Below, one piece after another: positions 1 to 64,000 of a stretch of 64,000 bases of DNA. Source of the stretch: a virus. Below the pieces are notes generated by a model. That model had not been told where the DNA came from. It was given only the letters and a program-made list of their open reading frames with translations, and searched no databases. Where the stretch lies: IMG/VR virus record IMGVR_UViG_3300045988_160394, positions 199,173-263,172 of that record; one strand, written 5' to 3'. Numbering within the stretch: the stretch's first letter is position 1; each line of letters begins with the position of its first letter. A program made the translations under genes and the position numbers.

Positions 1-2721
1 TTTAAATATACTATCTTTATTAAATGTCATTTCAAATGACACTCTCATACAATCATCTATAAATATTTCATTAGGTTTTAAAGGATTGTTTTTATCGTTC
101 TTACCTAATACTTCTTTTATGTTAGACCAGTCTTCATTATTTATAGATTCTAAATTTAACTTTAAGCTAAATTCCCATATAAGATGATATATATCATTAG
201 CATCTTTAGTTATTATTTCATTCATTGTTAAGTCTTTTAAATACTTAGGATTATTAAAGTCCCCTAATAAAGCATTTTGTAAAGGTAATATATAGTTCTT
301 AGTTACACTTGATAAAGCTTTGTCGTTTGTATCATAAATAAATATTCTAGACTTATCTGTATTACAAATATTCTCTTCTCTTGATCCATCTCCTACAAAT
401 AGAGGAGGATTCATCTTTATAAAATGCTTCTTCTTAACAGCATTACCTATTAAGTTTTCTATTGCTATATTAAACTTTTCATTCTTATAGTTCTCAACTG
501 AATCTAAAGCTAATGCTAATTCACTTAATGATTTAACGAATGTTTTAGCATCATCACTTAAATCTATTGAAGAAGTTGGTGTTAATAAGTTTTCATCTCT
601 ATCTTTTTTTATTTGAAGAGCATTCGCTAACCAGTTTTCATCTGGTATATAAAAACTTATTTCTCCTTTATTTACTTTAGGACCGCACTCATACCACCAT
701 GGACCAACAGTATTTTTATGAGTATAATATTGTAGATTATACTCATAGCTATTAAATTCCATAAGACTTAAGTTCGTTCCAGCTATTATAGATCTTTGAT
801 AGTAATATCTGAATATCTCCCAGTTAAAACTTTTTGCGAACATAGGAGGCATTTCTGCTAGTTTTTCATTATCTTCTTTACCTGTATCTTTATCTATAGG
901 TATATCTGGCATATAAACTTTATAGTTAAATTCTTTTAAAGTTAATATTACTTTTAATAGTCTAGGGAAACCTTCTACGTTTTGAATACTCATATTTGAT
1001 AAAGCAACAGCTTCTATTCCTAATACATCATTTATATAACCGTTCTCTATAGGCAAGAAAGGAGCTATTTTGAATTGGGCTATTAAACTTCTTAAGCCAT
1101 CCATTTTATATTCAAAAGATGTTCCATTAGGACTTGTATAAACATAGTCTATTCCATTTATACCAACGTCTTCGTAAAAGTATAATGTTAGTTCTAACAT
1201 TTGCTCATTATGTCCTTTATGTTTAGCTTGAGTACCTTTACTTCTCATATTAGGTATTCTTTCATAAGTACATTGAGTAATGTTTCTTATACTTTCTGGC
1301 GGTATAAGCATTAAAGTATCTCCTATGAATAATGCACAATTTCTAACTTTAGTAAAATCTATTCCTGTTAATTCTTTATGAAGTTTTAATCTATCTTCAT
1401 AAGATTTTTCTGATATCTTATTGAAACTATCTAACCATTCTATATTATTTCTATCATATGACCATAAATTAAATGAATCAGATATTCCTGAACCAATAGC
1501 TTGTAATTCTGGAGAGCTATTAAATTTAGGATTAGCTATAGTTGATTCTGTATTACATAAAACATATTTATTTAAGTTTATCCATTTACCTTCATATTTT
1601 ACATAAACAACTCCTAGAGATCTTTTATAGTTATCCATTCCATATGGTATATAATTATAATTTGTTATAGGAAGGTCTCCATAATACATATCCCATTCTT
1701 TAATCATAAAATCGACAGTATCTTTTAAATAATAAATGCTGTTAAAAGTTCTATCATCATTATCTGAATTAGTTTTACTTGCTTTAATTCCGTTTGCATT
1801 TAAAACTAGAACTATCTCTTCAGATTTTTCTAAAACTTTTCTAGCAGCTTCTTGAGCTTTATAAGCATCTTTAATAGTGTTAGAAGTAGATTCGTCTTTT
1901 TGCCCCATAACAATAAAGTACTTATATCCATCTTTTTTATTTATATATGGATTAGCACTCATTCTAGTTATTATTTCAGTGTATAAAGTTTTATCTCCAC
2001 TTTCTCCTACTTTTCATAAAGTTACTTTGTCGTCATTTTTTCTTTCTGTAACTTTACCACTTTTTCTATCGTAATTTAAGTTTTCATAAGTTATAAGAGT
2101 TTTACCATTAATCATCTCTTTCATTTTACCGAAGGTTGTTTCTGTTACTCTTTTATCATAGTCTTCTTCTCTGCATAGTTGTACTTCATAGTGAGGTATT
2201 TCCATAGAGTCTATACCTAATGCTCTGACTTGTATTGATTGTCCTCCACCCATCTTTTTAAAGAAGTCTCTAAAGTTATTGTACTTTACACTTTCAGAAC
2301 CATTAGTAAACATTATAGGTTGATTACCATCATTTATATCTTCTAATCTAAAAGACCATGTATCTCCGTCAAACTTATTTAAATCTCAAGTAGACCCATT
2401 TTTATCTATATCAGCTTTATTAGCTTTTAATACGAAAGCTCCTTCTTCTGAATAATGTCCTGGATTAGTAGAGAACGGTGCTTCTACATAAAAGTATGAA
2501 TCTAATATTTCTTTATCAGAATATTCACCATCTGTATTTTTATCTACGTATTGTTGATAAATTTCTGACATTAAATCTTCTTGCATCATTTCATCCATAT
2601 CAGGAGTTAAAAACTTTTTAGGATTTACAGTATTAAAGTCGCTTCTATTATTAGCCATACTAATATATTTTTCTTTATTCTCTTTTAGTTTTTTTAGTAT
2701 GTCTTTATTATCTTGACCCAT
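1..2721 (-). CDS. Large virion-associated protein, first 907 codons (continues beyond left edge); needs TGA=sense
   Basis: ATG 2719-2721 lies behind AAAGGAG. The frame stays open to position 1; I scanned every codon and found no TAA/TAG. The only breaks are in-frame TGA at 2386-2388 and 2014-2016. These join track ORFs 2386..2721 and 2014..2313 to an unlisted open frame 1..2013. Weak staphylococcal-nuclease-like motif QVRALGIDSMEIPH. Confidence 0.75.
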
Positions 2722-2769
2722 AGTAGTCTCCTTTCTATTTATAATAGGTGCAACTTAATGCACCTATCA

Positions 2770-5700
2770 TTAAAAATTCCTATTTATATAATTCTCGATA
2801 TCTCTATCTGTTACTGGCTGATCTTTTTTATTTTTTATATTCATGTTTATATTAACAGCTCCACCTACTGTAGCTTCTGCTGCTTTTGCCATGATCTTCT
2901 CCATATACTTTCTACCTTTTTTAGTATCCGCCTTTATATTTATTATATAACCTTGTTGAGTATTCCCTGTCACATAACCGCTATCTTTTTCCATGAATTC
3001 AGGAATGCTCATAATTTGTTGTGATTTATTTTCTTTGCTAACTTCACTAGCTTGTTTATCATTTAAAGGATTACCAGAAGCATAGCCTCCAATCATTAAT
3101 CCAGCTGCTAAACCTAATACTGCTTTACCCATTCCTCCTACTCTTACATTTTTAACTCCATCAGCTAAAGATTCTGTCATACTTTCAGATAAACGTTTTA
3201 TTTCTGCGTCATATTGTCCAGAGTTCATTAGTTTGTTTTTTGCAATATTACTTTCTTGTTGAGCCATGCTTCTTTGAGCTATTTCATCTAAAGCATTTTG
3301 TAAGAAAGCAGGATCTCCATATCCCATTAAAGCTTGGTGTCTAGTTGCAAAAGTACTAGCTTCTTCAGCAGCTGCTCCAATAGAACCATTATACCAAAGT
3401 TTTTCAGTTCTTGCTCCATTTCTTCCAGTAGCTTCTATAGATGCTTTATAAGATAATGCTAGTTTGTCATGAGACATTTCTTTCATTCTTCCTAAGAATT
3501 TTTGTTTCATTGCATTAGCTCCACTTATCATAGGGTCAGCTTGTTTTTCTATATTAGCTCTTTCTTCTTTGCTTAATATAAGATGTCCCATATGTTCATA
3601 TGATTTCTTAAATATATCATCACCATAATCATCTAACCAACTGCCTAATTCATTTAATGATTCTGTAGATGCTACTGTTCCTTTATTATTAAAAATATCA
3701 TTCATTGCTTTTTTGAAGTTTTTAATTCTATTATCATCATATACTCCACCAGCTAATTTTTTAGAAGAGATTACTCCTTGTTCAGCTGTATCTAAAGCAT
3801 TCCAAACATAGTTATTAAAAGCTATTTCTTCAGGAGAAGTATTTCTAAATACATCAGCTAACTTAACAGCATTTAAAGCTTGGTTAACTGAACCTGTTGC
3901 AGCTAGTCCTGTTTTAGCCATCATTTCTTGTGCATACTTATCTACAGACATTCTTTTAATAGCTGTAGCTTCTAATTTACTAAACGTATCATCATCAACA
4001 TTACCTTTTATAACAGTTAAAGCTTCGTCTAGTATTTTGCCAGGCTCTGATGCTTTATTTAAATCTATATCAAATTTTTCATCTTTAGTTATGTCTTTAG
4101 CCAAACTTAATAAATTAGTTGTATCTTCACTTAGCTTATTAAACTCTTTTACAGTAGGCATATGAGCAACAGTTGTAAAAGTCTTTTTACCTAGAATAGA
4201 TTCTCCGCCTGGAACTAAAACCATGTTATCTGGATTAGATAAGTTTTGATTTTTTATAAAATCTTCTTTAATAGTTTTAGCTGCTTTATCTTGCCAATAT
4301 TTATTATCTGTAACAGCAACACTATACATAGCTCTTTCTTGTGCAGCAAAATAATCATATACTTCACCTGACATTAAATTGTTTTCTATTGCATAGTTTC
4401 TACCACCATTTTTATTAGCTAATTCATATAAAGCTCCATCTACTACTTTCCCATCTTTATCTCTATATTCAATTCTGAATGAAGATAAAGAGTCACCGTC
4501 TTGGTCGGCATTAGCTTTTAACATTGTAGATACAGATATCTTAGTTTGATTACCTTGTAATCTTTTATCTAAGAATACTCTAGTTTGGTTTATAGAATTA
4601 TTCCTTGTATTTGGATAACGGTCAGTTATATCAAAAGTACCATATTCTAATAAGAAATCATCCATTTCACTTTCTGTTTTAAATCCAAACTTCTTTAATG
4701 TTTCTGGTTTATAATATCCCATCTTTTCCATCTGTTCTTTTGATACGTATTTATAATCAAAATAAGCTTCACCATTAGCTTCTCATTCAGCTATTGTTTT
4801 ACCCATTATTTTAGATTTTTTAGTAAGATCATCTCCAACAGTTACATCTATACCTGCCTCTTTAGCTGCCTCTACTAACTCTTTAGTCGTAGTATCAGTT
4901 ATTAATCCAGATGATTTAAGTCTATAAGCAGTTGCATTTATTTCTATTTTACTAGCATTATGATGCATACCATTCTTACCAAATATAGAATCTCTTATAC
5001 CTTCTATAGCTTCTGTTCTATTTCCTAAAACTCTTTGGAATAGTCTTTCATATTCATCATCTTGTTTCCCAGATAAAGATTCTAATTCTTCTATACTATG
5101 TTTAAGCTTATTTAATTTTTGATGTCCTACATCTCTAACTTCCTCATCTGCTATTTTCATACCAGTACCAGGGACAGCTAGATATCTATTCTCCTGACCA
5201 AACTTTTCACCTAAATCTACAACTATGTTTCTTTCTACTAAATCATCAACTTTAAAGTTAACATCTTTGATATCAATAACTTCAAAGCCTTTTTGTTTCA
5301 TATCTTCTAAACTTAAGTTATATCCTCTATTAAAGCTATTAGCTTTCATAGCCATTTGTATTTTATATTCTTTTTCTGCACCTTCTACACCTAATTTAAT
5401 CTTATATTTTTTAGCGTATTCATGAATGTCTTTTAAATGAGCGTATCTTTCTGTTTTAACCATATTATCTGTTAGTAGTTCATCAGTGTATGGATTAAAG
5501 AATTGATCATCTTTAAATTGGTCTAATAAACCTTTTAATGATTTCTCTCCTATAATATCTTTAGAAAAAGTAACAGTACCATCAGCATTTTCTGTTAAAT
5601 GATCTTTGAAGGCATGTGAGCTTAACAATGTTTTAGTATCTAGTTCTCCATTATTAATCATTTTTTCAATTTGTTCTGCATGAGCTTCTGTCAAGGATAC

Positions 5701-8700
5701 CCTTTCTAATATAGATAATTCTTGGTCTCCAAACCTCATAGTTTTCATAGTGCCAGCTTTAGAATCTATATCTTCTAACATAGAATCTATTTTCATTATT
5801 TGTTGTTGAATAGCACTTTTCTCACTAGGGTCGGTAGACTTAATCATTTGCTTTTCTAGTCCTATTCTTTCTTTTTTTAATTCTTTTTTTGTTTTTAACA
5901 TTTCAAAGTATTCTGCTGTTACACCTGTTTGTGTTTCTGCATCTCTAACATATTTTACGTTCTCTCTAGTATTAGTACCTATAGCAACTTTAGCATCTTT
6001 TATAAACTTACCATCAACAGTTATATCTTTTTGTATAGTAGCATATGAACCAATAGCTTCTTTTTTGTATTCATATTTACCATCTTTATTCATAATATAA
6101 ATATCTTTAGCTACTAATCTATCATTTTCATCCATATCTTCTAATTCTTCATCTAAAGATTTTATTAATGCTGTAAACTTATCTTTATCTAATGATGTAG
6201 TTTTATTAACAGAATAAAATTTATCATCTATAAAGAATCTACCTTTCTTTTGTTTAACGCCTATAGATTCATAGCTTTTAGTGTCTTTATTTAAATCATA
6301 TTGTTCTATAAATTGAAATGCTTTATTAGAATTTATTTTATCTACAATAAAATCTACAGCATCTTTCTCTGAACCATATTTCTTACCTAAGCTGTTAATA
6401 GCTTTAGATAATAATCCTTCATACATTTGTCCTATATTACCGTGCTTAGCTACGGCATCATTAGCTAATAAATGAGTTTTATTTTTTAGTATCTTATCGA
6501 ATAATAATGCAGAATGCATATTTCTTTCTACAGTTATAGCTTTCTTTAAATCATCTAAAGATTCAAAACCTATTTTCTTAAGTGTACTTTCAGATAAATC
6601 TTTGTTTTTAAAGAATATAGCATCTACAGTTTCATTAGTAATTACTTTGTCTTTTACTATGTCCCAAGAATCTGTTTCTTTAAAAAATTGTTTTATCTTA
6701 TTGTTGTATGATCCAGTAGAAGCATAAACTATATCTGTCATACCTTTTTCTGCACCAGATGTCATTGTTTTAACATACCCCATAGCAGATATATCTTCTA
6801 TAGCATATTGTCCAGTAATACCTTCTTTAGATAGTATCTTCTCTAACTTAGCAGCCATTTCTGCTTGAGTAAGAGGTTGATTGTTTTTATCTAAAAATTT
6901 AGATAAGTTCTTTCTTATTATTTTATTTATATCTTCGTCTCTTAATTTAGTTCCATCACTTTCATAGAAGTTAAAATTGAAAACTCCATAATGCATTTTA
7001 GAAGCAAAGTCTACATTTCTTTCAGCAAAGCCTTTCCATTTAACAGCTGATTCACCTCTGCTTACTAATTTACCAGGAGAAGAATTGAATACTAATTCTC
7101 CATTTTTAAATTCAAAATTACCTCTATAGTTTAGTAATGCTTCTTGTTGTTTCTTTAAATCATTTCCTACTAATTCATTTAATAAAGCACTAACGTCATA
7201 ATTTTTACTAAGCTTCTGAGTACTAGCTGTTCTTAATCCATAAGCAGCTTCATGCACTCTTGAATCTATAATTCTCTCTTGCTCAAAAGTAGATATTGAA
7301 TTTCTTATATAGTTATAAGCTTTTTTCTCTATATCTTTTGTTTTTTCATCTACATTAGAATCTTTCATTACCTTAGCAAAGTTATTATCTATTAAAACTT
7401 GTAAAGCGTTGCTACTAACATATGTTGTATCCATCATTACATCCGTAGTTGTTTTACCTAATCCAAAATAATTTCTCATAGTTCTTTTATCCATAATATC
7501 AGAACTTAAAGTATTACCAGCAGTAATTCCTAGTTTGGATTTCTTTATATCATCTACTCTTAATTGTAGAGCATTACCAGACTGAGTTATAGGTGGTCTT
7601 TGAGAATTATCAAAGATAGAGAATGTAGAGTTTCCTGGTCTATATCCTCTTATTCCTATAAGTGCAGATGTTTTATTTTCTTGACCAGTAAAACCTAATT
7701 CTTTAGTTAAAAAAGCAAATTCATTAGATACGTTTTTGTCTTCTTTAATTTTATCTAATACAAAGTTAATATTCTTAATCAAATCTCTAGTCATTTCTGG
7801 ATTAATATCTTCTAATGCTTTCTCTTCTTTTACATAATATTTAAGATGTTGTTTCATATTATCTAAGAATTCTTTATCAGCAAAATCTATTCCATCTACT
7901 ATATGATTTAATTTTTGATTTTCTCCAAACAAATCTACTAATACATTTTTTATATCTGATATATCTACTCCATAGTTTGAATCTATATCGTTACCTCCAA
8001 AACCATTTATGGTAGATCTACTTCTTAATGAAGCATTATTTAAAGATACTAATCCTACTAATCTATCAAAACCTTCATCTTGGCCTTTCTTCTCTACTAC
8101 TCTTTGTACGTTATTACTTATACTATATCTATTAAGATTATCTAAAGATGAAGCAGAACCTCCTTTTACTTTTCTACCGTCAGCTTTGAAAGTTAACTTA
8201 TTATTTACTTGTATTTTCATAGAACCTAATTCTAAATACATAGTCTCAGAAGGATCATTGTATTTTATTTTAGGCATAATTAATTCCTCTGATCTACCAT
8301 TTTTAAATAATAATAAAGAACCATCTTCTTGTACAGATATAGATGCTCCAAGTTTATCGGCAGTATGAACTACATCTTTTACATAAGTATTTAAATCTTT
8401 ATATAAGTTGTCATACAATATCTGTTTAGTCCTATCACCTTTTTTTATTACATTTCTATTAGGTATATAATACTTTTCAACTAAACTTTTAGCATATCTT
8501 TCAGCAGATTTCTTAGTACCATCTAGAACATTTATATTTGTTCTTTCAACTATATTATTTGCTATTTGTTGAATTATTGGTTTCATATTTTCACTATTTA
8601 AGTATCTAACAAATTCAGTATTACCTTCTAATGCTTTCATAAATGTTCTGCTACCATTTAATATTCCATTTGTAACATTAGACTCTTTAGCTTCTCTCAT

Positions 8701-11610
8701 TCCTTCAATTATAGCTTCTGCTATTTGATACGGATGATAATCTTTATCTTTAAAGCTATTTTTTGAACTAAACTTAAATTGTTTCTTTATATTTTTAAAA
8801 GCCTTTGTATCTTTTAAAACCTCATCTTCTTGTAACATAGCAAATAGTTTTTCAACTGCATCTTTTTCGTAAATTAAATTACCTTTTTTATCTTTACCAT
8901 GAACAGCCTCTGTAGCTGTTTTTATTATTGAGTAAGGGCTATTAACATCATTAAGATTAATCTTTAATATGTTTGCTGTATCTAATGATTTAGCAGTATC
9001 TATATAATTAATTCTTTTTCCTCTAATTATCTTATCGTATTTTATTTCATATAGATTTTTAAAAGTATTAAAATCTGTTTGTAAATTAACGTCGCCTAAT
9101 TTAATCATATCGGCAATATCATCATTACCGCCTCTAAATTTGTTATTAAATATTCATTCAGCAGTCGTTCCTTTTACTTCTTTAACTGTTCTATTAAATA
9201 ATTCTTGTTTAACACTTTCAGCCGTTTTAGGATCTTTAAATACTTCAGTAGCTTCTAAAGCTTCTATTATATTTTTAAACATATTACCATAGCTATTAAC
9301 CATTTCTAATCCTGTAGCATTATTATCAACAGTTGATTGTAATAATCTCATTACATCATTTTTACTATGTCCTAAAGTAGCTATAATCATTTCTTGTGAT
9401 TTTATTAATTGAGCATTACTAAGTTCCATAGCCATTTGCCCTTTAGAAACTCTTTCTGCCATGATAAGAGATATATCTCTACCTGTAATATCCATGTTCA
9501 ATTCTTTAGATAAGTTTTCTTGTAGATCAAGTACATTCTTTATTTTCTTATAAGAATTATCTCTAAACATAGAGTTGTCTGCTCTAGAAATTAATTTCTT
9601 TTCATTATCAGCTAATACAACTCTATTAAATAACTCAGTATCAGAAAGACCTTCTTCATTAACTGGTTTAAAGACAACTTTATTAGTTTCTTTATTTTTG
9701 TTAATTTCTCTAATATCAAATCTGTCTTTCATTCCTTTTTTGATTTGAATTCCATTATCTGTTCTTTCTGCAACAATATCAAAGTTACCGCTTAAAAAAG
9801 CATTCATCTCTTTTTCTGATTTAAATATTAGATTTTGTGTTAAATCTCCTAGTCTTGTTGTAGTTGCGTAATCATCATGTACTGCCATGTTTAATTGAAC
9901 TTGATAAAGTTTTTTACCAGAATATTCAGGGGCTATATCTCCCATCATTGTTCTCAATTCATCTGTTAGTTCTATTTCTCTTATATTAGATATATCGTAA
10001 AAAGAACCTTTATTAATTCCGAAACCTGCACTAAAGTTTTCATGCATAGCTCCACCAGCTGCTTGTAAGGCTTCATCTCCTTTACCTAGTAAATGATTAT
10101 CAGCTGTATATATAGTTCCTGTACTTTTACTTTGTGCAAAGTTGAAATAATTTCTTCCACCATAACTAGTACTAACTCCTTTTTTAGCTTGAAGTATTTG
10201 CTTACCAGGAGTTAATACTGTATCTTCTGTTTTTATATTTTCTATTAAATTGTTTATGTGCTCTATAACAGATACATTCCCTGGAAGACTTTCTGATTTC
10301 TTTGTAAAAAACCATGATAATCCAGTAACGTCATCTTCAGCCATATGAGGTTTTAGTCCTTCACTATTAAACAAACCTCCATAATGTTTTTGTAATAAGT
10401 ATTCCTGTCCTCTTACTTTATCTATATCTCCTATTTTTGCATTTCCATATACAGAAGATAATGAATTATAATCTGTTGCTAATTTAACTCCACCTAAAAC
10501 ATCTAGATCTGCATAAGATGGAATATTAAAGCCAACTCTTTTACTTTCGAAATAATTATTTAATTTTCCATTATAATCGTTATTCCATTTTAATAACATA
10601 TTATTTAAAATAAGTTCGTCAAACGCATTACTGTTAAAACCAGAAATCATTGCTTTTTTATTATTAACAGCTGTTTGAGCTTTACTTATAGTTTGTGTAA
10701 CTTTTAATATATCTGCTTTTATTCCATCAATTTCTCCTGTTTGATGATAAACATTATTTAAAACTTCTGCTCCTTTTTCTATAACTGAAATATCTTTATA
10801 GTTATTTCTATCTACATTAGGGAAATTAGTTGCTTTAAAATATTTTTCTCCTTTAACTTTTTCATATTTAAAATCTTTATCTGCATATTTAGCTAAACGC
10901 ATAGCTGTTACTTTTAATTCTTCGTCACTATCTATAGTTCCATTTTCTATAGCCTTTCTTATTTTATTTACAGTTTCTTCTTTTTCTTTATCTGACATTC
11001 CTATAAGTACACTTACATTATCTATTACCTTACCTGTTTTAACGTCATATTCTTGCATAGCAAATTCTGTAATAGCATTAGGTCTTCATATATTATTTTT
11101 ATCTTTTCCTCCAAGAGTTTCTAAGTCCCAAACAAAAAGACTTCCTCCATTACTTTTTAGAGAGTTAAAATATTTATAAGATTCTTTTCATGAATTGATA
11201 GATTCATTAGCAGAACCTCTTTGTTTACTATGAACAACATTACCTAAATTCTTTATTGTTAATCCTAACATATTCTCTGATGAATTAGATTTATCACCTA
11301 TTATTTCAAAGAAGTTTAATCCTTTATCTCCGATGTTGGTTAATTGTCTAAGCTTTTCTGTTATTACATCTATATCGCCAGTAGCAACTTTTTTATTTCA
11401 TGTATACTTATGCTTATTAATAAACATATGGTCAGAATCTTTTATTAAATACTTACCACTATGTAATAATTCTATTGTTCTATTTATTTCTTCTATAGCC
11501 GCATTTTCTTTATTTATATCTACTTTTTTTGAAGCTTCAATGTTACGTTGAGCTATACGGATTCTATCCATAGTAGTTCCAACTATATTAGTTGATTTAT
11601 TATTAGCCAT
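2770..11610 (-). CDS. Giant 2946-aa protein: N-terminal DEDDh (DnaQ-like) exonuclease motifs plus RNA polymerase beta-like and beta-prime-like (NADxDGD) motifs; candidate virion-packaged RNA polymerase
   Basis: Track ORFs 11398..11610, 9154..11058, 4783..9108 and 2770..4731 lie in one frame. They are separated only by TGA at 11398, 11188, 11086, 9154 and 4783; the gaps were scanned and hold no TAA/TAG. ATG 11608-11610 lies behind GAGGTGG; TAA at 2770. Motifs: LFVWDLETLGG, NSNAFDELIL, KPHMAEDDV (Exo I-III, ca 10320-11130); AKHGNIGQMYE (ca 6430-6447); DRYPNTRNNSI...KANADQDGDS (NADQDGD = 4492-4512). Confidence 0.75.
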
Positions 11611-11659
11611 TATTCCACCTCTTTAAATACACTTATTTCATTATTAATTATTATATTAT

Positions 11660-11693
11660 ATAAAAATAAGACCGCCTTGTATAAGACGATCTT
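11660..11693 (-). terminator. Rho-independent-type terminator between the small membrane-protein gene and the giant gene
   Basis: On the minus-strand RNA: AAGAUCGUCUU-AUAC-AAGGCGGUCUU (11-bp stem including two G-U pairs) followed by AUUUUUA. Confidence 0.5.
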
Positions 11694-11701
11694 AAAAATA
11701 A

Positions 11702-12016
11702 TTATAATACAATACCTAGTTTAATCAGGATACTGTTCATTCTATTAACTTCTTTTCTAAGTTCAGAATTTTCTTTTGTCAAAGTTTCTATCTTTTCTTC
11801 TAGAATCTTTGTTTGTTTAGCATATTCTTCTTTAACTTTTGAGTTTTCTATTGAAAGCTTTTCTATCATCAACATAAGTTGTTCGTTAGCTGTTAAAATA
11901 AGATCTTGCTTTTTATTATTTTTGTTAATTCATAAACCATACATAGTTCCGATTAAAGTTATTAATGCAACAATAATAGTAGCATCAATTGAATTTAAAC
12001 TAGTTAGAATATCCAT
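11702..12016 (-). CDS. 104-aa protein with N-terminal transmembrane segment and coiled-coil tail (holin/spanin-like architecture, function unknown)
   Basis: Absent from the ORF track because of an in-frame TGA at 11930-11932. ATG 12014-12016 lies behind AAGGGGTG; TAA at 11702. Sequence MDILTSLNSIDATIIVALITLIGTMYGL(TGA)INKNNKK, then heptad-like EKLSIENSKVKEEYAKQTKILEEKIETLTKENSELRKEV. Confidence 0.55.
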
Positions 12017-12037
12017 AAAAACACCCCTTAGTTAATA

Positions 12038-15000
12038 TTAAAATAACATTGAAACCAATCCTTGAATACCTGATTGGACACCGTATTCGCCTATTTTTTT
12101 AACATCACTAGCAGTTTGACTTATGTCTCCAACTATTCATAGTCCTGGTGCACTAGTAGGACTCATAGATATATTTTGTAAAGAAACTCCTAATCCAGAC
12201 ATTGCTGTTACCATATTAGAAGCATATTTGATACCACCTGTACCTTTATCAAATTTATGAATGTCTGGTGCATCTTGATATTGAGCTTTTCCTTTCTCTG
12301 ATTCGTAATATCCGAAATCAGATAATAACATACCTTCGTTCTGAATAGTTTTCATTTTAACATGTTTCAAATTAACGTTAGGTTTCCAACCTCTTCAGTT
12401 CATACCAGGTAGTTTATGCTTTTTGAAAAACTTCCTGTTACTATCTACTTTTTTTACTTTCTCTCTTCAAGCTATTTGTAGAGGTTTCCTTAAATATTCT
12501 GGTAAAGATTTAAGGATTTTTTTTCTTTCGTTCTTATCAGTTTCATTCATAAAGTTTATAAAATAATCTTTATATTGATCTGGTATTGACGCTAAGATTT
12601 CATCTTGTGTAGCTCCTTCTGATAATCCATAAATAGTAGATTCCATTGCTTTCTTGTAAGCAACTGCTGCCTTAGTATACTTACCACCTTTAAGCATGGT
12701 TTGTTGTGATTGTAAAGCCTGTATCTTATTGTTAATCTTCATCATTTGTTGATCATATTCATATCCACCAGCTGTATATTTATTACTCAACTTTTCGGCC
12801 TTTTTAATCAATTTAGCAACTTTTTCTTTATTTTTATCTATTTTTCTAAAAGCTTTCTTTATATTTACGCTTCCTTCGAAAACAAAAGCTCTTAAAGCAG
12901 CTTGATTATATAAGCCTTTATATTTCACATATTCTAATCTATCAAAATATTCATCTAGTTCAAATTTCTTTTCAACTTTCTTAGGTATTCATTTTCTTCT
13001 AAACATGTCTTTATCAAAATCAGGATTCTTAATAGCTGATACACCTAATCCAACTAAAGCACCTATAGCTGCACCTTTACCATGTCCTAATTCATCTAAT
13101 TTTAAATATCTAGATAATGTTTCTCCAGCAAAAGCAAATGATGCTGTTGCTTTCAATGGATTTTCAGCATTATTTCATCCTCATGCTAAAGACCCTAAAA
13201 CTGCTCCAACTTCTGCTCCTACTTCTATATTAGTTTTCTTTCTTATATTAGTAGTTCTAACTCCTAAGTTCCATAAAGCAGCAGTACCCATTCCAAGTAA
13301 AGCTGTAGGGTTAGTTGCAGCCATTAATGCTCCTGCTCCATATTTTAAATAAGATTCACTAGTTAGTTTCCCTATATTCATAAATAAAGCAGCGGAAGCT
13401 ACTGCACCTGCATGTTGTAACATAGACTGTCCTGATATTCTATTAAACGCAGGTTTTACGAATCCTTCAATAGGATGATCCCAAGTAGTTAATGAGTTAC
13501 CATAAATTTGTTCATTCATGAAAGATTCTCTAGCTGTTTCTATTTTTAAATACTTATTATGAAGGAATGGAATATTAGCATGACCAATAACTTCTTGAAT
13601 AGCTCCTAATGTTTCTTGCATAGCTGAAACATTTGCTAAATAACCTATGGCACTTGTATCTTCTTTATCTTTAGTTGCCATTCCTCTTTCTATTAATGTC
13701 TTGTTAATATTAGTTCCTAATCCATCTGTATCATATATAACAGCATTAGTAATTAATCCATCTTCTAATCTTTTTATAGCATTAGCTGATGTTCTATAGT
13801 TAATATGTTGACCTACATCTAATACATCATGGACATCAGCATCTTTATCTAAAACAATACCTCCAAGATTAAGTTTTTCTCCTGAAGCTAATTCTACAAT
13901 AGAACCATTGATGCTTTTAACTACACCTTTTTTCATTTTTACATTATTACGTATATATCTGTAATTAAAGAATTCATGGTTCCCTGACATTTTATTAGCC
14001 CTTTGTTGAATCTCTTTCATCTCTTCTATTAACTCAGGGTCTTTTACAGTATTTCTAGCAATGTTTCTCCATATCTTATATTCTTGTGATGATGGTGCTA
14101 TGTCTGCTAATATTTTAAATCTATCAAATGCACCATATTCACCAAACTCATCTGAATGAAGTTTATTAAGAGTTTCGTATCCTTTACCAGGTAATCTCAT
14201 TTCTCCTTTAGGTAATGAAGTAAATGGGTCCCCTGTTAAGAATCTTTCAGGTAATCATTCAGGCATATTATTTCTTAATGGATTATATCTAATAATAGAC
14301 TTATCTTCTGATGGAAAGAAACGTCTAGCTATCTCCATTAATTCTCCACCAAAACCACCTATTTGAGAATCTCAGAATCCTCTAGAGAAACTTGTCATTG
14401 CTCCTGCATCAGCATATCTCATTTTATAGCTATCTTCTCCAAAAGCAAAGTCTCCTAAGAATCCATATATACCAGATAGCTGTTTAGCAGAATATATTCC
14501 ATCTTGCATAAAATTAGTTACAAGACTTTTATTAACCAAACCAGGGTCATATATATCACTATAATATTCTGAATTTCTAACATTCATTTGATTAACAAGA
14601 TTAGTGTATACATAAGTACCTTTAGTCTTATCAGGTAATACACCTTTATTGTATGCTGGGTTAGATTCATAACCAGTTAAATAATTCGCTGCTTTTTTAA
14701 TATACTTATTTAATCCAGAAACTATTTGTCTAGCTATTACTCCTGTTTCTTGAGATTGGCTAGATATTGTTTGTACAATAGGGCTATTAGGATCTATTGC
14801 TTGTGTTTTATCGAATGCTGGATTAACATCTCCATTAGGAACATTTAAATGATTAAAAGATTCAACATCATTTTCTACAAAACCTACTCCAGGAGAAGAA
14901 ACTTCTCCATGAGAAATGTTTATATTCATATGGCCGTCTCCTGGATTACCATATGGAACATACTTAGCATTTCTTACATCAGTACCTTCAAAAATTAAAA

Positions 15001-18000
15001 CATCATCATTTTTATTTCCTCTAGCTTTAATTTTTTCGTTAATGTGTTTTAGTACCGTTCTTATATCTCTTCCATCACTACCTAATCTTTTCTTTACTTC
15101 AGGAAGCATTCTTACTGGTTTTATCATTTCTCCTAAAGTTGGATTAAGTATAGCTCCTCAAGGAGTACCTTCAGTAAATAGTTTTCCTGTTAAAGGATAA
15201 GGTCTATCATCCATATGTTTTTTCTCTAACCAATATGGATCTAAGAATGCTCTTATAGGACTTAGAGGATGTCTAATTGTTGGTATTCAACTATGTTTCC
15301 ATTTTTCATTTTCTGAACCATATATACTAACGTCTTTATAATTACTATGAGCTCTTCTTAAATAGTTAGGTTGATAGTATTGAACTGATCCTCCTCTAAA
15401 TTCATTAGCTGAACCAAAGCCCCAGAAACGTCCTCTTCTAACAACTGATACTCCATTTTCATATCATTCTTTTCTTTCATCAGCATCTTGAAATTCATTT
15501 GTTCCTGTCCAATACTCTCCTATTATAGATGATTCTTTAGCTCAGTTAATAGCTTGACCTATACCAGTAGCATAAGCTAATTTTCTTGCTGCTATATCTA
15601 CATTGGAAACTGCATTAGCTGCTGCTCCAGTAATAGAAACTCCAGTAAAGTTTTCTGATTCAAAATTAAGATAATCATATAGCTTATAAGCAGCCATTAC
15701 TGGCAATACTCTTTTAAGACCTATATTTTTAATTAATTCTAAAGTAGAACCTGTATTTTCTGATGATAGATTTAATCCTACTCCTTCTAATCCTCACATT
15801 AATCTTGCAACCATAAATTGAGGTATTTGAGTAAGGGATGTGTAGTTGCTTAAATCACCATTTCTACTAGCTAGTATTTCCTTACCTGCTTGGCCTGCTA
15901 ATTTAATAGCATCGTTTATTGATTTGATTTGTCCTAATCTTGATAAAGCAGATTCTCTATTAAAAGTATAGTTGTCATACTCATTTATATAAGTTTCATT
16001 TAAACTACCAAAAGTCTTATCATAAATATTAGTTCTAGATCCTAAATCGTCTATCATATTTATGTATTCTTGTTTAAACGTAGGACTAGTAGTTAATAAG
16101 TCATCTAGTTTTTTTAATGGAGAACCTTCTCCTATTAATTGATTAAGATGCAAATCCTGGTCAAAGTCATTATAGATTTCTAAGTTCTTTTGCATAATAG
16201 ACCAGTTAGCAAGATATCTTAAATTCTTTTGTTGTTCTAAAGTTAAGTTAGAGTTTTGTAGAACCTTTTCTAAATTAACTATTCCAGATTTAACTCCACC
16301 ATTAGATTCTCTTAACATAACTTCTTTAAGAGCTTCTCTTCTAATAACGTTTTCTGCATCTAATACATTAGTAGACGAAACAGAATATCCAAATATACTT
16401 TTACTATCTACTTGAGATATGTTTTGCATATTCATTAAATGGTCTATATTAGATAAACCTTTATTAAATATATTGTTTAAATCCTGATTAAAGAAATTAC
16501 TTTCTCCTGAATTATTTATTAAATGTAATAATTCTTCAGCATTTTCATACTCTTTATTATTTAAAATATTAAGTATTCTTAACGATTCTTTATCTGTTAT
16601 TGCTCCAGAATGTATCAATGAAGATATAGAAGAATCAGTCACTTGTTGAGAAGCAGTTATATCATTTAATATAGATGATAATTTTTTATTATCTTCTAAT
16701 ACCATATTTGCTATATTTGCAGAAGCTTCTAATAAACTTTCTTCTGAAAAATCCATTCCTTTTGCTTCAGCATAAACGTAAGATAGTTGATCTATTTTTT
16801 CTTCTGTACTTAAATCACTACCTATAAATCTTTTTACTCTTAATAGCTTGTCTTTAACTCTATCTTGGTCTTTCTTACTATTGCCAGTAAAAATGTCTTT
16901 TATTTTATTAAACATAGTATAGGAACCAGTTTGATCAATGTCTAATTTTTTAGCAAGCTCATTATCACTTGCTGTTAATATGTCTTTATTAGTACCTAAG
17001 AACTCTTTTGTTAATCTAGCCCCTTTACCATGCATATTATTATTTATAATACCATCTGCTATCTTATCTGAAAGAACTAAATTGCCTTGTTCATCTAAAA
17101 CAGTTTCAAACAACTTTGCTTTTTTAGTACTAGCGTTACCTATAGCTATTTTAGAAGTGAAAGCAGTTGTACTAGTATTTCCTTCTTCATAAGCTCCTAA
17201 TAATGAAGTATTTAAAGCTTTAAAGTTAACGAATATAGGATTACTCTTTTTTAATTTTATAGCATCTGTTAATCCAAATATTCTACCTAGAGTACTTACT
17301 GAAAAGTCATCTATAGCTTTATTAGCCATATCTCTTACTTCGGCCGTACTATATATTTCACCATTTCTATTTATTCTAATAGCTTTATCAAAGATAGTAT
17401 TGTCATCTAATTCAGGCATTTTATCAATAAAGTCTTTTAAATTCTTTTTGACTAATCTACCATTTTCATCTTTAGTTACATAATCAAACATTCTAGGATT
17501 ATAGTCTTTAGACTCAGTAAACTTTTTAAAGTCTCCAAGAGTCATTGCTTTATCTCCAGAAAATAATAGTTCACTATCTATTTCTAAACCTAAAACATTC
17601 TTTGCGAATTTATCTACTTTACCAAAGATAGTATCACTTGTTTTCTTATTATCTAATAAGCTATTTCTTAATTCTTTATCTACTTGTTCTCTTATCTTTC
17701 TAGTCTTAGAAAAGTTATTTCTTACTTTTTCAGATATATCTTTTTTAGAATTATATATATATTCTAAGAATTCTTGTTTCTCTTCATTAGAGAAATTCAT
17801 CTTATTGAAATGCTTATCTAAGAAATTAGAAAAAGCTATCTTATTATCTTTAGATACTACTGCATTTTCATTTATTTTTTCATAAGCCTCTAAAGCAGTA
17901 TTTTTAATCGTAACTGGATTTCTTTCGATGTTTTCTTTTTTTGTATATTTAGCAATAAGCTTAAATACTTCTTGTTTCTTTAATTCAGTTTCATAGTTAG

Positions 18001-18403
18001 CTTTAATACCTCTAATAGCATCTGAAGCTCTTACTTGATCTATGTTTTTTATTTGACCAAATAAATTATTTTTTCTAGTACTGTTAAATTTAAAAGAATC
18101 TTTTCTAAGTTTTCTTTCTTCTTCAAAAGTCTTTTTGCCTAATCGGAAAGCATCTCTTAAATCTTCACCAATAGTTCTTTTATCTAATCCTGTTCTAGTT
18201 GCTTTTAAATCTCTAAGCTCTTTATTAGCTTTTTTAATAGCCGTTTTAGCAGAAGGAATAAATTCACTTGATAAAGTTCTTTTTAAAGATGTATTATTAA
18301 AAACAGCTGCACCGCCTCCTATGGCTAATGCAGCTGCTCCAACTTTGGCGACTTTACTAACTGTAGAAGAATCTCTTTCTTTATCTCTTCTTTTTTTAGC
18401 CAA
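12038..18403 (-). CDS. 2121-aa tape-measure-like giant tail protein
   Basis: Track ORFs 15794..18403, 14372..15127, 13181..14200, 12467..12928 and 12137..12370 are one frame. There are 13 in-frame TGA (15794, 15542, 15464, 15287, 15158, 14372, 14255, 13181, 13175, 12989, 12467, 12395, 12137) and no TAA/TAG until 12038. Basic N-terminus, long helical body, Gly/Ala-rich hydrophobic segments near the C-terminus. It sits directly after the chaperone pair, downstream of sheath and tube. Confidence 0.7.
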
Positions 18404-18425
18404 GTATTATCACCTCTTTATTGTT

Positions 18426-19220
18426 TTATCTCAAAGCCACTGGTACTGTACTAGCAGATTGACTTTCATATCCAGTAAACATAGCATCGGCATCCCAATC
18501 TATATCTGGATACATTTTTCTAAAATCTAAGTATTGTTTATACTCACTTTCAGTCATTTCTCTTGATCCAACTTTTATTTTAGCAGAGCCATCTGAATAA
18601 TGTTGAGATGCTTTTTGTTCTACATGCTCTTCATCATTTTCATCATGGTCTTCATAATATTCTTCTTCATCATCTGTTTCTATATTAGCTCTTAAGAAAT
18701 CTGCTAAATCATTTTGTAATTCAAGATTTCTAAATGTAGTTAAGTTATATTCTGCTTTTACAAACATCTTGCAGAATTTAATCATATCTCATTCTTCTAT
18801 TTCTTCTATTCTATAATTAGGGAAAGCTTCTGCTATTATACAAGTCATTTGTGAATCCATCTCTTGTAATTCTTCCCTAAAAGAATTTAATAACTGTAGT
18901 ATCTGATCTGCTCTTAAAAATGAGTTATCTAATATTTGTTCGTAAAGTAAGCTAGGAATGCCTGCTTCTATTTCATCCAAATCAATTTCAGTAGGATATA
19001 AAAGGGTAGCTTCAATTATTTCATCTTCTTTCTCTATTTGTTCAAGCTGATTATTTAATATAATGCTTTTATATTCTTTTCTATTAAGAGGTCTATATAT
19101 GAAGTTATATCCTCCTATATCAGCAAAAAAAATAACTTCATGTTTAGACATTAAATCTTTAACTACTGCATCGAAATCAGCTTCTTGTTGTCTATTTTTA
19201 GAAGCGTTTGATATTTTCAT
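18426..19220 (-). CDS. Chaperone-position protein, 264 aa if TGA 18789-18791 is decoded (143-aa chaperone-like domain plus 120-aa extension)
   Basis: Track ORFs 18789..19220 (ends TGA) and 18426..18785 are in the same frame with only 2 codons between them. The N-terminal part is a paralog of 19224..19640. It lies immediately upstream of the tape-measure-like gene. Confidence 0.6.
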
Positions 19221-19223
19221 ATT

Positions 19224-19640
19224 TTATACCGCCTTTGTGCTTGTTATACCAAATCCAGTCTTTATCATTGTTTCGGATGCTATATAGTCAGATATACCTG
19301 CAAAGTCTTCTATTAATTCGTCTACATTCTCAGGATAAAGTATTACCTTCTTTGCAAAAGCTTCTTGTTTTTCATAAAAAGCTAAATCTGGATCTTCAGA
19401 ATAAGTATCAGTTAATATCTCTTTATATTCACTTCTCTTTAATCTTTTCCATATGATTTGTAAATCTGTACCAGATATTTCAGTTATGAATACTTCTTTT
19501 AATTTATATTTTTCTTTTAATTCCTCAGCTATCATTTCTATTGGTTTTGTTTTCTCAACCTTAACTTCTTCAGAAGTTACTTGATCTTTTATAACTTCTT
19601 CTTTTTTTGTATTATTTTTTTTCATTCTTAAATCCTCCAT
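19224..19640 (-). CDS. Tail-assembly-chaperone-position protein (138 aa), paralog of 18789..19220
   Basis: Intact ORF with TAA stop and no TGA. Shared blocks: VFITEISGTDLQIIWKRLKRSEYKEIL vs VIFFADIGGYNFIYRPLNRKEYKSII; ILYPENVDELIEDFAGI vs LLYPTEIDLDEIEAGI. Confidence 0.6.
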   Translation of the reverse strand: MEDLRMKKNNTKKEEVIKDQVTSEEVKVEKTKPIEMIAEELKEKYKLKEVFITEISGTDLQIIWKRLKRSEYKEILTDTYSEDPDLAFYEKQEAFAKKVILYPENVDELIEDFAGISDYIASETMIKTGFGITSTKAV

Positions 19641-19668
19641 TTTTATTTATTTTCTAATAATTAGTATA

Positions 19669-20733
19669 TTAAGATTTGCTTATATACATAGTACAACTTT
19701 TATTAACTTTAAATACTGTATCTATTTCTGTTCTATATAAGCTGAATTCTAGAGAACAATTTATACCTTTTCCAGAATTAATTTTAGAATTTAGTTTTTC
19801 TATGTCACTTTTATCAGTTATTCTGCATACTCATCCTTGATCACAATAAGTTAGCGTATATGTTTTAGATAAGTTTATTTTACTATCAGAAATAGTTAAT
19901 TTAATATTATTAATCTTATCTCCGCTTTTCTTATTTATTATTTCAGGAAATGCTACAGAAATTAAACAATTATCTTTGTCTAATTTTCTTAATGCAATAT
20001 TAGTAACGATAGCTAAATAATTTTGATTACCTAACGCTTTACTCTTTGCAGTATCAACATCACTTTTATTTTTCTCTTCTACAACAACATAATCATATTT
20101 ATTATTTGCTGATTTTAAATTAGGATTAGGAGTTGGAGTATTATCTTTAACATTGCCATCTTCTTCAGTCTTTTTATAAGATAAGTTTCTTGCTATAAAA
20201 CTATATACTTCTGCTATAGGTTCTCCACTAGTGTCAAGAACTTGTTGATACCCTGTTATATAAACTCCTTCTATAACTTGGAATGTTGCATTATATGATG
20301 TTTCATTACTTACGTTATATCCACCATATCCTATCACTATATCAAAACACTTTCTAAATAAAGCTGCATTTAATGGATCACATGAAACTCCAACTTTGTC
20401 ATAAGGATTCGCTATAGATGATTCTGGTATACGTTCTAATAAATTAGCTATATAACCTACTTCTGTAAAGTTAATTATAAAAGTACCTTCTACTAATTTC
20501 TGTCCAATAATTATTCTAGATGGAAGAAAGCTATTAAAACCATATATGGGTTTTTTCTGTTCAGTATAAGTAAAATCAATTCTAGCTATATCTATTATTC
20601 TTTCTCCACCAATAAACATTTCTGCATCTATTGAAGAGAAATACCTTTTATGTGTTCCAGCATATTTAGTTGTACTAGTAATTAAGTCTCTATCACTAGC
20701 TTGTACTCCATACGTAAAATAAGGCTTAGCCAT
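19669..20733 (-). CDS. Tail-tube-fold paralog 3 (354 aa with TGA 19831 decoded)
   Basis: Track ORF 19831..20733 ends in TGA; the frame continues 53 codons to TAA 19669. FSSIDAEMFIGGERIIDIARIDFTYTEQKKPIYGFNSF...GQKLVEGTFIINF...FDIVIGYGGYN...YSFIARNL parallels the tube protein 23375..24040. Confidence 0.6.
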
Positions 20734-23288
20734 TAAATCACCTCCAAATCTATTGAATAAGCTTTTGTATTTAGATTATCCATTATTACAAATCCTGATT
20801 TTATTACAGGATTACTATCTATCATATAAAAAATATTTATATCATAATTGTCATTTATAATTGCTGAGTTAGAATCATAATGATACACATTATAACTATC
20901 TTTTTTAATGCATATTTGAATAAGTTGAGAATCGTTTGCTTTATCAAAAATGATTGTTTTATTTTTAGAATCATATATTGCTTTTTTATACTTTTCTTTA
21001 TTTATACATTTTTCATTAAAGATAGTCTTATATAATTCATAAAGCAAATCAAAACTATCACTTTTTAATGATAAGATATTTTGAGCATAAGATGGCTCAA
21101 CATTTTTTACAAATGTATTCTCACTATTTACTATAGATGATACATCTGATAAATATCCTTTTTTATTTATATTGCTTTCTATTTTTTTTGTAATCATATT
21201 ACAATCGTTATTCTTTAAATAATTATTAACATCATTACTATCTTCTAATAAAGATACAAAACCTACATCTGAAATAATACTGTACTGTTCGTTTTCTATT
21301 CATAATGCAAATATATCATCTTTATTAATAGCTGTTAAATACTTATTTAATACTAAAGTTTTATCTTTATCTGTAAATTTTATTTTTCTAAAAGTTGTAG
21401 TATCTAAACATTCACTTAATTTAGATATGCATAAATAATATATATTATCTTTGTTTCCTAAGTTTTCTATATAATCAACATCGGCTATTAAATCTAAAGA
21501 TTCATTTATATATCCACCAGGAGCTTTTAATAAATATATATCTTTATCTTTGTTTTCTTTAGCTGTTAAACATTTTAAAGATAAATTAGATAATTTAGAA
21601 TTACTTAAAGACGGTGTATCGTATTTTTCTAATGTATTAACACTATTATATATATTTTTTAAGAAACCTTTGTCATTGTCTGAAAAAGAATAAAAACAAT
21701 ATCTTGGTGATTTAATATTGTTATTATTTATACCTATTACATTATACAATGTATTACTTTTTCCAGTGTATGTTACTTCAGTAGGATAAGAAAGTGTAGA
21801 TTCATAATAATTTTTATTATTTCTATCTATAAAAACATTTGCTTTTATAACACCATTATTAAATTTAAATGTATTGCCAAATACATTATCTATTTTTTTT
21901 GTTGGCATGTAATCATAATTATCACTATTAATAGAAGATATAAATTCGTTATTATATTTTACTGCCATTAACATTAGTTCTTTTGATTTTATATCTTTCT
22001 TACTACTAAGAGTATTTATAAAGTTTTCATCTTTTAATTCATCTAAAATAGGAATATATGAATTGAAATCACTTGCTAATAACATTTTATTGTTCTTTAC
22101 ATATTCTTTGTATTGATTAACAAAACTATCTTTAACTTCTAAAGTTCTTACTTTAACACTTTTACTAAAGTTATTATCTAGTTTTGTATATATAAGATAA
22201 TCTTGATTACTTTCTAAATTATTAAAAGTACATCTTCTAGATATTAACTCTTGTTCTATCTTTTTATTAGTAGCAATATCAATACAAACACATGTATCAT
22301 GGCTACTATTGTTAGACATAACTTTTATAGAACTATTAGTAACTAATTCTATAATAGGAGCATCATCTGATATTGTATTAAACACAATAACTTTATTAAC
22401 AGCAAAAGTAGCTGTATTTGATAATGTTTGACCTTTATTATGATATCAAGCGGAATACTCTCCAGGTTTCATATAAGCATAATGTGTTTTACTTTTTTCA
22501 TTTATTTGTACTTCTTTAACTATATTATTAGTTTTTCTATCAGATATAGATATAGTACCTACTACTTGATTTGGCGAAAGATAAAACTTAACCAAACCTT
22601 CATCTTCATTTGAAGAAGGTTGTTCAACTATTGCTGATAAGTATATCTTTTTAAAATTGTTTGAATTAGTTATATTATTTATATCATGAATAGACTCTCC
22701 TAGATTGTTAGGCTTAGATATATTTCTATTTGGATGAGTAGAAATAACTTTATTATTTTTATTAGATTGATTACTTCCTACTTCTATTCCTTTTCTTAAT
22801 GGTTCCATAGCTGTAGCTACAAATTGATAAGTATTTTCTGTATATAAATCGTTGATTGACATAACTTGTCCTTCATTAATTATTCTTAATCCATATATAG
22901 CCATTCTAGAAGTTCTTCCGTATTCGTTAGCAAATGTTATAGTAATATCTAAAGCAGGTAATTCATCAGGAAGAAAGAATTCTTTACCTGTAGCGGTTTT
23001 TAAATCATCAAACATCTCTGTTGCAAAATGCTGATCGAAAACAGCAAATACTAAAGATCCAGCAATTGTTCTTTGACCTAATGTATAATCTAGAGCATTA
23101 GCACTTCCAATAACTCTAACTGGTTTTTTATCTTGGTGAGTAGAAACAGATAAAGTTTGAATAGAGCCTAATGTATAAACTTTTTCAGCAACGTTACCAT
23201 TAGCTCCAGTTACAACATTTAATCTAGCAGTAACAACTATATCACAACCAGAATAACTGTCATATCCTTTTATTTCGAATTTAGCCAT
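20733..23288 (-). CDS. Tail-tube-fold paralog 2 with long C-terminal extension (851 aa if TGA 22446 and 21300 are decoded)
   Basis: Track ORFs 22446..23288, 21300..22385 and 20733..21197 are one frame. They are joined by TGA at 22446 and 21300, and the gaps hold no TAA/TAG. The downstream pieces lack convincing RBS/ATG starts. The N-terminal 165 aa resemble the tube protein (CDIVVTARL...VYTLGSIQTLSVS...RTIAGSLVFAVFD...LDITITFANEYGR...YQFVA). Confidence 0.6.
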
Positions 23289-23335
23289 TATATATCCTCC
23301 TTTTTTATTTTAGATATAGCTTTAATATATGTTTA

Positions 23336-23368
23336 CAAAAAAAAGAGGAAGTACTGAGACTTCCTCTT
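23336..23368 (-). terminator. Rho-independent terminator after tube gene 1
   Basis: Minus-strand RNA: AAGAGGAAGU-CUCAGU-ACUUCCUCUU (10-bp perfect stem) followed by a run of 8 U. Confidence 0.75.
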
Positions 23369-23374
23369 AAAAAA

Positions 23375-24040
23375 CTACCAAGTAGTACTTATGAAACCTT
23401 TGTTATTATCATCAATAGGCTTCATTGAATCTACTGATCTACAAACGAAAGTATAAGCTTTTTCAGATGTAGGAGCATCAATAGAGAAACCTGTTCCTTC
23501 ATTCAATAACTCTACTCCATATAAAACAGTAGAAGCTTTATTACCATATTCATTAGCAAAAGTGATTGTAATATCGAATGGTAATAGTTCATCAGCGTAT
23601 CTTGGTTTAACATTTTCTGCAACTAGGTCAGAAGGAGTTTTACCTGTAACACCAGCTCCAGTATTAGTACCAGAAGATAGACTAGTCATGTGCTTATCCC
23701 ATTCTTCAACTGAAGTAAATTGTAAAGCACCATTATCATCTGAAGTTTTGAATACATTTGCATGGTATTTACTGATTCCTGGACCATCTGATAATTCAAC
23801 CATTAATGCGTCTCTATTGAAAGTAATGAATACTAAGTTACCAGCTATACCTCTTTTACCTCTTGAGAAAGATCTAGGCTCTGCACTACCCATAGTGTAA
23901 ACAGGAACCTTTTCTCTAGTAATTGAGTATGTTATGGCCTGTAACTCACCAATTGTTTTACCATTGAATGTAGCAACAATATCGCTACCTCCAAAAGTAG
24001 TATAAGTCTTCTTATATTGTTCTGTGGACATGTTAGCCAT
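23375..24040 (-). CDS. Tail tube protein (221 aa)
   Basis: Lies directly downstream of the sheath gene. Intact ORF, TAG stop, no TGA, strong RBS AAGGAGGAA. Bracketed by hairpins, consistent with high expression. Confidence 0.7.
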   Translation of the reverse strand: MANMSTEQYKKTYTTFGGSDIVATFNGKTIGELQAITYSITREKVPVYTMGSAEPRSFSRGKRGIAGNLVFITFNRDALMVELSDGPGISKYHANVFKTSDDNGALQFTSVEEWDKHMTSLSSGTNTGAGVTGKTPSDLVAENVKPRYADELLPFDITITFANEYGNKASTVLYGVELLNEGTGFSIDAPTSEKAYTFVCRSVDSMKPIDDNNKGFISTTW

Positions 24041-24087
24041 TAGAACATTCCTCCTTTATTATATTCATAAACAATATATTTAATTAT

Positions 24088-24108
24088 AAGAGGGGATATA
24101 CCCCTCTT
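24088..24108 (-). terminator. GC-rich hairpin after sheath gene (weak terminator or RNA-stabilising hairpin)
   Basis: AAGAGGGG-UAUAU-CCCCUCUU on the minus RNA. The following tract AUAAUUAAAU is only weakly U-rich. Confidence 0.4.
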
Positions 24109-24113
24109 ACATA

Positions 24114-27044
24114 TTAGTTGCTTTCTTGTACAGAAACAGTGTTTCTAACTTCTTTGATTTCGTTATAAGGGATAACAACGTATTGTATCTTGATTATACC
24201 TAATCTAGCAGAAGCAGCATCTGTTACTATATTGAATTTGTAGTAGCTGATTAATGATTCTTTTAACTTATTTAACATAGATGTTATAGCTGTAGTCATA
24301 GAGTTTCTGTTAGCTAAGTTATCTTGTAATCCAATAAATGGTTGAATTACTTCTCTTAAACTAGCATCAACTATATTTATAACCTTAGCTGTAGATAATC
24401 TTCTGTAAGCAGAATCAACTGGTGCCATTGTTATACCATCTGTTATAACAGTACCATTAGTTGTATTCTTAACAGTAACTATACCTTTACCTGTTAATTG
24501 GCTTAATTGATAGTTTGATAATTCAAACGCTAAAGTTGGTAAGCTTATAGGTTGGTTAGTTGAAGATCTATCAGCTGCTAAAGTAGAAACCATACCAGCG
24601 TATCCAGCTGCACCATTAGATACATAGTTATATCCGTTACCAGTTGTAACTACATATTGCATGAATGGAACTGAGATTCTCATTCCTATTGGATGAGGCA
24701 TGTTATTGTTGTTTAACATGTTATTACCGTTAGGTCTCTTAGCATATAAGTCTAAGTCTAAAGATAATACTTCATTAACTCTTGCTGCTACTGTTGATAA
24801 GTTAACACCATTTAACTTAGCACATCCTATTATTCCGTGAGTTGGGAATGTTTTTAAAGATGTATAAGTACAGTGTTGAGCTAAATGTCTAGCAAAGTTA
24901 TCTGTAGTAGTGTAAGGAATATACATAGTAGTATCGTAGAAAGTATCTCCTTTATCCTTACCTGTACCTTTACAGCTAGCTCCAACTTCTTTATCTGGAG
25001 ATAAAGCTTTTGCTTTAAAGTATTCAGAGAATATTGGGTTTTCATTTAACTTGTCTACTAACTCTCCATAAGTCATCCATTGAGCTTCTGTTGAGAATAC
25101 TACAAGGTTTAATCCTGAAGCAAGATCTTCTACAAAACATATAGTATAATCTTCTTCTAATTCTTTATTAGCTATTTGAGATAATTCTGCTACAGGAGTG
25201 ATTACATTGTTTTCACCAGCAATATATACGTTAGCTATATCTCCATTAGTAGCTATTAAAGTTGTATGTTGAGGAACTTCTTTAACTGTTGCATTACCGT
25301 TTTTAGCTTGTACTAATTTAACATGGCTAGATGTTGATCCTAAAGTATCAGCTTGTAATGCTCTACCATCTTCTGATTGCATTAAAGCACTAGCTTCAGT
25401 TTCTACTAGTTTAACAGTTTCTCCTTTTTGAACTAAGAATAAACCGTCTTCTTTAGTAGATACAACTAACTTACCATTAACTACTTGCTTAATAGTAACA
25501 GTAGTAAAGTCTCCTTCTATTACGGCTACTAAAGTTCCTTCAGGGAATTTAGCACTATCCTCTTGTTCTTTTGTTATACTAACTATTCTTCTAGCTTTTA
25601 AATCAGTATCTATTGAGCTTAATATCTTATTTTGGTCTATGCCTTCTTCTATAGATTTAATTTCAATAGTACAGTCTTTAGCTTCTGAGAAGTCTTTGCT
25701 ATCTATTTTAGCTACTACTTCTATCATGTTAGAAAGATTTTCTTGTAAATTGAAAGTTCCTGCTTTTCTCTTTTTGAAAGCGTCTTTTCTAGGAAGTTTT
25801 CCATTTACTTTAGTTTCTGCATTAACCATACCAGTTAATACTGTATAGTTAGTTGAATGGTTTTCTAACATAGAATAAATACCATCCATTATACCAACTA
25901 CTCTATTAGGATCGTTAGACTCAGGTACAGCAACTTTGTAACCTCTAACTTCTCCATGAGTTCCTTTTAAAGCAACTACTTGAGCAGTTTGAGCGAAACC
26001 AGAACCTAATCTTTTGTATAAATCGAATTCATCTAATTCTACTTCTTCGTAATCCTTTTTATTCTTAACAGCTATTTTATCTATTACTCCAGATGGTTTT
26101 AACCAATCTCCTTGGATATCTGTAGCAATAGGCAATAAAGCACTTAAGTCATTACTTGATTTACCGAAGATAGGATAATCAGCTTTTACATCAGAGTTTA
26201 TAATTAACTCTTTCCAAACTGATTCTTGGTAATTAGAATGAGGTTTTTCATGAGCAGATAAAACATAATTTACATCAGTTTTAGTTTTAACTCCTTCTGC
26301 TGCATGATCTCTACCTATAGTATAAAGACCAGGGAACATTACACCTAAACATAAAGATTGAGCTTCTTTAGATGATGCAGTTACATCTCCACCTTCTTCA
26401 TTAACTATAGCTAATCTTATAACATTATTAGCTTCTAAGTTGTTAACGATATTAATAACGTCAACAAGTCTAGAATCTTTAGTTATACCATAGCCAGCTA
26501 ATTTTATTTCATTAACTAGTAATTCAGATTGGTTAAAAACTAATCCTTGGATTTTTTCTTTCATGTTAGATCTGTCGATAGGTTTGTATATTCTTATAAC
26601 TCCAGCATCACTATTTTGTGCTTGGTTAGCAGAGTAGTTTAAGAATACATCTTTGTTTAAGTTTGATGGGAATATACCGCTTACTCTTAACTTAAGTTTA
26701 GTTTCTGTAGCTAATTGATAGTCTTTGTAAATTTCTTTACCAGAAACTCTTATTGCGTATATTGTTCTACAACCTCTATCTCAAGCATCAAATATTTCAG
26801 CAACTAAAGTAGCTTCTCTTCTTGTTTTAGTATCAAATGAATCACCGAAAATATATTTCGCATGTTCAGGTGAAAAGATAGGAACTACTTTACCAACTGG
26901 ACCATTAAAAGCTGTACCTATTATAGTTACAGATTCAGTTGTATTGAATTTACTTGTGTCGTAATCCTGAGCATAATCAGGGATAATCTCAGTTATTACT
27001 CCAGGAAGGATAAGATCATTGTCAAATATTCCTGTGTTTGCCAT
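24114..27044 (-). CDS. Contractile tail sheath protein (976 aa with TGA 26781 decoded)
   Basis: Track ORFs 26781..27044 and 24114..26564 are in-frame, and the 72 intervening codons hold no TAA/TAG. The N-terminus is sheath-like: MANTGIFDNDLILPGVITEI...TIIGTAFNGPVGKVVPIFSPEHAKYIFGDS...LVAEIFDA(TGA)DRGCRTIYAIRVSG. Followed by tube genes. Confidence 0.8.
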
Positions 27045-27068
27045 TATAGCATTCCTCCTTGATTGTTT

Positions 27069-27749
27069 TTATTTTTTTTCAACAGTATCTCCGTATACTT
27101 CTATGTCATCTAGTCTTCTATTGAATATTACTCTTAATTTTTCTATTTTTACATAGTAACGAAGATTTCTTACTGATAAAGTTTCCCTAAAGTTATTATA
27201 TTCACTGTCCGTAACTTGTTCTTTAAAATATATCTCACTTACACCTTCTTTTTTTAAATAACCTGTATAATTTAATATTAATTCTTCAAAATCTTCCATT
27301 ATTTTATCGGCTATTATACTTTCTGTAGCAAAGATGTTAAATTGAACTATACAATCAAAGAACTGTCCAAAAACAGTACCCCCTCTTTGTTCATTATATT
27401 CATCACATTCATTAGTATTTTCTCTTACTATAGGCTTGTACTCATTTGAAGGTTTTCTACTAACTACTTTATACGATATATATGGATGATTGACTGGAAT
27501 TTCTGGATCAGTAATTTTTATTTGATGTTCATCATTTGTAAATACAACATCATCTTTTTTCATATCATAATCAACTATTGTTCCAATCATTCTTATACAA
27601 TCTATTAAACTAGCATTTTTATCTGCTCTTTGCATTTTCTTTGCTGTTCCACCATGAGGCAATTTACAATTATCTTCTTTTGGAGTTGTCTCTTCTAATC
27701 CATTTATACTATCTAAAGTATTAAGCATGCTTTCTAAATCGTCTCTCAT
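27069..27749 (-). CDS. Hypothetical structural protein (226 aa; neck/tail-completion position)
   Basis: Intact ORF with TAA stop. Tightly packed between structural genes, upstream of the sheath gene. Confidence 0.6.
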   Translation of the reverse strand: MRDDLESMLNTLDSINGLEETTPKEDNCKLPHGGTAKKMQRADKNASLIDCIRMIGTIVDYDMKKDDVVFTNDEHQIKITDPEIPVNHPYISYKVVSRKPSNEYKPIVRENTNECDEYNEQRGGTVFGQFFDCIVQFNIFATESIIADKIMEDFEELILNYTGYLKKEGVSEIYFKEQVTDSEYNNFRETLSVRNLRYYVKIEKLRVIFNRRLDDIEVYGDTVEKK

Positions 27750-27750
27750 T

Positions 27751-28812
27751 TTATACCGCCCCCATTATAATGTTTATATCTTCAATAGTTCCGTAAGGCA
27801 CTATACTATAATCAGCTATTATATATCCAGATGATTCATCAGTCTTTTTGAAAATAACTTTATTAACATGGTATTTTTTTATTAGCTTTCCTTTTAATCT
27901 ATTTAAGCTTTTTGTTATATCGTCTTTTATTTGCATAGATGTATATGGAGTAAATAATTTACCTTTGTATTTACTCATATCTATATTTTTTATAGTAAGC
28001 TTTATTACATCATCTACTAATGCATTAGAATATATATCGTGAGGTTCTTTAAAGTTAAAAGGATTTTCTAAAGTTACTTTATCTATATAAAAATTATATT
28101 TAAAATACATAGCTCTTAATCCTTTTACATCTATATTATCTATATTAAAAACAACTTTTAAATCATTTAATCCTCTAAAGTATTCTGCATAATTTCTTGT
28201 AGAATATAAACCAGCTAATAAAACATTTGAATATGGAATATCTTCTACATTGTTATAAACAAAGTTTAAGTTATTACCGTATTCTTTTAAAAAGCTTTTA
28301 TTCTTTATATTCATTGAAACTACAAAATCATTTTCTATATCACCCATCTCTGTTAGATAACTATCAAAGTTTTCGTATAGACTAGCATGCCTTTCTGTCA
28401 TTAAAATTGTAGTTAAGCTATTAACAGAAGCAAATTGTTTTAAAAAGTAATTTGCATAATATTCATTTGTATCTTCTATAGGGTTATAAAATTTATCACT
28501 TAAATAAATACCAATAGGTACTAAGAGATCAAAATCATAATGGATTAATTTATCTATAACTCTTATATAATCTGATTCGTAAAAGCAATTAGAAGTATAA
28601 ATATTATTAGCTCCCATATCAAACAATAAACAATAAGCTTTATATAATTCACTATTACCATATAGAGATAATGCTTCTTCTTTATTTTTAGGAAAAAGTA
28701 TTTCTCTATTTTTATAATCTGATGAAGCTTCGCCTAATAATATTACTTTTCTATCTTTATTAATATCAGTTGAAAACTTCTTTATATTTTGACTACTTAC
28801 GTTTATACTCAT
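27751..28812 (-). CDS. Hypothetical structural protein (353 aa)
   Basis: Intact ORF with TAA stop. Its start overlaps the upstream gene's end by 20 nt. Confidence 0.6.
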   Translation of the reverse strand: MSINVSSQNIKKFSTDINKDRKVILLGEASSDYKNREILFPKNKEEALSLYGNSELYKAYCLLFDMGANNIYTSNCFYESDYIRVIDKLIHYDFDLLVPIGIYLSDKFYNPIEDTNEYYANYFLKQFASVNSLTTILMTERHASLYENFDSYLTEMGDIENDFVVSMNIKNKSFLKEYGNNLNFVYNNVEDIPYSNVLLAGLYSTRNYAEYFRGLNDLKVVFNIDNIDVKGLRAMYFKYNFYIDKVTLENPFNFKEPHDIYSNALVDDVIKLTIKNIDMSKYKGKLFTPYTSMQIKDDITKSLNRLKGKLIKKYHVNKVIFKKTDESSGYIIADYSIVPYGTIEDINIIMGAV

Positions 28813-29245
28813 GAATTATCTCCTTAAAGTTTTTAATTATTTGCTTATTATTATTCTTTTGAGATGGGCATACGCATCTAGTAAATTTAAATTCTCCATT
28901 AAGTCCTCTATGGAATTGTATAGCATATACTCTATACATATTTTCTCTATCTATTATTAAGTCGTCTTTTTCTATAAATAATTTATTTTTTATATAAAAT
29001 ATCTTAGGAGTAACAGTAGGGAACTCAGCTCTTAAAGCTTCGAATTCCCTAGACTCTCTAGATGTTCCTTCTACTTGAAATATCTTTATTTTATAGCCTA
29101 AACCTAAACAACTTTTACATGTAAGCTTAGGTTGTTTTGTTACAGGATCAACGCATTTGCATTTAATATTGCCTATTTTCTTCACTATTCAAAATTTATA
29201 TTTTCAACTATCTATTACTTCTTGTGCAAAACTATGGTCAATCAT
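28793..29245 (-). CDS. Hypothetical 150-aa protein with Cys-rich (zinc-ribbon-like) N-terminal region
   Basis: ATG 29243-29245 lies 8 nt after AAGGAG. Two in-frame TGA (29204, 29189) precede track ORF 28793..29185. Motif CKCVDPVTKQPKLTCKSCLGLG; TAG stop. Confidence 0.6.
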
Positions 29246-29247
29246 AT

Positions 29248-29991
29248 TTAAAATCTCCTTCCAAATCTGCTAGAGAAATTATTGTACAAACGATTATATC
29301 CATCCATACCATTTGGTCTATAATAAGGAGCTCCTAAGTTTATATCTACAGGCATAGCTGTTCTTCCTCTAAGAGCAAATACTGGATCAGCAAATGTCAT
29401 TAATCTATTTAAGATATCTTCAAAATCTTTTTTAAATCTATCTAATAAGTCTTTTATAGCTGATAAATTATACTGAAATTCTTTAGACAAATCTGATAAA
29501 ACTTCTTTAACCTTTTCAGGTTTAGTTACCATGCATATATATAAAGTACTTAAAGCTTCATAACAAGTTTTATATATTACAAAATGCCAAACTAAACTAT
29601 GTGTATTTTTTAATTCTTCTACATTATCTCTTAATATTAATAAGTCTTCTTTTGAAAAATGTACGTTCTGTTTCTCATAAGCTTTTTGTACTATTACCTC
29701 TACTAATCTAGAAGCTTCTTTTAAATGATATAATATTACTTCATCATTTATATCTATATCTCCTAGTTTATTTTTTATATCATCTATAGATGCATACATA
29801 ATACTAGGTTTAGAAATGTATTTTATTTTTTGAGCTTTTAAGAAAGTACCATTAGTAGCATATATGTTAGGTAATTTAAATTCATATACACTATTATCAT
29901 CAAAGTCTTTTAAATGGAATGGTTTTATAATTAACACATTAGGCTCTATTTCGTCTACAGATATACTACAGCTTACTCTTTCTCTATTCAT
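29248..29991 (-). CDS. Hypothetical head-tail connector-position protein (247 aa)
   Basis: Intact ORF with RBS GGAGTG and TAA stop. Its start overlaps the upstream stop (TAATG). Confidence 0.6.
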   Translation of the reverse strand: MNRERVSCSISVDEIEPNVLIIKPFHLKDFDDNSVYEFKLPNIYATNGTFLKAQKIKYISKPSIMYASIDDIKNKLGDIDINDEVILYHLKEASRLVEVIVQKAYEKQNVHFSKEDLLILRDNVEELKNTHSLVWHFVIYKTCYEALSTLYICMVTKPEKVKEVLSDLSKEFQYNLSAIKDLLDRFKKDFEDILNRLMTFADPVFALRGRTAMPVDINLGAPYYRPNGMDGYNRLYNNFSSRFGRRF

Positions 29992-30920
29992 TAAAAATCA
30001 CTCCTATACGCTATAATCTTTTCAGGTAGTTTACTTGCATCTATATCTAAATTAAACTCTATATAAAATTCAGGATATGTTTCACCATTTTGGCTTCTTG
30101 AAACTATTTTAAGTTCTGTTTCGTCTTCTAAGAAAAATTCTACTGGAGCTAATACTTCTTCTAAATAATCTTTTTCAGCTTCAGTTAAAATATTGTTTTC
30201 ACAATCTTTTCCGTTAGGTACTACAGAAAAAGTTATAGTATCACTTCAATCTCCATCCATATCTTCTTTTTCTTTTACTCTGGCTCTCATGTAATATTGA
30301 CCATTATCTAATTGAATTAATCCATCTGTAAATTTAGAAACATAAGATTGAACTATATCAAAAAAAGCTACATCAGAAGCAAATTGGAATTCATATTGTA
30401 TCCCTGATTCGCTTTCTAATATAGCTTCTTTCATATTAGAATCCCTTAGTTTAGAGTTATAAGTTGGCAGACTTATAATATCTTTTAACTCTGTATTTGG
30501 TTTAACTGTAATAGTTCCATCTTCATTAATTCTATTAATTGAAAAATAAAATAAATTATGTTCTGTTAACACGGCTTCATTATTTACAGGTGATGTTATA
30601 ACAGCTTTATATTTAGAATCTGCTGAAAACTTTATATCTTTAGATATGTTATTAGTTAATTCACGTCCTAACATATCTTTAATGTCTTTAACATTAATTT
30701 GATAAAAGCCTTCAAGATTTGGTCATTCTTTTAAAGTTATTATTATTTTATTATCATCAACAGATAACTTATATATTACAACGGTGCCAGATGATGCATC
30801 TACAACATTAACATTCTTCTTATTTACTGTTTCAGGATTGACAGTAAAATTAGTTAATATAGTGATTTTCTTGTTAGTATATTCTCCATATATACTAGTA
30901 ACATTAAAAATGCTTTGCAT
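29991..30920 (-). CDS. Hypothetical structural protein (309 aa with TGA 30723 and 30246 decoded)
   Basis: Track ORFs 30723..30920 and 30246..30674 plus 85 further codons are one frame ending at TAA 29991. ATG 30918-30920 lies behind GAGGTGA. Confidence 0.65.
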
Positions 30921-30941
30921 TATCTATCACCTCATATTTTA

Positions 30942-31331
30942 TTATTTAGTTGTTTCTGTTTCTTCTACTTTTTTAGTAGATTTCTTTTTAGTAGTTTTTT
31001 TAGCTGGTTTCTTTTCTTCTTCAACTACTTCTTTTTCTTCTGGTTCCACTACTGGAACTTCTTCTTTTACTTCTTCAACAACAGGTTCTTCAATGACCTC
31101 TCTTACTGGTTCTTCACTTACAACAGGATTAGATTGAACTTCATTGTAATCAAGTTCACCTTCTACCACATAGATTAATTTATGAGATATACCTATTTTA
31201 ATATTAGTTGTGTTTGCTCCTTCATAAATAAGAGCTTCTGGTCTAGTAATTGTAAGGTGTGTATTAGTAAGAGGGTCATACCATCCTGGATTACCTGCTG
31301 ATATTTTTATTCTAGCTATTGGTGCTCTCAT
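30942..31331 (-). CDS. Hypothetical 129-aa protein with E/K/V-rich C-terminal tail (capsid-module position)
   Basis: Intact ORF immediately downstream of the capsid gene. Low-complexity tail EEPVVEEVKEEVPVVEPEEKEVVEEEKKPAKKTTKKK. Confidence 0.55.
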   Translation of the reverse strand: MRAPIARIKISAGNPGWYDPLTNTHLTITRPEALIYEGANTTNIKIGISHKLIYVVEGELDYNEVQSNPVVSEEPVREVIEEPVVEEVKEEVPVVEPEEKEVVEEEKKPAKKTTKKKSTKKVEETETTK

Positions 31332-31382
31332 GTGGTACGACCTCCTTTATAATTTATTCTTTTATTTAATTTTTAAACTATA

Positions 31383-32609
31383 CTATTTTGTAGCTGGTGT
31401 ATTAGTTATATTGATAACTGGAGCAGCTGGGTATGATGGAGCTACAGCTATGTTTCTAGCAACAGTGATTGCTCTACCATTATTTAAGATACCTATTCCA
31501 TATCTTTCTTTAGCTTTTAAAGATCTGATATCTTTTTCTGGTTCTGTCCAGTTTCCGTTTGATAAACCTTCTCTTTGAGCGATTATACCTACTTCTGAAC
31601 TATCTAATACATACATATCAAATCTCTTTGTAAGTTTATCAAAGTTTACCCATGGTGAGAAGTTTATAGATAGAGGTACAGGTAATCTGTTTTGAACTTG
31701 TTCTGGCTTCATTATCATTTTTTGACCATTACCGTTATTAGCCATACCAAATGCAGCTGGTGTTCCTTGGATTCCTCCGTTAGGATGAACGTTATTTCCA
31801 CCTAAAGCACCGAAAGTTAATCCGTTACCTATCATTGAGTTTCTTGCGAAGATAACCCAAGTTAATGGATGCATGATAACATCTGTTGGGTTATATCCAT
31901 TACCCATTAATGCTAATGTTAAATCTAAGAAGTCTTCTACTGATAAAGTATCATTGTAGTTACCATCTTTACCAAGTCCAGTTGTTCCTGCTGCTGGGAT
32001 TATTCCTCTCTTAGCATTATCGAAAACAACATGTCCATGTGTAGAGAATGCATTAAATATTAATTCTTCTTTATATCTAGCCATTGCTCTACCCATTTTT
32101 CTTAAGTTGATTCCTAAGATATCCCATGAGCTATCAGCTATAGCTTCTTCTGTTATAGAAACTTTAACTCCGATCTTTTTAACTCTTACTTCTAGAGTAG
32201 CGTTTTCTAGTGTAGTTTGATCGAATCCAGTTTCTTTGTATCTAGTACCTTCTCCAACTTCGTATGCTGTTACTTCCCCAACTATCGGAATAACATATAC
32301 TGCTGAACTTCCTCCGTCAACTTTTACAGTTTGGAAGAACTTAGTTCCTAAATACTCAGGCTCAGCTGCTTCTCTTAATTTACCTTCTATAACTTTTGGG
32401 ATTAATTTAACAGCGTCAGTACTTGAGATTGCTTCTTTTATAGATGCTCTTCCTTTGCTGAAATCTCCGTATAAGTTTCTAGTCATGTTTTCAACTAAAT
32501 CTATAGCTTCTTCAGTTATATTAACTGTTTTCTTATCTTTTTTAGCTAATGCTACTTGTTCTTTTAACTCATTAAGTTGCATTAGAGTTTCTTGTAATTG
32601 AATACTCAT
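31383..32609 (-). CDS. Major capsid protein, HK97-fold type (408 aa)
   Basis: Its position follows the protease/scaffold gene. The sequence pattern is typical of the Phage_capsid family: VYVIPIVGEVTAYEVGEGTRYKETGFDQTTLENATLEVRVKKIGVKVSITEEAIADSSWDILGINLRKMGRAMARYKEELIFNAF. Coiled-coil N-terminal segment; no TGA. Confidence 0.8.
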   Translation of the reverse strand: MSIQLQETLMQLNELKEQVALAKKDKKTVNITEEAIDLVENMTRNLYGDFSKGRASIKEAISSTDAVKLIPKVIEGKLREAAEPEYLGTKFFQTVKVDGGSSAVYVIPIVGEVTAYEVGEGTRYKETGFDQTTLENATLEVRVKKIGVKVSITEEAIADSSWDILGINLRKMGRAMARYKEELIFNAFSTHGHVVFDNAKRGIIPAAGTTGLGKDGNYNDTLSVEDFLDLTLALMGNGYNPTDVIMHPLTWVIFARNSMIGNGLTFGALGGNNVHPNGGIQGTPAAFGMANNGNGQKMIMKPEQVQNRLPVPLSINFSPWVNFDKLTKRFDMYVLDSSEVGIIAQREGLSNGNWTEPEKDIRSLKAKERYGIGILNNGRAITVARNIAVAPSYPAAPVINITNTPATK

Positions 32610-32652
32610 TATTCAAATTCCTCCTCAAAGAATCTTATTTTCTATTTTTTTT

Positions 32653-32675
32653 GAGGGAGCTTTTTAAACTCCCTC
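32653..32675 (-). promoter_or_regulatory. GC-rich hairpin in the 115-nt spacer upstream of the capsid gene
   Basis: GAGGGAG-(9 nt)-CTCCCTC. On the minus RNA it is followed by an A-run, so it is not a classic terminator. It may be a processing or stability element. Confidence 0.3.
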
Positions 32676-32724
32676 TTTCTATTTTTTATTATATAAAAGA
32701 TATACCAATAATTTTCACAATTGA

Positions 32725-34188
32725 TTAAAGTTGTAATAAGATTGATGCAGTACCTACACATCCATCCCAGTCTACCATAGTTGGCATACCAGCTATTAAA
32801 CCTTTTTTCTTATAAGATATATTTACTGGTTGAGCTTGTCCATCTCCGCCACCTCTTGTTTGCTTAATAGCAAATAATCCTTTATGCATATCAGCATAAA
32901 CTACTGTAAATTGTGCTGAACCTACTGTAATAGTAGCATTATCTGTAATAGATACAGCATCTCCTGAACCTATTTTAACTTTAGCTGATTCTAAAGCTGT
33001 ATCAGGTAATCTTAAGATCATTTCATCTTCTGAAGCTTCTTTACCAACAATAACATGGCTTATAGTTAAAGTTTCACCTTTTCCTAATTCTTGAGCAGCG
33101 TGGTTTCCACCATCCATAAGTCCTGGAATACCTCTGTCTAATCTCATAGCTTCGTCTAATCTTGGATCAAATGCACCTTCTCTTGATGAAGCTAACATGT
33201 GTAAATCATTAGAAATGTAGTTCTTATCGTAAGGATATCCTGGATAAGTAAAGTCTGATTGATAAGCAGTTGGAGGATTAGTTACGAAATCTTCTCCAGC
33301 TCTTCCTGAATTAGGCCAGATTTGTGGATTGAAGTCGCTGAAGTTTCTTCTATCTTCTAAGCTCCATTGAGCAAATCTAGCAGCACCTTCTGGTAATAAT
33401 GATTTATCAGTTGCGTAAACTGTTCCTATAACTTGTTGTCTTTCTGCTTCTATTTCAGCAGCTGTCATATCTGCCATTCCTTTTGGTTTGTTATCTTTAG
33501 GGAAAGATAAAGGTGAGATAGTTATTCTACCATTAGCGTCAGCTTTTAATTTGTGTCCTGGTTTTAATTCTCCATATACACATCCCCATGGGTTTCCTTC
33601 TGCTTTATCTTTTTGTTCGAACCATGGTAAATCAACTAATTTATCTGTCCAGATTGGTCCTGGCATGATACCATTGAATGCATCTGCATTTCTAGTATAT
33701 TCGTTTCTTCCTAACATACCTAATGGTAAGTTAGCATCTCTTAATGTTTCAGGTTTACTTTGGTCTTTACCGTTTAAAGTATTAACTTGGAAAGTATCTT
33801 CTACTTCTTTCCATGTGTTACCTTCTTGTAATTCTACTACTTTACCACCGTTTGCTAAAGTAACAGCATTGAAGAAGTGTTGAGTTTCAGTATCCATTAC
33901 AGTTAAGTGTGGATCAGCAGCTACTATTCTTCCTTTTGGAATTACAATTTGGTTATATCCGTATGCCCATCCATATCTGAATAATGGTTTTAATCTTGGG
34001 TCCATAACGTATTTAATATTTAACGTATCATGTTCACTCACAATTAATGAGTTATTAGTTCTATTTATTCTTTGGTCGTCGGTTCTATGTCCTGGTATAC
34101 CGTTATTTTGGAACATGTCCCCTCTTGCACCAGGTTGTAATACCTCTCTTGATGAGAAGCTATATGGTTGTAATGCCATTGTATTCAC
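32725..34188 (-). CDS. Hypothetical capsid-module protein (487 aa)
   Basis: Intact ORF between the protease/scaffold and major capsid genes. TAA stop, no TGA, no family recognised by eye. Confidence 0.6.
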   Translation of the reverse strand: MNTMALQPYSFSSREVLQPGARGDMFQNNGIPGHRTDDQRINRTNNSLIVSEHDTLNIKYVMDPRLKPLFRYGWAYGYNQIVIPKGRIVAADPHLTVMDTETQHFFNAVTLANGGKVVELQEGNTWKEVEDTFQVNTLNGKDQSKPETLRDANLPLGMLGRNEYTRNADAFNGIMPGPIWTDKLVDLPWFEQKDKAEGNPWGCVYGELKPGHKLKADANGRITISPLSFPKDNKPKGMADMTAAEIEAERQQVIGTVYATDKSLLPEGAARFAQWSLEDRRNFSDFNPQIWPNSGRAGEDFVTNPPTAYQSDFTYPGYPYDKNYISNDLHMLASSREGAFDPRLDEAMRLDRGIPGLMDGGNHAAQELGKGETLTISHVIVGKEASEDEMILRLPDTALESAKVKIGSGDAVSITDNATITVGSAQFTVVYADMHKGLFAIKQTRGGGDGQAQPVNISYKKKGLIAGMPTMVDWDGCVGTASILLQL

Positions 34189-34284
34189 TCCTTGTATTTA
34201 ATTTCTTTTTAATGATTTCTTATTTTAGTATATTCATACATTTGAAAATATTATCTTTTCGTTGCTTTTATTATATTAAAGAGA

Positions 34285-35736
34285 TTATTCTAGACCAAAT
34301 ATGTTACCTAATTTAGCTTTAAAGTCTACGCTCTCTTTTAAGTTTCTTGCAGCAGTAGTTGATCCTGAATCAACAATAGTATTATCTCTTTCATCAGATA
34401 CACTTACAGGAGATTCTATTACACTCATTTGTCTAATAGCATTTAAATTAGATTCTTTACATTCTGTATAAGTTTTTAAACTAACTTGTAAAGACTCAAC
34501 TGAACTCTCCATTAAAGATGCTACATCTTGAGCTTTTAATCCAATATCAGTTCTAAGCTTATTAACTCTTTCTACTAGGTCAACTTTTCTTTCTTGTTGT
34601 ACTTTTACTAATTCTACTTCAGCAGATTCTTTTAATTTCTTTTCTACTTCTACAGATTTCTTTAATGAAGCATTTTCTGCTTTTAATTTCTCTATTTCAG
34701 CTTTTAACTCTTTTATTTCATTTCCTTCTGTCTTTTTGTCTTTACCTTCGTTAGTTTTATCGTCGTTTACTTCGCCTTCTTTAGAACCTTCATCTGATTT
34801 AGGATCTTCTTTTGGTTTTTCTTCTCCTTCATCGTTCTTAGGATTCTTTTCATCATCTTTTTGTTCAGGAGTTTCTTCAGGCTTTTGCTCAGGATCTTTC
34901 TTTCCTTCTTCACCTTCAGTTTCACCTTCTTCTTTTCCTTGCTTATTTTCTTCTTCAATTTTTCCAGTTTGATTTGCGTTTTCTCCATCTTTTACTTCTT
35001 CATCTAAAGGAGAACCTTCTGCGATAGCAGCTTTAGTTGATTCTATTAAATCAGCAAATATATTATTTGTTCCAAATGCCATTGATTCATTCACCTCATT
35101 ATTTTTATTTTTTTTAACAGCTGGGTATACTCTAGTACTATGAGCATATATATCAGATGGTACAATTACGAAAGATAATTCTTTAGGTTCAATTCTTTTT
35201 ACTATCCAATAACATCTTTTGCCATCATATATTTCACCTTTAGAATGTTCGCATAGTCCTTCTTCTACCAAATTCCTATTACAAATAGAACATCTTATAT
35301 CATGAGCTATAGCTCCTATAGATACAGTAGCTAATGTTCCATTTTTAATTCCTGTTTTACCTTCTTCGTCTCCTATATTAGTAACAAATTCAAGAGCAGC
35401 TGTTCCACTTCTTTCACTCTTACTAATATAATTAGCACTTTTAATTCTACCTATTATCTTTCCATCTCTTTCATTATGATGCATTATTACTGGTCTTTCA
35501 TAAGGAGATGTCCAATAAGGTACTGATTCTTTTAAACAGTCTGGTGCATAATAAGTATCATTTCTGGTTATAATAGAATGGATTCCTTCTATATCTACCA
35601 TCAACGAATTCTCATCTATATAAGTTTGTGTATAGCCCTCGGATAACAAAGCAATTTCGTTATCCTTGGACTTTACATTTAAAGCTACAGCACCGACATA
35701 TTCTTTTAATTCAAATGCCATACTATGCTTTTTCAC
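34285..35736 (-). CDS. Prohead protease fused to acidic/coiled-coil scaffold-like domain (483 aa)
   Basis: Lies immediately after the portal gene. N-terminal block RPVIMHHNERDGKIIGRI resembles the prohead serine protease family. It is followed by a very acidic K/E-rich stretch and then a heptad-like C-terminus (ELKAEIEKLKAENASLKK). Confidence 0.65.
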   Translation of the reverse strand: MKKHSMAFELKEYVGAVALNVKSKDNEIALLSEGYTQTYIDENSLMVDIEGIHSIITRNDTYYAPDCLKESVPYWTSPYERPVIMHHNERDGKIIGRIKSANYISKSERSGTAALEFVTNIGDEEGKTGIKNGTLATVSIGAIAHDIRCSICNRNLVEEGLCEHSKGEIYDGKRCYWIVKRIEPKELSFVIVPSDIYAHSTRVYPAVKKNKNNEVNESMAFGTNNIFADLIESTKAAIAEGSPLDEEVKDGENANQTGKIEEENKQGKEEGETEGEEGKKDPEQKPEETPEQKDDEKNPKNDEGEEKPKEDPKSDEGSKEGEVNDDKTNEGKDKKTEGNEIKELKAEIEKLKAENASLKKSVEVEKKLKESAEVELVKVQQERKVDLVERVNKLRTDIGLKAQDVASLMESSVESLQVSLKTYTECKESNLNAIRQMSVIESPVSVSDERDNTIVDSGSTTAARNLKESVDFKAKLGNIFGLE

Positions 35737-37858
35737 CTGCCTTTGGTTTTGTATATGTTATTTCACAATTACAGAAAGAATGATAAGCTGGTATTTCTTC
35801 TACTGTAAAAGCTTTTGTATCTATAACGTCTTTATTTTCATTAGCGTCTTTATCGCTGCTAAATTTAATATATGCTTTATCTATTCCAACAAACGCTCCT
35901 GTTTTTACATATGAATACCAATAAGATTTTCTAGCATAATAATCTTCTAAGAATCTAACTTTATACTCATATTTGTTGAAAGCTTGTTCTACATCAGCAT
36001 CTTCTTTATCTAAATCTTTAACTATGTTTTTAAATATATGTTTTAAATCATTAGAAAACTCTTCATAGAATTTAGTTAATACTATTTTATCTTTAGGCAT
36101 AGATACTTTCTTAACATTAGTATTTATATCTTTTAAAGCATCTACCATACCTTGATTTGAATTCATATCAACTATTCTTTCTAATAAAGTAGATATTGTT
36201 TCAGCTGTTAATGGAAGTATTAAATCATTATCTTCTCCATTCATTATGTCATCGCAAGCATCCATATATATAGAATAGATTTCTTTTGTATATACCTTTT
36301 TATTATATTCACTATTAAACGCTTCTTTTATTTTTGCAGATGTTTTACCATGTTGATTAGCAGGTCTATTATTATTATCTACAGCTTTATTAGGGCTTGA
36401 ACTCTTAGAGCTTCTTGGAGATTTATTAGCTGTTGATCCTTTTGATGCAGAACCACTATTATTAGCATTTCTACTTTGAATGCTCATTTTAGCAATCTCT
36501 TTTTGATGTTCTGCTGTTCTATCAATTTCTTTCATTCTTGCTTTAGTATCAATGTAGTTTTTATATAATTTTTCTTCATCATCAGGACTATCTTTGTATC
36601 CCATTTTTCTTCTAGATTCACTAATGCTTGTAACATTAGATTGATACTTAAGCATTTCATGATTTTCTTTTTTAACTTTAGTCTCTAATGAGATTTCTTC
36701 AAATTCATAATCTACTATATCTTCTTCATTTAATATAGGATTAAATCCATTTTCTAATAGTAATTCACTTAATATATATTCTCTAATAAAGATTTCCATT
36801 ATTCTTTGAATATATTTAACAGTATCATGTATTTGAGCTTCCATAGAATCTGCATCTTGTTTAGCTCCTCCTCTACCCATTTGAGAAGCAGATACTCCTA
36901 ATGCAGAGAATACTCTATTTTCAAAATAAGTTAAATATCCTTGTGCATTTAAAGCAGTTCCTTCAGCTCCTATAGCTTTTATAGTTGTTCTTTCATTAGT
37001 AATTAATATTCCATCCAATGTTGAATTTTCTACTTCTCTTTGTGCCTTTTGTATTTCTGGATCAGTTCCTCCCATACCTGGTTGAGGTAATCCTATTATC
37101 CATTGATATAAAGGCATAGAAAATCTATATATTAATGCACTGACGTTACCTTCTATTTTTCTTAATAGCTTAACGTCTTCTAATGCTGCTATTACTCTAG
37201 GTGTACCAAAAGAGTTATTTGCATCTTTATCTAAATACATATGAATAACATCTCTAGGATAAAATTGTTTTTTATTTTTACCATATCCTTGTTCGTATTT
37301 TAATACGTTACCATTTAAATCTCTTTTAATTCTTATAGACGCAGGATCAACTCTAAAATATCCACCAACTATTTTATCAGCAAATATAGGTTGTAATCCT
37401 GGCATACCAGGAATAGCATCTACTCTTTTCTTTATTAAAAAAGCATTAGAATATTTAACTAAGTCGTCTGCTATTTCTTGAAAAAGTATATCCATTGGTT
37501 TTTGAGTAGCAAAAGACATCATTCTAAATCTTTTTTCTAAATACTCAACTCTATCGTCTTGACCTTTTAAAGATGCTCCTTCTTTATATATTAAATAAGA
37601 ATATTTACTAAAAGATATTTTTATATAAGAATCAGCCTCTGAAGCTTCTTTTATTTCTCAAAGATTATATTCAGGTCTTTCAAATCTTTCTCTACTATCA
37701 GATTGATTAGCTATAGCACCTATGGCTTTAACAACAAAATCTTTTATTTTAGCCTTATTTATTTTTATAGGTCTGGATGTAGTTACTTTTTCTTCAACAG
37801 GAGTTTCATCTAAATCAATACTTTCTTTTCGTTTGAACAGCTTGTCAAACAAATCCAT
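35723..37858 (-). CDS. Portal protein (711 aa with TGA 37658 decoded)
   Basis: Track ORFs 37658..37858 and 35723..37522 are in-frame, and the 45 intervening codons hold no TAA/TAG. ATG 37856-37858 lies behind AGGTGA. Position (terminase, portal, protease, capsid) and size fit a portal. Confidence 0.75.
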
Positions 37859-37883
37859 GTTATCACCTGTCTTTCATATTTAA

Positions 37884-38186
37884 TTATTTAACTCTTGCTA
37901 ATATATCAGTCTCTTTTAATAGCAAGTATTTTTTATTATCAAATTGTATTTCAGTTCCAGCATATTTATTGTATAATACTTGATCTCCTACATTAACTGA
38001 AGGAATTAATAACTGTCCATTGTTTAGCATTCTTCCTTCTCCGATTGCAACAACTCTTGCCATATCTGTTCTTAAAGATTGTTCAGTTCCTTCATTAAGT
38101 AAGATTAATCCACCTTCTGTTTTTTCTTCTTTTTGTTTAACCTCTATTTCTAATAATAAATTATCTCCCATTGGTTGTAGATTCAT
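37884..38186 (-). CDS. groES: GroES/Cpn10-family co-chaperonin (100 aa)
   Basis: Aligns by eye along its whole length with bacterial GroES. MNLQPMGDNLLLEIEVKQKEEKTEGGLIL / ARVVAIGEGRMLNNGQLLIPSVNVGDQVLYNKYAGTEIQFDNKKYLLLKETDILARV versus [27 protein letters not shown] / [30 protein letters not shown]...LIMSESDILAIV. Confidence 0.85.
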   Translation of the reverse strand: MNLQPMGDNLLLEIEVKQKEEKTEGGLILLNEGTEQSLRTDMARVVAIGEGRMLNNGQLLIPSVNVGDQVLYNKYAGTEIQFDNKKYLLLKETDILARVK

Positions 38187-39162
38187 GTTTTATACCTTCC
38201 CTTTCTATTAATGTTTGTTTTGACTTTATTTCTTGAACTCAACTTTGAAAACTATCCTTTATAACTTTATTTGAGCTATTAAGATAACGATATAAGTTTT
38301 CATAAGCTATATCATATTTCTTATCGTATGATATTAATGATGCTGTTAATACATTATTGTTATATTGATTTGATTTCGTTCCACCGTCAGTTTTTTCTAT
38401 ATTAGCATATCTAATTCTAAACTCTTGTGTGGCTTTTAATTGTTTTAAATTTATTATTGTTGATTCTAAGTTAAACATAAGTTTGTGATAATCTAGTTTC
38501 ATATCTTTTATTATTTGTTGTCTAACAGCAGAATCTAACAAATGCTTAGCATTATCTATAATATCGTTACTATTAAATAGTATATTATTAATTATTAATC
38601 CAATTTCACTGTCTGTTTTATTACTAGTTGCTAAAATATAATCTCTTCAAAATTCAGTAATTATATTTTGTAACTCAATATTATAATAATAAAATAAGTC
38701 TACTAAATTCTTTATATATTCTTTTTCGTATATATCTTTTTTTGTATACTCTTCTTCTTCTGTTGGAAAGAAGTCATCTGTTCCTCACATATTATCAACA
38801 TCTTCATTATTGTTATTATCATCATTTTCGTTATCACTATTTTCATTGTTGTCAGTATCAGCATAATTCCAATCATCTTCATCAGGAATAGGTTCTACAA
38901 CTTTATCTTTTAATTCTTCATTTATAAAATCTAAGACTGGATCAAACACTTCTTTTATTGTATTAGAAGCTTCATTTGGCAATTTAGAAATCAATGTGTT
39001 TAATACATTCATATTATTTATCAAATTGTCTATGATTTCTTTACCTTCGTCTTTTTCATCTGGTGCATTATTGTCTATTTCACTATATTCTATTTCTGAA
39101 TAATAATCATCAGTGTAATTAAGCTCAGGAACATAACCTATTCGTTTTTTATTTTCATCCAT
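38161..39162 (-). CDS. Hypothetical acidic protein (333 aa with TGA 38785, 38647, 38239 decoded)
   Basis: Track ORFs 38785..39162 and 38239..38541 plus the connecting codons are one frame ending at TAA 38161, which is 26 nt inside groES. ATG 39160-39162 lies behind AAAGGAG. Confidence 0.6.
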
Positions 39163-39227
39163 TATTAACAGCTCCTTTCATATAAAAGTATATTAGCGAT
39201 GATATAATAGAATACCATCGCTAATTA

Positions 39228-42200
39228 CTATCTACTAAATCCACCTCTTCTACCAAAACCTCCAGAACGAGAACCTCAACCACTACTCCTTCCACCAAAT
39301 CTATTAGACATAGCTTTAGCTGATCTATAATCCATATCAACCTCTACTCATGTTTGTCTATCTCCAGGTAAATCATCTCAATCATTATTAGCATAAAAAT
39401 CAGATATTCTAGAGTCTGTATTAATTCTATTAACAGAAGTAGCATACATTCCTGCTCCACCCATTTGTTTATTAGATATATGGAAGTCTGAAGTAGTTTT
39501 TATATCTTCAACGACACCTGTTAGTTCTTTAAATTCCATAACCATTGCTAAGTGAGCTAAACCTAAAGCGTCGACAAAGTGTTCGTTTTCTGATGTATAT
39601 TGAGGTATACCTGCTTTAGACATTTGAACAACTTCGTAATCTGTTAATTGTTTAGCTAATACATCGTCGTAAGGAGATAATATAATTCTATCTCTTTCAA
39701 AAGCTATTTGTAGTTGGTTAACCATAAATGGTTTAAAAGGTTTGCTATCTAATTCTTTAGTTATAGGGTCCATTATTTGAAGCTTAGTAGAAAAGTTACA
39801 CTTCTTAACTTTAGCTTTTAATCCTGTTTGTGGATTTTCATCACCTATGATATGCAAGCGTTCTATTTGATATTCTCCTGCTCCTGCATCACAATATATT
39901 CAGCTAGGATTATATAGAGCATTTAATTCAACTATTAAATTAACAGCTGCATCATAAGAATATTCACTTCTAGGAACTTCTACTCTTTTTAATACTTTAA
40001 ATTTATTAAAGTTTACATCATAATCTAATATTAAAATAGAAGATGAAGCTCCATATTTATCTCAGTCAACCCCCATAGTTCTAAAAACATTTCTAGGAGG
40101 AGGATTTGTTCTGTCATACAATTCCATGAAGGGGTATAATCCTGTTTCTTGTAGTTTTTCTTTTTGGAAATAATCTAATTCATTATAAGCATAATTATAA
40201 AACTTTTGAGCAGCATCTAATTTATTCTTATCAAATACCCCTGTTTCTTGTGTACCGAACTCAGCTAAAACTTCATGCACATAACCTTCAGCTGTTAATT
40301 GAGCTTTAAGTTCTGCTTCCATTTGAGCATTCCAGTTAGGGTTATGTGTAGATGGATGATAATGTTGAGAATATCCCATACTCTTATCTGTACACATTTG
40401 ATAGAACTTACTACGTTTACCTAAAGGTGTAGATGAAACTGTTATACCTATTTCAGGTCTCTCTATAGCAACAGCAGCAACAACTTCGAAACAATATTCA
40501 CTCATGAAGTCAACCTCATCTATGAATATCCAGTCTGCTTTTTGTCCTCTTATAGAAGCTGCATCATCACCAGTAGTAAATCCTAGTATCATAGATCCGT
40601 TAGCAAATTCTATTTTTGCAGGGTTCTTTGTAGAAGCAACTACTGTTTGTTTTAATAATGGAGATTCTGCTATTAACTCATTTAATCTTGTAAACATGTT
40701 TCTGATTTGGTTTTCATATGGAGCAGCCATAAGTATTCTAAAGTTCTTATTACTACTAGCCATATATAACATCTCAACTACCATTGTTTCAGTATTATGA
40801 GTTATAAAGTCTTCTGCTACAAAGTTCATTGTTAATGGTATAGATAAATTATATGTTTGCATCTCTCCTAAGGATTGTATTGAAACTATTTCATCAAAGA
40901 TAAATTCACCATCTGCAAAAGCTTTTAAATCTTCATTATCTAATACATTAGCGAATTCTTTTAATCTACTCCTTTGGATATCATAATTCATTCTTAATCT
41001 AACATTAGGATTTGTTTTACACAAATCAGCTTTAGATAATCCTTGTTTAATTCTATCTTCTTCTACGAATTCTAATATCTCTTTTGGTAGATAAGTATCG
41101 TATTTATTATTTATTAAAGCTAATTCATAAGCTTCTTTCATAACTTTCTCTTTAGAGAAAATACCAATCTCTTTATAGAACTTAATAACGTTTATAGAAT
41201 CTGTTATTAAAAGCTGATAACAAACTTTAATTGTTCCATTATATTTATTTTTCTTAGTTACAACATAGCTATTAATTCCAAACTTTAATAATAAATGTTG
41301 TATATCAGAAATAAGTTCTCTTGATACAGAACTATATCCTATTTGTTGTTTATTATTTCTAGCATATGCTCAACCATCTGTAGCGTATAATCTAGATAAG
41401 AATAAAGCTGTATCGTTTTTACTTAATTTAAATATATCTTTAGGAACGAATTTAGTATGAGATGTTTTCCCAAACAATTCGTGCTTTTCTAAAATCTCTT
41501 TAATATTGTTAGGATAGATTCTATTATTCCTGTTATGTTTTTTTACAATATTATAATCTATGTTTCTATTGCTTTTATATTGTACTAATTCACAGTCAAA
41601 ATAGTTAACTGCTCTTTCTAATTCACTTCTTATCTCTTCAGAAGCTGTACAGAATCTAATAGCCTTTGTAGAGCAATTACCGTCACCAATCATGTAAGCT
41701 AATAGTTTTATTTCATTTTCGCTCATGTAGTGATTACCGAAATATCCTAAGTTACCAGCTAATGCTACTCTATCTCCTGGTTTTAAGAAATCTATTGCTT
41801 GTCATCCTTTAGCAGTAAATAATGGGTGATTTCCCGTAGCATCTATGTGCCTACCTGACTTTGTAGTAACTCTAAAGACTTCTTTAATTCCGTTATCTGT
41901 TATTTCATTAGTAAAGTGAGGACTCATCTTATAATCATCTGTCATAGTTACAAAATGAGCTCGACCTTGTTTATATAACTCTTCTGCTGTTACTCTTTCT
42001 CCTGTTTTAGGATTAAATACTCTAGTATGACCAGGGATACATTTCCCTATACGTCTTCCACATCTATATACTTTTCTAACACTTTTGTCTCTTAACATTT
42101 CAACTTGATATCATCTAGCTGTTCAAGGCACGTATTCTTTTTTTCTAGGATCGAAAGTTTTTAAAAAAGCTTGAGACCATAATATAGGGTCATCCATAAT

Positions 42201-42239
42201 TTCTTTAAGCTTCTTGGACTGAGCTCTATTTATTGCCAC
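39228..42239 (-). CDS. terL: Terminase large subunit precursor (1003 aa) interrupted by an intein in the Walker A motif
   Basis: One frame runs from GTG 42237-42239 (8 nt after AAGGAG) to TAG 39228. It passes through 9 in-frame TGA (42123, 42111, 41802, 41370, 40062, 39900, 39378, 39348, 39276). Exteins: ...VP(TGA)TAR(TGA)YQVEMLRDKSVRKVYRCGRRIGK | TETMVVEMLYMASS..., giving P-loop GRRIGKT. Walker B is DWIFIDEVDF. The nuclease-type C-terminal domain contains EHFVDALGLAH. Confidence 0.85.
40794..42041 (-). mobile_element. Intein (416 aa) with LAGLIDADG homing-endonuclease domain inside terL
   Basis: N-terminal splice block CIPGHTRVF...TGNHPLF. LAGLIDADG motifs LLAYMIGDGN and LYATDG(TGA). C-terminal block MNFVAEDFITHN followed by the +1 Thr. 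Inserted between K and T of the Walker A GKT. Confidence 0.8.
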
Positions 42240-42478
42240 TGTTTTCACTCCTTACATGTTGATTAGAAAAATAAGTCAAAAGGTTCATCATCAAATTCTA
42301 ATAATATTTCTCTTTTGTATGTTCTTTCATCTAAATACTTTTTAAATTCTTCTATTTCTGATTCATTATATGCTTCACTAGCTTTTGCTATATATCTAGT
42401 AATATAACAACTGCTACATAACTCTTTAGTTAATGGAGTTGTTCCTGCTATTGATATACTAACTTCTTCATTATTTGC

Positions 42479-42904
42479 TCATATAGTACTTAGTTTGAAA
42501 AATGATAGTAAATCATCAAAAGCTCTTCTAGAAAAATAAGGCTCGTCGACTTTTAAATGTTTTAATCTTAATCCTCTAGCGTCTCCTCTTTCTATTTCGT
42601 TAATACTTTTTATATACAATGTATTATCATTAATAATAACTTTGTCATTTACTAATTCATATTCGCAATCTAAAGCAGAGCATATTTCTTTAATAGTTTG
42701 TAAGATATGTTTTTTTTGTGCTACATAACTGCAACAGAATAACACATCAGATTCATTGTTCGCTTGCATATCTCTTACTGTTGATAAACATAAAGCAGAT
42801 GTTTTTCCAACTCTTCTACTTCCTAATAATATTTTTATTTTAGAATTGTTATCATATATAAAATTTCTAATAGTATCTTTACTTAAAATATCCATTACAT
42901 TCAT
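42479..42904 (-). CDS. Small P-loop NTPase (141 aa) resembling a terminase ATPase core
   Basis: ATG 42902-42904 lies 9 nt after AAAGGAG (the track start 42973 lacks an RBS). Walker A LLGSRRVGKTS, compare TerL GRRIGKT. Walker B-like LKHLKVDEPYF. TAG stop, no TGA. Confidence 0.55.
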   Translation of the reverse strand: MNVMDILSKDTIRNFIYDNNSKIKILLGSRRVGKTSALCLSTVRDMQANNESDVLFCCSYVAQKKHILQTIKEICSALDCEYELVNDKVIINDNTLYIKSINEIERGDARGLRLKHLKVDEPYFSRRAFDDLLSFFKLSTI

Positions 42905-42944
42905 TATTTTAATATCTCCTTTATTATCCTGTTTTTTATTTTTA

Positions 42945-43985
42945 CTATATGCGATGCATATATTGAGCTTCATTCCCCATAATTGATTGTTGTAAATTGT
43001 ATTGTGACATCTTAGCTAATTCCATACCAGCTTGTCTCATTGTAGCTAATTGTCGAGTATCATGAAATTCAGCTTCTCCAAATGTTTGAAATCTTTGAGA
43101 ACTATTCATTTCTCTAGTTACTTTTTGTAATGAGTCTACACTACTAACGACCATAGAAGGTAACTGTTTAGCTAACATTACAGGGAATGCTGCTCCTTGA
43201 AGAACCTCTCCCGTTACGAACATGGCCCCCGCTTTAGCAGCTGATTTAACAACACCATTACCTTGATTTCTAGCATCTTTATAATCAGAGATAGCCACAC
43301 CAGTGTTTATTATTACTCCGACGCTTCTTTTATTAAATATCTTTTTAAATACAGATTCTTCTAGTTTATCTTCTGCTTCATTCATTCCTTCTTTAGTTAC
43401 ATCTTCTATAACTTCTTTAGTTTCTTCTTTTATCTTTTCCTTAACTTTCTTTTTAGTTTGTTTTTTACTTTCTTTTTCTGCTTCTTTTCTAAAAACAACA
43501 TTATGCTCTTTATCATATTCTTTTGTAAATTTATTTATTTCAGAATCGACATCAAACAATTCTTCAGGCTTACTATATTTAATCCTTTCTCCTTCGTAAT
43601 CATAAAACAGTCCTTCATTTTCAGAAAGGAATCTTTTCATACTTTCAAGATCTTCATTACTTTCTATTACGCCACTTCTTCTTGCTCTATTAATAGCACC
43701 TTGTGCGTCAAAATAATCAGTATCTTCTCCTAATATATTGTTTATCTTTTCATACAAAGGATTGCCTTTAAGATTATTTAATTCATTATGTTCTAATAAA
43801 GAAGCTCGTTTCTCATTTATAGCTTTTTCTCTGTCTTTAAGCATCTTTTCATAAGCTTGATCTTCTTGTCTAGCATTTTTTCTCTTATCATTTTTTCTAT
43901 GTCTTCTTTTCCATTTAGAATAAGATAGCTTACCTCCACCAGCTACATACTCTTCATACAAGGCTTTTAATTCTTCTTCATTCAT
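42945..43985 (-). CDS. Hypothetical protein (346 aa), charged N-terminal half, hydrophobic Gly/Ala-rich C-terminal half
   Basis: Intact ORF with TAG stop and no TGA. Confidence 0.6.
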   Translation of the reverse strand: MNEEELKALYEEYVAGGGKLSYSKWKRRHRKNDKRKNARQEDQAYEKMLKDREKAINEKRASLLEHNELNNLKGNPLYEKINNILGEDTDYFDAQGAINRARRSGVIESNEDLESMKRFLSENEGLFYDYEGERIKYSKPEELFDVDSEINKFTKEYDKEHNVVFRKEAEKESKKQTKKKVKEKIKEETKEVIEDVTKEGMNEAEDKLEESVFKKIFNKRSVGVIINTGVAISDYKDARNQGNGVVKSAAKAGAMFVTGEVLQGAAFPVMLAKQLPSMVVSSVDSLQKVTREMNSSQRFQTFGEAEFHDTRQLATMRQAGMELAKMSQYNLQQSIMGNEAQYMHRI

Positions 43986-43986
43986 A

Positions 43987-44664
43987 CTACATCATTCCTC
44001 CATGTCTTAAATTGTTTAAAGCAAATACTAAATCACCAGTAGCTCCACCGTCTTGTGCATAAGCAGGAACTCTTGGAGCGGAAGTAGTAACTTGACCATC
44101 AGGATTTATTCCTTTTCTATCTTCTATAAATTGTTTAGCTGCATCAGGAGTTCCTATAATAGCCATACCTGCACCTGCTAATAAAACACCTCTTTTAGTA
44201 GCTTTATATCCTACTAAACTTTCTTCATCTTTTCTTATAAGCTGTAATGGGTTTTTGACCTTATGGCCGTCAACGATATTATAGTCTCTTGATATAGTAT
44301 CAAAAACAGCAGCTCCATTATTTACGAACTGTTTTCCTCTTCTACTTAAATCATCTAAGAATAAAGGCTTTCTACTAATACCAACTTTACCTACAATATT
44401 ATAAGAAGAATCATCAGATAATATTGTTGTGCTTGTTTTCCCTATTCCTCTTTTAACAGCTCTTTTTACAGAACCATCTTTTATTTTGCCAATAAAGTCT
44501 TTCCCCATATGAATTCCTTTATCAGCGGCCCCAGCTCCTCCTTCAATTAATCCAGGAACATGTTTAAAGATTTTATTAGTAATCTTACCTACTTTAGCAG
44601 CGATACCAATAGATACATCATTAATGTTACCCATAAGTTTATTTACTCTACCTAATAACGACAT
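43987..44664 (-). CDS. Hypothetical protein (225 aa), Gly-rich
   Basis: Intact ORF with TAG stop, packed 1 nt from the next gene. Confidence 0.6.
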   Translation of the reverse strand: MSLLGRVNKLMGNINDVSIGIAAKVGKITNKIFKHVPGLIEGGAGAADKGIHMGKDFIGKIKDGSVKRAVKRGIGKTSTTILSDDSSYNIVGKVGISRKPLFLDDLSRRGKQFVNNGAAVFDTISRDYNIVDGHKVKNPLQLIRKDEESLVGYKATKRGVLLAGAGMAIIGTPDAAKQFIEDRKGINPDGQVTTSAPRVPAYAQDGGATGDLVFALNNLRHGGMM

Positions 44665-44722
44665 TTAATCAACTCCTTATGTTTATAGTAATAAAGTGCA
44701 GCTATTAAACTGCACTTATAAA

Positions 44723-45172
44723 TTAGATAAATGGTACTCCAGGTAAATTGAAGTTACCGTATCTATCTCTATATAATCCTCCACCAGTAACAACTCTACC
44801 AGCAACTCCTACAGTAAACGCAGTTCCAGCAACTTTCTTTGCACTGATATGACCATTAACCATATGCCCCTTTTTAATAGCTTCTAAAGCAGTAGCACCA
44901 GACTCTCTTGCTTTAAAAGAATCAGTTATCCCTTTAAATACTTTTGCATTACCAACAGCTGCTCCCATTTTATAGCTTTCTTTTTGCATAAGTTCATTAG
45001 TTAATTCATGCCCCATCTTTAAAGCTTCTCTTTTAGATTTAGTAACTCCTTGTGCTAAAATCCCTGCTGCTGATCTTTTAGCAAGTCTACTTTCAGCTTT
45101 ATTACTCGCTGCTGAAAATAAACCAGCCGCAAATTCAGTCATACCTTCAGCTATTTTTCTTCCTTTACTCAT
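44723..45172 (-). CDS. Hypothetical protein (149 aa), Ala/Gly-rich
   Basis: Intact ORF with TAA stop. Followed by hairpin AGTGCAG-(9 nt)-CTGCACT at ca 44694-44718. Confidence 0.55.
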   Translation of the reverse strand: MSKGRKIAEGMTEFAAGLFSAASNKAESRLAKRSAAGILAQGVTKSKREALKMGHELTNELMQKESYKMGAAVGNAKVFKGITDSFKARESGATALEAIKKGHMVNGHISAKKVAGTAFTVGVAGRVVTGGGLYRDRYGNFNLPGVPFI

Positions 45173-45184
45173 TTAAATCACCTC

Positions 45185-45847
45185 TTATAAATTATCTGGT
45201 CTTTCCTCTACAATAAATTCAGTACTAATAGCATTATCAAGCATCTCATTAACAGATAAAGTATTACCTTGTTGTCCTTTTTGTGATCTTCTAGTTCCAA
45301 GCATATTATCAAGAATCTTATCTTTTCTATTTAAACATCTTTCATATAGTTCATAAGCTTTAGATACTTCTGGTCTAGTATATTCTTCTCCTGATTCAGT
45401 CATACCTGCAACTACATCTGTTATAGGCAATTGTTCTTTAGACAATATAGCTTTACATCTTTCTAACATTACATCTATATTAATTAATTCAGCTACTAAT
45501 GTTTGATCAGTAAAGCTGGCTTCGTCTAGATTGTAATCTTCCATATAATAGTTTCATCTTGTTTCTATCATGGCCGTTTCTACTGGACATTTTTCTCCTA
45601 AAGGAGCTAAATCATATTCCAATAAACCACAAGTAGCCGCATATGGACAATCACTTTGTTTACAAACAATTGGCACTTTAGCAAATAGGCCTGTCTTAGT
45701 AGATAACATTGCCATAGCTGCTTTTTTAGCCTCTACTCCAACAACACTATGTCCTCAAAAGTTATTTGACATAGCTTGTATGAAACCTTCTTTTTTAGCT
45801 ATTGCATCCTCTCTTTCTTGTAGAGAAATCTCCTTATTTATTTCCAT
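45185..45847 (-). CDS. Hypothetical 220-aa protein with Cys cluster (small-terminase position; function not established)
   Basis: ATG 45845-45847 lies behind GGGGGTGAG. Two in-frame TGA (45755, 45554) precede track ORF 45185..45544. Motif VCKQSDCPYAATCGLLEYDLAPLGEKCP. The antisense track ORF 45570..46088 is a shadow. Confidence 0.6.
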
Positions 45848-45853
45848 AATATA

Positions 45854-46219
45854 TTACTCACCCCCTTCCCATAATTTACTATCATCATCTTTATATATTT
45901 CTTTTTCTAATTTTTCAACCATTTCTTCTGATAAGTTCGTTTCTCCATTTTTTATAGAATATTCTTCAGCAGTAAAGTTATATAAGATATTAAAATCTTC
46001 TGATCCAAATACTTCATTAAAAACCTTGACGTTTTTTAAAACATATCTACTACTTTCTATTTTATTAATATCATCTATATATCTATGAGTTGTCATGCTA
46101 CCTGTTATTAATATTTCTTCTTCTCCATTTTCATTCTCTATTAATTTAGTTTCAAACGTAAGACGCCCTTTGACTCTCTTTAATTGTTTATCTCCTGTTA
46201 CTATCTTTAGGTTCGCCAT
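45854..46219 (-). CDS. Hypothetical protein (121 aa), first gene of the minus-strand operon
   Basis: Intact ORF with TAA stop, preceded by the 290-nt AT-rich divergent spacer. Confidence 0.55.
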   Translation of the reverse strand: MANLKIVTGDKQLKRVKGRLTFETKLIENENGEEEILITGSMTTHRYIDDINKIESSRYVLKNVKVFNEVFGSEDFNILYNFTAEEYSIKNGETNLSEEMVEKLEKEIYKDDDSKLWEGGE

Positions 46220-46286
46220 AAAATTGTCCTCCTTATATATTTTTCCTATATATTAATATATTCTAGTATTTTATTTATTTTAAATT

Positions 46287-46300
46287 GTCAGAAAATTCTG
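46287..46300. promoter_or_regulatory. Perfect palindrome TCAGAA-AA-TTCTGA in the divergent control region
   Basis: Read directly in the 46220-46508 spacer between the two opposed gene blocks. Candidate operator; I could not call confident -35/-10 boxes. Confidence 0.25.
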
Positions 46301-46517
46301 AAAACTTTCATCATATATATTTTTATATATTTTTCTACACCAATTTACAAATTTTTCCTATATAGAGCAAAATTTTTATAATTTTTCGAAGCAGTACCTA
46401 GTTATTGATAATAGATAAAAAGCTAAGAATTTTAGCCCCAGGTCTATTAAGTTAAACAAAATAAAAATAAACGAAAGGGTCTAATGATAAAAGATTGATT
46501 AGACAGAGGTGAATAAA

Positions 46518-46856
46518 ATGGAAAACTTAAAAGAAGTAAAAGCAACAAGAGTAAACGGAAGATTAATGGCTTCAGGTAAAGTAAAGTCATTAAATGAAAA
46601 GAGAAGAGAACAAGGAGTGAATATTATGAAACAAGAACAAGTAGTAGAAGTAAAAGAAGAAAGAATAGATACATCTATGTTTGATAAATTAAGTGCTAAT
46701 AAAGCAGCTTATAATAAGCACTTAGAGGATCTAGCTTATGACAAATGGTTAGATGAACAATTCGATCAAGAAGACAAGGAAAAGAAGCTATCATATAAGA
46801 TATCAAAGTTGTTTAAAATGATGGCTAGAGACTTGCAAGGAAAGAAAATAAAATAA
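46518..46856 (+). CDS. Hypothetical early protein (112 aa)
   Basis: ATG 46518 lies 7 nt after GAGGTG (the track starts at GTG 46509). TAA stop. Confidence 0.6.
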   Translation: MENLKEVKATRVNGRLMASGKVKSLNEKRREQGVNIMKQEQVVEVKEERIDTSMFDKLSANKAAYNKHLEDLAYDKWLDEQFDQEDKEKKLSYKISKLFKMMARDLQGKKIK

Positions 46857-46878
46857 ATAAACAGTAGGAGGTAAAGTG

Positions 46879-47283
46879 ATGAAGAAATCAAACAATTATA
46901 GACATGAGTTAGAGAGGTTAAAACCATTTAATAACTTCATAGTAGAAGGTAAGGTAGAGTGTATTAGTAGTAAGTTCACTGATAGTTTCTCAGGAGGATA
47001 TAAGACTAAGACTATGTTATTAACTAATGTAGGAATAGCATTAAGATCTAAGAAAGATAAGAAACTACACATAGTTATGAGAATAGATCACATATGGATA
47101 GCAGAGGATACTAATACAATACCTAGAGATAAAAATACAAAAATAGGAGATATAGTTAAGTTCAGAGGTAAAGTATATGAGTATAAATATAGTCATGGAG
47201 GTATACAATTAGGCATTAAACAGAGCATGAAAGGACATGTGAATGTAACCAAAGGAATAAGCTATAAAATATTGTATAAATAA
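46879..47283 (+). CDS. Hypothetical early protein (134 aa)
   Basis: ATG lies after AGGAGG. TAA stop. Followed by the AT-rich 9-bp hairpin CCTATATAT-(9 nt)-ATATATAGG at ca 47295-47321. Confidence 0.6.
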   Translation: MKKSNNYRHELERLKPFNNFIVEGKVECISSKFTDSFSGGYKTKTMLLTNVGIALRSKKDKKLHIVMRIDHIWIAEDTNTIPRDKNTKIGDIVKFRGKVYEYKYSHGGIQLGIKQSMKGHVNVTKGISYKILYK

Positions 47284-47404
47284 TATAGATTATGCCTATA
47301 TATGCATTACGTATATATAGGTATAAATGTGTATTATTCATACACTATGCACAGAGTATGTGGCATTATGGTCAACGAACCGCCCGCTCAATGGAGGTGC
47401 AATT

Positions 47405-49663
47405 ATGTCAAATTTAAACAACGTATTAGGGAACAACAATAATGTAGAAGGAGGAAGCAATATGAAAAAAGTAGTAATCAAAGCTACAAACAACAATAGC
47501 AGAAAGGCTGCTAAAATGAACAAGGAGTTACATGATGTAATGGCTAAGAGATTTATGAAACAAAATCTATATAACTGGGCTCCAGTTATCAGAATGATTA
47601 CTATAACAGGAGTAGATGATTTAGAAAACTTAGTGTTTGATATGTACAATACTATAGGAGGTAACAGCCCTGTAATGAGAGAGTTCGTTAAAAGAAATGG
47701 ATCCGTTACAGAAGGGGAGGTAGATGTCGTTCAAGTATTACCAGATGGAAGAAAAACAACTAGAAAGGTTGTTTGTGGAGAAGTTAAAGGTAAGATGAGA
47801 CATGATTATGTGGAGGATATATTCCTTATCCAATTTAAGGATTTAGAAAAGAATTTTAAAGGTATAACTAAGAAAGAAAAGAAAGAAGCTAGTGAATTAT
47901 TAGTTGCTTCCGTTCTTGATAATGGATTATCCATAGTAACAGATGTTAATGGATATCCTGCTGTTAGAATAAAAGGCCAAGAGATGGAAGGAGATGTAGT
48001 TAATAAAACTATTTCACCATTCATATGGACACCTTCAAACGAAAGAAATGGTCAAATACTAATGACTAGTATAGACCATAATGAAGCTTGGGACATATTA
48101 GAGACTGTTGGTGGAAGAACAGTTAGCAAGCTATTAGAAAAAGGAGAAGAGATGCCAATAGCTAAATTCAAGAAGTTAGCTTCAAGAATAGGTTTATTCG
48201 CAACTCCAGCTATTAAGTTCGGAAAAATAGGTACAGCTAAACATGGCCTATTATTAATAAACAGGACCATAGCTGGTGCTGATGATTTTGATAAAATTGC
48301 TAAGGAAGTGTTAGACTCTGTAGGAGTTGAAATAGATGATAACCAATATGATGGAGCTGTTTGGTTCTCAGCAGAATGGTTATCAGATTGTTTCAAAGAA
48401 AATGGATTTAACATTTCACCAGCTCAAGCCATCTGGTTTTCAGCTCAGCTAAGAGTCAATAAGATATATGCTAAAGTATTTGGAGAAGCATTTATTCAAG
48501 AGCTAGTTAATGTAATGGCTCACAAATTAATTGAAAACTTAGTAGAAGGTAGAGATTATACTATCATAGGTAATAGAGACAATATCTCAATGATACTAGA
48601 TAGTAATGGTGCTAAGTTATTGGATTTAAACTTAAAAGATAAATGTGATGTTTATCTATTAGATATAGCTAAAGGCACACAATCAGGTACAGCCATACAA
48701 ATGACAGATAAAATGGCTGTAAAAGATAAAGAAGCTACTTGCAACTTCTTATACAAAAGAGGTATAGAAGAATGTCACAATTATGTAAATGCTATAGGTG
48801 ATACAACTAAATCATTAGTAGAAGATGATATAAATGTATCAGAGTACTTAATAAATGTTGCAAAACATAATGGAGGAGCAATTGCTTCTAAAGTATTCTC
48901 TGATCAATATATCGTATCAGGTATATTAAGAGATGCAACTAAGAAACATGAAGCTGCTTATAGAAGAGGTAGAGTAGAATTAAACTCACTATTCCAAAGA
49001 GCTTTATTTGATAATACTTATGTATTTACTAGTGGTAAATTAGACTCAGTATTAAGAGTTGATAGTAGAGGTGCTATAGAATGCTATTCAACTGATGTTT
49101 TAGAATTAAATAGAGAAGTAATAGATGCTATAGAAAATGATAATACATTAAATGATTATGAGAAGGATATGAAATTAAGAGAAGTATTATCTGCTTGTAT
49201 TATTAAATACCCTACTCCGGGTACAGAGGAAATAGAACTTGTAGTCTTCTTAACAGAGAAACAAATAAATAGAAGACTACAAGGTTATGTGAAATCAGGT
49301 ATGATAACTAAAGAAGAAGCTTTAGTTCTATATAAATATTTTGTATACTCATCATACGGTACAATAAAAATAGCTGCTGATAATAGTGTAAAACACAAAT
49401 TAGCAGGATTTGATACAGATTACGACGGATTCGCAGTCGTATTCGAAAAAGAATTGGTCACTATAATAGAAGGAGTGTATGTTGAAAGAACTGAATCATT
49501 CCAAGAATCAACAGGTTCAATAGCTACACATGGTGGTGTTACTCCATTTATTGATTGTGGACATGATGCTAAGAACTATATAGAGCTAAATAATAAAAAT
49601 GTTAATATGAAAGATAAATCAGTACAGGACGAAATAAGTATTTGGAATAACTTATTCGAGTAG
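47405..49663 (+). CDS. 752-aa protein with two-barrel RNA-polymerase-like catalytic loop (DxDxD); paralogous to the C-terminal region of the giant 2770..11610
   Basis: ATG 47405 lies behind GGAGGTG (the track start 47327 has no RBS). IIKYPTPGTEEIELVVFLTEKQINRRLQGY...LAGFDTDYDGFAVVF aligns with the giant's ITDRYPNTRNNSINQTRVFLDKRLQGN...KANADQDGDSLSSF. DTDYDG = 49412-49429. Confidence 0.65.
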   Translation: MSNLNNVLGNNNNVEGGSNMKKVVIKATNNNSRKAAKMNKELHDVMAKRFMKQNLYNWAPVIRMITITGVDDLENLVFDMYNTIGGNSPVMREFVKRNGSVTEGEVDVVQVLPDGRKTTRKVVCGEVKGKMRHDYVEDIFLIQFKDLEKNFKGITKKEKKEASELLVASVLDNGLSIVTDVNGYPAVRIKGQEMEGDVVNKTISPFIWTPSNERNGQILMTSIDHNEAWDILETVGGRTVSKLLEKGEEMPIAKFKKLASRIGLFATPAIKFGKIGTAKHGLLLINRTIAGADDFDKIAKEVLDSVGVEIDDNQYDGAVWFSAEWLSDCFKENGFNISPAQAIWFSAQLRVNKIYAKVFGEAFIQELVNVMAHKLIENLVEGRDYTIIGNRDNISMILDSNGAKLLDLNLKDKCDVYLLDIAKGTQSGTAIQMTDKMAVKDKEATCNFLYKRGIEECHNYVNAIGDTTKSLVEDDINVSEYLINVAKHNGGAIASKVFSDQYIVSGILRDATKKHEAAYRRGRVELNSLFQRALFDNTYVFTSGKLDSVLRVDSRGAIECYSTDVLELNREVIDAIENDNTLNDYEKDMKLREVLSACIIKYPTPGTEEIELVVFLTEKQINRRLQGYVKSGMITKEEALVLYKYFVYSSYGTIKIAADNSVKHKLAGFDTDYDGFAVVFEKELVTIIEGVYVERTESFQESTGSIATHGGVTPFIDCGHDAKNYIELNNKNVNMKDKSVQDEISIWNNLFE

Positions 49664-49692
49664 TATTGATTGAGTAATTGTGTAATAGGTTC

Positions 49693-49728
49693 GGTGAGTG
49701 TATACCTTTAAAACTCACCATTTAAATT
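49693..49728 (+). terminator. Terminator-like hairpin after the RNAP-like gene
   Basis: GGTGAGT-(13 nt)-ACTCACC followed by ATTTAAATT. Confidence 0.45.
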
Positions 49729-49795
49729 AAAATATAAAAATAAAAGATAAAAAATTAAGGAAATCTTCAAAGAGTGAAGATATTAGGAGGAAACA

Positions 49796-51646
49796 ATGAT
49801 GAAAATATTATTAAACAACAACAACAATGGAGCAAATACTTTAATGGAGGCTGTTTCAAACGAAATGATGAAAATAACAGAAGCATCTAAGTTTAATGTT
49901 GCTAATGGTGTAGCAGGATTATATAACAGTGAAAAGAGAATAGATAAGAGAATGTTAGATTATTTAACAAAAGTAGATACTAGAAAGCTAGATAACATAC
50001 AAAGAGCTTTCGCAGTAACATCTTTTGCGACAGGTTCAATGGTAGGTATAACTACTATTGGTATAGAAGCAGCTTTAACTTTAGCTACTTCAACTTATCA
50101 ATATTTAGATAAAGATGGGAAGGTAAATGCTAAGAAAGTTGAAAGAGTTGTTAAGAACATAGGTGAAAAGCCAGAAGCTGGATATAGATATGTATCAGTG
50201 TTTAATTACAATGTAAACAAGGCTTTAGCTATATCTAAGTTCAGCAGAGCTTCAATATTTATAAGAGTATCTGCTCATGAAATAAAAGAGTTCCAAAAGA
50301 GAATAAGAAAGATTGATATGACAGCTATCCAACCAGAAGATCTTGTTACAATAGCATATGACATGGATATCATAGGTAGAGCTCTTCAAGAGTTATCTAT
50401 AGACGTTACTAAGGATAAATCAAAAGATATTGGTTATGATATCAATTCATTAATCAATATGACTAATAAAACAAAGTCTAACATTATTAAGAATACAGTT
50501 GTTAAAAACAACATAGAAGATATAATATCAGAAAAGATATTTAAAGGAACAGTTTCTAAAAAATACTCAATGGAAGCTATAATAGATGGTAAACCAATGA
50601 GTGAAGTAGATGTTAATGATAAAGATGAATTAAATAGTGCTTACATCGATAATTTAGGTGGAGATTGTAAAGACGCTATAAATGCTGGTTACATGAAAGG
50701 ATTCGAGCCTATTGTTGAGTTATTAAAAGTAAGCAATAATGATGCTTACCAAGTATTCAAGAACAGAGTAGTAACAGCTTCTCAAAACTCTAACCAAAAG
50801 GATGTTATTATGAATCAAATAATAACTGCTGCTAGAGTTGCTATGGATATCATTAATAATCTATATGGTAAGAAGCAATATGACAATACTATAACAAGCA
50901 GCTATATCAAAGAAGTTGCTGCTAAATTAAGAAATGCTATATACACTGTAGGAGCTAAATATGGAGTAGATCCAGTTAACACAGTTAAGATAGCTATGTC
51001 AGCTCCATTTGCTAAAATAGTTAACGGAGAATTAAAAGTAAAAGAAAGACCAACTAGCTTAAGAGCTATATTAGACATCTTCCCAAAAGAATTTGTAGTA
51101 GAATATGTATGTAATCCATATGATACAGAACAAAGCAAAAGAGAAGTAGCTGAATCAGCTTGTTACTTAACTGTTACATTCTCTGATTATGATTTATGCT
51201 TAGGAGATGAATTAGATTTCGAAGATAGTTTATCTATGACTGAGTATGGTATGGTTTCAATTAAAGAAAAATTCTCAGGTAAAGCTGTTGTTACAGAAGA
51301 AGGATTAAAAGCTGTTGTTGATATATACGCATTTGAATATACTGATGCTGTATTCTTAAGTGAAATATATACAAATAACGAACAAAGTTTTAATGCTCCA
51401 TTTGTACAACCAGTTTGCTTTACAAAAAATAGTGATGAATCTAATATAGAAACATCAATAGAAATGAACGCTATAAGAGAGAAAATAGACACTTGCTTAG
51501 ACGCAGGTACTAACGGTGTTCTATTATGTGTAAAAACAAAAGAGGGGAACTTATCAAAGATAGGTAGATTAGCTTTCCCTTATCAAGGAAAAATTAGAAT
51601 AAAAGATTATATAATAAATACATCTTGTGGAGTTGTATTATTATAA
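49796..51646 (+). CDS. Hypothetical early protein (616 aa)
   Basis: Intact ORF with RBS AGGAGG and TAA stop. No family recognised by eye. Confidence 0.65.
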   Translation: MMKILLNNNNNGANTLMEAVSNEMMKITEASKFNVANGVAGLYNSEKRIDKRMLDYLTKVDTRKLDNIQRAFAVTSFATGSMVGITTIGIEAALTLATSTYQYLDKDGKVNAKKVERVVKNIGEKPEAGYRYVSVFNYNVNKALAISKFSRASIFIRVSAHEIKEFQKRIRKIDMTAIQPEDLVTIAYDMDIIGRALQELSIDVTKDKSKDIGYDINSLINMTNKTKSNIIKNTVVKNNIEDIISEKIFKGTVSKKYSMEAIIDGKPMSEVDVNDKDELNSAYIDNLGGDCKDAINAGYMKGFEPIVELLKVSNNDAYQVFKNRVVTASQNSNQKDVIMNQIITAARVAMDIINNLYGKKQYDNTITSSYIKEVAAKLRNAIYTVGAKYGVDPVNTVKIAMSAPFAKIVNGELKVKERPTSLRAILDIFPKEFVVEYVCNPYDTEQSKREVAESACYLTVTFSDYDLCLGDELDFEDSLSMTEYGMVSIKEKFSGKAVVTEEGLKAVVDIYAFEYTDAVFLSEIYTNNEQSFNAPFVQPVCFTKNSDESNIETSIEMNAIREKIDTCLDAGTNGVLLCVKTKEGNLSKIGRLAFPYQGKIRIKDYIINTSCGVVLL

Positions 51647-51655
51647 GATAAAGAT

Positions 51656-51690
51656 AAGGCATGACTTACATAGTTGTGCCTTTTATTATA
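51656..51690 (+). terminator. Rho-independent-type terminator
   Basis: AAGGCA-(15 nt)-TGCCTT followed by TTTATTAT. Confidence 0.5.
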
Positions 51691-51744
51691 CTCAAAGATA
51701 TAAAATAAGAATGCAAAGAAAATAATAAAGTGAGGTAAAGAAAG

Positions 51745-52908
51745 ATGAAAAAGATAGCAATAGAAATAATGGAAAGACAATTACAAGAAAGAAAGGAAGC
51801 TGCAACTAGTATTATAAACAACACAATAGAAGCATTAAAAGTATTAGGACAAGAAGAGTTATTATCTTCAAATGTAGTAGAAGTAGAGAAAGAAAAAATA
51901 GTAGAAGTTAAAGTTCCAGTTGAAGTAGATAAGAGTGAATTAGAAGCTTTAAAAGTAAAAAATGCAGAAGCTGAAGCTATTATCAAATCATTAAAGAAAG
52001 AATTAGCTAATGAAAAGAGAAAGGCTACTAACAGTAACAAGAGAGTAGATAAATTAAAAGAACAAGTTTCTGAATTAAAATCAGATGTTAAAGGTTTATC
52101 TAAGATAGCTGATAAAAATAAAGAGCTTGTAGAAGAGAATAAATACTTAAAAGATATGATTACAAAATTAGAAGCTAAATTAAACATGAAAACAAATGCT
52201 GAATTTAAAGTACCAGTGAAGAATAAAGAAACAGTTAAGAAGCAAACTCCTGTTCAAATTAATAGCGATTTGAAAATTTATTCAAACAATAACATAAGTA
52301 TATTAGCTCAATATAAAAATGTTATATTTGAAGCTTCTAAAAGAATGGATGCAATAACCATATATGATCCAAGTATGTACGGTATGAAAGAAGAAATAAA
52401 AGCTGCACTAGAATCAGCTAAATTATTTACTCAAGCTAGAGATGTAAAAGACCATGACAGAATAGAAACTGAAATAGGTTCATGTCATGCTATATCTAAG
52501 ACTAAGTATATGGGATTCGTTATGGATAACGGTAAAGCTATTTGTTATGTATACGAACCAAGTAAATATGATACAGCTAAAGCTATTTTAATAAACAAAA
52601 GATTAAATAACACTAGTATTAAATATGAACCAGCTACAGAATCTCAACAAGCTCTTATTAACAATTTAGTAGCTCAACATGTAGCTGCTAATAATAAGAG
52701 AATGGAGCAACTTTCTCAAGATGCATATACTGGTTTAGGGTTAGATTTCTTAGATGGAAATAATAATCAACAAACAGTTAGTAATAGTGCTCCTAGTGTT
52801 AGCTTAAACTTTACAAAACAACCTGAACAAACTGCACCTTCAACTAATAGTCCTGAAGAGGATATGATGGCTGAATTTGCTAGAATGTTAGATGGTTTAA
52901 ATGCATAA
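51745..52908 (+). CDS. Hypothetical protein (387 aa) with N-terminal coiled coil
   Basis: Intact ORF with RBS GAGGT. Heptad-rich residues 1-150. TAA stop. Confidence 0.65.
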   Translation: MKKIAIEIMERQLQERKEAATSIINNTIEALKVLGQEELLSSNVVEVEKEKIVEVKVPVEVDKSELEALKVKNAEAEAIIKSLKKELANEKRKATNSNKRVDKLKEQVSELKSDVKGLSKIADKNKELVEENKYLKDMITKLEAKLNMKTNAEFKVPVKNKETVKKQTPVQINSDLKIYSNNNISILAQYKNVIFEASKRMDAITIYDPSMYGMKEEIKAALESAKLFTQARDVKDHDRIETEIGSCHAISKTKYMGFVMDNGKAICYVYEPSKYDTAKAILINKRLNNTSIKYEPATESQQALINNLVAQHVAANNKRMEQLSQDAYTGLGLDFLDGNNNQQTVSNSAPSVSLNFTKQPEQTAPSTNSPEEDMMAEFARMLDGLNA

Positions 52909-53205
52909 GCGTTACCTTTCCCCTGCGGGGGTAGTTTCTCACGTTAAGCCCTACGGGTTTGAGTTAAAAGTAACTACCTTCGGTTATCGAGAAATTAGAA
53001 ATATTTCTTTCTATGACAAGTTAGCTCCGCTTCGCTACGCTAACTGTTAGAAAGAAGAAAACTCGCTTCGCTCGTAAGAAATAGAGCGTTTTGTGAGTAT
53101 TCGTGAGAAGAGTGCTTCTCTTTGGTGGGTAAAACCACCAACGGTTGTACTTAGCTCTACGAGTGCCATAAGAAATCATAAAAGAAATAGTACTTCTTTT
53201 TGATT
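52909..53205 (+). ncRNA. Unclassified GC-rich structured RNA island (about 300 nt, at least 6 hairpins, several UNCG tetraloops)
   Basis: Noncoding in all frames and far more GC-rich than its flanks. Hairpins and helices read directly:
- CCCC-UGCG-GGGG;
- GGUAGUU...AACUACC enclosing CUCA[..AAGCCC-UAC-GGGUUU..]UGAG;
- C-UUCG-G;
- a 16-bp bipartite helix UUCUUUCUA..AGUUAGC-(13 nt)-GCUAACU..UAGAAAGAA (53005-53056);
- CGCUC-(10 nt)-GAGCG;
- GAGAAG-AGUG-CUUCUC;
- GGUGG-GUAAAA-CCACC.
The stable loops are UNCG only on the plus strand. Confidence 0.6.
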
Positions 53206-53247
53206 ATAAACTAAATCAATTATATTAAATTAAAGGAGGTATTCACA

Positions 53248-53730
53248 ATGAATACAAATACAACTATCAAGAAAAGAATATTTACTATGGCTATGAGAGG
53301 CAACACTGCTATCTTAACAGACAGTAGTAATCCTCAATCTACTATCTCATTTAAAGGAGAAAACTTATCTATTATTGGCTTACAACTATTAAATAAGCTA
53401 TTAGAAAGTATGCCAACTCAAAGATTAAACTATAAAGTAGCAGTATTATTACCACATACTGTAGTTATTCCTACATTCGAAAATACTAGAAATGCATGGA
53501 TTGCTAATGGTAAAACTAAGACTGGTAATGATATAGAACCTGCTAAGCTTCATGAAGTTATTAGACTTAATGAGCTATTAAGAGTTAAAGGTCATAACGT
53601 AGAAATCTTTGACCAAAGCAAACTAACTAGTGTAATGTATAAATCATTTACTAGAAAGACATGGGAGCTTATGGATAAGATAGTACCAAAAGCAGAGGCA
53701 GAAGATTGCAATGCATTTATGGTTCAATAA
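53248..53730 (+). CDS. Hypothetical early protein (160 aa), distant paralog of 55406..56248
   Basis: Intact ORF with RBS AAAGGAGG. Shared block ANGKTKTGNDIEPAKLHEVIRLNELL vs RTGKTKSGTQLTGQEMQAFKDVYKMI. Confidence 0.6.
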   Translation: MNTNTTIKKRIFTMAMRGNTAILTDSSNPQSTISFKGENLSIIGLQLLNKLLESMPTQRLNYKVAVLLPHTVVIPTFENTRNAWIANGKTKTGNDIEPAKLHEVIRLNELLRVKGHNVEIFDQSKLTSVMYKSFTRKTWELMDKIVPKAEAEDCNAFMVQ

Positions 53731-53760
53731 TATTATTATGAGTCAGTGAAATATCTGGCT

Positions 53761-53821
53761 CTTTCTGTCGTGGAAGATACAGTCCACCTGATGATGGCTA
53801 TTAGGTAGCCGAAACAGAAAT
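53761..53821 (+). ncRNA. Hammerhead ribozyme, type III (open stem III)
   Basis: Layout: UUUCUGU-C^ (stem III 5' strand, GUC triplet, cleavage after C53769); GUGGA-AGAUACAG-UCCAC (stem I); CUGAUGA; extra U; GGCUA-UUAGG-UAGCC (stem II); GAAA; CAGAAA (stem III 3' strand). All invariant core nucleotides are present. Confidence 0.85.
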
Positions 53822-53846
53822 ATTATTACATTATGAGGTGATTGAT

Positions 53847-54269
53847 ATGAAAATATTTATACCAGCTTACGAAGGAATATCTGGATTATATACTGTAGAA
53901 GAAATAAGAGAAGGAGAAAACTTCTATTATGATAATGGATCTATGGTAAACATATATGACAACTATTTTATTGTTATCAATAACAATGGAATAATCGAGT
54001 ACGAAAGTGATGAAGGATTATACAGCATATTTGTTATGTGTTCTGATGAAGAAATAAAATTCTTAGAACAATTTACAGATATAGGATCTAAAAAGATTTT
54101 AGAGAGAATGTTAGAGCGTAGAATGTATTACGCTAATCTTAAAAAATCTGTAGATGGTAAAACATGTCCTGTATGTGGAAAGAAACTATCCGAATCTAAT
54201 ATAGATGCTGGAATAAGAAATCTATTCTGCAATAATTGTAAGCATAGTGAAACTATTTGCATAGATTAG
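53847..54269 (+). CDS. Hypothetical early protein (140 aa) with C-terminal zinc ribbon
   Basis: ATG lies after GAGGTGATTGAT. Motif CPVCGKKL...FCNNCKH. The G of the TAG stop is the first nt of the next ribozyme. Confidence 0.6.
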   Translation: MKIFIPAYEGISGLYTVEEIREGENFYYDNGSMVNIYDNYFIVINNNGIIEYESDEGLYSIFVMCSDEEIKFLEQFTDIGSKKILERMLERRMYYANLKKSVDGKTCPVCGKKLSESNIDAGIRNLFCNNCKHSETICID

Positions 54270-54329
54270 TCGAAACGGTAGAAATACCGTCGTACAGGGA
54301 TGGCTTCCTGTGCCTGATGATGACAAGCC
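54269..54329 (+). ncRNA. Hammerhead ribozyme, type II (open stem II) with loop I pseudoknot
   Basis: Layout: GUC-GAAA; ACGGUA-GAAA-UACCGU (stem III with GNRA loop); C^ (cleavage after C54291); GUACAGG-GAUGGCUU-CCUGUGC (stem I); CUGAUGA; extra U; GAC (pairs with the 5' GUC); AAGCC, which is complementary to GGCUU in loop I. Confidence 0.8.
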
Positions 54330-54363
54330 AAACTATATTTGAATTTAAAGGAGATTGATTGAT

Positions 54364-54921
54364 ATGAAAACAAAATTCACATTAAAAGGATTAGAAATAG
54401 GAAACATTAAGATAGGAGATATCGTTGTTGAAGGCGAATACTTTGTTAAAGAGGCATGGGGTATGAAAAACCTAATTAAAGGAACAGTTGAAGATTTGTT
54501 ACACAACATGCCAAAATATCTTGATCAAGTATCTACAATAAACAACAAGTACGAAGAACTATCTAGAAAAGAATTCTTAAAGAAAGTAGACCATATTCGT
54601 ACTAGAATTAATGGAGCTAAAACTATAGAAGAATTAGATAGTATCTGTAAATGCTATTACGAAATATGTCCATTTAGTATGCATAGTGAAATAGATGCTC
54701 TTCATAACCAAAGATATCATGAGTTAAGAAGATATTCTGATGATGAAATTAAAGAGCTAAAAAAAGAAATAGAGTCTTCAGGTACAATTACAGGTATTGC
54801 AAGACTTATCAATATTGTTAAGAGTGAAGTTATTCCTGATAAATATAGAGACGAATTGTTAGCTATGGTTGACAGGAAACACTCAGAAATATTATTTAAA
54901 TATACAACAAGTATGAATTAG
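54364..54921 (+). CDS. Hypothetical early protein (185 aa)
   Basis: ATG lies after AAAGGAGATTGATTGAT. The TAG stop overlaps the start of the next ribozyme. Confidence 0.6.
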   Translation: MKTKFTLKGLEIGNIKIGDIVVEGEYFVKEAWGMKNLIKGTVEDLLHNMPKYLDQVSTINNKYEELSRKEFLKKVDHIRTRINGAKTIEELDSICKCYYEICPFSMHSEIDALHNQRYHELRRYSDDEIKELKKEIESSGTITGIARLINIVKSEVIPDKYRDELLAMVDRKHSEILFKYTTSMN

Positions 54922-54986
54922 TCGAAACGGTATAGAAATATGCCGTCGTGTAGAGATAGCCTACTACACCTGATGATGACAGGCTA
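54921..54986 (+). ncRNA. Hammerhead ribozyme, type II with loop I pseudoknot (second copy)
   Basis: Layout: GUC-GAAA; ACGGUAUA-GAAA-UAUGCCGU (stem III, 2 bp longer than copy 1); C^ (cleavage after C54947); GUGUAG-AGAUAGCCUA-CUACAC (stem I); CUGAUGA; extra U; GAC; AGGCUA, which is complementary to UAGCCU in loop I. Stems I and III and the pseudoknot all covary relative to 54269..54329. Confidence 0.8.
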
Positions 54987-55019
54987 AATAATATTTTAAT
55001 TTAAAGGAGATTGATTAAT

Positions 55020-55280
55020 ATGACAAATTGGAAAATTACAAAAATAACAACAGGAGTAGCAACTGAAGAAGAGGTAAAAGGATGGGAAGAAATAGAAAAT
55101 GATGACATCTGTCCTGTATGTGGATCAAAAATGATTGATGATGAAGAAGAACAATTATTACAACATACTGAATGTCCTATATGTGGTTACTTTGAAAACA
55201 TCTACGGTAATGCTATAGATTTCTATGGTAAAGAATGTTTCGAAGAAAAGAAAAAAGAAATAGGTCTTTTAAATGAATAA
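55020..55280 (+). CDS. Hypothetical early zinc-ribbon protein (86 aa)
   Basis: ATG lies after AAAGGAGATTGATTAAT. Motif CPVCGSKM...ECPICGY. TAA stop. Confidence 0.6.
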   Translation: MTNWKITKITTGVATEEEVKGWEEIENDDICPVCGSKMIDDEEEQLLQHTECPICGYFENIYGNAIDFYGKECFEEKKKEIGLLNE

Positions 55281-55297
55281 TTAGGGAGTTCTCTCCC

Positions 55298-55356
55298 TTC
55301 TTCTAATGTAGCCAATGACGGTCACAAGCCCGTATAAGAAATACAGAGTGGAAGAA
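55298..55356 (+). ncRNA. Twister ribozyme (P1-type arrangement)
   Basis: Sequence: UUCUUC U^AA UGUA GCCAAUG ACGG UCACAAGC CCGU AUAAGAAA UACA GA GUG GAAGAA. Pairings: P1 UUCUUC/GAAGAA, P2 UGUA/UACA, P4 ACGG/CCGU, pseudoknot CAC/GUG. Conserved blocks UAA, GCCAAUG, UC.CAAGC and AUAA match the rice twister as I remember it (..CUAACACUGCCAAUGCCGGUCCCAAGCCCGGAUAAAAGUGGAGGGGG..), with compensatory changes in every helix. Predicted cleavage between U55304 and A55305. Preceded by hairpin AGGGAG-UUCU-CUCCCU. Confidence 0.85.
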
Positions 55357-55405
55357 AATAATATTATGGGTTAAGCTTCCCTAAAAAGCATAGGAGGAAA
55401 CAATT

Positions 55406-56248
55406 ATGAAAAATGTAGTATTAGTATTCAAAGGAAATCACGCTTTAGCATTAGACAATGCTGGAACAGTTATTAAGAAGACTTCAACTGGTAGCTTTTT
55501 AGCTAACTTAGAAACTTTAGCAGAAGTTCTTAACACTATCCCTGTAGGAGATGTAGCTCCAGAAGTTACAACTATTCATATCCCTGACTTTATTCAAGGT
55601 ATAGCTTCAGGTACAGCTTTAGATTATATTAGAACTGGTAAGACTAAATCTGGTACACAATTAACTGGTCAAGAAATGCAAGCTTTTAAAGATGTGTATA
55701 AGATGATAGCAGAAAGAATCTATAACGTTAGATTAAGCTTAGCTAAGTTCATACCAAAGACTAATACAGAGTTAATAGCTTTAAGAACAAACGCTTATAA
55801 TGCTTTAACTAATTATGTTGCAAGTACTGGTGGAATGGTAATGGGAGGAATGGCTCCAGCTTCACAAGTAATTGACCCTGATAAAGCTTTAAGAGAAGCA
55901 TTAGATGCTCAAATCATAGAAGCTATTAATAAGGGAGATATGGATAAGATAATGCAATTAAAAGCTATGAGAGATACATTAAAGCAACCAACTATGGTTC
56001 AAGGTACTGCTCCTGTAGCTCAACCAACTAATAGTTATGTGCCTACACCAAACTTTGGAATGGAAAGCACTACAGCTCCAACAGAAAATAATACTGCTGT
56101 TGCACAAGATAGTAATAACCAACCAATAGCTACACCTGAAGAAACTCAACAACAAGCTCAAGCTCCAGTAGAAAATGCAGGTACTGATGTTAGTTTCACT
56201 AATACAACTACAACTGATGCAAGTAACATCAACTGGGCTAATGTTTAA
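55406..56248 (+). CDS. Hypothetical early protein (280 aa), Q/T/P/A-rich C-terminal half
   Basis: Intact ORF with RBS AGGAGG and TAA stop. Confidence 0.65.
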   Translation: MKNVVLVFKGNHALALDNAGTVIKKTSTGSFLANLETLAEVLNTIPVGDVAPEVTTIHIPDFIQGIASGTALDYIRTGKTKSGTQLTGQEMQAFKDVYKMIAERIYNVRLSLAKFIPKTNTELIALRTNAYNALTNYVASTGGMVMGGMAPASQVIDPDKALREALDAQIIEAINKGDMDKIMQLKAMRDTLKQPTMVQGTAPVAQPTNSYVPTPNFGMESTTAPTENNTAVAQDSNNQPIATPEETQQQAQAPVENAGTDVSFTNTTTTDASNINWANV

Positions 56249-56261
56249 TTAATAGCTAATA

Positions 56262-56294
56262 AAGCCTCTATTAATATAGGGGCTTCTTTATATT
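56262..56294 (+). terminator. Rho-independent-type terminator
   Basis: AAGCCUCU-(8 nt)-AGGGGCUU followed by CUUUAUAUU. Confidence 0.55.
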
Positions 56295-56335
56295 ATCAAA
56301 AATAAAATTATAAGAAGAAAAAGGAGACGATTGAA

Positions 56336-57097
56336 ATGAAAATTATAAAAGGATCACAAAAAATGTTAGAGGAATTACAAGCAAACTTATTTAATATGTT
56401 ATCAGAAGAAGGACATGAATTAAACGGAAGTGAAGCAGACGGATATGCATTAAAGATAGACGAGGAAGTATTTAATGATAACCAAAGAAGAATAATTGAA
56501 GTAGCTATGAAAGCTAGAATAAACGCAGGAGTATTAGATCCATCAGCTTATACAATAGATGAAGAATTAGTTAAGAATAGTTTCTCATTAATAGCTGACT
56601 CTCAAGAAAAGATGGAAATAATCCAAACAGATATATTAAGAGGAGCTAAGATACCAGAAGAAAATATAGTAATATTATTACAACCATGGGCTCCAGAAAT
56701 GTATAGTACATTCTCATACTTAGTAATAGCATTTGGTTTAAGTAACGATCAAATGAAGGCAGTACAATTATCAGCTAAAGCAGCTAAGACTGGATTAAAG
56801 ATAACACAAGCTACTAAGAAAGCAGCTATGATAGCAGGTTCTACTGGTAATGTTGTAAACAGAGTAGGTAGAGAAGTAACTTTAGCTGGTGTTGAAATAG
56901 GAGCTACTATTGGTGCAGGTATGGTTAAGACTGGTATAGAAGCAGCTGCATGTGCTGTTAATATAGGCATTAGAGATCTTAATCCTAGAGAGTTAGCTAA
57001 AGGAGAAAATGTACAAAGATTAGGTAAAACAATTAAAAGTTTATTTAAGAAGAACGGTGAATCACAACAAATAACTAATGGATTTGCTGCTCTATAG
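56336..57097 (+). CDS. Hypothetical protein (253 aa) with Gly/Ala-rich hydrophobic C-terminal region
   Basis: Intact ORF with RBS AAAGGAG and TAG stop. Confidence 0.65.
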   Translation: MKIIKGSQKMLEELQANLFNMLSEEGHELNGSEADGYALKIDEEVFNDNQRRIIEVAMKARINAGVLDPSAYTIDEELVKNSFSLIADSQEKMEIIQTDILRGAKIPEENIVILLQPWAPEMYSTFSYLVIAFGLSNDQMKAVQLSAKAAKTGLKITQATKKAAMIAGSTGNVVNRVGREVTLAGVEIGATIGAGMVKTGIEAAACAVNIGIRDLNPRELAKGENVQRLGKTIKSLFKKNGESQQITNGFAAL

Positions 57098-57105
57098 TTT
57101 ACATA

Positions 57106-57131
57106 AGAGAGTCTATATGGCTCTCTTTTTA
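57106..57131 (+). terminator. Rho-independent terminator
   Basis: AGAGAGUC-UAUAU-GGCUCUCU followed by UUUUU. Confidence 0.65.
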
Positions 57132-57161
57132 TTATTATTAATATAAGGGAGATTGATTGAT

Positions 57162-57308
57162 ATGGATAGAATAATTAATAGCAGATTAACGCTTATAAAG
57201 AAAATAGATAAGGCATGGGATGATAAACGTGACTTATATGGAGTTAAATATGATGTAGATAAAGGTTATATCGCCTATAGAAATGCAATAATGAATCTAT
57301 TATATTAG
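57162..57308 (+). CDS. Small hypothetical protein (48 aa)
   Basis: Below the track cutoff. ATG lies after AAGGGAGATTGATTGAT, the same initiation module as the ribozyme-flanked genes. TAG stop. Confidence 0.45.
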   Translation: MDRIINSRLTLIKKIDKAWDDKRDLYGVKYDVDKGYIAYRNAIMNLLY

Positions 57309-57515
57309 GTGATATATGTGATTAATATAGATATAAAATCTAAGAATAGAAAAGAATTAATTAAAGCATATAAAAGAGCTTTACATATGATAAAAGAGTA
57401 TGAATATGGTCTTAATAGCTTAACAGCTAAAGAAATAGATACAATAAATGATATAAAGAAACAAATAAGAGATGAAATAGCTATAAAAGATTGTATAAAT
57501 AAAGGTGCTTATTAA
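57309..57515 (+). CDS. Small hypothetical protein (68 aa)
   Basis: Track ORF with a GTG start abutting the previous stop (TAGGTG). TAA stop. Confidence 0.4.
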   Translation: MIYVINIDIKSKNRKELIKAYKRALHMIKEYEYGLNSLTAKEIDTINDIKKQIRDEIAIKDCINKGAY

Positions 57516-57561
57516 TAGAATTGTTATTTGAAAATTATATATTTGAGAGGAGATTAATAAT

Positions 57562-57720
57562 ATGAGTAAAGAAGCATTACAATTAGTTAATAGAATAGCA
57601 GGATTAAAGGATGATTTTGTTATAGACAAGATAATATGTGCAGCAATAGAACAAGGTTTAGATGTTAGTCCTGAAGCTGGTATAGAAGAAGATATGGATG
57701 AGATAGTATTAGAGTTATAG
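57562..57720 (+). CDS. Small hypothetical acidic protein (52 aa)
   Basis: Below the track cutoff. ATG lies after GAGAGGAGATTAATAAT. TAG stop. Confidence 0.45.
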   Translation: MSKEALQLVNRIAGLKDDFVIDKIICAAIEQGLDVSPEAGIEEDMDEIVLEL

Positions 57721-58075
57721 AGTATATATAAGGGAGGGGCGTAAGCCCCGACCGATTTAAAAAGTATTTATATCTACGAGCTAATATATATATTGCGAGC
57801 GTCAGCGAGCAACCATATAACATTATATATTATTACTCAGAAATAGAAATATCTTTTAGAAATATAACTATTTTTGCTTATATTTTTATCTACTTATTGT
57901 GATATGAAGTTTATTACAACTAAACTTTTACGAAAAAAGTGTTTAACTTTTACGTACTTTTGTTTGGTATTACTAAACTTTTACCCTTTTTCTGCTTTTT
58001 TAGTTACCCTCGTTTTAAATAATATTATTGAAATTTATTATTTTGTCGAGGAGGAACTACCCCCGCCCGTATGTT
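57721..58075 (+). other. Noncoding region: two GC-rich structured ends flanking an AT-rich core with direct repeats
   Basis: Left end: GGGGC-GUAA-GCCCC (GNRA hairpin) and GCGAGC-GUCA-GCGAGC. Right end: UAGUUACCCUCG-(34 nt)-CGAGGAGGAACUA hairpin, then CCCCCGCCCG. Track ORF 57874..58077 has no RBS and is low-complexity. Confidence 0.5.
57919..57985 (+). repeat. Three direct repeats (A/G)(C/T)T(A/T)AACTTTTAC(G/C) in the AT-rich noncoding core
   Basis: ACTAAACTTTTACG (57919-57932), GTTTAACTTTTACG (57941-57954) and ACTAAACTTTTACC (57972-57985), spaced 22 and 31 nt start to start. Confidence 0.6.
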
Positions 58076-58271
58076 AAAGTCATATATGGAAATAAGGATG
58101 AAAGTTCCGTTTTGAAGAAATGAGCTATATCAAGGGATAAGAAGGCACTTTTCAGCATAAATACTATAAAAACCGCTATTTTAGGTATAAATGTCTAATA
58201 AGTAAATAAAACAAAAACAAATATAATTACATACGTATATCTATGTATATACACATAAGGAGGTAAATAAA

Positions 58272-58877
58272 ATGATTGAAAACCTATATTATGAATGTCA
58301 ATATTGGGTTAAAGTAAGAAAAGAGAAATTAAAGATATTTAAATGGATATTATCAAGTCAACATGGTTTAGATTATAGAGCAAAGAGATTAGATGAAAAA
58401 GATTTATTCTTGTGTAGAAATGTACAAAGTGATGAAAATAAAGTAGAAATATTGATAATAAGTGCATGGATAAGAGTAGACAGAGAATATTTAGAAGTAA
58501 TTAAACCAGAAGGTAAAGCATACATAACATATGTATTAAAGAACTTTAAAGATAGTATAAAGTTAAACCATTATTATGAGATAGTAGCAGAAGGTACTAA
58601 TGGATATTATATAATTGATGAAGATGGAGATCTAATATATTATGATAGTGATTGTTTAACCATAATAAAAGATGATAAAAGTAATGAGTATAAGTTAATA
58701 GACATAATAAAGAAGAATATATCTGATATAGAGTTTAGTACAATAGATAATAATAATAAGTTTATGTTAGATAAAGATAATAGATTAATAATATACTTAC
58801 CAGAAGAGATAAGTAGTAAATGTAATAAGAAGAGATTAGTAATAGATTTAAATAGTATATGTGTAATAGATAAATAA
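58272..58877 (+). CDS. Hypothetical protein (201 aa)
   Basis: Intact ORF with RBS AAGGAGG and TAA stop. Confidence 0.6.
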   Translation: MIENLYYECQYWVKVRKEKLKIFKWILSSQHGLDYRAKRLDEKDLFLCRNVQSDENKVEILIISAWIRVDREYLEVIKPEGKAYITYVLKNFKDSIKLNHYYEIVAEGTNGYYIIDEDGDLIYYDSDCLTIIKDDKSNEYKLIDIIKKNISDIEFSTIDNNNKFMLDKDNRLIIYLPEEISSKCNKKRLVIDLNSICVIDK

Positions 58878-58901
58878 GAGTTCGAGTCTTTAAGGCTAAA
58901 C

Positions 58902-58918
58902 AATAGGAGCCAATTTAA
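58902..58918 (+). promoter_or_regulatory. Motif AATAGGAGCCAATTTAA (copy 1), 40 nt upstream of the next start codon
   Basis: A 17-mer repeated at 60080-60096 with one R difference. It is not the RBS; the real RBS GAAGGAGAG follows downstream. Confidence 0.35.
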
Positions 58919-58957
58919 TATAAGTATAGACAATAAAGAGAAGGAGAGAAAAAAGAA

Positions 58958-59377
58958 ATGAAGAATGTAATAAGTAATGAGAGATTAATAGAGCTATTAG
59001 AAGAAGGATATTATCCAGTAAATATAGATAAAGGAACAACAGGTATATTTGTTAATATAGAAGAAGAAATAACATATTTAGTATTAAGTGATGAAGTTAC
59101 TATACAAATAAAGAATGAAGAGAGTATAAGATCTACTAATAATAAAGATATAGAAGAATTTAAAGAATGGATGGAAGGATATTGGAATACATATAGTTAT
59201 AGAGAGTTTATAGAATCAATAAGAGAATTTAGAGAGAATACAGAATATTATGAAGAGAATGTAGAATTTATAATAAACTGTTTAGAAAAAGATGATTGGG
59301 ATAAATTAAATCTTTTTATAGATTTAGCAATGAATGATAATTTAAGTTTACCTATATCTAGAATAATAGAAGATTAA
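58958..59377 (+). CDS. Hypothetical acidic protein (139 aa)
   Basis: Intact ORF with RBS GAAGGAGAG and TAA stop. Confidence 0.6.
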   Translation: MKNVISNERLIELLEEGYYPVNIDKGTTGIFVNIEEEITYLVLSDEVTIQIKNEESIRSTNNKDIEEFKEWMEGYWNTYSYREFIESIREFRENTEYYEENVEFIINCLEKDDWDKLNLFIDLAMNDNLSLPISRIIED

Positions 59378-59410
59378 TATATATATTATTATAAATTAGG
59401 AGGATTAATT

Positions 59411-59569
59411 ATGATAAAGAAAATAAAAGCACACATAACAGGAACACTTAATAAAGGAAATATGTTATATGGATTAGCAGGAGCTATAGAAGCTATTAAT
59501 GATTTAACAGATAAAGTTAATGAGTTAGTAGATGCAGTTAATGAATTAAAGAAAGAAAAGGAGAGCTAA
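59411..59569 (+). CDS. Small hypothetical protein (52 aa)
   Basis: Below the track cutoff. ATG lies after AGGAGG. TAA stop. Confidence 0.45.
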   Translation: MIKKIKAHITGTLNKGNMLYGLAGAIEAINDLTDKVNELVDAVNELKKEKES

Positions 59570-59573
59570 TAAT

Positions 59574-59756
59574 ATGTATAAGTATTTTGTAGCATATGAT
59601 GCTGTAGATCAATATGCAAACTTTAAAGGTAATTGTTGTGTTGATATAGAGCATAAGATAGGATCAGAAGATATTAAAAAGATAGAAAAAGAATTGGCCC
59701 AAAAGTTATCAGTAACAAAGATAATTATTAATAACTTTATATTAATAGATAATTAG
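59574..59756 (+). CDS. Small hypothetical protein (60 aa)
   Basis: Track ORF with RBS AAAGGAGAG and TAG stop. Confidence 0.5.
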   Translation: MYKYFVAYDAVDQYANFKGNCCVDIEHKIGSEDIKKIEKELAQKLSVTKIIINNFILIDN

Positions 59757-59766
59757 AAAGAGAGTT

Positions 59767-60054
59767 GTGATATATATGAGATGTAATATAGAATCAATAG
59801 ATAGAAATATAACTGTAGGAGATTTAATATTATATAGAAATAATAAAGTTATAATTGAAAATGATAATAGAAAATGCTTAATTGTATTCAAAAGTATTAA
59901 AAATACAGTTATAGAACTATTAGATATAGAAACTATGGATATAATAGCGGAGTTTCAAAGTGTTATGGATATAATTAAAGACCCTAATTATATTAAGTTA
60001 ATATGTAGAGGAGAAGAATTAGAATTAAAGAGAATAGAAGAGCTAACATCTTAG
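59767..60054 (+). CDS. Hypothetical protein (95 aa), paralog of 63360..63617
   Basis: Track ORF; an ATG at 59776 is an alternative start. Shared pattern: ITVGDLILYRNNKVI...ELLDIETMDIIAEF vs NIGLGDIVRYNNVID...RLVNLETGLTVDSF. Confidence 0.5.
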   Translation: MIYMRCNIESIDRNITVGDLILYRNNKVIIENDNRKCLIVFKSIKNTVIELLDIETMDIIAEFQSVMDIIKDPNYIKLICRGEELELKRIEELTS

Positions 60055-60079
60055 TTAGCTCGTTTCTTTATGTTTAAAA

Positions 60080-60096
60080 AATAGGAGCCGATTTAA
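60080..60096 (+). promoter_or_regulatory. Motif AATAGGAGCCGATTTAA (copy 2), 59 nt upstream of the next start codon; degenerate third copy at 60103-60119
   Basis: Matches 58902-58918 at 16 of 17 positions. AATAGGAGTGTATTAAA follows 7 nt later. Confidence 0.35.
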
Positions 60097-60154
60097 ATGA
60101 TGAATAGGAGTGTATTAAATATAAAAAACAAGTAAAAGAGAGGTTTAAATTGTA

Positions 60155-60406
60155 ATGAGTGAACATAAGTGTATTAATAAATTTGATAATGATAGATTAG
60201 GTTTATATAAAATAGCATTAAGAAAGTATGATGAATTATATTGTAAGTATGATATTTATATAATAAAAGATAAAGATGATGAAGAATTATATTGCTTAAT
60301 GAGTAGAGATAGATCTGATAAAACATTGTTCTGGAATATTTATAAAGAACTAAAAACACAAGCAACTTTAATAGAATATGTATTAAAAAAGAATGGAGTG
60401 ATCTAG
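60155..60406 (+). CDS. Hypothetical protein (83 aa)
   Basis: Track ORF with RBS AGAGAGG and TAG stop. Confidence 0.5.
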   Translation: MSEHKCINKFDNDRLGLYKIALRKYDELYCKYDIYIIKDKDDEELYCLMSRDRSDKTLFWNIYKELKTQATLIEYVLKKNGVI

Positions 60407-61102
60407 ATGTTAACCAGAGATTATTCTTATTATGAAGTATTGAAAGAGATTAGGTTTAATAGATCAGCTTATAAATATGCAAAAGGAGATATAATAAGAG
60501 TAAATTTTAATATATATCGTGAAAAAGTAATAGATACAACTGTATTGAATAGATATTATAGAGATCAGATATGGGGAATAGATGATCAGAAAGAATTCTT
60601 TAATCAATTAGATAAGAAGGCTATAAAGATAACTAATATATTAGACTATCCATTAGTTATGAAAGATATTAAAGAGATAGCTCTTAAAAGATTAGATTAT
60701 AAAGATAAAAAGTTAGGTTATTACAAAGCATTAAATATAATGAATCAAGCAATAGATAATATAGCTAAAGAAAAGGGCCCTCGTTGTAAATTAAAAGCTT
60801 ATGATGATGAAACTATAGGATGTAAAGTTACTACAAGTGATTGTGGTTTATGTACATTATTTAGAGATTTAGACTCAAATCGTCATGATATAGAAGATTA
60901 TCCGTGTCCTTTTGATAAAAGTGCAGATGCCTATATAGATAACATAGAAGATAGAATAAAATCTATGAAGTATATTAAATATGAATGGCAAGGCTGTTAT
61001 TACAGATGTAAATTAAAGAATGGGTTAACCATAGAAAAAGGCAGAAATATTATAGATAATTATAAAGATAAAATATATAAACAAATAAACAAGGAGAAAT
61101 AA
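60407..61102 (+). CDS. Cys-rich hypothetical protein (231 aa), paralog of 62698..63348
   Basis: Shared blocks: YPLVMKDIKEIALKRLDYKDKKLGYYKALNIMNQAIDNIAKEKG / CGLC / YPCPFD / CYYRCKL versus YPIVLEDIKEFNKYRLDYNDKRMGYLRALNLANERLDEIINEKG / CGMC / YPCPFD / CYKRCKL. Confidence 0.65.
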   Translation: MLTRDYSYYEVLKEIRFNRSAYKYAKGDIIRVNFNIYREKVIDTTVLNRYYRDQIWGIDDQKEFFNQLDKKAIKITNILDYPLVMKDIKEIALKRLDYKDKKLGYYKALNIMNQAIDNIAKEKGPRCKLKAYDDETIGCKVTTSDCGLCTLFRDLDSNRHDIEDYPCPFDKSADAYIDNIEDRIKSMKYIKYEWQGCYYRCKLKNGLTIEKGRNIIDNYKDKIYKQINKEK

Positions 61103-61105
61103 AAT

Positions 61106-61297
61106 ATGTTATATACAACAGTTAAATGTGATTGTGGAAGATATGCATCAGCTGATGATTTAATGGAATCAGAGGCTAGTAGTATAATCATTTGCCCAGA
61201 ATGTTCAGCAACTTGCCCTAATTGTGGTAGAATAATTTGTGAAGATGAAATACTATGGAATACAAAGAAATGTCCAATGTGTGATCCAGATTATTAA
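61106..61297 (+). CDS. Small zinc-ribbon protein (63 aa)
   Basis: Motifs CDCG...CPECSATCPNCG...CPMC. RBS AAGGAG. Confidence 0.55.
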   Translation: MLYTTVKCDCGRYASADDLMESEASSIIICPECSATCPNCGRIICEDEILWNTKKCPMCDPDY

Positions 61298-61313
61298 AAA
61301 GGAGAGATTTAAT

Positions 61314-61625
61314 ATGAAATGTTTAAAATGTGGTCATGAAATAGAAGTGGAAAAAATAGAATTAAATAACGGTAAGACTTTTAAGATATTTAAAAAGTGT
61401 TCTATTTGCAATACTGTTAATAATGCCAGAGATTATTATCCACTTATGTATAAGAATACTATCCTTAATTACCTTAAAGATAGATTGCATAAAGAAGAGG
61501 ATAGAGAAATAATAGGTGTAGATAAAGATTATGATGATGAAGTGAATATGAAATATGGAGCAATCAATATTTTAGAAGAAGTTATTCATCATATTGAAAC
61601 TAGTATGCCTGTAAAAGGAGAGTAA
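61314..61625 (+). CDS. Small zinc-ribbon protein (103 aa)
   Basis: ATG 61314 lies after AAAGGAGAG (the track start 61239 overlaps the previous gene). Motif CLKCGH...CSICN. Confidence 0.55.
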   Translation: MKCLKCGHEIEVEKIELNNGKTFKIFKKCSICNTVNNARDYYPLMYKNTILNYLKDRLHKEEDREIIGVDKDYDDEVNMKYGAINILEEVIHHIETSMPVKGE

Positions 61626-61630
61626 TTATT

Positions 61631-61876
61631 ATGTTTGGTTGCAAAAGAGAATCTAGTGAACAAATAAGAGAAAGATTGCTTAAATTGTGTAAAGAAGAAG
61701 GACGTGAATCATGTCCTCCATGCTTAGATGCAGATGTTGCATTAAATGAGTTAGCGGATCATTTGCTGGGTAAAGACTGGTATGTTGTTGGTCCTATTCA
61801 TGCTAAACAAGTTAATTTTGAAATAGTAAAAGCTATAGAAGAAAAATATAAGAGGGTGAAAAGTAATGGCTATTAG
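61631..61876 (+). CDS. Hypothetical protein (81 aa)
   Basis: Track ORF with RBS AAAGGAGAG and TAG stop. Confidence 0.5.
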   Translation: MFGCKRESSEQIRERLLKLCKEEGRESCPPCLDADVALNELADHLLGKDWYVVGPIHAKQVNFEIVKAIEEKYKRVKSNGY

Positions 61877-62156
61877 AAGATGGAATGGACCTATCATAAT
61901 AGACAAAGAAACTGCTAAAGAAATGGCTAAAAAAGAACCATGTAGTGAATATCAAAAACGTTGTGCTGATTTTGTTAGTAAATTCCCTAGTCCTATATTA
62001 CATAGGTCAGCTTTAATGTCATCTATAGAAAAAGAAATAGATAAATTTGAAAAAGAATGTTGTAATGAATGTGATCCTTATAACATAGCTTATGGAGAAG
62101 GTATAGTAAAAGGATTATATATTGCTTTAGGTATAGTTGAAAAAGGTAAATTATAA
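61866..62156 (+). CDS. Hypothetical protein (96 aa)
   Basis: Track ORF with RBS GAGGGTG. It overlaps the previous gene by 11 nt. Confidence 0.5.
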   Translation: MAIRRWNGPIIIDKETAKEMAKKEPCSEYQKRCADFVSKFPSPILHRSALMSSIEKEIDKFEKECCNECDPYNIAYGEGIVKGLYIALGIVEKGKL

Positions 62157-62191
62157 TAATTAATATTAAAAATGAAAGTGAGGAAATTGAT

Positions 62192-62356
62192 ATGAAAAAT
62201 AATGAATTAAGAGCAAGAGGTATGAAAAACTTAGAGGAGGCTATAAAAGATATATCTAAAATGGAATGTAAATGTTCAGAAATGGATACAGTTTGTGATA
62301 GATGTAGAGCTTTAAGTTCTGCTATTCATGCTAAAGACTCATTAGAAAGATTATAA
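62192..62356 (+). CDS. Small Cys-containing protein (54 aa)
   Basis: Below the track cutoff. ATG lies after GTGAGGAAA. Motif CKCSEMDTVCDRC. TAA stop. Confidence 0.4.
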   Translation: MKNNELRARGMKNLEEAIKDISKMECKCSEMDTVCDRCRALSSAIHAKDSLERL

Positions 62357-62378
62357 TATAATTAATGGAGAGAGAAAG

Positions 62379-62540
62379 ATGAAATATTGTAGTAATTGTG
62401 GTAAAGAATTAAAGACAACTGTAGACTTTGATAGAACCATTATTGGCAATTTTAAAAAAGGTATTAAATTAAGCAAAAAATGTTTCTATTGTGGAGCAAT
62501 ATTAAATGTTGCATATATAGAAGAAAAGAGTAATAGATAG
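62379..62540 (+). CDS. Small zinc-ribbon protein (53 aa)
   Basis: Below the track cutoff. ATG lies after GGAGAGAGAAAG. Motif CSNCGKEL...CFYCG. TAG stop. Confidence 0.4.
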   Translation: MKYCSNCGKELKTTVDFDRTIIGNFKKGIKLSKKCFYCGAILNVAYIEEKSNR

Positions 62541-62542
62541 CT

Positions 62543-62686
62543 ATGGATATAGTATTTTTTATATTATGTATGGCTATTATAATAGGAATGGGAGTTATTA
62601 GTATTACATCTGGAGATAATATTTCAGGAGTTGCTTATATATTAATAGCTCTCTTTTTTATTTTATTACTATTAAGTACTTTATAG
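62543..62686 (+). CDS. Small two-helix membrane protein (47 aa)
   Basis: Below the track cutoff. Almost entirely hydrophobic (MDIVFFILCMAIIIGMGVISI...YILIALFFILLLLSTL). TAG stop. Confidence 0.35.
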   Translation: MDIVFFILCMAIIIGMGVISITSGDNISGVAYILIALFFILLLLSTL

Positions 62687-62697
62687 GAGGTATATAT

Positions 62698-63348
62698 GTG
62701 TTTGGTTTTAAAAAAGAATACAAGTATTATATAGTTGATAATATAGATAGGAACTTTGATTTTAAACTAGGAGAAATAATTAGAGTCGTTCGAGAAAATA
62801 AAAGTTTATATCTATATAGTATTTTCGATAAAAGAACTGAAAGTGCATGTGGTAATTCTAGATTTAAATATTTGAAGTTTATAAAGAAAAACTGCTCACT
62901 TTTATGTGATTTAGAATATTATCCAATAGTATTAGAAGATATAAAAGAGTTTAATAAATATAGATTGGATTATAATGATAAAAGAATGGGTTATTTAAGA
63001 GCATTGAATCTAGCAAATGAAAGATTAGATGAAATAATTAATGAAAAAGGTGAAAATATATTATTAAACCGTTTCGAGAATAATTGTGGAATGTGTTCAA
63101 GAAGAAAAAAGTTAGGTTATTTTTTCTTTATAGATTTAGATGGTTATCCTTGCCCATTCGATACTGATTCAAAGGATTTTTTAAAAGATAGTAAGGTATT
63201 TAATGAAATAGAAGATATTAATTACAATTGTTATAGCTGTTATAAAAGATGTAAATTATCAAAATTAACAGCTAAGGAAGCAAAGAAAATATTAAATGAT
63301 ACTGAAAAAGTAGTAAAAGAAGCTATATTAAAAGAAAAAAGATTGTAG
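62698..63348 (+). CDS. Cys-rich hypothetical protein (216 aa), paralog of 60407..61102
   Basis: GTG start 7 nt after AGGAGG. See the shared blocks listed for 60407..61102. Confidence 0.65.
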   Translation: MFGFKKEYKYYIVDNIDRNFDFKLGEIIRVVRENKSLYLYSIFDKRTESACGNSRFKYLKFIKKNCSLLCDLEYYPIVLEDIKEFNKYRLDYNDKRMGYLRALNLANERLDEIINEKGENILLNRFENNCGMCSRRKKLGYFFFIDLDGYPCPFDTDSKDFLKDSKVFNEIEDINYNCYSCYKRCKLSKLTAKEAKKILNDTEKVVKEAILKEKRL

Positions 63349-63359
63349 GAGGCATTATT

Positions 63360-63617
63360 ATGAGATTAGCATTAGAAGAAAAACCTAAAAATATAGGATT
63401 AGGAGACATAGTTAGATACAATAACGTAATAGATTGTTTAGTTATAAAATTAAATGGTGAAGACGATTTATATAATGATATTAGAGTAATTAGATTAGTA
63501 AATTTAGAAACTGGTTTAACAGTAGACTCATTTATAAGTTTAGAAGAGCTTAATAAGTTTACTTTAGTTAAATTAATAGCTAAGTCAAATGAAGTAAAGA
63601 TAGGATGGGATAGATAA
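63360..63617 (+). CDS. Hypothetical protein (85 aa), paralog of 59767..60054
   Basis: Track ORF with RBS AGGAGG and TAA stop. Confidence 0.5.
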   Translation: MRLALEEKPKNIGLGDIVRYNNVIDCLVIKLNGEDDLYNDIRVIRLVNLETGLTVDSFISLEELNKFTLVKLIAKSNEVKIGWDR

Positions 63618-63844
63618 TGAAAAAAAGAATATTAGGAATTATATCAACTGTAGTCATTTGTACTACAGTTTTTATTAGTTGTTCAAACAATACTGTTCAT
63701 TCTGAACAAAAAGAATGTTTAAAACTTTTAGGAAATAGAGGAGGCATTTATGTTTATGAAGATGTCATGAATGGCAATATTGTATATGAATGTTATCAAC
63801 ATGGAATAGCTGTAGTGCCTAAACATGAAGTAAAAGGAGAATAA
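63617..63844 (+). CDS. Predicted small lipoprotein (75 aa)
   Basis: Signal peptide plus lipobox: MKKRILGIISTVVICTTVFISC|SNN. Its start overlaps the previous stop (TAATG). Confidence 0.55.
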   Translation: MKKRILGIISTVVICTTVFISCSNNTVHSEQKECLKLLGNRGGIYVYEDVMNGNIVYECYQHGIAVVPKHEVKGE

Positions 63845-63845
63845 T

Positions 63846-64000
63846 ATGAAATATATAGAACTAATAGTTTTAATAATATTTTATATATTAGTTGTTATAT
63901 TATGGGGTATATCAACAATGAGTTTAGTAATAGCTATTAAAAGCAATAATGATGTATTGATGTTATTATCTGGCTTTTATTTAATATTATCTGTAATATG
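63846..64000 (+). CDS. Small membrane protein, N-terminal part (runs off right edge)
   Basis: ATG lies after AAAGGAG. The frame is open to the end of the window and the sequence is hydrophobic. Confidence 0.4.
   Translation, partial: MKYIELIVLIIFYILVVILWGISTMSLVIAIKSNNDVLMLLSGFYLILSVI

What the first reader, a model, noticed from the sequence alone, without database searches (positions are those of the whole stretch)
52909..53205. About 300 nt of GC-rich, UNCG-tetraloop-rich structured RNA of unknown class
In an otherwise very AT-rich genome, this noncoding stretch is packed with stable helices capped by UGCG, UACG-type and UUCG loops. It includes a 16-bp bipartite helix (53005-53056) and nested helices (GGUAGUU/AACUACC around CUCA/UGAG around AAGCCC/GGGUUU).

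The special loops exist only on the plus (transcribed) strand. It lies immediately upstream of the ribozyme array.

I could not fit it to hammerhead, twister, pistol, tRNA or group I/II intron cores. Candidate explanations are:
- another self-cleaving ribozyme class (hatchet, twister-sister and HDV-like were not excluded);
- a large structured ncRNA;
- clustered hairpin promoters or terminators for a phage RNAP. N4-type virion RNAPs recognise small DNA hairpins.
Basis: seen in the sequence. Interest (0 to 1): 0.7.

Follow-up and report, generated by a model that had tools for sequence, protein, structure and literature searches.

The report
Conserved structured RNA in jumbo phages
The flagged stretch is a real folded non-coding RNA of about 265 nt that matches no described RNA family, is kept at one genomic spot in a group of uncultivated giant gut phages, and has a function that is inferred, not shown.

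Summary
Window 52909-53205 is non-coding, GC-enriched (0.41 against 0.29) and holds 8 CUNCG motifs on the + strand and none on the - strand. It folds far better than shuffles (z = -6.3).

The same element sits between the same two genes in 8 diverged lineages of a ~263 kb jumbo myophage clade. This clade is distantly related by its capsid protein to Moorella phage MTATph1 and Bacillus phage 0305phi8-36. Hairpin stems stay paired while their sequences change. The + strand is the better folder in all 8 lineages. A 15-nt block, CUCUACGAGUGCCAU, is invariant. A bipartite A/U-rich motif (AAGAAAUA-N6-8-UAUGA) recurs 3-4 times per element.

No Rfam family, tRNA, conserved ORF or + strand sigma-70-type promoter fits. 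N4-type hairpin promoters are not supported. Known ribozyme classes were not detected, but Rfam sensitivity was poor here.

My best reading (0.45) is a new, clade-specific, cis-acting structured RNA. A terminator or 3' stabiliser hairpin for the upstream gene is followed by a long multi-hairpin leader of the ribozyme-punctuated operon, and the invariant block is a recognition site.

A free-standing RNA/RNP, a new ribozyme and tandem phage promoters remain open.

The parts
52920..52941 (+). P0: the CCCC-UGCG-GGGG hairpin right after the stop codon, plus the U-rich tail UAGUUUCUCA. It is terminator-like and may act as a 3' stabiliser of the 387-aa gene's mRNA.
   Evidence: It is listed as terminator-like. 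The CCCC/GGGG stem is invariant and the loop varies (UGC/UAC/UUC) in all 8 lineages, always followed by (G)UAUUUYC.
52944..52962 (+). P2: the UUAAGCCC-UAC-GGGUUUGA hairpin.
   Evidence: CCC-UNC-GGG is invariant in all 8 lineages. The lower stem changes U:A to C:G and A:U to G:C in L006 (P2low). It holds two G:U pairs on the + strand only.
52970..52987 (+). P3: the GUAAC...GUUAU hairpin with the apical ACC-UUC-GGU, preceded by the conserved AAAG-NN-AC.
   Evidence: A hairpin at this position has a different stem in each lineage (ACC/GGU, CUC/GAG, GGAAC/GUUCC, GGCC/GGCC, GACC/GGUC, AGAA/UUCU). Each of the second and third stem pairs takes 4 different standard base-pair types across lineages.
52997..53017 (+). 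M1: first copy of the bipartite motif (U)AGAAAUA-N-UAUGA.
   Evidence: Its U-rich 3' half is the 5' strand of the D2 basal helix.
53004..53057 (+). D2/P4: a long hairpin. Its parts are UUUCUUUCU/AGAAAGAAG, GAC/GUU and (A)GUUAGC/GCUAAC(U).
   Evidence: 79.4% of cells are paired against 66.1% in shuffles (0/500). Eleven pairs change on both sides (2/500). The covariation score is 0.356, against 0.147 or less when the partner is slid.
53025..53039 (+). Apical loop of P4: three tandem CUNCG pentamers (CUCCG CUUCG CUACG).
   Evidence: The sequence shows this directly. It is identical in W and L023 although the enclosing stems differ.
53069..53088 (+). P5: the CGCUC-GUAAGAAAUA-GAGCG hairpin, with the A-rich half of M2 in its loop.
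   Evidence: It appears in the MFE folds of W, L009, L005 and L006. It is weakly conserved in the more distant lineages.
53076..53099 (+). M2: second copy of the motif, AAGAAAUAGAGCGUUUUGUGAGUA.
53089..53173 (+). D4: the 3' domain. It is closed by helix H_A (UUUUGUG 53089-53095 pairing with CAUAAGA 53167-53173). It encloses P6 (53105-53120), P7 (53122-53141) and the invariant block.
   Evidence: H_A is 92% paired, and 3 of its pairs change on both sides (table). The P7 stem differs in every lineage (GGUGG/CCACC, CCCC/GGGG, UAUCC/GGAUA, AGAUUGUA/UACAAUUU). Model R1 finds exactly one copy per phage.
53155..53169 (+). Invariant block CUCUACGAGUGCCAU: the mini-hairpin CUC-UAC-GAG plus UGCCAU.
   Evidence: It is identical in all 8 lineages, including those with 32-40% identity in the flanking proteins. 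It occurs once in the window. L006 and L007 hold a second, near-identical copy. Exact matches found in public collections were scattered coding sequences unrelated to this element; the pattern used on metagenome contigs needed the P0 hairpin as well and returned only near-identical copies of this phage plus two unrelated GC-rich contigs.
53182..53207 (+). M-last: AAGAAAUAGUACUUCUUUUUGAUUAU. It forms a weak A/U hairpin and may be a phage-specific promoter or a 5'-UTR element.
   Evidence: It is present in all lineages 39-46 nt upstream of the first start codon of the operon, except in L006, where a GC-rich insert puts it about 75 nt upstream. In L025 the first gene of the operon is a different gene.
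53208..53250 (+). AU-rich spacer, the Shine-Dalgarno sequence AAAGGAGG (53233-53240) and the ATG (53248) of the 160-aa gene.

Best explanation
This is a new, clade-specific, + strand structured RNA of about 265 nt (52909-53178) plus a short A/U-rich tail. I read it as acting in cis, at the boundary between the 387-aa gene and the operon whose later spacers carry hammerhead and twister ribozymes.

Shown:
- It is non-coding.
- It is kept at one syntenic site in 8 lineages.
- It folds into a chain of stem-loops (P0, P2, P3, D2/P4, P5, D4 with P6 and P7). Their bases are A/U-rich and their tips are GC-rich with UNC(G) caps.
- Stems covary.
- One 15-nt block is invariant.
- A 22-nt bipartite motif recurs 3-4 times.

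Inferred:
- P0 plus its U-rich tail terminates the upstream mRNA or stabilises its 3' end.
- The remaining domains form a long leader that travels on the operon's mRNA. There is no room for a conventional promoter in the 41 nt between the last motif copy and the ATG.
- This leader protects the 5' end or controls expression.
- The invariant block, exposed at the three-way junction of D4, is the recognition site for a phage factor, either a protein or the phage RNA polymerase.
- The motif halves serve as the A-rich and U-rich strands of the basal helices. The last copy possibly also serves as a phage-specific promoter.
For: Synteny and spacer length:
- The order 616-aa gene, 387-aa gene, a 311-407 nt spacer, then the operon is the same in L005, L006, L007, L009, L010, L011, L014, L022, L023 and L025.

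Conservation:
- The element is more conserved than the flanking genes in close relatives: 99.3% against 90.5 and 95.1%; 96.7% against 89%; 85.3% against 73-74%.

Structure:
- D2 is 79.4% paired against 66.1% in shuffles, with 11 pairs changed on both sides and covariation 0.356 against 0.147 or less when slid.
- D4 is 89.7% paired against 83.6% (0/500), with H_A at 92%.
- P3, P4 and P7 have different stems in each lineage.
- The + strand is more stable than the - strand in all 8 lineages, by 5-25 kcal/mol, and has more G:U pairs.

Other points:
- No ORF is shared between lineages.
- P0 scores as terminator-like.
- There is one copy per phage.
- In L025 the element precedes a different first gene, so it goes with the head of the operon and not with the 160-aa gene.
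- The scan lists no + strand sigma-70-type promoter inside the element.
Against: - No transcript ends are known, so leader, free RNA and read-through are not distinguished.
- Generic stabiliser hairpins would not need near-perfect sequence conservation over 265 nt or an invariant 15-mer.
- The partner of the block is inconsistent. It pairs with an upstream GUAUUCGU in W, L005 and L009, with a downstream UAUUCGUA in L007, and with nothing clear in L006 and L025.
- A/U-rich basal helices could partly reflect base composition.
- Only 8 lineages are available, 5 of them close to each other, so covariation statistics are limited.
Confidence: 0.45

Rival explanations
1. It is a free-standing, trans-acting structured RNA. 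It may be the RNA part of an RNP with a co-conserved neighbour, for example the 160-aa protein. It would be cut or terminated out of the transcript and act on a phage or host target.
For: - Sequence constraint is as strong as on the very conserved 160-aa gene and stronger than on the upstream genes.
- The invariant 15-nt block looks like a binding or seed site.
- P0 lies upstream and a weak A/U hairpin with a U run lies at 53182-53207, and these could bound a discrete RNA.
- The 160-aa protein is 74-99% identical across the homologues found. Its model, of modest quality, resembles the RNase H fold (Foldseek E = 3.5e-4, TM 0.37-0.49).
Against: - No complement of the block occurs in the 64-kb window. 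Exact-match scans of two public collections turned up only scattered, unrelated sequences.
- The protein model is of low to medium confidence (pLDDT 64) and strand beta-1 has no acidic catalytic residue.
- L006 and L025 have another gene between the RNA and the 160-aa gene.
- There is no room for a separate promoter for the next gene after the RNA.
Confidence: 0.2
2. The recurrent 22-nt motif is a DNA-level, phage-specific promoter, present as 3-4 tandem copies. The GC-rich hairpins between copies are terminators, insulators or leader hairpins of short transcripts.
For: - The motif has two conserved halves at a fixed spacing with a variable centre, which is typical of a protein-binding site.
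- Three copies lie within 210 nt, while the whole window has 12 matches against 6.3 expected.
- The last copy sits 39-46 nt before the start codon in all lineages but L006.
- Similar sequences precede the 280-aa gene and lie at 57850.
- The phage has an ORF with the polymerase loop signature NADQDGD.
- The distant relative 0305phi8-36 has a putative own RNA polymerase and 14 copies of a 21-bp phage-specific promoter candidate (PMC2147016).
Against: - The U-rich halves of M1 and M2 are strands of helices that covary, so they are present and paired in RNA.
- In L007 a start site a few nt after M2 would fall inside hairpin P7.
- The motif is not enriched over the window as a whole.
- It also occurs inside hammerhead stem III loops and in A-tract/U-tract terminators.
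- The one 50-kb stretch of 0305phi8-36 that I examined showed no similar motif.
Confidence: 0.2
3. The element, or its D4 domain, is a self-cleaving ribozyme of a new or unrecognised class. It would do for the first gene what hammerheads and twisters do for the later genes.
For: - It lies at the head of an operon in which later spacers carry hammerhead or twister ribozymes just before the ribosome-binding site, in the window and in all relatives.
- D4 is a junction of helices with an invariant strand, as in small ribozymes.
- Pistol, hatchet and twister-sister were found by searching such ribozyme neighbourhoods (my own knowledge of Weinberg et al. 2015; reviewed in PMC6154101).
- Rfam models are insensitive here, since two clear hammerheads were missed.
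Against: - There is no hit to any ribozyme model at E <= 10 in W, L023 or L007.
- The region has no CUGANGA core.
- I found no consistent pseudoknot or conserved partner for the block.
- The block lies 80-95 nt from the start codon, not 20-45 nt as for the known ribozymes here.
- Most orphan RNAs found next to ribozymes have not cleaved when tested (own knowledge).
Confidence: 0.1
4. The hairpins act as DNA. The complements of C-UNC-G are C-GNA-G mini-hairpins on the - (template) strand. These would be N4-type hairpin promoters or a priming or origin signal.
For: - GCUUCGC on the + strand is GCGAAGC on the - strand. That is the extraordinarily stable DNA mini-hairpin found at phage origins and in N4 early promoters (PMC13037366, PMC4496689).
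- It occurs twice in W and two to three times in L007.
Against: - G:U pairs, and hence the better fold, are on the + strand in all 8 lineages.
- N4 requires a central purine in the loop (GGA or GAA). The invariant hairpin would give GTA and P0 would give GCA.
- The distance from hairpin to the next conserved motif varies from 0 to 23 nt.
- The long helices D2 and H_A, with wobble pairs, are not explained.
- The phage is a myovirus with a tail sheath, not N4-like.
- The cumulative GC-skew minimum is near 46 kb, not 53 kb.
Confidence: 0.05

Closest known systems
C(UUCG)G-type extra-stable hairpins in phage T4 intercistronic regions (Tuerk et al. 1988, my own knowledge)
   Same: These are GC-stemmed hairpins capped by UNCG loops that sit between phage genes on the transcribed strand. 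They act as terminators and decay barriers. P0, P2 and P3 have exactly the C(UNCG)G form.
   Different: Here the hairpins belong to a 265-nt unit that is conserved as a whole. That unit has long covarying helices, an invariant 15-mer and a repeated 22-nt motif. Five of the eight CUNCG motifs cannot form the canonical tetraloop.
Orphan structured RNAs found next to self-cleaving ribozymes in phage-like DNA (the ribozyme-neighbourhood searches of Weinberg et al.; see PMC5737381, PMC6154101)
   Same: Both are conserved structured intergenic RNAs of unknown function, in phage DNA, close to hammerhead and twister ribozymes.
   Different: No covariance model in Rfam 15 matches. The element is restricted to one phage clade and one syntenic position.
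Large phage-associated non-coding RNAs GOLLD and ROOL (Rfam families)
   Same: Both are multi-domain, phage-borne RNAs whose sequence is more conserved than that of neighbouring genes.
   Different: This element is much smaller (about 265 nt against roughly 600-800 nt) and gives no model hit. I did not examine whether it is associated with tRNA genes; none lies in the window. It is probably part of an mRNA leader.
Phage N4 virion RNA polymerase hairpin promoters (PMC4496689, PMC13037366)
   Same: Both are short GC hairpins with 3-nt loops, clustered at the head of a set of small genes. The - strand sequence GCGAAGC is of the same mini-hairpin type.
   Different: The loop centre is not a purine in the invariant hairpin. 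The spacing is not fixed. Wobble pairs favour the + strand. The phage is not N4-like.
The 21-bp phage-specific promoter candidates of Bacillus phage 0305phi8-36 (PMC2147016)
   Same: Both are motifs of about 21-22 bp, repeated in non-coding spacers of a jumbo myophage of the same broad lineage. That phage has a putative RNA polymerase of its own.
   Different: The published logo is not available as text. The 50-kb stretch I examined held no similar sequence. Here the motif halves are also RNA helix strands.
Cis-acting leader RNAs that modify transcription or stability: HK022 put, lambda nut, and 5' stabilisers of Bacillus phage SP82 mRNA (own knowledge; put and N are mentioned in PMC4496689)
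   Same: Both are structured RNAs at the start of a phage operon that contains internal terminator-like hairpins. CGCUCGUA at 53069-53076 resembles boxA CGCUCUUA (7 of 8).
   Different: There is no boxB-like loop. The element is several times larger. No factor is known and no test was possible.

Membership tests
Hammerhead ribozyme | Conserved core CUGANGA ... GAAA at a three-helix junction, with an NUH cleavage site | tested here: not met
   No CUGANGA occurs in 52909-53205 (sequence). No Hammerhead model hit at E <= 10. The nearest string, CUCUACGAG, lacks the essential C3 and G5.
Twister ribozyme | A match to the twister covariance models (P1-P2-P4 with two pseudoknots and conserved AAGC...GGG nucleotides) | tested here: not met
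   The twister-P1 model hits 55300-55354 (49.1 bits) but nothing in the element. AAGCCC at 52946 lies in a stem, not in a loop.
Pistol, hatchet, twister-sister and HDV-like ribozymes | A match to the family covariance model (consensus helices plus the highly conserved nucleotides) | tested here: inconclusive
   There are no hits at E <= 10 in W, L023 or L007 and no hit recurs across homologues. The same scans missed two evident hammerheads, so sensitivity is limited. A manual check of the consensus was not possible from the texts held.
tRNA / tmRNA | Cloverleaf or tmRNA structure detectable by ARAGORN | tested here: not met
   ARAGORN found 0 genes in the whole window.
Any Rfam 15 family (riboswitches, leaders, sRNAs, GOLLD, ROOL, HEARO, Drum and so on) | A score at or near the family's gathering threshold | tested here: not met
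   The best + strand hits in the element score 14.7-17.2 bits against thresholds of 38-80. The best overall is MAT2A_C on the - strand (21.9 bits against 47).
Intrinsic (factor-independent) terminator | A GC-rich hairpin followed within 0-2 nt by a U-rich run | tested here: met
   Met for P0 only: 52918-52931 plus TAGTTTCTCA is listed, and the hairpin plus (G)UAUUUYC is kept in all 8 lineages. The other hairpins are followed by A-rich sequence and do not qualify.
N4-type hairpin promoter | A template-strand hairpin with a 5-7 bp stem and a 3-nt loop with a central purine (-11 A/G), -10G and -8G, and a start at a fixed distance (PMC4496689) | tested here: not met
   The template-strand loops would be GCA, GTA, GAA, GAA and GTA. 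The invariant hairpin has a central T and a 3-bp stem. The distance to the next conserved motif is 0-23 nt. The + strand is favoured in folding.
N4-type hairpin promoter | Presence of a giant virion RNA polymerase of the N4 type in the genome | not testable with these tools
   Only 64 kb of about 263 kb is in hand. The largest ORF is 1441 aa and has no family hit.
Sigma-70-type promoter | -35 and -10 hexamers 16-18 nt apart on the + strand upstream of the gene | tested here: not met
   One search lists no + strand site inside 52909-53247. The only site there is on the - strand (53248-53219).
Protein-coding gene / small ORF | An ORF conserved in frame and strand among relatives | tested here: not met
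   The longest open frames differ in strand, frame and sequence between lineages. One relative's annotation has a 49-aa call (L010), and it is not conserved.
Conserved structured RNA (generic criterion) | Helices kept through compensatory changes, and a fold better than shuffled sequence | tested here: met
   Searches give the covariation. Searches give z from -3.9 to -7.3 on the + strand in 8 lineages.

The most novel reading that the evidence does not exclude
The element is the founding member of a new class of functional phage RNA. It would be an about 265-nt multi-domain RNA whose invariant junction strand, CUCUACGAGUGCCAU, is an active or recognition site. It would work either as a new self-processing ribozyme at the head of a ribozyme-punctuated operon, or as the RNA subunit or decoy of a phage factor, for example the co-conserved 160-aa protein or the phage's own RNA polymerase.
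Probability: 0.2. Interest if true: 0.8.

Novelty: new variant of a known kind. Interest (0 to 1): 0.55.

Why it matters
Giant phages of gut Firmicutes-like hosts are almost unstudied, and nearly every protein in this window lacks a family.

This locus shows a tightly conserved RNA module at the entry to an operon that is cut up by hammerhead and twister ribozymes. If the module is a leader that controls or stabilises that operon, it would help explain why phages punctuate operons with ribozymes. If its motif or its invariant block is a signal for the phage's own polymerase, it gives a direct way into the transcription programme of this clade. If it cleaves itself or forms an RNP, it is a new RNA class.

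It is short enough to test directly by in vitro transcription.

Tried and rejected
Identifying relatives and known families:
- Rfam at gathering and E-value thresholds, on the window, on the element alone and on homologues, found no family.
- ARAGORN found nothing.
- blastn of the locus against 50,697 phage records gave no match.
- IMG/VR scans with either flanking protein, with the 616-aa alignment and with the invariant block gave no relatives. The two block hits were coding sequences of GC-rich phages.
- The JGI metagenome pattern scan gave only near-identical copies plus two unrelated GC-rich contigs.
- GTDB genomes gave no relative by protein. The 52 exact hits to the 16-mer were scattered coding sequences. 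So there is no conserved host target and no attB-like site.

Ideas rejected:
- attP-like site (core plus arm repeats): there is no integrase and no host match, and the idea does not explain the covarying hairpins.
- Replication origin: the GC-skew minimum is near 46 kb.
- TnpB/IscB-type guide RNA behind the 387-aa gene: the protein has no such domains and its model is a coiled coil plus a small beta domain of low confidence.
- Small ORFs and start-stop mini-ORFs in the motif: not conserved.
- Sigma-70 promoter with the block as spacer: the hexamers are less conserved than the spacer.
- Similarity of the block to T7-type promoters: 9 of 15 by eye, one copy per 64 kb, not pursued.
- Long-range pairing of the block with GUAUUCGU: present only in the W clade.
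- The motif TTCCTATATA as a general promoter: not enriched.
- A search of a 0305phi8-36 stretch for a similar motif: none found.
- The RNase H-like fold of the 160-aa protein: weak, with no catalytic acids in the first strand.
Full report
WHAT IS THERE

The finding lies in a 339-nt spacer. On one side is the stop codon of a 387-aa ORF (51745-52908, +). On the other is the start of a 160-aa ORF (53248-53730, +). The window is part of a contig of about 263 kb from a metagenome (ENA ERZ1756024 NODE_19). It carries a myophage structural module: tail sheath, portal, major head protein and terminase. By tblastn, its capsid protein is closest to Moorella phage MTATph1 (52%) and to the 0305phi8-36 group of Bacillus jumbo phages (37-41%).

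The region has 0.41 GC against 0.29 for the window. It holds 8 CUNCG motifs on the + strand and none on the - strand. The window average is 0.24 per 297 nt, and 2000 composition-matched shuffles never exceeded 5. As RNA, the + strand folds to -102.7 kcal/mol (z = -6.3) and the - strand to -84.2 kcal/mol (z = -3.9). Three qualifications apply:
- Only three of the loops are canonical C(UNCG)G.
- The CUCA/UGAG helix has no comparative support.
- A gene separates the element from the first hammerhead.

RELATIVES

Nothing similar exists in 50,697 deposited phage genomes or in IMG/VR. GTDB genomes gave no relative. The JGI metagenome scan gave only near-identical copies and two chance matches.

Homologues of the two upstream proteins in the large protein collection led to contigs from other samples. 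In all of them the gene order is the same: a 616-aa gene, a 387-aa gene, a 311-407 nt spacer, then the operon. Together with the window this gives eight diverged lineages: W, L009, L005, L006, L007, L022, L023 and L025. Flanking-protein identity to the window falls as low as 32-40%.

Among close relatives the element is more conserved than the genes upstream of it: 99.3% against 90.5 and 95.1%; 96.7% against 89%; 85.3% against 73-74%. It is about as conserved as the very conserved 160-aa gene. The 15-mer CUCUACGAGUGCCAU (53155-53169) is identical in all eight lineages.

STRUCTURE

The element is a chain of stem-loops with A/U-rich bases and GC-rich tips capped by UNC(G) loops.

- P0 (52920-52931). 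CCCC-UNCG-GGGG lies directly after the stop codon and is followed by a U-rich run. It is scored as terminator-like and is present in all lineages.
- P2 (52944-52962). It has an invariant CCC-UNC-GGG tip. Its lower stem changes U:A to C:G and A:U to G:C in L006.
- P3 (52970-52987). It is a hairpin at the same place in each lineage, with a different stem each time.
- D2/P4 (53004-53057). On an 8-sequence alignment, 79.4% of cells pair against 66.1% in shuffles (0/500). Eleven pairs change on both sides (2/500). The covariation score is 0.356, against 0.147 or less when partners are slid. Its apical loop is three tandem CUNCG pentamers. These are identical in W and L023 although the stems differ.
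- D4 (53089-53173). It is closed by helix H_A (UUUUGUG/CAUAAGA). H_A keeps pairing through U:A to C:G in L006, a two-pair insertion on both strands in L023, and U:G to C:G in L025. D4 encloses P7, whose stem differs in every lineage, and the invariant block.

A covariance model of D4 finds exactly one copy per phage, always at the syntenic place, and nothing else in 136 kb.

In all eight lineages the + strand folds 5-25 kcal/mol better than the - strand and uses more G:U pairs. There is no shared ORF. The element is therefore a + strand RNA structure under selection.

THE REPEATED MOTIF

Each element holds 3-4 copies of AAGAAAUA-N6-8-U(A/G)UGA(U/A)UA. In W they are at 52997, 53076 and 53182. 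Three copies within 210 nt is far from chance, yet the motif is not enriched across the window (12 matches against 6.3 expected).

Its two halves are conserved at a fixed spacing around a variable centre, which looks like a protein or polymerase site. The last copy lies 39-46 nt before the first start codon of the operon. That holds in every lineage but L006, where a GC-rich insert moves it to about 75 nt, and it includes L025, where the first gene is a different one.

Against this, the U-rich halves of M1 and M2 are the 5' strands of the covarying helices D2 and H_A. In L007 a start site just after M2 would fall inside P7. Motif-like strings also occur in hammerhead stem III loops and in A-tract/U-tract terminators of relatives. 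I conclude that the motif is present in the RNA and has a structural role. A promoter role for the last copy is possible but unproven.

The phage may have its own polymerase. ORF 2770-4731 carries NADQDGD, the metal-binding loop signature of two-barrel RNA polymerases, but it has no family or PDB hit. Separately, 0305phi8-36 was reported to have a putative RNA polymerase and 14 copies of a 21-bp promoter candidate (PMC2147016).

WHAT IT IS NOT

- No Rfam 15 family matches at gathering or at E <= 10. This holds for the window, the element alone and two distant homologues. No weak hit recurs between homologues.
- There is no tRNA or tmRNA.
- The region has no hammerhead core.
- As a caution, the same scans missed two hammerheads that are plain by eye (53757-53822 and 54918-54990). 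So pistol, hatchet, twister-sister and HDV-like ribozymes are not detected, but they are not excluded.
- N4-type hairpin promoters fail three defining features (PMC4496689, PMC13037366). These are the central purine of the loop, a fixed distance to the start, and a hairpin on the template strand; here wobble pairs favour the other strand.
- An attP-like site, a replication origin, a transposon guide RNA and small ORFs were considered and rejected, as listed under Tried and rejected.

MOST LIKELY MECHANISM

I favour a cis-acting structured RNA at an operon boundary (confidence 0.45). The steps are:
- P0 ends the upstream mRNA or protects its 3' end. The hairpin plus U run is shown; the function is inferred.
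- The other domains travel as a long leader on the mRNA of the operon. This is inferred from the lack of any + strand sigma-70-type site in the spacer and from the 41 nt left between the last motif copy and the ATG.
- The leader protects the 5' end or sets expression of the first gene. This gene is the only one in the series without a known ribozyme in front of it.
- The invariant block, held at the D4 junction, is a recognition site for a phage factor.

The degree of sequence conservation is higher than generic stabiliser hairpins would need. That is why the rivals keep real weight: a free RNA or RNP (0.2), tandem phage promoters (0.2), a new ribozyme (0.1) and DNA-level hairpins (0.05).

NOVELTY AND SCORE

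The element is a new RNA family by every test available here. It belongs to a known kind, conserved structured intergenic RNAs of phages, some of which lie next to ribozymes. Its distribution is narrow (one uncultivated clade, one locus) and its function is not established. I score interest at 0.55. The most novel reading not excluded is a new catalytic or RNP-forming RNA class. I give that a probability of about 0.2, and its interest would be about 0.8 if true.

Noticed in passing
window 2770-4731 (-), with neighbours 4783-9108 (-) and 9154-11058 (-): The 653-aa ORF carries NADQDGD, the catalytic metal-binding loop signature of two-barrel (beta'-like) RNA polymerases. It and the adjacent 1441-aa and 634-aa ORFs have no PHROG hit; the two larger ones also had no Pfam and no PDB sequence hit. 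[quoted passage not shown]
   Followed up: partly
window 53757-53822 and 54918-54990 (+): Two hammerhead ribozymes are plain by eye. One is type III: UCUGUC|GUGGA..UCCAC-CUGAUGA-GGCUA..UAGCC-GAAA-CAGA. The other is a type II copy, 80% identical to 54268-54333. Rfam cmscan missed both, even on a 1.35-kb stretch. The Hammerhead_II hit at 54268-54333 (40.4 bits, threshold 37) was also absent from the 64-kb gathering run.
   Followed up: partly
window 53731-55405, and the same region of L005, L006, L009, L011, L022, L023 and L025: The small genes between the 160-aa and 280-aa genes differ between relatives: 140+185+86 aa here, 186 in L005, 195+116 in L009 and 86 in L011. Each is preceded by a hammerhead or twister right before its ribosome-binding site. 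This looks like turnover of ribozyme-bounded gene cassettes.
   Followed up: no
window 57721-57880 (+): This is a second conserved GC-rich intergenic region. It holds a GGGGC-GUAA-GCCCC hairpin, AUCUACGAGCUA (which shares CUACGAG with the invariant block), the direct repeat GCGAGC-GUCA-GCGAGC, and then a motif-like AGAAAUAUAACUAUUUUUGCUUAUA. It is nearly identical in L011, L014 and L005. Model R1 does not hit it.
   Followed up: partly
window 40062-41141 (-): The terminase large-subunit ORF has both Terminase_6N and Intein_splicing hits, so an intein may be present in the terminase.
   Followed up: no
L006 5495-5545 (+): One relative has an extra 118-aa gene inserted after the element. In front of that gene is a GC-rich insert, CAGGGUAUGCGGAUGUACAUAUGCCAACGAGCAAUCCCGCCCACAUGG. 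It has no Rfam hit and no excess folding energy (z = 0.25). A pseudoknot (GGG/CCC, GCGG/CCGC) is possible.
   Followed up: partly
window 53248-53730 (+): The 160-aa protein is far more conserved than its neighbours: 74-99% identity among the homologues found, with the lowest coming from the L022-type lineage. It has no family or PDB sequence hit. Its AlphaFold model (pLDDT 64, pTM 0.60) most resembles RNase HI by Foldseek (E = 3.5e-4, TM 0.37-0.49), but the first strand has no acidic residue.
   Followed up: partly
window 57900-57990 (+): The motif (C)TAAACTTTTAC occurs three times within about 70 nt, inside or just after a small ORF that follows the second structured region.
   Followed up: no

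What the first reader, a model, noticed from the sequence alone, without database searches (positions are those of the whole stretch)
53731..55405. Ribozyme-punctuated operon: four consecutive spacers each carry a self-cleaver followed by a conserved initiation module
The order is gene, HH(III), gene, HH(II), gene, HH(II), gene, twister, gene.

The predicted cuts would release three small mRNAs, each holding exactly one ORF (140, 185 and 86 aa) and ending in 5'-OH and 2',3'-cyclic phosphate:
- 522 nt (53770-54291);
- 656 nt (54292-54947);
- 357 nt (54948-55304).

Three ideas follow from this layout.
- It is a built-in, host-independent way to process a polycistronic early transcript, analogous to RNase III sites in T7 early RNA.
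- The 656-nt unit begins with the 3' part of one type II hammerhead and ends with the 5' part of the next. Joining its ends (for example by an RtcB-type ligase) would recreate an intact chimeric hammerhead, as in viroid-like circular RNAs. Circular mRNAs are therefore conceivable.
- Cleavage could uncouple the stability or translation of individual early genes.

All three ideas are inference.
Basis: inference. Interest (0 to 1): 0.8.

Follow-up and report, generated by a model that had tools for sequence, protein, structure and literature searches.

The report
Self-cleaving ribozymes between phage accessory genes
Four real self-cutting RNA motifs sit one per gap between five small genes of a giant uncultured phage, a layout described in phages since 2011; related phages show that the genes between the ribozymes are swapped in and out by DNA recombination inside the ribozyme and leader sequences.

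Summary
The window holds exactly one type III hammerhead (53762-53820), two type II hammerheads (54267-54336 and 54919-54992) and one type-P1 twister (55300-55354). Each lies in one of four consecutive spacers.

All catalytic-core positions are present. Stems and pseudoknots covary among relatives. Nothing comparable occurs elsewhere in the 64 kb.

The source is a ~263 kb myophage that reads TGA as Trp. In about ten gene arrangements found in relatives, every spacer between two conserved genes (160 aa and 280 aa) carries one ribozyme. The class at a given junction can differ: twister, type II hammerhead, or a hybrid.

The cassettes between the ribozymes differ even where the flanks are 100% identical. 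Deletion junctions fall in the shared ribozyme core or leader, not at the RNA cut sites.

The layout and the processing hypothesis were published by Perreault et al. 2011, who also looked for circular products and found none. I read the ribozymes as portable intercistronic processing and insulating elements, and the locus as a new member of a known kind. Function is still inferred.

The parts
53248..53730 (+). Conserved 160-aa gene that bounds the hot spot on the left. It is a weak paralogue of the 280-aa gene.
   Evidence: Present in all relatives. BLASTP against the 280-aa protein gave E 0.004. Codon differences against L132 were 25 synonymous and 7 nonsynonymous.
53740..53761 (+). 7-bp hairpin directly 5' of the hammerhead's open stem III. 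After cleavage the upstream RNA ends as hairpin + UUUCUGUC>p.
   Evidence: Found by the terminator-like scan and present in the MFE fold. In L134 a different hairpin (GAGAGG..CCUCUC) sits at the same position.
53762..53820 (+). Type III hammerhead ribozyme, cut after C53769.
   Evidence: Of the cells in the stated structure, 97% pair. There are 3 compensatory pairs among 4 variants. Slid controls pair at 37-47%.
53847..54269 (+). Cassette ORF of 140 aa with a C-terminal CxxC..CxxC motif. It is an ORFan restricted to this phage lineage. Its stop codon TAG is the first three bases of the next ribozyme.
   Evidence: It is absent from L132, L127, L134, L135, L129 and L130.
54267..54336 (+). Type II hammerhead #1 with a loop I / 3'-tail pseudoknot (UGGCU/AGCCA), cut after C54291.
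54364..54921 (+). Cassette ORF of 185 aa. Its stop codon TAG overlaps the next ribozyme.
   Evidence: It is absent from L001 and L003, whose flanks are 100% identical to the window. Homologues of 186, 195 and 191 aa occur in L127, L132 and L134.
54919..54992 (+). Type II hammerhead #2 with pseudoknot UAGCCU/AGGCUA, cut after C54947.
   Evidence: L127 carries the same element with a U7A change.
55020..55280 (+). Cassette ORF of 86 aa, a zinc-ribbon-like protein with a mosaic relationship to the 79-aa and 116-aa genes of L001.
   Evidence: In L135 the same gene follows the type III hammerhead leader.
55283..55298 (+). Hairpin (A)GGGAG-UUCU-CUCCC(U) directly 5' of the twister. After cleavage the upstream RNA ends as hairpin + UCUUCU>p.
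   Evidence: Hairpins with different sequences occupy this place in L130, L132 and L134.
55300..55354 (+). Type-P1 twister ribozyme with P1, P2, P4, T1 and T2 and no P3. Cut between U55304 and A55305.
   Evidence: Of the cells in the stated structure, 96.8% pair. Compensatory changes occur in P1 (2 pairs) and in pseudoknot T1 (CAC/GUG against GAC/GUC in L134).
55406..56248 (+). Conserved 280-aa gene that bounds the hot spot on the right. Its N-terminal ~150 aa are predicted to adopt an RNase H-like fold.
56262..56285 (+). Terminator-like hairpin after the 280-aa gene; probably the end of the unit.

Best explanation
The four elements are genuine cis-acting self-cleaving ribozymes. There is one in every spacer of a short, co-transcribed block of accessory genes, which is inserted between two conserved genes of a ~263 kb jumbo myophage that reads TGA as Trp.

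Proposed mechanism:
1. As RNA polymerase reads through, each ribozyme folds and cuts the RNA.
2. Each upstream gene is left with a short 3' UTR of 22-39 nt. This UTR ends in a stable hairpin and a 2',3'-cyclic phosphate.
3. Each downstream gene starts with a structured 5'-OH leader of 72-101 nt, followed by its ribosome-binding site.

The ribozymes therefore act as compact, host-independent 3'-end and 5'-end formers, that is, as insulators. They take the place that terminator-like hairpins occupy between the neighbouring conserved genes, but they do not stop transcription.

Because the ribozyme plus leader is self-contained and repeated, it also provides the homology at which single-gene cassettes are deleted, inserted and swapped by DNA recombination.

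What is shown: the identity, placement and conservation of the ribozymes, their interchangeability, and the recombination junctions.

What is inferred: cleavage in vivo, co-transcription, and the effect on mRNA stability and translation.
For: Identity of the ribozymes:
- Complete catalytic cores and the expected three-way junction or double pseudoknot folds.
- Covariation in the hammerhead stems and in the twister P1 and T1.
- Five different complementary pseudoknot pairs among eight type II hammerhead variants.
- None in 100 shuffles.

Placement:
- In ten distinct arrangements from relatives, all ~24 spacers between the 160-aa and 280-aa homologues hold a ribozyme.
- This includes the two relatives with no cassette at all: L129 has one type II hammerhead and L130 has one twister.
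- None of the other + strand spacers in the window holds one.

Interchangeability:
- The junction before the 280-aa gene carries a twister in the window, L001, L003, L130, L132, L134 and L135. In L127 and L129 it carries a type II hammerhead. In L127 the downstream leader is the same as the one that follows the twister in the window.
- In L134 a type II hammerhead replaces the terminator-like hairpin after the 253-aa gene, at the point where an extra 138-aa gene is inserted.

Hairpin at every new 3' end.

No room for promoters between ribozyme and start codon, and no excess of sigma-70-like sites.

Cassette turnover:
- The flanks are 100% identical between the window and L001/L003, while the cassettes differ.
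- Crossovers lie in the conserved tail or core and at the shared leader.

Precedent:
- Tandem hammerheads in prophage transcripts cleave in vitro and in vivo (PMC3088659).
- The synthetic RiboJ ribozyme insulator raises expression of the downstream gene (PMC6206723).
Against: - There are no RNA data for this uncultured phage. Cleavage, co-transcription and timing are all unobserved.
- Two of the four ribozymes score below Rfam's gathering scores, and one is not found by Rfam at all.
- All hammerheads here have an extra U between A9 and stem II. Its effect on activity is untested, although the same signature occurs in at least 119 IMG/VR loci.
- In Bacillus subtilis the 5'-OH product of the glmS ribozyme is degraded by RNase J1 (Collins et al. 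2007, listed in the reference list of PMC6765202; the finding itself is from my own knowledge). Cleavage could therefore destabilise the downstream RNA rather than stabilise it.
- The hairpins with U-rich tails before the type III hammerhead and the twister could be real terminators. The ribozymes would then act only on read-through RNA.
Confidence: 0.6

Rival explanations
1. Circular mRNAs or viroid-like units. Units released between two ribozymes are ligated end to end, by RtcB or by ribozyme reversal. The resulting circles would be translated, or would serve as mobile intermediates.
For: The 656-nt unit begins with the 3' part of one type II hammerhead and ends with the 5' part of the next. 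All type II copies share the same stem II, so ligation would restore an intact ribozyme. This geometry resembles retrozymes and viroid-like RNAs (PMC7761336, listed).
Against: - Only one of the three units has matching ribozyme halves.
- Perreault et al. looked for circular or spliced products from such arrays and found none.
- The cassette deletions in L003, L128 and L134 have junctions in the core, tail or leader and not at the cut sites. The observed turnover is therefore at the DNA level.
- No RNA ligase or reverse transcriptase was seen among the ORFs I scanned. Those scans covered only part of the window's ORFs, and the window itself is 64 of ~263 kb.
- A re-formed hammerhead would cut the circle again.
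Confidence: 0.05
2. Selfish or neutral passengers. The ribozymes travel with the accessory-gene cassettes, or simply serve as recombination repeats. RNA cleavage would give the phage no benefit.
For: The ribozymes are confined to the variable hot spot. They mark the recombination junctions. Degenerate remnants exist: a type III hammerhead remnant in L134 has AUC at the cleavage triplet and has lost its stem III partner strand.
Against: - Structure-preserving covariation and invariant cores show selection on the RNA fold, not only on DNA homology.
- A ribozyme is kept at the 160|280 junction even in relatives with no cassette.
- One class is replaced by another rather than lost.
Confidence: 0.12
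3. Decay or timing switch. Cleavage exposes 5'-OH ends to host RNases such as RNase J1, as happens with glmS. This would shorten the life of the accessory-gene mRNAs, or cleavage might be modulated by conditions or by translation of the upstream ORF.
For: The upstream stop codon (TAG) lies inside type II hammerhead stem II. A terminating ribosome would therefore cover part of the ribozyme. Perreault et al. raise the possibility of regulated cleavage in phages.
Against: - The new 5' ends begin directly with a stable hairpin (stem I). From general knowledge, this should hinder 5' exonucleases.
- No ligand-binding extension is present.
- The ribozymes look like fast, minimal, pseudoknot-stabilised forms.
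Confidence: 0.13
4. Back-up for termination. The hairpin plus U-rich tract before the type III hammerhead and the twister are the real 3'-end signals. The ribozymes would only trim read-through RNA, or would help release or terminate the polymerase.
For: Terminator-like hairpins sit immediately 5' of the cut sites, and the U-rich tract is the 5' strand of the open ribozyme helix. Terminator-like hairpins are about 5-fold enriched in this region (9 observed against 1.9 expected).
Against: - The type II hammerheads have no separate upstream hairpin.
- The downstream cassette ORFs have no room for promoters of their own, so read-through must be the productive route.
- The U tracts are weak (UUUCUGUC and UUCUUCU).
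Confidence: 0.1

Closest known systems
Clustered hammerhead ribozymes flanking single genes in prophage and phage genomes (Perreault et al. 2011, PMC3088659)
   Same: - Several ribozymes lie on one strand, each in an intergenic spacer, and flank single genes of variable identity in a phage.
- The type II hammerheads have a loop I / 3'-tail pseudoknot.
- The proposed role is processing to single-gene mRNAs.
- Such tandem arrays cleave in vitro and in vivo.
- My IMG/VR scan found at least 119 loci with the same type II core signature. Of these, 38 have two or more ribozymes, the largest array has 8, and the median spacing is 605 nt.
   Different: - Here three different architectures (type III hammerhead, type II hammerhead and twister) fill four consecutive spacers.
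- The host genome is a ~263 kb TGA-recoded jumbo phage.
- Near-identical genomes show the cassettes being exchanged at the ribozymes.
Association of twister, hammerhead and other self-cleavers with each other and with phage genes (Roth 2014 and Weinberg 2015, as summarised in Harris et al. 2015, PMC4604425)
   Same: A twister lies within a few hundred bases of hammerheads in a phage context.
   Different: This locus adds orthologous-position evidence that twister and type II hammerhead substitute for each other before the same gene and leader. I could not read the primary papers, so I cannot say whether they already report this.
RNase III processing of phage T7 early polycistronic mRNA (my own knowledge)
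   Same: It works in a similar way: a long transcript is cut between cistrons, and the new 3' ends are hairpin-closed.
   Different: T7 relies on a host protein enzyme acting on duplex sites and leaves 5'-phosphate and 3'-OH ends. Here the RNA cuts itself and leaves 5'-OH and 2',3'-cyclic phosphate ends. This locus is not a member of that system.
Synthetic ribozyme insulators such as RiboJ (PMC6206723)
   Same: A self-cleaving ribozyme placed 5' of a ribosome-binding site removes the upstream context and leaves a hairpin-led 5'-OH mRNA. This increases expression of the downstream gene.
   Different: RiboJ is engineered and sits after a promoter. The elements here are natural and sit between cistrons. 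An insulating effect has not been tested here.
PeSL promoter-stem-loop cassettes of T4-type phages (Arbiol et al. 2010, PMC2839356; Comeau et al. 2014, PMC4122927)
   Same: Short repeated regulatory elements flank non-essential ORFan genes in hyperplastic regions. Recombination between the repeats causes insertions, deletions and replacements between near-identical phages (compare).
   Different: PeSLs are a promoter plus a terminator and work at the level of transcription. The repeats here are ribozymes plus leaders and work at the RNA level. DNA mini-circles, which were shown for PeSLs, have not been looked for here.
Retrozymes and viroid-like circular RNAs with hammerheads (PMC7761336, PMC7229834)
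   Same: Tandem hammerheads of the same type delimit a unit whose ends could be ligated to restore a ribozyme.
   Different: Those units are circular RNAs that replicate or are retrotransposed. Here there is no evidence of circles or of a reverse transcriptase, and cassette turnover has DNA-recombination junctions.

Membership tests
Hammerhead ribozyme, type II (Rfam RF02276) | Catalytic core C3-U4-G5-A6-N7-G8-A9, G12-A13-A14, the A15.1-U16.1 pair, and H17 at the cleavage site | tested here: met
   Both copies have CUGAUGA, GAAA and GUC^. One extra U follows A9. Rfam treats it as an insertion, and it is shared by at least 119 IMG/VR loci.
Hammerhead ribozyme, type II (Rfam RF02276) | Stems I and III closed by loops and stem II open, with a pseudoknot between loop I and the 3' tail | tested here: met
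   Stem I is 6-9 bp, stem III is 6-8 bp and stem II is 3 bp. The pseudoknot is 5-7 bp and is complementary in all 8 variants, with 5 different sequence pairs.
Hammerhead ribozyme, type II (Rfam RF02276) | Covariance-model score at or above the curated threshold | tested here: inconclusive
   Copy #1 scores 40.4 bits against a gathering score of 37. Copy #2 is not reported by Rfam even at E<=10. It scores 66.0 bits, E 1e-14, with a model built from 90 independent phage type II hammerheads.
Hammerhead ribozyme, type III (Rfam RF00008) | The same catalytic core, with stems I and II closed and stem III open | tested here: met
   Of the cells in the stated structure, 97% pair, with 3 compensatory pairs in stems I and II among 4 variants.
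Hammerhead ribozyme, type III (Rfam RF00008) | Covariance-model score at or above the curated threshold | tested here: not met
   30.4 bits against a gathering score of 48.5, although the match covers the full model at E 2.8e-5. I rely on the core, the fold and the covariation instead.
Twister ribozyme, type P1 (Rfam RF03160) | Conserved nucleotides around the U^A cleavage site; stems P1, P2 and P4; the two pseudoknots T1 and T2 | tested here: met
   The alignment to the model shows UAA, GC, GGUC-CAAGCCCG, UAA and GAG. The pairs I assigned form in 96.8% of cells, with compensatory changes in P1 and T1. My assignment of T1 and T2 rests on my reading of the Rfam consensus and on memory.
Twister ribozyme, type P1 (Rfam RF03160) | Covariance-model score at or above the curated threshold | tested here: not met
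   49.1 bits against a gathering score of 67.2, E 7e-8 over the whole window. In the alignment the model's P3 hairpin positions are deleted, which I take to be the cause of the shortfall.
All three ribozyme classes | Site-specific self-cleavage giving 2',3'-cyclic phosphate and 5'-OH ends | not testable with these tools
   This needs in vitro transcription or RNA end mapping.
Phage ribozyme arrays that flank genes (Perreault 2011) | Two or more self-cleavers on the coding strand, in the spacers flanking individual genes of a phage or prophage | tested here: met
   Four ribozymes in four consecutive spacers. The phage origin is shown by portal, major head and tail sheath hits and by contigs of ~263 kb.
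Viroid-like or retrozyme circular RNA | A circular RNA product with a junction at the cleavage sites | tested here: inconclusive
   The junction pattern is absent from the viral and metagenome collections, but so is the native junction. The DNA deletion junctions do not lie at the cut sites.

The most novel reading that the evidence does not exclude
The ribozyme plus leader is a natural plug-and-play adaptor. It insulates the expression of any single gene dropped into a phage transcription unit. Its conserved core (TAGTCGAAAC, CUGAUGAUGAC) and leader also serve as the DNA crossover sites that move such genes in and out. This would be an RNA-level counterpart of T4 PeSL cassettes, and it might include excised DNA mini-circles carrying one ORF and one hybrid ribozyme. 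Twister, type II hammerhead, type III hammerhead and plain terminator-like hairpins would then be interchangeable parts at the same junctions.
Probability: 0.4. Interest if true: 0.65.

Novelty: new member of a known kind. Interest (0 to 1): 0.45.

Why it matters
What the many self-cleaving ribozymes in phage genomes are for is still an open question. The 2019 review PMC6765202 says additional work is needed.

This locus does not change the picture, but it is an unusually clean natural experiment:
- Near-identical phages differ only in which ribozyme-bounded genes they carry.
- More distant relatives put a twister, a type II hammerhead or a hybrid at the same junction.

This argues that cleavage itself is the selected property, not any particular sequence. 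It also argues that the ribozymes mark the boundaries of exchangeable single-gene modules in an accessory region that probably has an anti-defence role.

The locus also supplies compact natural insulator parts and defined constructs for testing the processing hypothesis.

Tried and rejected
- An Rfam scan of the whole window at gathering thresholds found nothing, because the speed filters missed the ribozymes. Only narrower E-value scans recovered three of the four.
- There is no similar DNA in GenBank phages. No relative of the 280-aa protein is in IMG/VR.
- Pfam and PHROGs gave no function for any cassette gene or flanking gene, only weak zinc-ribbon hints. The 140-aa protein is an ORFan.
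- CTGATGA sites at 61152 (+) and 15477 (-), which I first took to be intergenic, lie in coding sequence; the second is in TGA-recoded sequence. A weak hammerhead-like descriptor hit at 12432-12347 (-) has stems of only 4, 3 and 4 bp and falls below the 13-pair threshold. I take it as chance.
- The AATATTAT-type motif after each ribozyme and the shared ribosome-binding-site and leader module are not ribozyme-specific. I read them as A/T-rich leaders and recombination homology, not promoters.
- The invariant 15-mer CTCTACGAGTGCCAT upstream of the 160-aa gene is unique in the window, so it is not a general phage promoter.
- The spacer 52909-53247 gave no Rfam hit and only modest covariation. I did not pursue it as a new ribozyme.
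- The circular-junction search was uninformative.
- The primary twister and 2015 ribozyme-discovery papers, and Felletti 2017, are not held in the library.
Full report
**1. What is in the sequence**

Region 53731-55405 lies in a + strand block of small genes. Five ORFs are called there: 160 aa (53248-53730), 140 aa (53847-54269), 185 aa (54364-54921), 86 aa (55020-55280) and 280 aa (55406-56248).

Evidence from scans:
- A structural descriptor for type II and type III hammerheads was run over both strands of the whole 64 kb. It found three hits with 17-18 stem pairs in total: type III at 53762-53820, type II at 54269-54324 and type II at 54921-54980. It also found one weak hit elsewhere, with stems of 4, 3 and 4 bp.
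- One hundred dinucleotide shuffles gave no hit at 15 or more pairs.
- Rfam at gathering thresholds over the whole window returned nothing. E-value scans returned Hammerhead_II at 54268-54333 (40.4 bits, gathering score 37) and twister-P1 at 55300-55354 (49.1 bits, gathering score 67.2, E 7e-8). A narrow scan returned Hammerhead_3 at 53762-53820 (30.4 bits, gathering score 48.5, E 2.8e-5, full-length match).
- Rfam did not find the second type II copy.
- I therefore built a covariance model from 90 non-redundant type II hammerheads taken from unrelated IMG/VR contigs. With filters off, it scored the two window copies at 67.9 and 66.0 bits (E about 1e-14). Nothing else in the window scored above 9.6 bits.
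- MFE folding reproduces the three-way junctions and the twister stems P1, P2 and P4.

The cut sites follow C53769, C54291 and C54947, and lie between U55304 and A55305. The internal products are 522, 656 and 357 nt, each with one ORF.

**2. Evidence that the folds are under selection**

The window is identical to part of a 263,172-bp metagenome contig (L002, 0 mismatches). Homologues of the 280-aa protein (97% down to 43% identity) led to syntenic loci from related phages.

- Eight type II hammerhead variants keep every core nucleotide. Stems I and III change in a compensated way. The loop I / 3'-tail pseudoknot takes five different complementary forms: UGGCU/AGCCA, UAGCCU/AGGCUA, UUGGUCU/AGACCAA, UAGUC/GACUA and UUGAUC/GAUCAA.
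- Four type III variants pair in 97% of cells and show three compensatory pairs. Slid controls pair at 37-47%.
- Seven twister variants pair in 96.8% of cells. Compensatory changes occur in P1 and in pseudoknot T1 (CAC/GUG against GAC/GUC). Slid controls pair at 31-57%.
- All hammerheads here carry an extra U between A9 and stem II. The same signature occurs in at least 119 IMG/VR loci.

**3. Context**

- The minus-strand part of the window encodes a portal protein, a major head protein and a tail sheath.
- Those late genes read TGA as Trp. One frame of the stretch 11058-15794 is open for 1251 codons in code 4, against 357 in code 11. The + strand genes stop only with TAA or TAG.
- The + strand block holds many small ORFs and a Tad8 (Thoeris inhibitor) homologue above Pfam's threshold. 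It is therefore probably an early or accessory region, but this is inference.
- The neighbouring conserved genes (616, 280 and 253 aa) are each followed by a terminator-like hairpin.

**4. The locus is a cassette hot spot, and every spacer in it has a ribozyme**

The frame 750-616-387-160 | ... | 280-253-48-65-52 aa is conserved. What lies between the 160-aa and 280-aa genes varies:

| Locus | Arrangement between the conserved genes |
|---|---|
| window | HHIII-140-HHII-185-HHII-86-twister |
| L001 | HHIII-140-HHII-79-HHII-116-twister |
| L003 | HHIII-140-HHII-116-twister |
| L135 to L139 | HHIII-86-twister |
| L132 | HHIII-195-HHII-116-twister |
| L127 | HHIII-186-HHII (no twister) |
| L128 | a single HHIII/HHII hybrid |
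| L134 | 118-HHIII-158-(HHIII remnant + HHII)-191-twister, plus an extra HHII-138 inserted after the 253-aa gene |
| L129 | no cassette, one HHII |
| L130 | no cassette, one twister |

(HHII and HHIII are type II and type III hammerheads. Sources.)

All of roughly 24 spacers in these arrangements carry a ribozyme. None of the other + strand spacers in the window does.

The class at a given junction is interchangeable. The same leader and the same 280-aa gene are preceded by a twister in most genomes and by a type II hammerhead in L127. In L134 a type II hammerhead stands where the window has a terminator-like hairpin after the 253-aa gene.

**5. Recombination junctions**

- The window, L001 and L003 are 100% identical across the 616, 387 and 160-aa genes, the twister spacer and the 280-aa gene. 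Yet they differ in their cassettes.
- L003's single type II hammerhead equals L001's first copy up to ...GACAAGCCAAA. From ATATTTTATGAGG onward it equals the leader of L001's second copy.
- L128's hybrid equals L127's type III hammerhead up to GGTAGTCGAAAC and L127's type II hammerhead from there on. L134 has the same kind of hybrid.
- The 86-aa gene follows the type III hammerhead leader in L135 and the type II hammerhead leader in the window. The switch lies at the shared ...GATT(G/A)ATATG.
- None of these junctions is at a GUC^G cut site. The turnover is therefore DNA recombination at short conserved sequences, not RNA cutting and rejoining.
- The cassette genes evolve faster than the flanking genes. 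Synonymous against nonsynonymous codon differences were 9 and 19 for the 86-aa gene, compared with 25 and 7 for the 160-aa gene.

**6. Anatomy that bears on mechanism**

- Every upstream product would end in a hairpin within 8 nt of the cut:
  - hairpin 53740-53761 followed by UUUCUGUC;
  - the type II hammerhead's own stem III;
  - hairpin 55283-55298 followed by UCUUCU.
- Hairpins with different sequences hold the same positions in relatives.
- The stop codon TAG of each ORF that precedes a type II hammerhead is the first three bases of that ribozyme. The 3' UTRs are 22-26 nt there, 24 nt before the twister cut and 39 nt before the type III cut. The same stop-to-cut spacing holds in an eight-ribozyme IMG/VR array.
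- Each downstream product begins directly with a ribozyme helix and reaches the next start codon after 72-101 nt.
- Only 26-27 nt separate a hammerhead from the next start codon. The cassette ORFs therefore cannot have promoters of their own downstream of the ribozyme. Sigma-70-like sites are not enriched either.

**7. Interpretation**

The best-supported model is cis-acting, host-independent processing of a read-through transcript into single-gene mRNAs with protected ends. The ribozyme plus leader acts as a portable insulator and also as recombination homology.

- Shown: the identity, placement, conservation and interchangeability of the ribozymes, and the recombination junctions.
- Inferred: cleavage in vivo, co-transcription, and the effects on stability and translation.
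- Rivals, each scored in the report sections:
  - circular RNA;
  - a selfish passenger;
  - a decay or timing switch;
  - back-up for termination.

**8. Comparison with what is known**

- Perreault et al. 2011 reported multiple hammerheads flanking individual genes in prophages. They showed cleavage of such arrays in vitro and in vivo, proposed processing into single-gene mRNAs, and noted that circular or spliced products were sought but not detected.
- Twister and hammerhead are known to associate with each other and with phage genes.
- A 2019 review still calls the purpose unresolved. My literature searches found no later work that settles it for DNA phages.
- Functional analogues are the RiboJ insulators, the PeSL cassettes of T4-type phages and, from my own knowledge, the RNase III sites in T7 early RNA.
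- The locus is thus a new member of a known kind.
- As far as my searches show, two points have not been stated before:
  - direct comparative evidence for class interchangeability at orthologous junctions;
  - cassette exchange at the ribozyme cores and leaders.

**9. Side observations**

- The N-terminal ~150 residues of the 280-aa protein are predicted with pLDDT 80-90 to adopt an RNase H-like fold (Foldseek E about 1e-4, TM 0.4-0.5). The position of the first catalytic Asp reads KGN rather than DGS.
- The 339-nt spacer before the 160-aa gene is more conserved than the genes around it. It contains an invariant 15-mer.

Noticed in passing
window 2000-45500, minus strand (for example 11058-15794): The late and structural genes read TGA as a sense codon, with Trp fitting the context. 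One frame is open for 1251 codons in code 4 against 357 in code 11. All 31 called + strand genes stop with TAA or TAG and never with TGA. ARAGORN found no tRNA gene in the window.
   Followed up: partly
window 52909-53247: The 339-nt spacer upstream of the 160-aa gene is more conserved than the flanking genes (98-99% against 89-93% in L132 and L135). It folds into a string of hairpins and contains an invariant 15-mer, CTCTACGAGTGCCAT (53155-53169). The 15-mer is unique in the window and duplicated in L134. There is no Rfam match. It may be a regulatory site or an uncharacterised RNA next to the ribozyme array.
   Followed up: partly
window 55406-56248 (and its weak paralogue at 53248-53730): The N-terminal ~150 aa of the conserved 280-aa protein are predicted with good confidence to adopt an RNase H-like fold. 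The first catalytic Asp position is KGN rather than DGS, so it is probably not an active RNase H. The C-terminal half is disordered and low in complexity.
   Followed up: partly
window 61631-61876: An 81-aa protein matches Pfam Tad8, the type II Thoeris inhibitor (52.5 bits against a cut-off of 27). This suggests that the + strand block carries anti-defence genes.
   Followed up: no
L134 5637-5696 and 5732-6148: In this relative a type II hammerhead plus an extra 138-aa gene are inserted after the 253-aa gene. The window has only a terminator-like hairpin there (57105-57127). This is a second insertion site that follows the same rule: a new gene comes with a ribozyme.
   Followed up: partly
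L067 9400-12150 and L064 (IMG/VR contigs): Unrelated viral contigs carry arrays of up to eight type II hammerheads in about 3 kb. One small ORF lies between each pair of ribozymes, and each ORF ends 22-28 nt before the next cut site.
   Followed up: partly
window 57136-57161: The leader GGGAGATTGATTGATATG before the 48-aa gene is the same ribosome-binding-site and spacer module found after the type II hammerheads, but there is no ribozyme here. The module is therefore not ribozyme-specific.
   Followed up: yes

What the first reader, a model, noticed from the sequence alone, without database searches (positions are those of the whole stretch)
53761..53821. Complete type III hammerhead ribozyme in the spacer after gene 53248..53730
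All conserved core elements are present in the canonical order: GUC cleavage triplet, CUGAUGA, GAAA. The stems are 7 bp (III), 5 bp (I) and 5 bp (II).

One deviation is an extra U between A9 of CUGAUGA and the first stem II pair (CUGAUGA-U-GGCUA...UAGCC-GAAA). The same insertion occurs in the two type II copies downstream, so it is a family trait and not an error.

Cleavage after C53769 would separate the upstream ORF from the next gene. That gene's RBS lies 60 nt downstream of the cut.
Basis: partly seen in the sequence, partly recalled or inferred. Interest (0 to 1): 0.7.

Follow-up and report, generated by a model that had tools for sequence, protein, structure and literature searches.

The report
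Phage hammerhead ribozyme in ribozyme array
The spacer holds a real, complete type III hammerhead self-cleaving RNA, the first of four ribozymes that separate small genes in one operon of an uncultured large phage; this arrangement is already known from phages, so the find is solid but ordinary.

Summary
Window 53762-53820 (+) folds as a complete type III hammerhead. It has a GUC cleavage triplet (cut after C53769), CUGAUGA and GAAA. Stems III, I and II are 7, 5 and 5 bp. There is one extra U (53795) between A9 and G10.1.

Rfam's Hammerhead_3 model matches it end to end, but at 30.4 bits, below the 48.5-bit cutoff. A covariance model built from 11 unrelated phage hammerheads with the same extra U hits the 64-kb window only here (42.5 bits, E~7e-10). 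Orthologues and one paralogue in related metagenomic phage contigs keep the core. They show three compensatory pair changes in stems I and II.

In related phages, 0-3 [ribozyme + small gene] modules sit between two conserved genes. Every gene junction there carries one self-cleaving ribozyme.

The most likely role is cutting a ~4.6-kb polycistronic transcript into single-gene mRNAs. Each upstream piece would end in a hairpin. Clustered hammerheads flanking phage genes were described in 2011 (Perreault et al.). An extra nucleotide at this core position is known from a viroid hammerhead. This is a new member of a known kind. Cleavage itself is untested.

The parts
53762..53820 (+). Type III hammerhead ribozyme, complete. 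Stem III is 53762-68/53814-20, stem I 53770-74/53783-87, and stem II 53796-800/53806-10. The core is CUGAUGA 53788-94 and GAAA 53811-14.
   Evidence: Sequence. Rfam RF00008 full-length match at 30.4 bits. Independent model R1 at 42.5 bits, E~7e-10, the only hit in the window. Compensatory changes in orthologues.
53769..53770 (+). Predicted scissile bond: C17 (53769) would keep a 2',3'-cyclic phosphate and G53770 would get a 5'-OH.
   Evidence: Position of the GUC triplet relative to the core. The chemistry comes from established hammerhead knowledge and was not tested here.
53795..53795 (+). Extra U between A9 and G10.1 of the catalytic core.
   Evidence: Shown as an insert in the Rfam alignment. 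Shared with both type II copies and with 14 independent viral type III hammerheads. An extra nucleotide at this position is known in the CChMVd(+) hammerhead, where a U raises the trans-cleavage rate 3-4 fold (PMC3705267).
53740..53761 (+). 7-bp hairpin (GAGUCAG-UGAAAUAU-CUGGCUC) abutting the 5' strand of stem III. It would be the 3'-terminal hairpin of the upstream cleavage product, and it resembles a terminator.
   Evidence: Flagged as terminator-like. It contributes -10 kcal/mol. It is 100% conserved in L245 although the gene before it has diverged. The L250 paralogue has a hairpin of different sequence in the same place. Such hairpins are enriched before independent type III hammerheads: 12/29 versus 11% background.
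53248..53730 (+). Upstream gene (160 aa, no known family).
   Evidence: ORF list. No Pfam or PHROG match. Homologues at 42-99% identity in related phage contigs.
53847..54269 (+). Downstream gene (140 aa, CxxC zinc-ribbon-like, no known family). Its SD GAGGUG is at 53835-40.
   Evidence: ORF list and sequence. Only two homologous protein clusters in 5.8 billion proteins.
54268..54333 (+). Type II hammerhead, copy 1, with the same extra U. The cut is after C54291. A 6-bp pseudoknot forms between loop I UGGCUU and tail AAGCCA. It overlaps the UAG stop of the 140-aa gene.
   Evidence: Rfam RF02276 at 40.4 bits, above the gathering score of 37. Descriptor scan.
54364..54921 (+). Cassette gene (185 aa, no known family).
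54920..54988 (+). Type II hammerhead, copy 2, with the same extra U. The cut is after C54947. The pseudoknot is UAGCCU/AGGCUA, compensatory relative to copy 1. It overlaps the UAG stop of the 185-aa gene.
   Evidence: Descriptor scan: stems I, II and III of 6, 3 and 8 bp. Sequence. A near-identical copy lies before the g280 homologue in L251.
55020..55280 (+). Cassette gene (86 aa, two CxxC motifs).
55300..55354 (+). Twister-P1 ribozyme (no P3). The predicted cut is after U55304. It is preceded by an abutting hairpin at 55283-55298.
   Evidence: Rfam RF03160 at 49.1 bits (gathering score 67.2), E 1.4e-10 locally and 6.8e-8 over the whole window. Orthologues in L246 (48.5 bits) and L250.
55406..56248 (+). 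Conserved 280-aa gene that closes the ribozyme-punctuated segment. It is followed by a terminator-like hairpin at 56262-56285.

Best explanation
Window 53762-53820 encodes a genuine type III hammerhead self-cleaving ribozyme, transcribed as part of a + strand operon. The operon runs roughly from 51.7 to 56.3 kb in an uncultured large myovirus of a low-GC Firmicute-like host.

Predicted course of events:
1. The RNA folds as it is made into the three-way junction.
2. The 2'-OH of C53769 attacks its own 3' phosphate. This chemistry is established for the class and is inferred here, not shown.
3. The cut leaves ...hairpin(53740-61)-UUUCUGUC with a 2',3'-cyclic phosphate on the mRNA of the 160-aa gene.
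4. It leaves a 5'-OH G53770, already paired in stem I, at the head of the mRNA of the 140-aa gene.

The extra U53795 is a bulged variant of the core. It is common in phage hammerheads and is compatible with catalysis.

Two type II hammerheads and a twister-P1 ribozyme occupy the next three spacers. Together the four ribozymes would cut one polycistronic transcript into single-gene mRNAs. Each mRNA would end in a hairpin and begin with a structured 5'-OH end. This would uncouple the stability and translation of small, frequently exchanged cassette genes.

Shown here: the motif, its statistical significance, its conservation with compensatory changes, and one ribozyme at every gene junction in five related gene layouts. 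Inferred: the cleavage itself and its effect on mRNA fate.
For: - All 13 core nucleotides, the A15.1-U16.1 pair, H17 = C and the three stems are present.
- The independent covariance model R1, built from 11 unrelated IMG/VR hammerheads carrying the same extra U, hits the window only here: 42.5 bits, E~7e-10, next best 10.5 bits.
- That family shows strong covariation. 94% of cells are paired, against 63% when shuffled and 33-49% when slid. 115 cells have changes on both sides, against 34 expected.
- Orthologues keep the core. L251/L252 change stem II G-C to A-U. The L250 paralogue changes stem I GUGGA/UCCAC to GUGAG/CUCAC. Other changes fall in loops or at the outer end of stem III.
- L245 keeps the whole spacer 100% identical, while the upstream gene has dropped to 42% amino-acid identity.
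- The neighbouring spacers hold RF02276 (40.4 bits, above gathering), a second type II hammerhead and RF03160 twister, all in sense orientation.
- Across five gene layouts (window, L240, L250, L251, L246), every junction between g160 and g280 has exactly one self-cleaver, whatever its class.
- Published work: clustered type I/II/III hammerheads flank genes in prophages, and three such arrays cleave in vitro (PMC3088659).
- Published work: an extra residue between A9 and G10.1 is tolerated, and a U there speeds trans-cleavage 3-4 fold (PMC3705267).
Against: - No cleavage data exist for this RNA.
- The Rfam score (30.4) is below the curated threshold (48.5). The element is not reported in whole-window Rfam scans.
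- The minimum-free-energy fold of the whole spacer is a competing structure (-30.1 kcal/mol, against -26.4 for the hammerhead plus hairpin). It pairs the 3' strand of stem I and the core with the SD region (one search shows a different competing fold for the 71-nt core region).
- I could not identify a convincing loop I-loop II tertiary contact, which fast natural hammerheads need at physiological Mg2+.
- The orthologues are close relatives, so only three compensatory events support this exact locus.
- The biological role of phage ribozyme arrays is still described as elusive in the literature (PMC6765202).
Confidence: 0.85

Rival explanations
1. The motif is a decayed or crippled hammerhead that no longer cleaves, because the extra U in the core and the missing loop-loop contact inactivate it. 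On this view it survives only as hitch-hiking sequence.
For: - The Rfam score is sub-threshold.
- Most core insertions tested by Perreault et al. lower activity.
- No tertiary contact was found.
- A competing fold is more stable in silico.
- One relative (L250:4510-4568) does carry a visibly degenerate copy, with A16.2, a broken stem III and 16.3 bits.
Against: - The same U insertion recurs in type II hammerheads at at least 119 viral loci, and in many independent type III hammerheads whose stems covary.
- A U at this exact position raised activity in the CChMVd hammerhead.
- Compensatory changes keep stems I and II in the orthologues.
- The degenerate L250 copy shows what decay looks like, and there an intact type II hammerhead has taken over the junction.
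Confidence: 0.07
2. The ribozymes mark mobile or recombining gene cassettes. Their main significance would be as conserved joints for exchanging [ribozyme + gene] modules between phages. RNA cleavage would be secondary or would serve the cassette itself.
For: - The number of modules between g160 and g280 varies from 0 to 3 among close relatives.
- Homology breakpoints lie next to the ribozymes: L245 diverges about 22 nt upstream of the hammerhead, and L240 diverges right after the type II hammerhead.
- The two type II copies are direct repeats that could delete or duplicate a module.
- In L250, a type III and a type II hammerhead share one GUCGAAAC segment.
Against: - Recombination needs only sequence identity. 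It does not explain catalytic cores kept intact with compensatory stem changes.
- It does not explain why different ribozyme classes (hammerhead versus twister) occupy equivalent junctions.
- This explanation does not exclude mRNA processing.
Confidence: 0.15
3. Pairs of ribozymes excise the intervening gene as an RNA with 5'-OH and 2',3'-cyclic phosphate ends. That RNA would then be ligated, by the ribozyme's reverse reaction or by RtcB, into a circular, translatable RNA.
For: - The fragment 54292-54947 would carry complementary halves of two near-identical type II hammerheads, with the same GUC/GAC stem II.
- Perreault et al. raise this possibility.
Against: - Perreault et al. looked for circular or spliced products in comparable arrays and found none.
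- The fragment that starts at the type III hammerhead (53770-54291) has ends from two different topologies. These cannot rebuild one hammerhead.
Confidence: 0.05
4. The motif is a chance match in AT-rich intergenic DNA.
For: CUGAUGA occurs 20 times in the window, and simple descriptor hits do arise in random sequence at 0.44 per window.
Against: - Only 3 of 200 random windows gave any hit with 15 or more stem pairs.
- The independent model gives E~7e-10.
- Three more ribozymes sit in the adjoining spacers.
- The element is conserved with compensatory changes.
Confidence: 0.01

Closest known systems
Clustered hammerhead ribozymes of prophages and phages (Perreault et al. 2011, PMC3088659; for example the Clostridium scindens, Azorhizobium caulinodans and Agrobacterium tumefaciens arrays)
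   Same: Several hammerheads of mixed types (I, II, III) lie within a few kb on the coding strand. They flank single genes or short gene blocks of varying identity in phage DNA. Processing of a long transcript into gene-length mRNAs has been proposed, and the published arrays cleave in vitro.
   Different: This array mixes a type III hammerhead, two type II hammerheads and a twister in four consecutive spacers. All three hammerheads carry an extra U after A9. The host phage is an unclassified large myovirus with no nucleotide match in GenBank phages. Nothing has been tested biochemically.
Rfam RF00008 Hammerhead_3 (type III hammerheads of viroids, satellites, plants and bacteria)
   Same: The core, topology and stem arrangement are the same. 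The match covers model positions 1-54 with no non-canonical pairs.
   Different: It scores 30.4 bits against a gathering score of 48.5. It has a one-nucleotide insert after CUGAUGA and an 8-nt loop I, and it lacks the loop sequences typical of the seed.
CChMVd (+) hammerhead with an extra A10 between A9 and G10.1 (De la Pena & Flores 2001, as summarised in PMC3705267 and PMC1636495)
   Same: One extra nucleotide sits at exactly the same core position. The engineered U version was 3-4 fold faster in trans.
   Different: That is a viroid RNA replicon, the natural extra residue is A, and the residue also has a structural role in the viroid. Here the residue is U, the context is a DNA phage mRNA, and the variant is widespread in viral contigs.
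Rfam RF02276 type II hammerheads and RF03160 twister-P1 ribozymes found near each other in bacterial and phage DNA (basis of the ribozyme-association searches reviewed in PMC6765202)
   Same: The neighbours of this element are exactly these classes, and they sit at equivalent gene junctions.
   Different: These are neighbours, not the element itself. They differ from it in topology (type II) or fold (twister).

Membership tests
Hammerhead ribozyme (class) | Conserved core C3 U4 G5 A6 N7 G8 A9 and G12 A13 A14 | tested here: met
   CUGAUGA is at 53788-94 and GAA at 53811-13.
Hammerhead ribozyme (class) | A15.1-U16.1 pair and a cleavage-site nucleotide H17 that is not G | tested here: met
   A53814 pairs with U53768, and C53769 is H17, giving a GUC triplet.
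Hammerhead ribozyme (class) | Three helices radiating from the core, with Watson-Crick pairs next to the core (N1.1-N2.1, N10.1-N11.1) | tested here: met
   G53770-C53787 and G53796-C53810 form those pairs. Stems I, II and III are 5, 5 and 7 bp with no mismatches.
Hammerhead ribozyme (class) | Strict consensus core with no inserted nucleotides | tested here: not met
   The extra U53795 lies between A9 and G10.1. This deviation is documented as tolerated in CChMVd. It recurs in many covarying viral hammerheads. It therefore lowers strict consensus membership but not the functional reading.
Hammerhead ribozyme, type III topology | Stems I and II closed by loops, with stem III open so that the 5' and 3' ends lie in stem III | tested here: met
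   Loop I is 53775-82, loop II is 53801-05, and stem III is formed by the two ends.
Rfam RF00008 Hammerhead_3 | Score at or above the curated gathering threshold (48.5 bits) | tested here: not met
   It scores 30.4 bits and is absent from whole-window scans.
Hammerhead ribozyme (class) | Helices supported by covariation among homologues | tested here: met
   At this locus, three compensatory pair changes occur and none disrupts stems I or II. In the wider family with the extra U, 11 of 15 pairs show changes on both sides and 94% of cells are paired.
Hammerhead ribozyme (natural, fast-cleaving) | Tertiary contact between loop I and loop II (or a pseudoknot) that stabilises the active fold | tested here: inconclusive
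   Several family members show 3-4 bp Watson-Crick complementarity between loops I and II. For AGAUACAG and UUAGG I found no convincing pairing, and loop changes in the orthologues are not correlated.
Hammerhead ribozyme (class) | Mg2+-dependent site-specific self-cleavage giving 2',3'-cyclic phosphate and 5'-OH ends | not testable with these tools
   This needs in vitro transcription or end-specific RNA-seq.
Clustered phage/prophage self-cleaving ribozyme arrays (Perreault 2011) | Two or more self-cleaving ribozymes within a few kb, in sense orientation, flanking individual genes in phage DNA | tested here: met
   Four ribozymes lie in four consecutive spacers on the + strand. The phage context is shown by portal, capsid, sheath and terminase genes.

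The most novel reading that the evidence does not exclude
In this phage lineage, self-cleaving ribozymes act as interchangeable 'punctuation' for a hypervariable cassette region.

- Every junction between exchangeable small genes carries exactly one self-cleaver: a type III hammerhead, a type II hammerhead or a twister.
- The class can be swapped at an orthologous junction.
- Each ribozyme is built or positioned so that the upstream product ends in a hairpin plus a tail of at most 8 nt. This makes it a ribozyme-made mimic of an intrinsic-terminator 3' end.

If true, this would give a concrete, testable role for bacterial and phage hammerhead and twister ribozymes, which is still an open question. 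The role would be forming stable 3' ends without stopping transcription.
Probability: 0.3. Interest if true: 0.6.

Novelty: new member of a known kind. Interest (0 to 1): 0.33.

Why it matters
On its own, this is one more phage hammerhead. Clustered hammerheads flanking phage genes, and their association with twister ribozymes, have been known since 2011-2015.

It has three uses:
- It is a clean natural example in which three ribozyme topologies and classes sit in four consecutive spacers. Related genomes differ only in the number of [ribozyme + gene] modules. That makes it a good system for asking what such ribozymes do in vivo.
- It documents that the variant with an extra U after A9 is widespread in viral contigs, yet is penalised or missed by the current Rfam models and their default filters. 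Phage hammerheads are therefore under-annotated.
- The hairpins abutting the ribozymes suggest a testable 3'-end-formation role.

Tried and rejected
- **Rfam, whole window, gathering thresholds:** no hits at all. This is a filter artefact. Short-window scans recover the type II hammerhead above its gathering score. They also recover the type III hammerhead and the twister, both below theirs.
- **Megablast of 51000-57000 against GenBank phages:** no match.
- **Pfam and PHROGs on nine neighbouring proteins:** nothing informative.
- **The search for related loci with the 160-aa protein in IMG/VR:** no relatives.
- **tblastn of 13 window proteins against the 239 pattern-derived viral loci:** no hits. 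Those loci serve only as independent family members.
- **First version of my descriptor scan:** it missed the candidate because stem II over-extended through U-G pairs. Fixed.
- **First MAFFT alignment (A1):** it misaligned the GUC, so I discarded it and used trimmed sequences instead (A2).
- **Loop I / loop II or loop I / flank pseudoknot in the type III element:** a 5-nt match of loop I (AGAUA) to UAUCU in the upstream hairpin is broken by the U-to-A change in L241, L242 and L251 with no compensation. I rejected it.
- **Descriptor hit on the - strand at 12347-12432 (stems of 4, 3 and 4 bp):** judged to be chance.
- **Rfam scan of the structured spacer 52900-53250:** no family found.
- **Literature search for the phrase 'A9 and G10.1':** nothing found. 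The CChMVd precedent came from a second search.

Full report
**1. The observation**

The sequence at 53762-53820 (+) reads UUUCUGU-C-GUGGA-AGAUACAG-UCCAC-CUGAUGA-U-GGCUA-UUAGG-UAGCC-GAA-ACAGAAA. It has the full hammerhead core: C3-A9, G12-A14, the A15.1-U16.1 pair and C17. Its three uninterrupted helices are 7 bp (III), 5 bp (I) and 5 bp (II; 6 with a U-G pair). Stems I and II are closed by loops and stem III is open, so the topology is type III. One extra U (53795) lies between A9 and G10.1. The only slip is that the Shine-Dalgarno GAGGUG (53835-40) is 66 nt from the cut, not 60.

**2. Is it more than chance?**

- A default whole-window Rfam scan reports nothing. That result comes from the speed filters.
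- When only 106 nt are scanned, Hammerhead_3 (RF00008) matches model positions 1-54 with no non-canonical pair, at 30.4 bits and E 2.9e-5. This is below the curated 48.5-bit cutoff.
- My own descriptor scan of both strands finds this element and two type II hammerheads downstream. In 200 random windows of the same dinucleotide content, only three hits reached 15 or more stem pairs in total.
- For an independent test, I scanned IMG/VR viral contigs for CTGATGATGG...CCGAAAC. I extracted unrelated type III hammerheads with the same extra U and built covariance model R1 from 11 of them.
- With filters off, R1 hits the 64-kb window once, at 53765-53817, with 42.5 bits and E~7e-10. The next best score is 10.5 bits.
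- Across 29 hits in those loci plus the window, 94% of cells in the 15 modelled pairs form standard pairs. This compares with 63% in shuffles and 33-49% when partners are slid. There are 115 both-side changes against 34 expected. That alignment is fitted to the model, and its core was fixed by the search pattern. Stems I and III were not constrained.

**3. Orthologues**

The neighbouring proteins have very few homologues. Their contigs give related phage genomes from metagenomes, some on contigs of 124-264 kb.

- The hammerhead is present after the 160-aa gene in L240-L245 and L251-L253, and after the extra 118-aa gene that precedes g158 in L250.
- L245 keeps the whole spacer 100% identical from 22 nt upstream of the hammerhead to the next start codon. 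Its upstream gene is only 42% identical in protein.
- L251/L252 change the second stem II pair from G-C to A-U.
- The L250 paralogue changes stem I from GUGGA/UCCAC to GUGAG/CUCAC, which is two compensatory pairs.
- The remaining changes fall in loop I, in loop II or at the outer end of stem III.
- One copy, L250:4510-4568, is visibly degenerate: it has A16.2, a broken stem III and only 16.3 bits. An intact type II hammerhead that shares its GUCGAAAC segment follows immediately.

The intact core in the window is therefore being maintained.

**4. The extra U**

- Both type II hammerheads downstream have CUGAUGA-U-GAC.
- The pattern GTCGAAACGG...CTGATGATGAC occurs in at least 119 viral loci, with up to four copies per locus.
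- Literature precedent: the CChMVd(+) hammerhead has an extra A between A9 and G10.1. Replacing it with U raised the trans-cleavage rate 3-4 fold (PMC3705267 and PMC1636495).

So the insertion is a known kind of tolerated core variation, and it is common in phages.

**5. Surroundings**

The window is phage DNA. It has portal, major head, sheath and terminase genes on the - strand. The portal is 32-40% identical to those of Moorella phage MTATph1 and Bacillus phage 0305phi8-36. There is no nucleotide match in GenBank phages.

The + strand block is made of ORFans. Terminator-like hairpins at 51656-82 and 56262-85 bracket a unit of about 4.6 kb. Within it, four consecutive spacers hold:

| Spacer element | Position | Evidence |
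|---|---|---|
| Type III hammerhead | 53762-53820 | |
| Type II hammerhead, copy 1 | 54268-54333 | RF02276, 40.4 bits, above gathering |
| Type II hammerhead, copy 2 | 54920-54988 | |
| Twister-P1 ribozyme | 55300-55354 | RF03160, 49.1 bits, E 6.8e-8 over the whole window |

**6. Comparative layout**

The genes g387, g160, g280 and g253 are conserved in the relatives. The segment between g160 and g280 varies:

| Contig | Layout |
|---|---|
| L246 | g159 / twister / g311 |
| L251 | g160 / HH-III / g186 / HH-II / g272 |
| L250 | g118 / HH-III / g158 / degenerate HH-III + HH-II / g191 / twister / g261 |
| L240 | g160 / HH-III / g140 / HH-II / g116 / twister / g280 |
| window | g160 / HH-III / g140 / HH-II / g185 / HH-II / g86 / twister / g280 |

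Every junction in this segment has exactly one self-cleaver. The junction before the g280 homologue carries a twister in some genomes and a type II hammerhead in L251, in front of the same leader sequence. This argues that what is selected is cleavage at the junction, not a particular RNA fold.

**7. How it most likely works**

Established hammerhead chemistry predicts attack of the C53769 2'-OH on the adjacent phosphate. This gives a 2',3'-cyclic phosphate on the upstream RNA and a 5'-OH on G53770.

- The upstream product would end with a 7-bp hairpin (53740-61, -10 kcal/mol) plus UUUCUGUC.
- The L250 paralogue has a hairpin of different sequence at the same place.
- The twisters in the window, L246 and L250 also have an abutting upstream hairpin.
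- Type II hammerheads leave their own stem III hairpin at the 3' end of the upstream product.
- Among 29 type III hits, 12 have an abutting hairpin of at least 5 bp, against 11% of random positions.
- The downstream product starts with its 5'-OH nucleotide already paired in stem I.

I infer that the array cuts a polycistronic RNA into single-gene mRNAs with protected ends. This is the role proposed by Perreault et al. for such clusters. The field still regards it as unproven.

**8. Caveats**

- There is no biochemical evidence for this RNA.
- In silico, a competing fold pairs the 3' strand of stem I and the core with the SD region. It is 3.7 kcal/mol more stable than the hammerhead plus hairpin. 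The competing segment is transcribed only after the ribozyme is complete.
- I found no convincing loop-loop tertiary contact.

**9. Verdict**

The element is a genuine type III hammerhead carrying a common phage core variant. It is the first of four ribozymes that punctuate a variable cassette region. It is a new member of a known kind, and overall interest is modest. The comparative pattern and the abutting hairpins are the most useful leads. The unexplained conserved structured spacer at 52909-53175 may deserve its own follow-up.

Noticed in passing
window 55300-55354 (+), with hairpin 55283-55298: A twister-P1 self-cleaving ribozyme (RF03160, 49.1 bits; lacks P3) sits in the spacer before gene 55406-56248 and is preceded by an abutting hairpin. 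Orthologues occur in L246 and L250, with compensatory changes in P1.
   Followed up: yes
window 54268-54333 and 54920-54988 (+): Both type II hammerheads begin inside the UAG stop codon of the preceding gene (UAG-UC-GAAA). Both have a 6-bp pseudoknot between loop I and the 3' tail. The pseudoknot differs between the copies by compensatory changes (UGGCUU/AAGCCA versus UAGCCU/AGGCUA).
   Followed up: partly
window 52909-53175 (+): A GC-richer spacer of about 265 nt, conserved between gene 51745-52908 and gene 53248-53730, looks like a multi-helix structured RNA. RNAalifold on six orthologues gives 62 pairs, 15 of them with compensatory changes. These include a long-range helix (UUUCUCACG/CGUGAGAAG), UNCG-capped hairpins and an invariant GCUCUACGAGUGCCAU. 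There is no Rfam match at E<=1. It lies in the same operon as four self-cleaving ribozymes, so it is a candidate unknown RNA class.
   Followed up: partly
L250:4510-4625 (related phage contig): A degenerate type III hammerhead (A16.2, broken stem III) and an intact type II hammerhead overlap and share one GUCGAAAC segment. This looks like a snapshot of one topology replacing the other at the same gene junction.
   Followed up: partly
window 53730-55400 compared with L240, L245, L246, L250 and L251: The number of [ribozyme + small gene] modules between the conserved g160 and g280 genes varies from 0 to 3 among close relatives. Homology breakpoints fall next to the ribozymes. The cassette proteins are ORFans, and several have CxxC zinc-ribbon motifs.
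   Followed up: yes
window 53780-53844 (+): The minimum-free-energy fold of the spacer pairs the 3' strand of stem I and the start of the core (CAGUC.ACCU.AUGAU) with the Shine-Dalgarno region (AUUAU.AGGU.GAUUG) of the next gene. This could mask the ribosome-binding site whenever the hammerhead is not folded.
   Followed up: no
whole window (method): Rfam's default filters on the 64-kb window missed all four ribozymes, including the type II hammerhead that scores above its gathering threshold. These became visible only in scans of at most about 900 nt or with the permissive setting.
   Followed up: yes
window 57721-58271: A gene-free stretch of about 550 nt contains short GC-rich hairpin-like segments (for example GGGAGGGGCGUAAGCCCC and GGAGGAACUACCCCCGCCCG) in otherwise very AT-rich DNA. 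It could be a regulatory or origin region.
   Followed up: no
L081:2-54, 495-546 and 821-873 (- strand; unrelated IMG/VR contig): Three type III hammerheads, all with the extra U, lie in tandem about 330-490 nt apart. L025, L032, L101 and L103 pair a type III hammerhead carrying the extra U with a type II hammerhead within about 1 kb. Mixed arrays are therefore recurrent in viral contigs.
   Followed up: partly

What the first reader, a model, noticed from the sequence alone, without database searches (positions are those of the whole stretch)
54269..54986. Two type II hammerheads with covarying stems and a covarying loop I pseudoknot
The two copies are 652 nt apart. Both are circularly permuted relative to the first hammerhead, in the order: GUC-GAAA, stem III hairpin capped by GAAA, C^, stem I hairpin, CUGAUGA-U-GAC.

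Stem II is only the 3-bp GUC/GAC clamp. The 5-6 nt immediately 3' of it are complementary to loop I (AAGCC with GGCUU in copy 1; AGGCUA with UAGCCU in copy 2).

Stem I (GUACAGG/CCUGUGC vs GUGUAG/CUACAC), stem III (6 vs 8 bp) and the pseudoknot all differ between the copies, yet each stays paired. This is internal covariation support. Pseudoknotted type II hammerheads are known from bacterial and phage sequences.

The G of each upstream TAG stop codon is the first ribozyme nucleotide, so the ORF end and the ribozyme are fused.
Basis: partly seen in the sequence, partly recalled or inferred. Interest (0 to 1): 0.75.

Follow-up and report, generated by a model that had tools for sequence, protein, structure and literature searches.

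The report
Two phage type II hammerhead ribozymes
Two short self-cutting RNAs (type II hammerhead ribozymes held together by a pseudoknot) sit between small genes of an uncultured giant phage; they are real but belong to a class described in 2011, and most likely cut one long phage message into single-gene pieces.

Summary
Both elements (54269-54330 and 54921-54986, + strand) have the full hammerhead core, type II topology, a 3-bp stem II, one extra U after A9, and a 6-bp loop I/3'-tail pseudoknot. No such motif appeared in 300 shuffles of the window.

Eight copies from related phage contigs are paired in 100% of cells, with 9 compensatory pairs, 2 of them in the pseudoknot. The same architecture occurs in at least 119 IMG/VR viral contigs, with strong covariation.

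Rfam Hammerhead_II detects copy 1 only under relaxed filters (40.4 bits, cut-off 37) and misses copy 2. A model built from unrelated viral examples scores both at about 70 bits.

Pseudoknotted, short-stem-II type II hammerheads clustered between phage genes were described and tested by mutation by Perreault et al. 2011. These are therefore new members of a known kind.

Four consecutive intergenic gaps carry a type III hammerhead, the two type II hammerheads and a twister. There is no terminator between them, and the arrangement is conserved in related roughly 200-260 kb phage contigs.

The most likely role is co-transcriptional cutting of a polycistronic mRNA into single-gene messages with hairpin-capped ends. 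That role is inferred, not shown.

The parts
54269..54330 (+). Type II hammerhead, copy 1. Stem II is GUC 54269-71 with GAC 54322-24. Stem III hairpin is 54275-90. C17 is 54291 (predicted cleavage 54291/54292). Stem I hairpin is 54292-54313. Core CUGAUGA is 54314-20, extra U is 54321. Pseudoknot is 54301-06 with 54325-30.
   Evidence: Sequence. Rfam RF02276: 40.4 bits against a cut-off of 37, E 1.2e-6, with relaxed filters only. Custom model R1: 70.1 bits. The minimum-free-energy fold gives the three-way junction, z -2.3. Nearly identical copies occur in L128 and L129.
54921..54986 (+). Type II hammerhead, copy 2. Stem II is GUC 54921-23 with GAC 54978-80. Stem III hairpin is 54927-46. C17 is 54947 (predicted cleavage 54947/54948). 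Stem I hairpin is 54948-69. Core is 54970-76, extra U is 54977. Pseudoknot is 54957-62 with 54981-86.
   Evidence: Sequence. No Rfam hit even at E<=10. R1: 69.5 bits, E 7.5e-18. Fold z -2.9. Syntenic copies in L120, L121, L125, L128 and L129 carry compensatory changes.
53762..53820 (+). Stem III is 53762-68 with 53814-20. C17 is 53769. Stem I hairpin is 53770-87. Core is 53788-94, extra U is 53795. Stem II hairpin is 53796-53810.
   Evidence: Descriptor scan and fold. Conserved after the 160-aa gene in L120, L121, L125, L126 and L127. Four base pairs, spread over all three stems, show compensatory changes. No Rfam hit.
55300..55354 (+). Twister ribozyme, type P1, lacking the optional P3 hairpin. 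Predicted cleavage is at U55304/A55305.
   Evidence: Rfam RF03160: 49.1 bits (below the cut-off of 67.2), E 3.2e-9. Conserved in L121, L125 and L127, with one compensatory P1 pair in L125. The cleavage site is placed from my memory of the O. sativa twister, not tested here.
53740..53761 (+). Hairpin immediately 5' of the type III hammerhead. It would become the 3'-terminal hairpin of the upstream cleavage product.
   Evidence: Terminator-like scan. It is kept in L121 with a different stem sequence (GGGGUUGGU/ACUGACCCC) and no U-run after it.
55283..55298 (+). Hairpin AGGGAG-UUCU-CUCCCU immediately 5' of the twister.
   Evidence: The stem is kept and the loop varies in L121 and L125. There is no compensatory change, so support is weak.
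54331..54366 (+). Conserved spacer, Shine-Dalgarno sequence (AAGGAG 54348-53) and ATG 54364 after copy 1. The twin module after copy 2 is 54987-55022.
   Evidence: The largest direct repeat of the region is 87 nt at 80% identity, 54284-54370 versus 54940-55026.
53847..54269 (+). ORF of 140 aa with a C-terminal zinc ribbon and unknown function. Its TAG stop shares its G with copy 1.
54364..54921 (+). ORF of 185 aa with unknown function, flanked by the two type II hammerheads. The predicted processed RNA is 54292-54947, 656 nt.
   Evidence: homologues P0001-P0008.
55020..55280 (+). ORF of 86 aa (zinc ribbon), between copy 2 and the twister.
56262..56285 (+). Intrinsic-terminator-like hairpin ending the unit after ORF 55406-56248. 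The only other + strand terminator-like hit between 53248 and here is 53740-61, which abuts the type III hammerhead.

Best explanation
Both elements are catalytically competent type II hammerhead self-cleaving ribozymes.

Folding and cleavage. As RNA polymerase transcribes the + strand gene block, the stem III hairpin and then the stem I hairpin form. When CUGAUGA-U-GAC and the tail emerge, the 3-bp stem II closes. The 6 nt that follow pair with loop I. This pseudoknot holds stems I and II side by side and sets up the core for attack of the C17 2'-OH on the next phosphate. Cleavage (54291/54292 and 54947/54948) leaves a 2',3'-cyclic phosphate on the upstream piece and a 5'-OH on the downstream piece. 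After the cut only 3 bp of stem II join the two pieces, so they should separate and not religate.

Effect on the transcript. Together with the type III hammerhead (53769/53770) and the twister (55304/55305), this cuts one polycistronic transcript into single-gene RNAs of about 522, 656, 357 and 985 nt.
- Each upstream product ends in a hairpin. For type II this is stem III. For the type III hammerhead and the twister it is an extra hairpin just upstream.
- Each downstream product starts with a 5'-OH structured end followed by a standard spacer and ribosome-binding site.
- Each cistron would thus be insulated from its neighbours in stability and translation.

Status of each step. Shown: the sequence, the fold, covariation, conservation, and the absence of terminators between the ribozymes. 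Inferred: cleavage itself, co-transcription, and the stabilising or insulating effect.
For: Core and topology:
- All core nucleotides are present.
- The motif appeared in 0 of 300 shuffles.
- The minimum-free-energy folds give the expected junctions.
- Copy 1 passes the Rfam cut-off.
- Both copies score about 70 bits against a model built from 48 other viral examples.

Covariation:
- In the 48 IMG/VR copies, 88% of cells are paired against 25-43% for slid controls. The covariation score is 0.61 against at most 0.12. Five of 6 pseudoknot pairs show double changes.
- In the 8 copies from this phage lineage, 100% of 177 cells are paired. Nine pairs show double changes, 2 of them in the pseudoknot.

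Pseudoknot statistics: 61% of 90 long-loop copies have a helix of at least 5 bp, against 21% with permuted tails.

Extra U after A9: this is a known tolerated position. In CChMVd, a U there raised the cleavage rate 3-4 fold (De la Pena and Flores 2001, as summarised in PMC3705267).

Precedent: the pseudoknot requirement, very short stem II and clusters flanking single genes in prophages were shown experimentally by Perreault et al. 2011 (PMC3088659).

Operon context:
- The + strand terminator-like sites are 51656-82, 52918-31, 53740-61 (which abuts the type III hammerhead), 56262-85 and 57105-27. There is none between 53762 and 56262.
- The ribozymes fill four consecutive intergenic gaps.
- The arrangement is conserved in L120-L129.

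Family-wide placement: in the IMG/VR examples the ribozyme sits between a stop codon 0-5 nt upstream and a ribosome-binding site that starts 5-20 nt after stem II.
Against: - No cleavage data exist for these sequences.
- Copy 2 and the type III hammerhead are not recognised by Rfam.
- The high R1 scores are partly by construction. The training sequences were collected with a 22-nt pattern taken from the window copies.
- The type II hammerhead after the 186-aa gene is absent in L126 and L127. Copy 1 has no counterpart in L120, L121 or L125. The elements are therefore dispensable.
- Promoter scans are uninformative in this AT-rich DNA, so co-transcription is assumed, not shown.
- The stabilising or insulating effect rests on general knowledge of bacterial mRNA decay, not on data from this system.
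Confidence: 0.75

Rival explanations
1. The ribozymes are active, but cleavage is conditional on translation. The stop codon of the upstream ORF overlaps the first ribozyme base. A terminating ribosome would therefore cover stem II and part of stem III and unfold the ribozyme, so the cut would report on, or be timed by, translation of the upstream gene.
For: The stop codon ends at offset 0 or +1 in 43 of 94 viral examples, and within -5 to +1 in 83 of 94. All 10 copies in this lineage share the G of a TAG stop.
Against: Genome compaction alone explains the tight spacing, because the downstream ribosome-binding site is equally close. Hammerheads with a pseudoknot cleave at more than 1 per minute (PMC3088659). 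That is probably faster than ribosome arrival only if translation lags behind transcription, which is unknown here.
Confidence: 0.12
2. The hammerhead-plus-RBS modules are mainly selfish or hitch-hiking junction sequences of a gene-cassette island. They persist because they travel with small accessory genes and provide homology for recombination. RNA cleavage would have little benefit for the phage.
For: Between the conserved 160-aa and roughly 255-280-aa genes, gene content differs in every relative, and type II hammerheads come and go with the genes. In L129 the copy-1-like ribozyme follows a different gene. L120 lacks ORF89 and the twister, and its junction lies in the AAATAATATT stretch that follows both copy 2 and the twister in the window. 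The two modules form an 87-nt repeat at 80% identity.
Against: Compensatory substitutions in stems I and III and in the pseudoknot, with an invariant core, show selection on the RNA fold rather than on DNA identity alone.
Confidence: 0.08
3. The pair of type II hammerheads excises the 656-nt ORF188 RNA with 5'-OH and 2',3'-cyclic phosphate ends. A host RtcB-type ligase, or the ribozyme itself, then circularises it, as happens with retrozymes.
For: Two same-strand hammerheads flank one gene, and the end chemistry they produce is what RtcB ligases use (general knowledge).
Against: Perreault et al. looked for spliced or circular products from clustered bacterial hammerheads and found none (PMC3088659). 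In relatives the same gene is flanked by a type III hammerhead on one side or by no ribozyme at all (L120, L126, L127). A 3-bp stem II gives no scaffold for bringing the ends together.
Confidence: 0.03
4. The elements are not ribozymes. They would be ordinary intergenic hairpins (terminators, RNase III sites or protein-binding sites) that resemble a hammerhead by chance.
For: Copy 2 has no Rfam hit. The stem III hairpins carry GAAA tetraloops like many other hairpins nearby.
Against: All 11 invariant core nucleotides are in the right places in both copies. The motif appeared in 0 of 300 shuffles. The core is invariant while the stems covary. No U-run follows the hairpins.
Confidence: 0.02

Closest known systems
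Type II hammerhead ribozymes with a loop I / 3'-tail pseudoknot (Perreault et al. 2011, PLoS Comput Biol, PMC3088659; Rfam RF02276 Hammerhead_II)
   Same: Open stem II of 1-3 bp, with stems I and III closed by loops. The consensus core is present. A pseudoknot of 4 or more bp forms between loop I and the nucleotides directly 3' of stem II. The elements lie in intergenic positions among phage or prophage genes, often several in a row flanking single genes.
   Different: Copy 2 has a 6-bp stem I with a 10-nt loop, an 8-bp stem III and an extra U after A9, and is not found by the Rfam model. Copy 1 fits that model only with a 2-nt insertion at stem II. These differences lie within the variation seen in at least 119 IMG/VR contigs.
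Clustered hammerheads of Clostridium scindens, Azorhizobium caulinodans and Agrobacterium tumefaciens prophage regions (Perreault et al. 2011)
   Same: Several hammerheads of mixed types sit in consecutive intergenic gaps of one transcription unit. The proposed role is processing into single-gene mRNAs. Self-cleavage in vivo was shown for the A. tumefaciens trio.
   Different: Here the cluster also contains a twister. It lies in a roughly 200-260 kb uncultured phage lineage, and it brackets a hypervariable set of small genes.
CChMVd (+) hammerhead with an extra nucleotide between A9 and G10.1 (De la Pena and Flores 2001, summarised in PMC3705267)
   Same: One extra nucleotide at exactly this position. 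A U there is compatible with catalysis and even improves it.
   Different: That is a viroid type III hammerhead with loop-loop contacts. Here the extra U occurs in all three hammerheads of the locus, and the same CTGATGA-T-GAC pattern was found in at least 119 viral contigs. The variant without the U is about equally common.
Twister and hammerhead co-occurrence near phage-type genes (Roth et al. 2014, from memory; review PMC6765202)
   Same: Self-cleaving ribozymes of different classes lie close together in bacterial or phage DNA, and their function is still described as 'largely elusive'.
   Different: Nothing fundamental. This locus is one more example, but it comes with syntenic relatives that show gain and loss of individual ribozymes.
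Synthetic ribozyme insulators such as RiboJ (Lou et al. 2012, from memory)
   Same: A hammerhead placed just upstream of a ribosome-binding site cuts off the variable upstream RNA and leaves a defined, hairpin-started 5' UTR.
   Different: RiboJ is engineered from a type III satellite-RNA hammerhead. A natural insulating role here is only inferred.

Membership tests
Hammerhead ribozyme, type II (RF02276) | Conserved core: C3-U4-G5-A6-N7-G8-A9, G12-A13-A14, the A15.1-U16.1 pair, and a non-G at position 17 | tested here: met
   Both copies have CUGAUGA, GAA, an A-U closing pair and C17 within a GUC triplet. The only deviation is one extra U between A9 and G10.1, a position known to tolerate U.
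Hammerhead ribozyme, type II (RF02276) | Three-way junction in which stems I and III are hairpins and stem II is open (5' and 3' ends in stem II) | tested here: met
   Descriptor scan. Minimum-free-energy folds. Pair counts are 100% in 8 lineage copies and 88% in 48 viral copies.
Hammerhead ribozyme, type II (RF02276) | Tertiary contact holding stems I and II parallel: a pseudoknot of 4 or more bp between loop I and the 3' tail | tested here: met
   A 6-bp helix forms in both copies, in the same register, starting at nt 10 of the 3' product. There are two compensatory pairs between the copies. The helix arises in 0.6% and 0.07% of loop/tail shuffles.
Hammerhead ribozyme, type II (RF02276) | Score at or above the Rfam gathering cut-off (37 bits) | tested here: inconclusive
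   Copy 1 scores 40.4 bits, but only with relaxed filters. The default gathering run finds nothing. Copy 2 gives no hit at E<=10. Both score about 70 bits against custom model R1.
Hammerhead ribozyme, type II (RF02276) | Site-specific self-cleavage giving 2',3'-cyclic phosphate and 5'-OH ends | not testable with these tools
   This needs in vitro transcription or end mapping.
Hammerhead ribozyme, type III (RF00008) | Core plus an open stem III, with stems I and II as hairpins (element 53762-53820) | tested here: met
   No Rfam hit at E<=10, so membership rests on the descriptor and on covariation in 3 distinct sequences.
Twister ribozyme, type P1 (RF03160) | Conserved twister nucleotides with P1, P2 and P4, and a score at or above 67.2 bits | tested here: inconclusive
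   49.1 bits, E 3.2e-9. The full-length alignment lacks only the optional P3 hairpin. The sequence is conserved in three relatives. The two twister pseudoknots were not checked.

The most novel reading that the evidence does not exclude
The ribozyme-plus-RBS units act as natural 'insulator cassettes' for a fast-evolving island of small accessory genes. Each newly acquired gene would arrive with, or land next to, a type II hammerhead. The hammerhead cuts the gene free from whatever lies upstream and gives it a standard 5' leader. The near-identical module DNA would provide the homology for swapping cassettes between phages. The stop-codon overlap might additionally let a terminating ribosome gate the cut.
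Probability: 0.15. Interest if true: 0.6.

Novelty: new member of a known kind. Interest (0 to 1): 0.3.

Why it matters
The biological role of hammerhead and twister ribozymes in bacteria and phages is still called 'largely elusive' (PMC6765202).

This locus adds no new ribozyme class, but it is a compact natural test case:
- It has three ribozyme architectures in four consecutive gaps of one operon.
- Close relatives have lost or gained single ribozymes, so they act as natural knock-outs.
- An extra hairpin sits exactly where the ribozyme architecture does not itself leave a 3'-terminal hairpin.

It also shows that default Rfam annotation misses all four ribozymes here. Phage hammerheads are therefore probably under-counted.

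Tried and rejected
- The Rfam gathering scan of the whole window gave nothing. This was a filter effect, not absence.
- Rfam at E<=10 on copy 2 and on the type III hammerhead gave no hit. I used descriptors and a custom model instead.
- blastn of 52000-58000 against GenBank phages gave no match.
- The search for related loci with ORF280 and with the tail sheath in IMG/VR, and with P0007 in GTDB genomes, found no relatives. The host therefore remains unknown.
- Pfam, PHROGs and PDB searches of the flanking proteins gave nothing above threshold, so gene function gives no clue.
- The promoter scan found no more sites than shuffled sequence does.
- I considered that the extra U after A9 marks a new variant. 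I rejected this because both the U and no-U forms saturate the IMG/VR scan, and the position is known to accept a U.
- I considered that the pseudoknots of the two copies are strand-swapped helices. I rejected this because they share one register and differ by two compensatory pairs.
- I considered that 53740-61 is a true terminator. This is unlikely, because the hairpin is kept in L121 without the U-run.
Full report
**What is there**

Each element reads, from 5' to 3':
- GUC, GAA, then the stem III hairpin that starts with A15.1 and has a GAAA loop, ending in U16.1
- C17
- the stem I hairpin
- CUGAUGA, one extra U, and GAC
- a 6-nt tail complementary to loop I

In both copies the first G is the last base of the TAG stop of the upstream ORF (54267-69 and 54919-21). 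Predicted cleavage is after C54291 and C54947. It also carries the extra U after A9.

**Is it more than chance?**

- A strict type II descriptor finds exactly these two sites on the + strand and none on the minus strand. The descriptor requires a 3-bp Watson-Crick stem II, GAAA, a stem III of at least 5 bp closing with A-U, a non-G at position 17, a stem I of at least 5 bp, and CUGANGA with 0-1 inserted nucleotide.
- It finds 0 sites in 300 dinucleotide-preserving shuffles of the 64-kb window, both strands.
- The window is only 24-34% G+C, so GC-rich three-way junctions are not expected by chance.
- ViennaRNA minimum-free-energy folds of the isolated elements give the hammerhead junction, with z-scores of -2.3 and -2.9.
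- A 6-bp loop/tail helix arises in 0.6% (copy 1) and 0.07% (copy 2) of loop/tail shuffles.

**Database recognition**

- Rfam at gathering thresholds reports nothing in the window.
- With relaxed filters, copy 1 matches Hammerhead_II (RF02276) end to end at 40.4 bits, above the family cut-off of 37.
- Copy 2 is not reported even at E<=10 on a 111-nt slice.
- The likely reason is that the Rfam consensus has a long stem I with a 3-nt loop. Copy 1 can mimic this (9 bp in the minimum-free-energy fold). Copy 2 has a 6-bp stem and a 10-nt loop.

**The wider family**

Up to 6 copies occur per contig.

Parsing gave 122 well-formed unique copies:
- Ninety have a loop I of 5-13 nt. In 61% of these, at least 5 contiguous base pairs form between loop I and the 8 nt after stem II. 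The figure is 21% when tails are permuted among sequences and 8% when tails are shuffled. There are 52 different helix sequences.
- The other 32 have a 3-nt loop I and no pseudoknot.

I aligned 48 of the long-loop copies, none from the window, as alignment A1. Results on A1:
- 88.3% of cells are paired, against 25-43% when partners are slid by 1-3 columns.
- The covariation score is 0.61, against at most 0.12 for the controls.
- 5 of 7 stem III pairs, 6 of 7 stem I pairs and 5 of 6 pseudoknot pairs show changes on both sides.

A covariance model built from A1 (R1) scores the window copies at 70.1 and 69.5 bits and finds nothing else in the window.

Two caveats apply. The 22 fixed bases of the search pattern came from the window copies, so part of that score is by construction. 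For the same reason stem II and the core are invariant in A1 and carry no information.

**The extra U**

The variant without the U (CTGATGAGAC) also saturates the scan. The U is therefore one common form, not a novelty. An extra nucleotide at this exact position is known from the CChMVd (+) hammerhead, where a U raised the cleavage rate 3-4 fold (De la Pena and Flores 2001, as summarised in PMC3705267).

**Close relatives**

The 185-aa protein between the two copies has 8 homologues in the large protein collection. Their contigs are syntenic with the window. They include Logan assemblies of 264 kb and 196 kb and an NCBI contig, RCNI01001843.1.

- All relatives that cover the site carry the type III hammerhead after the 160-aa gene. 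Compensatory changes occur in stems I, II and III.
- Most carry a copy-2-like type II hammerhead after the 185-195-aa gene. L120 has CUGAAGA, which is allowed because position 7 is free.
- L121, L125 and L127 carry the twister.
- L128 has three type II hammerheads in 1.1 kb.
- L129 has the copy-1-like ribozyme after a different upstream gene.
- L126 and L127 lack the type II hammerhead after the 186-aa gene.
- L120 lacks ORF89 and the twister. Its junction lies in the AAATAATATT stretch that follows both copy 2 and the twister in the window.

Eight distinct type II copies from this lineage are paired in 100% of 177 cells. Nine pairs show double changes: 4 in stem III, 3 in stem I and 2 in the pseudoknot. 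Slid controls give 0-2 such pairs. The pseudoknot starts at nucleotide 10 of the 3' product, both here and in the IMG/VR set.

**Context**

The window is from a tailed phage: tail sheath and portal hits were found. The sheath is 28-31% identical to those of Moorella phage MTATph1 and Bacillus phage 0305phi8-36, which are jumbo myoviruses of Firmicutes.

The + strand block from about 45.5 kb onward holds small genes of unknown function. Four consecutive intergenic gaps hold, in order:
- the type III hammerhead (53762-53820)
- type II copy 1
- type II copy 2
- a type P1 twister (55300-55354; RF03160, 49.1 bits, E 3e-9, lacking the optional P3)

Terminator-like hairpins on this strand lie at 51656-82, 52918-31, 56262-85 and 57105-27. 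The only other one, 53740-61, abuts the type III hammerhead, and L121 keeps that hairpin without a U-run. The genes from 53248 to 56248 are therefore most simply one transcription unit, punctuated by four ribozymes.

**How it most likely works**

Established hammerhead chemistry gives a cut 3' of C17, leaving 2',3'-cyclic phosphate and 5'-OH ends. Perreault et al. showed by mutation and rescue that the pseudoknot is needed for fast cleavage at low Mg2+. They also showed that lengthening stem II is harmful (PMC3088659).

My inferences are these:
- After the cut, the two products are joined only by the 3-bp stem II, so release should be fast and effectively irreversible.
- The predicted products are 53770-54291 (522 nt), 54292-54947 (656 nt), 54948-55304 (357 nt) and 55305 to about 56290.
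- In the type II architecture the upstream product ends 22-26 nt after its stop codon, in the stem III hairpin.
- In the type III hammerhead and the P1 twister the upstream product would end in a single strand. In exactly those two places a separate hairpin sits immediately upstream (53740-61 and 55283-98).
- All downstream products begin with a structured 5'-OH end. A conserved spacer follows, then AAGGAG, and an ATG 10 nt after it.
- This pattern fits the making of single-gene mRNAs with protected ends and a uniform leader.

It is the role proposed, but never proven, for clustered prophage hammerheads. Type II hammerheads of Desulfovibrio vulgaris have been shown to cleave in vivo (PMC8782182).

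**Comparison with what is known, and novelty**

The extra U is also known.

The stop-codon fusion is a family-wide habit. In 83 of the 94 examples with a long upstream ORF, the stop ends within -5 to +1 of the ribozyme, and 20 share the G of TAG. It is most simply explained by compaction, because the ribosome-binding site follows equally closely.

These are therefore new members of a known kind. What is mildly new:
- the conserved four-ribozyme arrangement bracketing a variable set of small genes
- the natural presence/absence variants among relatives
- the extra-hairpin pattern
- the failure of default Rfam annotation at all four sites

**Other things seen**

The late-gene block on the minus strand looks TGA-recoded. 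This does not change the reading of the ribozyme region, where stops are TAA or TAG. It does mean that ORFs listed under table 11 in the minus block are probably fragments.

A conserved 340-nt non-coding stretch upstream of the 160-aa gene remains unexplained.

Noticed in passing
window 1-45600, minus strand: The late/structural genes look TGA-recoded (code 4-like).
- 23 of about 50 long stop-free segments end in TGA. 17 of those 23 continue directly, in the same frame, into another long segment. The same holds for only 2 of the TAA-ended segments and 0 of 5 TAG-ended ones.
- TGG-encoded Trp is only 0.33% of codons. The 1456-codon stop-free segment 4783-9153 has 2 Trp.
- Reading TGA as sense merges 9154-11085, 4783-9153 and 2770-4782 into 2950 codons.
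- The + strand block that holds the ribozymes avoids TGA both as a stop and in frame.
- No tRNA gene lies in the window.
Stop-codon recoding in phages is a known kind of thing (Ivanova 2014 and Borges 2022, from memory).
   Followed up: partly
window 55300-55354 (+): A type P1 twister ribozyme lacking P3 lies between ORF 55020-55280 and ORF 55406-56248. Rfam gives 49.1 bits (below its cut-off), E 3e-9. It is conserved in L121, L125 and L127, with one compensatory P1 pair in L125. It is absent, together with the upstream gene, in L120.
   Followed up: yes
window 53762-53820 (+): A type III hammerhead with the same extra U after A9. It is not found by Rfam at E<=10. It is conserved in all syntenic relatives, with 4 compensatory pairs.
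   Followed up: yes
window 53740-53761 and 55283-55298 (+): Extra hairpins sit immediately 5' of the type III hammerhead and of the twister. These are the two architectures whose upstream cleavage product has no hairpin of its own. The first hairpin is kept in L121 with a different stem sequence.
   Followed up: partly
window 52909-53247 (+); L120 4066-4400, L121 3566-3954, L125 4060-4400: A conserved 340-nt ORF-free stretch upstream of the 160-aa gene holds several GC-rich hairpins.
- One hairpin (GUUAGC/GCUAAC, covarying to CUUGC/GCAAG in L121) has an invariant 13-nt loop, UCCGCUUCGCUAC.
- There is an invariant block CTCTACGAGTGCCATA (continuing as AGAAAT in the window), unique in the window.
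- Many hairpins are capped by (A)GAAA(U).
No Rfam hit was found. It could be a promoter or regulatory region, or an unknown RNA next to a ribozyme cluster.
   Followed up: partly
IMG/VR loci L001-L119: Type II hammerheads of this pattern almost always start at or within 5 nt of the stop codon of a long upstream ORF (83 of 94). A Shine-Dalgarno-like motif starts 5-20 nt after stem II in 81 of 122 copies.
   Followed up: partly
IMG/VR loci such as L026, L031, L043, L046, L066, L073: A subclass of 32 of 122 copies has a 7-bp stem I, a 3-nt loop I (GAU, UAG or UAU) and a CAACCAA-like tail, with no possible pseudoknot. It often occurs in arrays of 3-6 copies per contig. Its tertiary contact, if any, is unknown.
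   Followed up: no
L120 5562-5676; L126 5550-5575; L128; L129: The stretch between the 160-aa and the roughly 255-280-aa genes is a hypervariable island of small, often zinc-ribbon, genes. Type II hammerheads are gained and lost with the genes. The L120 deletion junction lies in the AAATAATATT stretch that follows both copy 2 and the twister in the window.
   Followed up: partly
window 57720-58270: A 550-nt ORF-poor stretch has isolated GC-rich segments (57730-57760 GGGAGGGGCGTAAGCCCCGACCG; 58040-58075). It has no tRNA and no Rfam match.
   Followed up: no
window 58879-58929 and 60057-60107 (+): A 51-nt intergenic direct repeat at 75% identity contains a hairpin-like GGCU...AGGAGCC around a Shine-Dalgarno sequence.
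   Followed up: no
window 53248-53730 and 55406-56248: The 160-aa and 280-aa proteins that border the ribozyme island share a weak N-terminal similarity: 22% identity over 116 residues, pairwise E 0.004. They may be distant paralogues. No family or structure match was found.
   Followed up: partly
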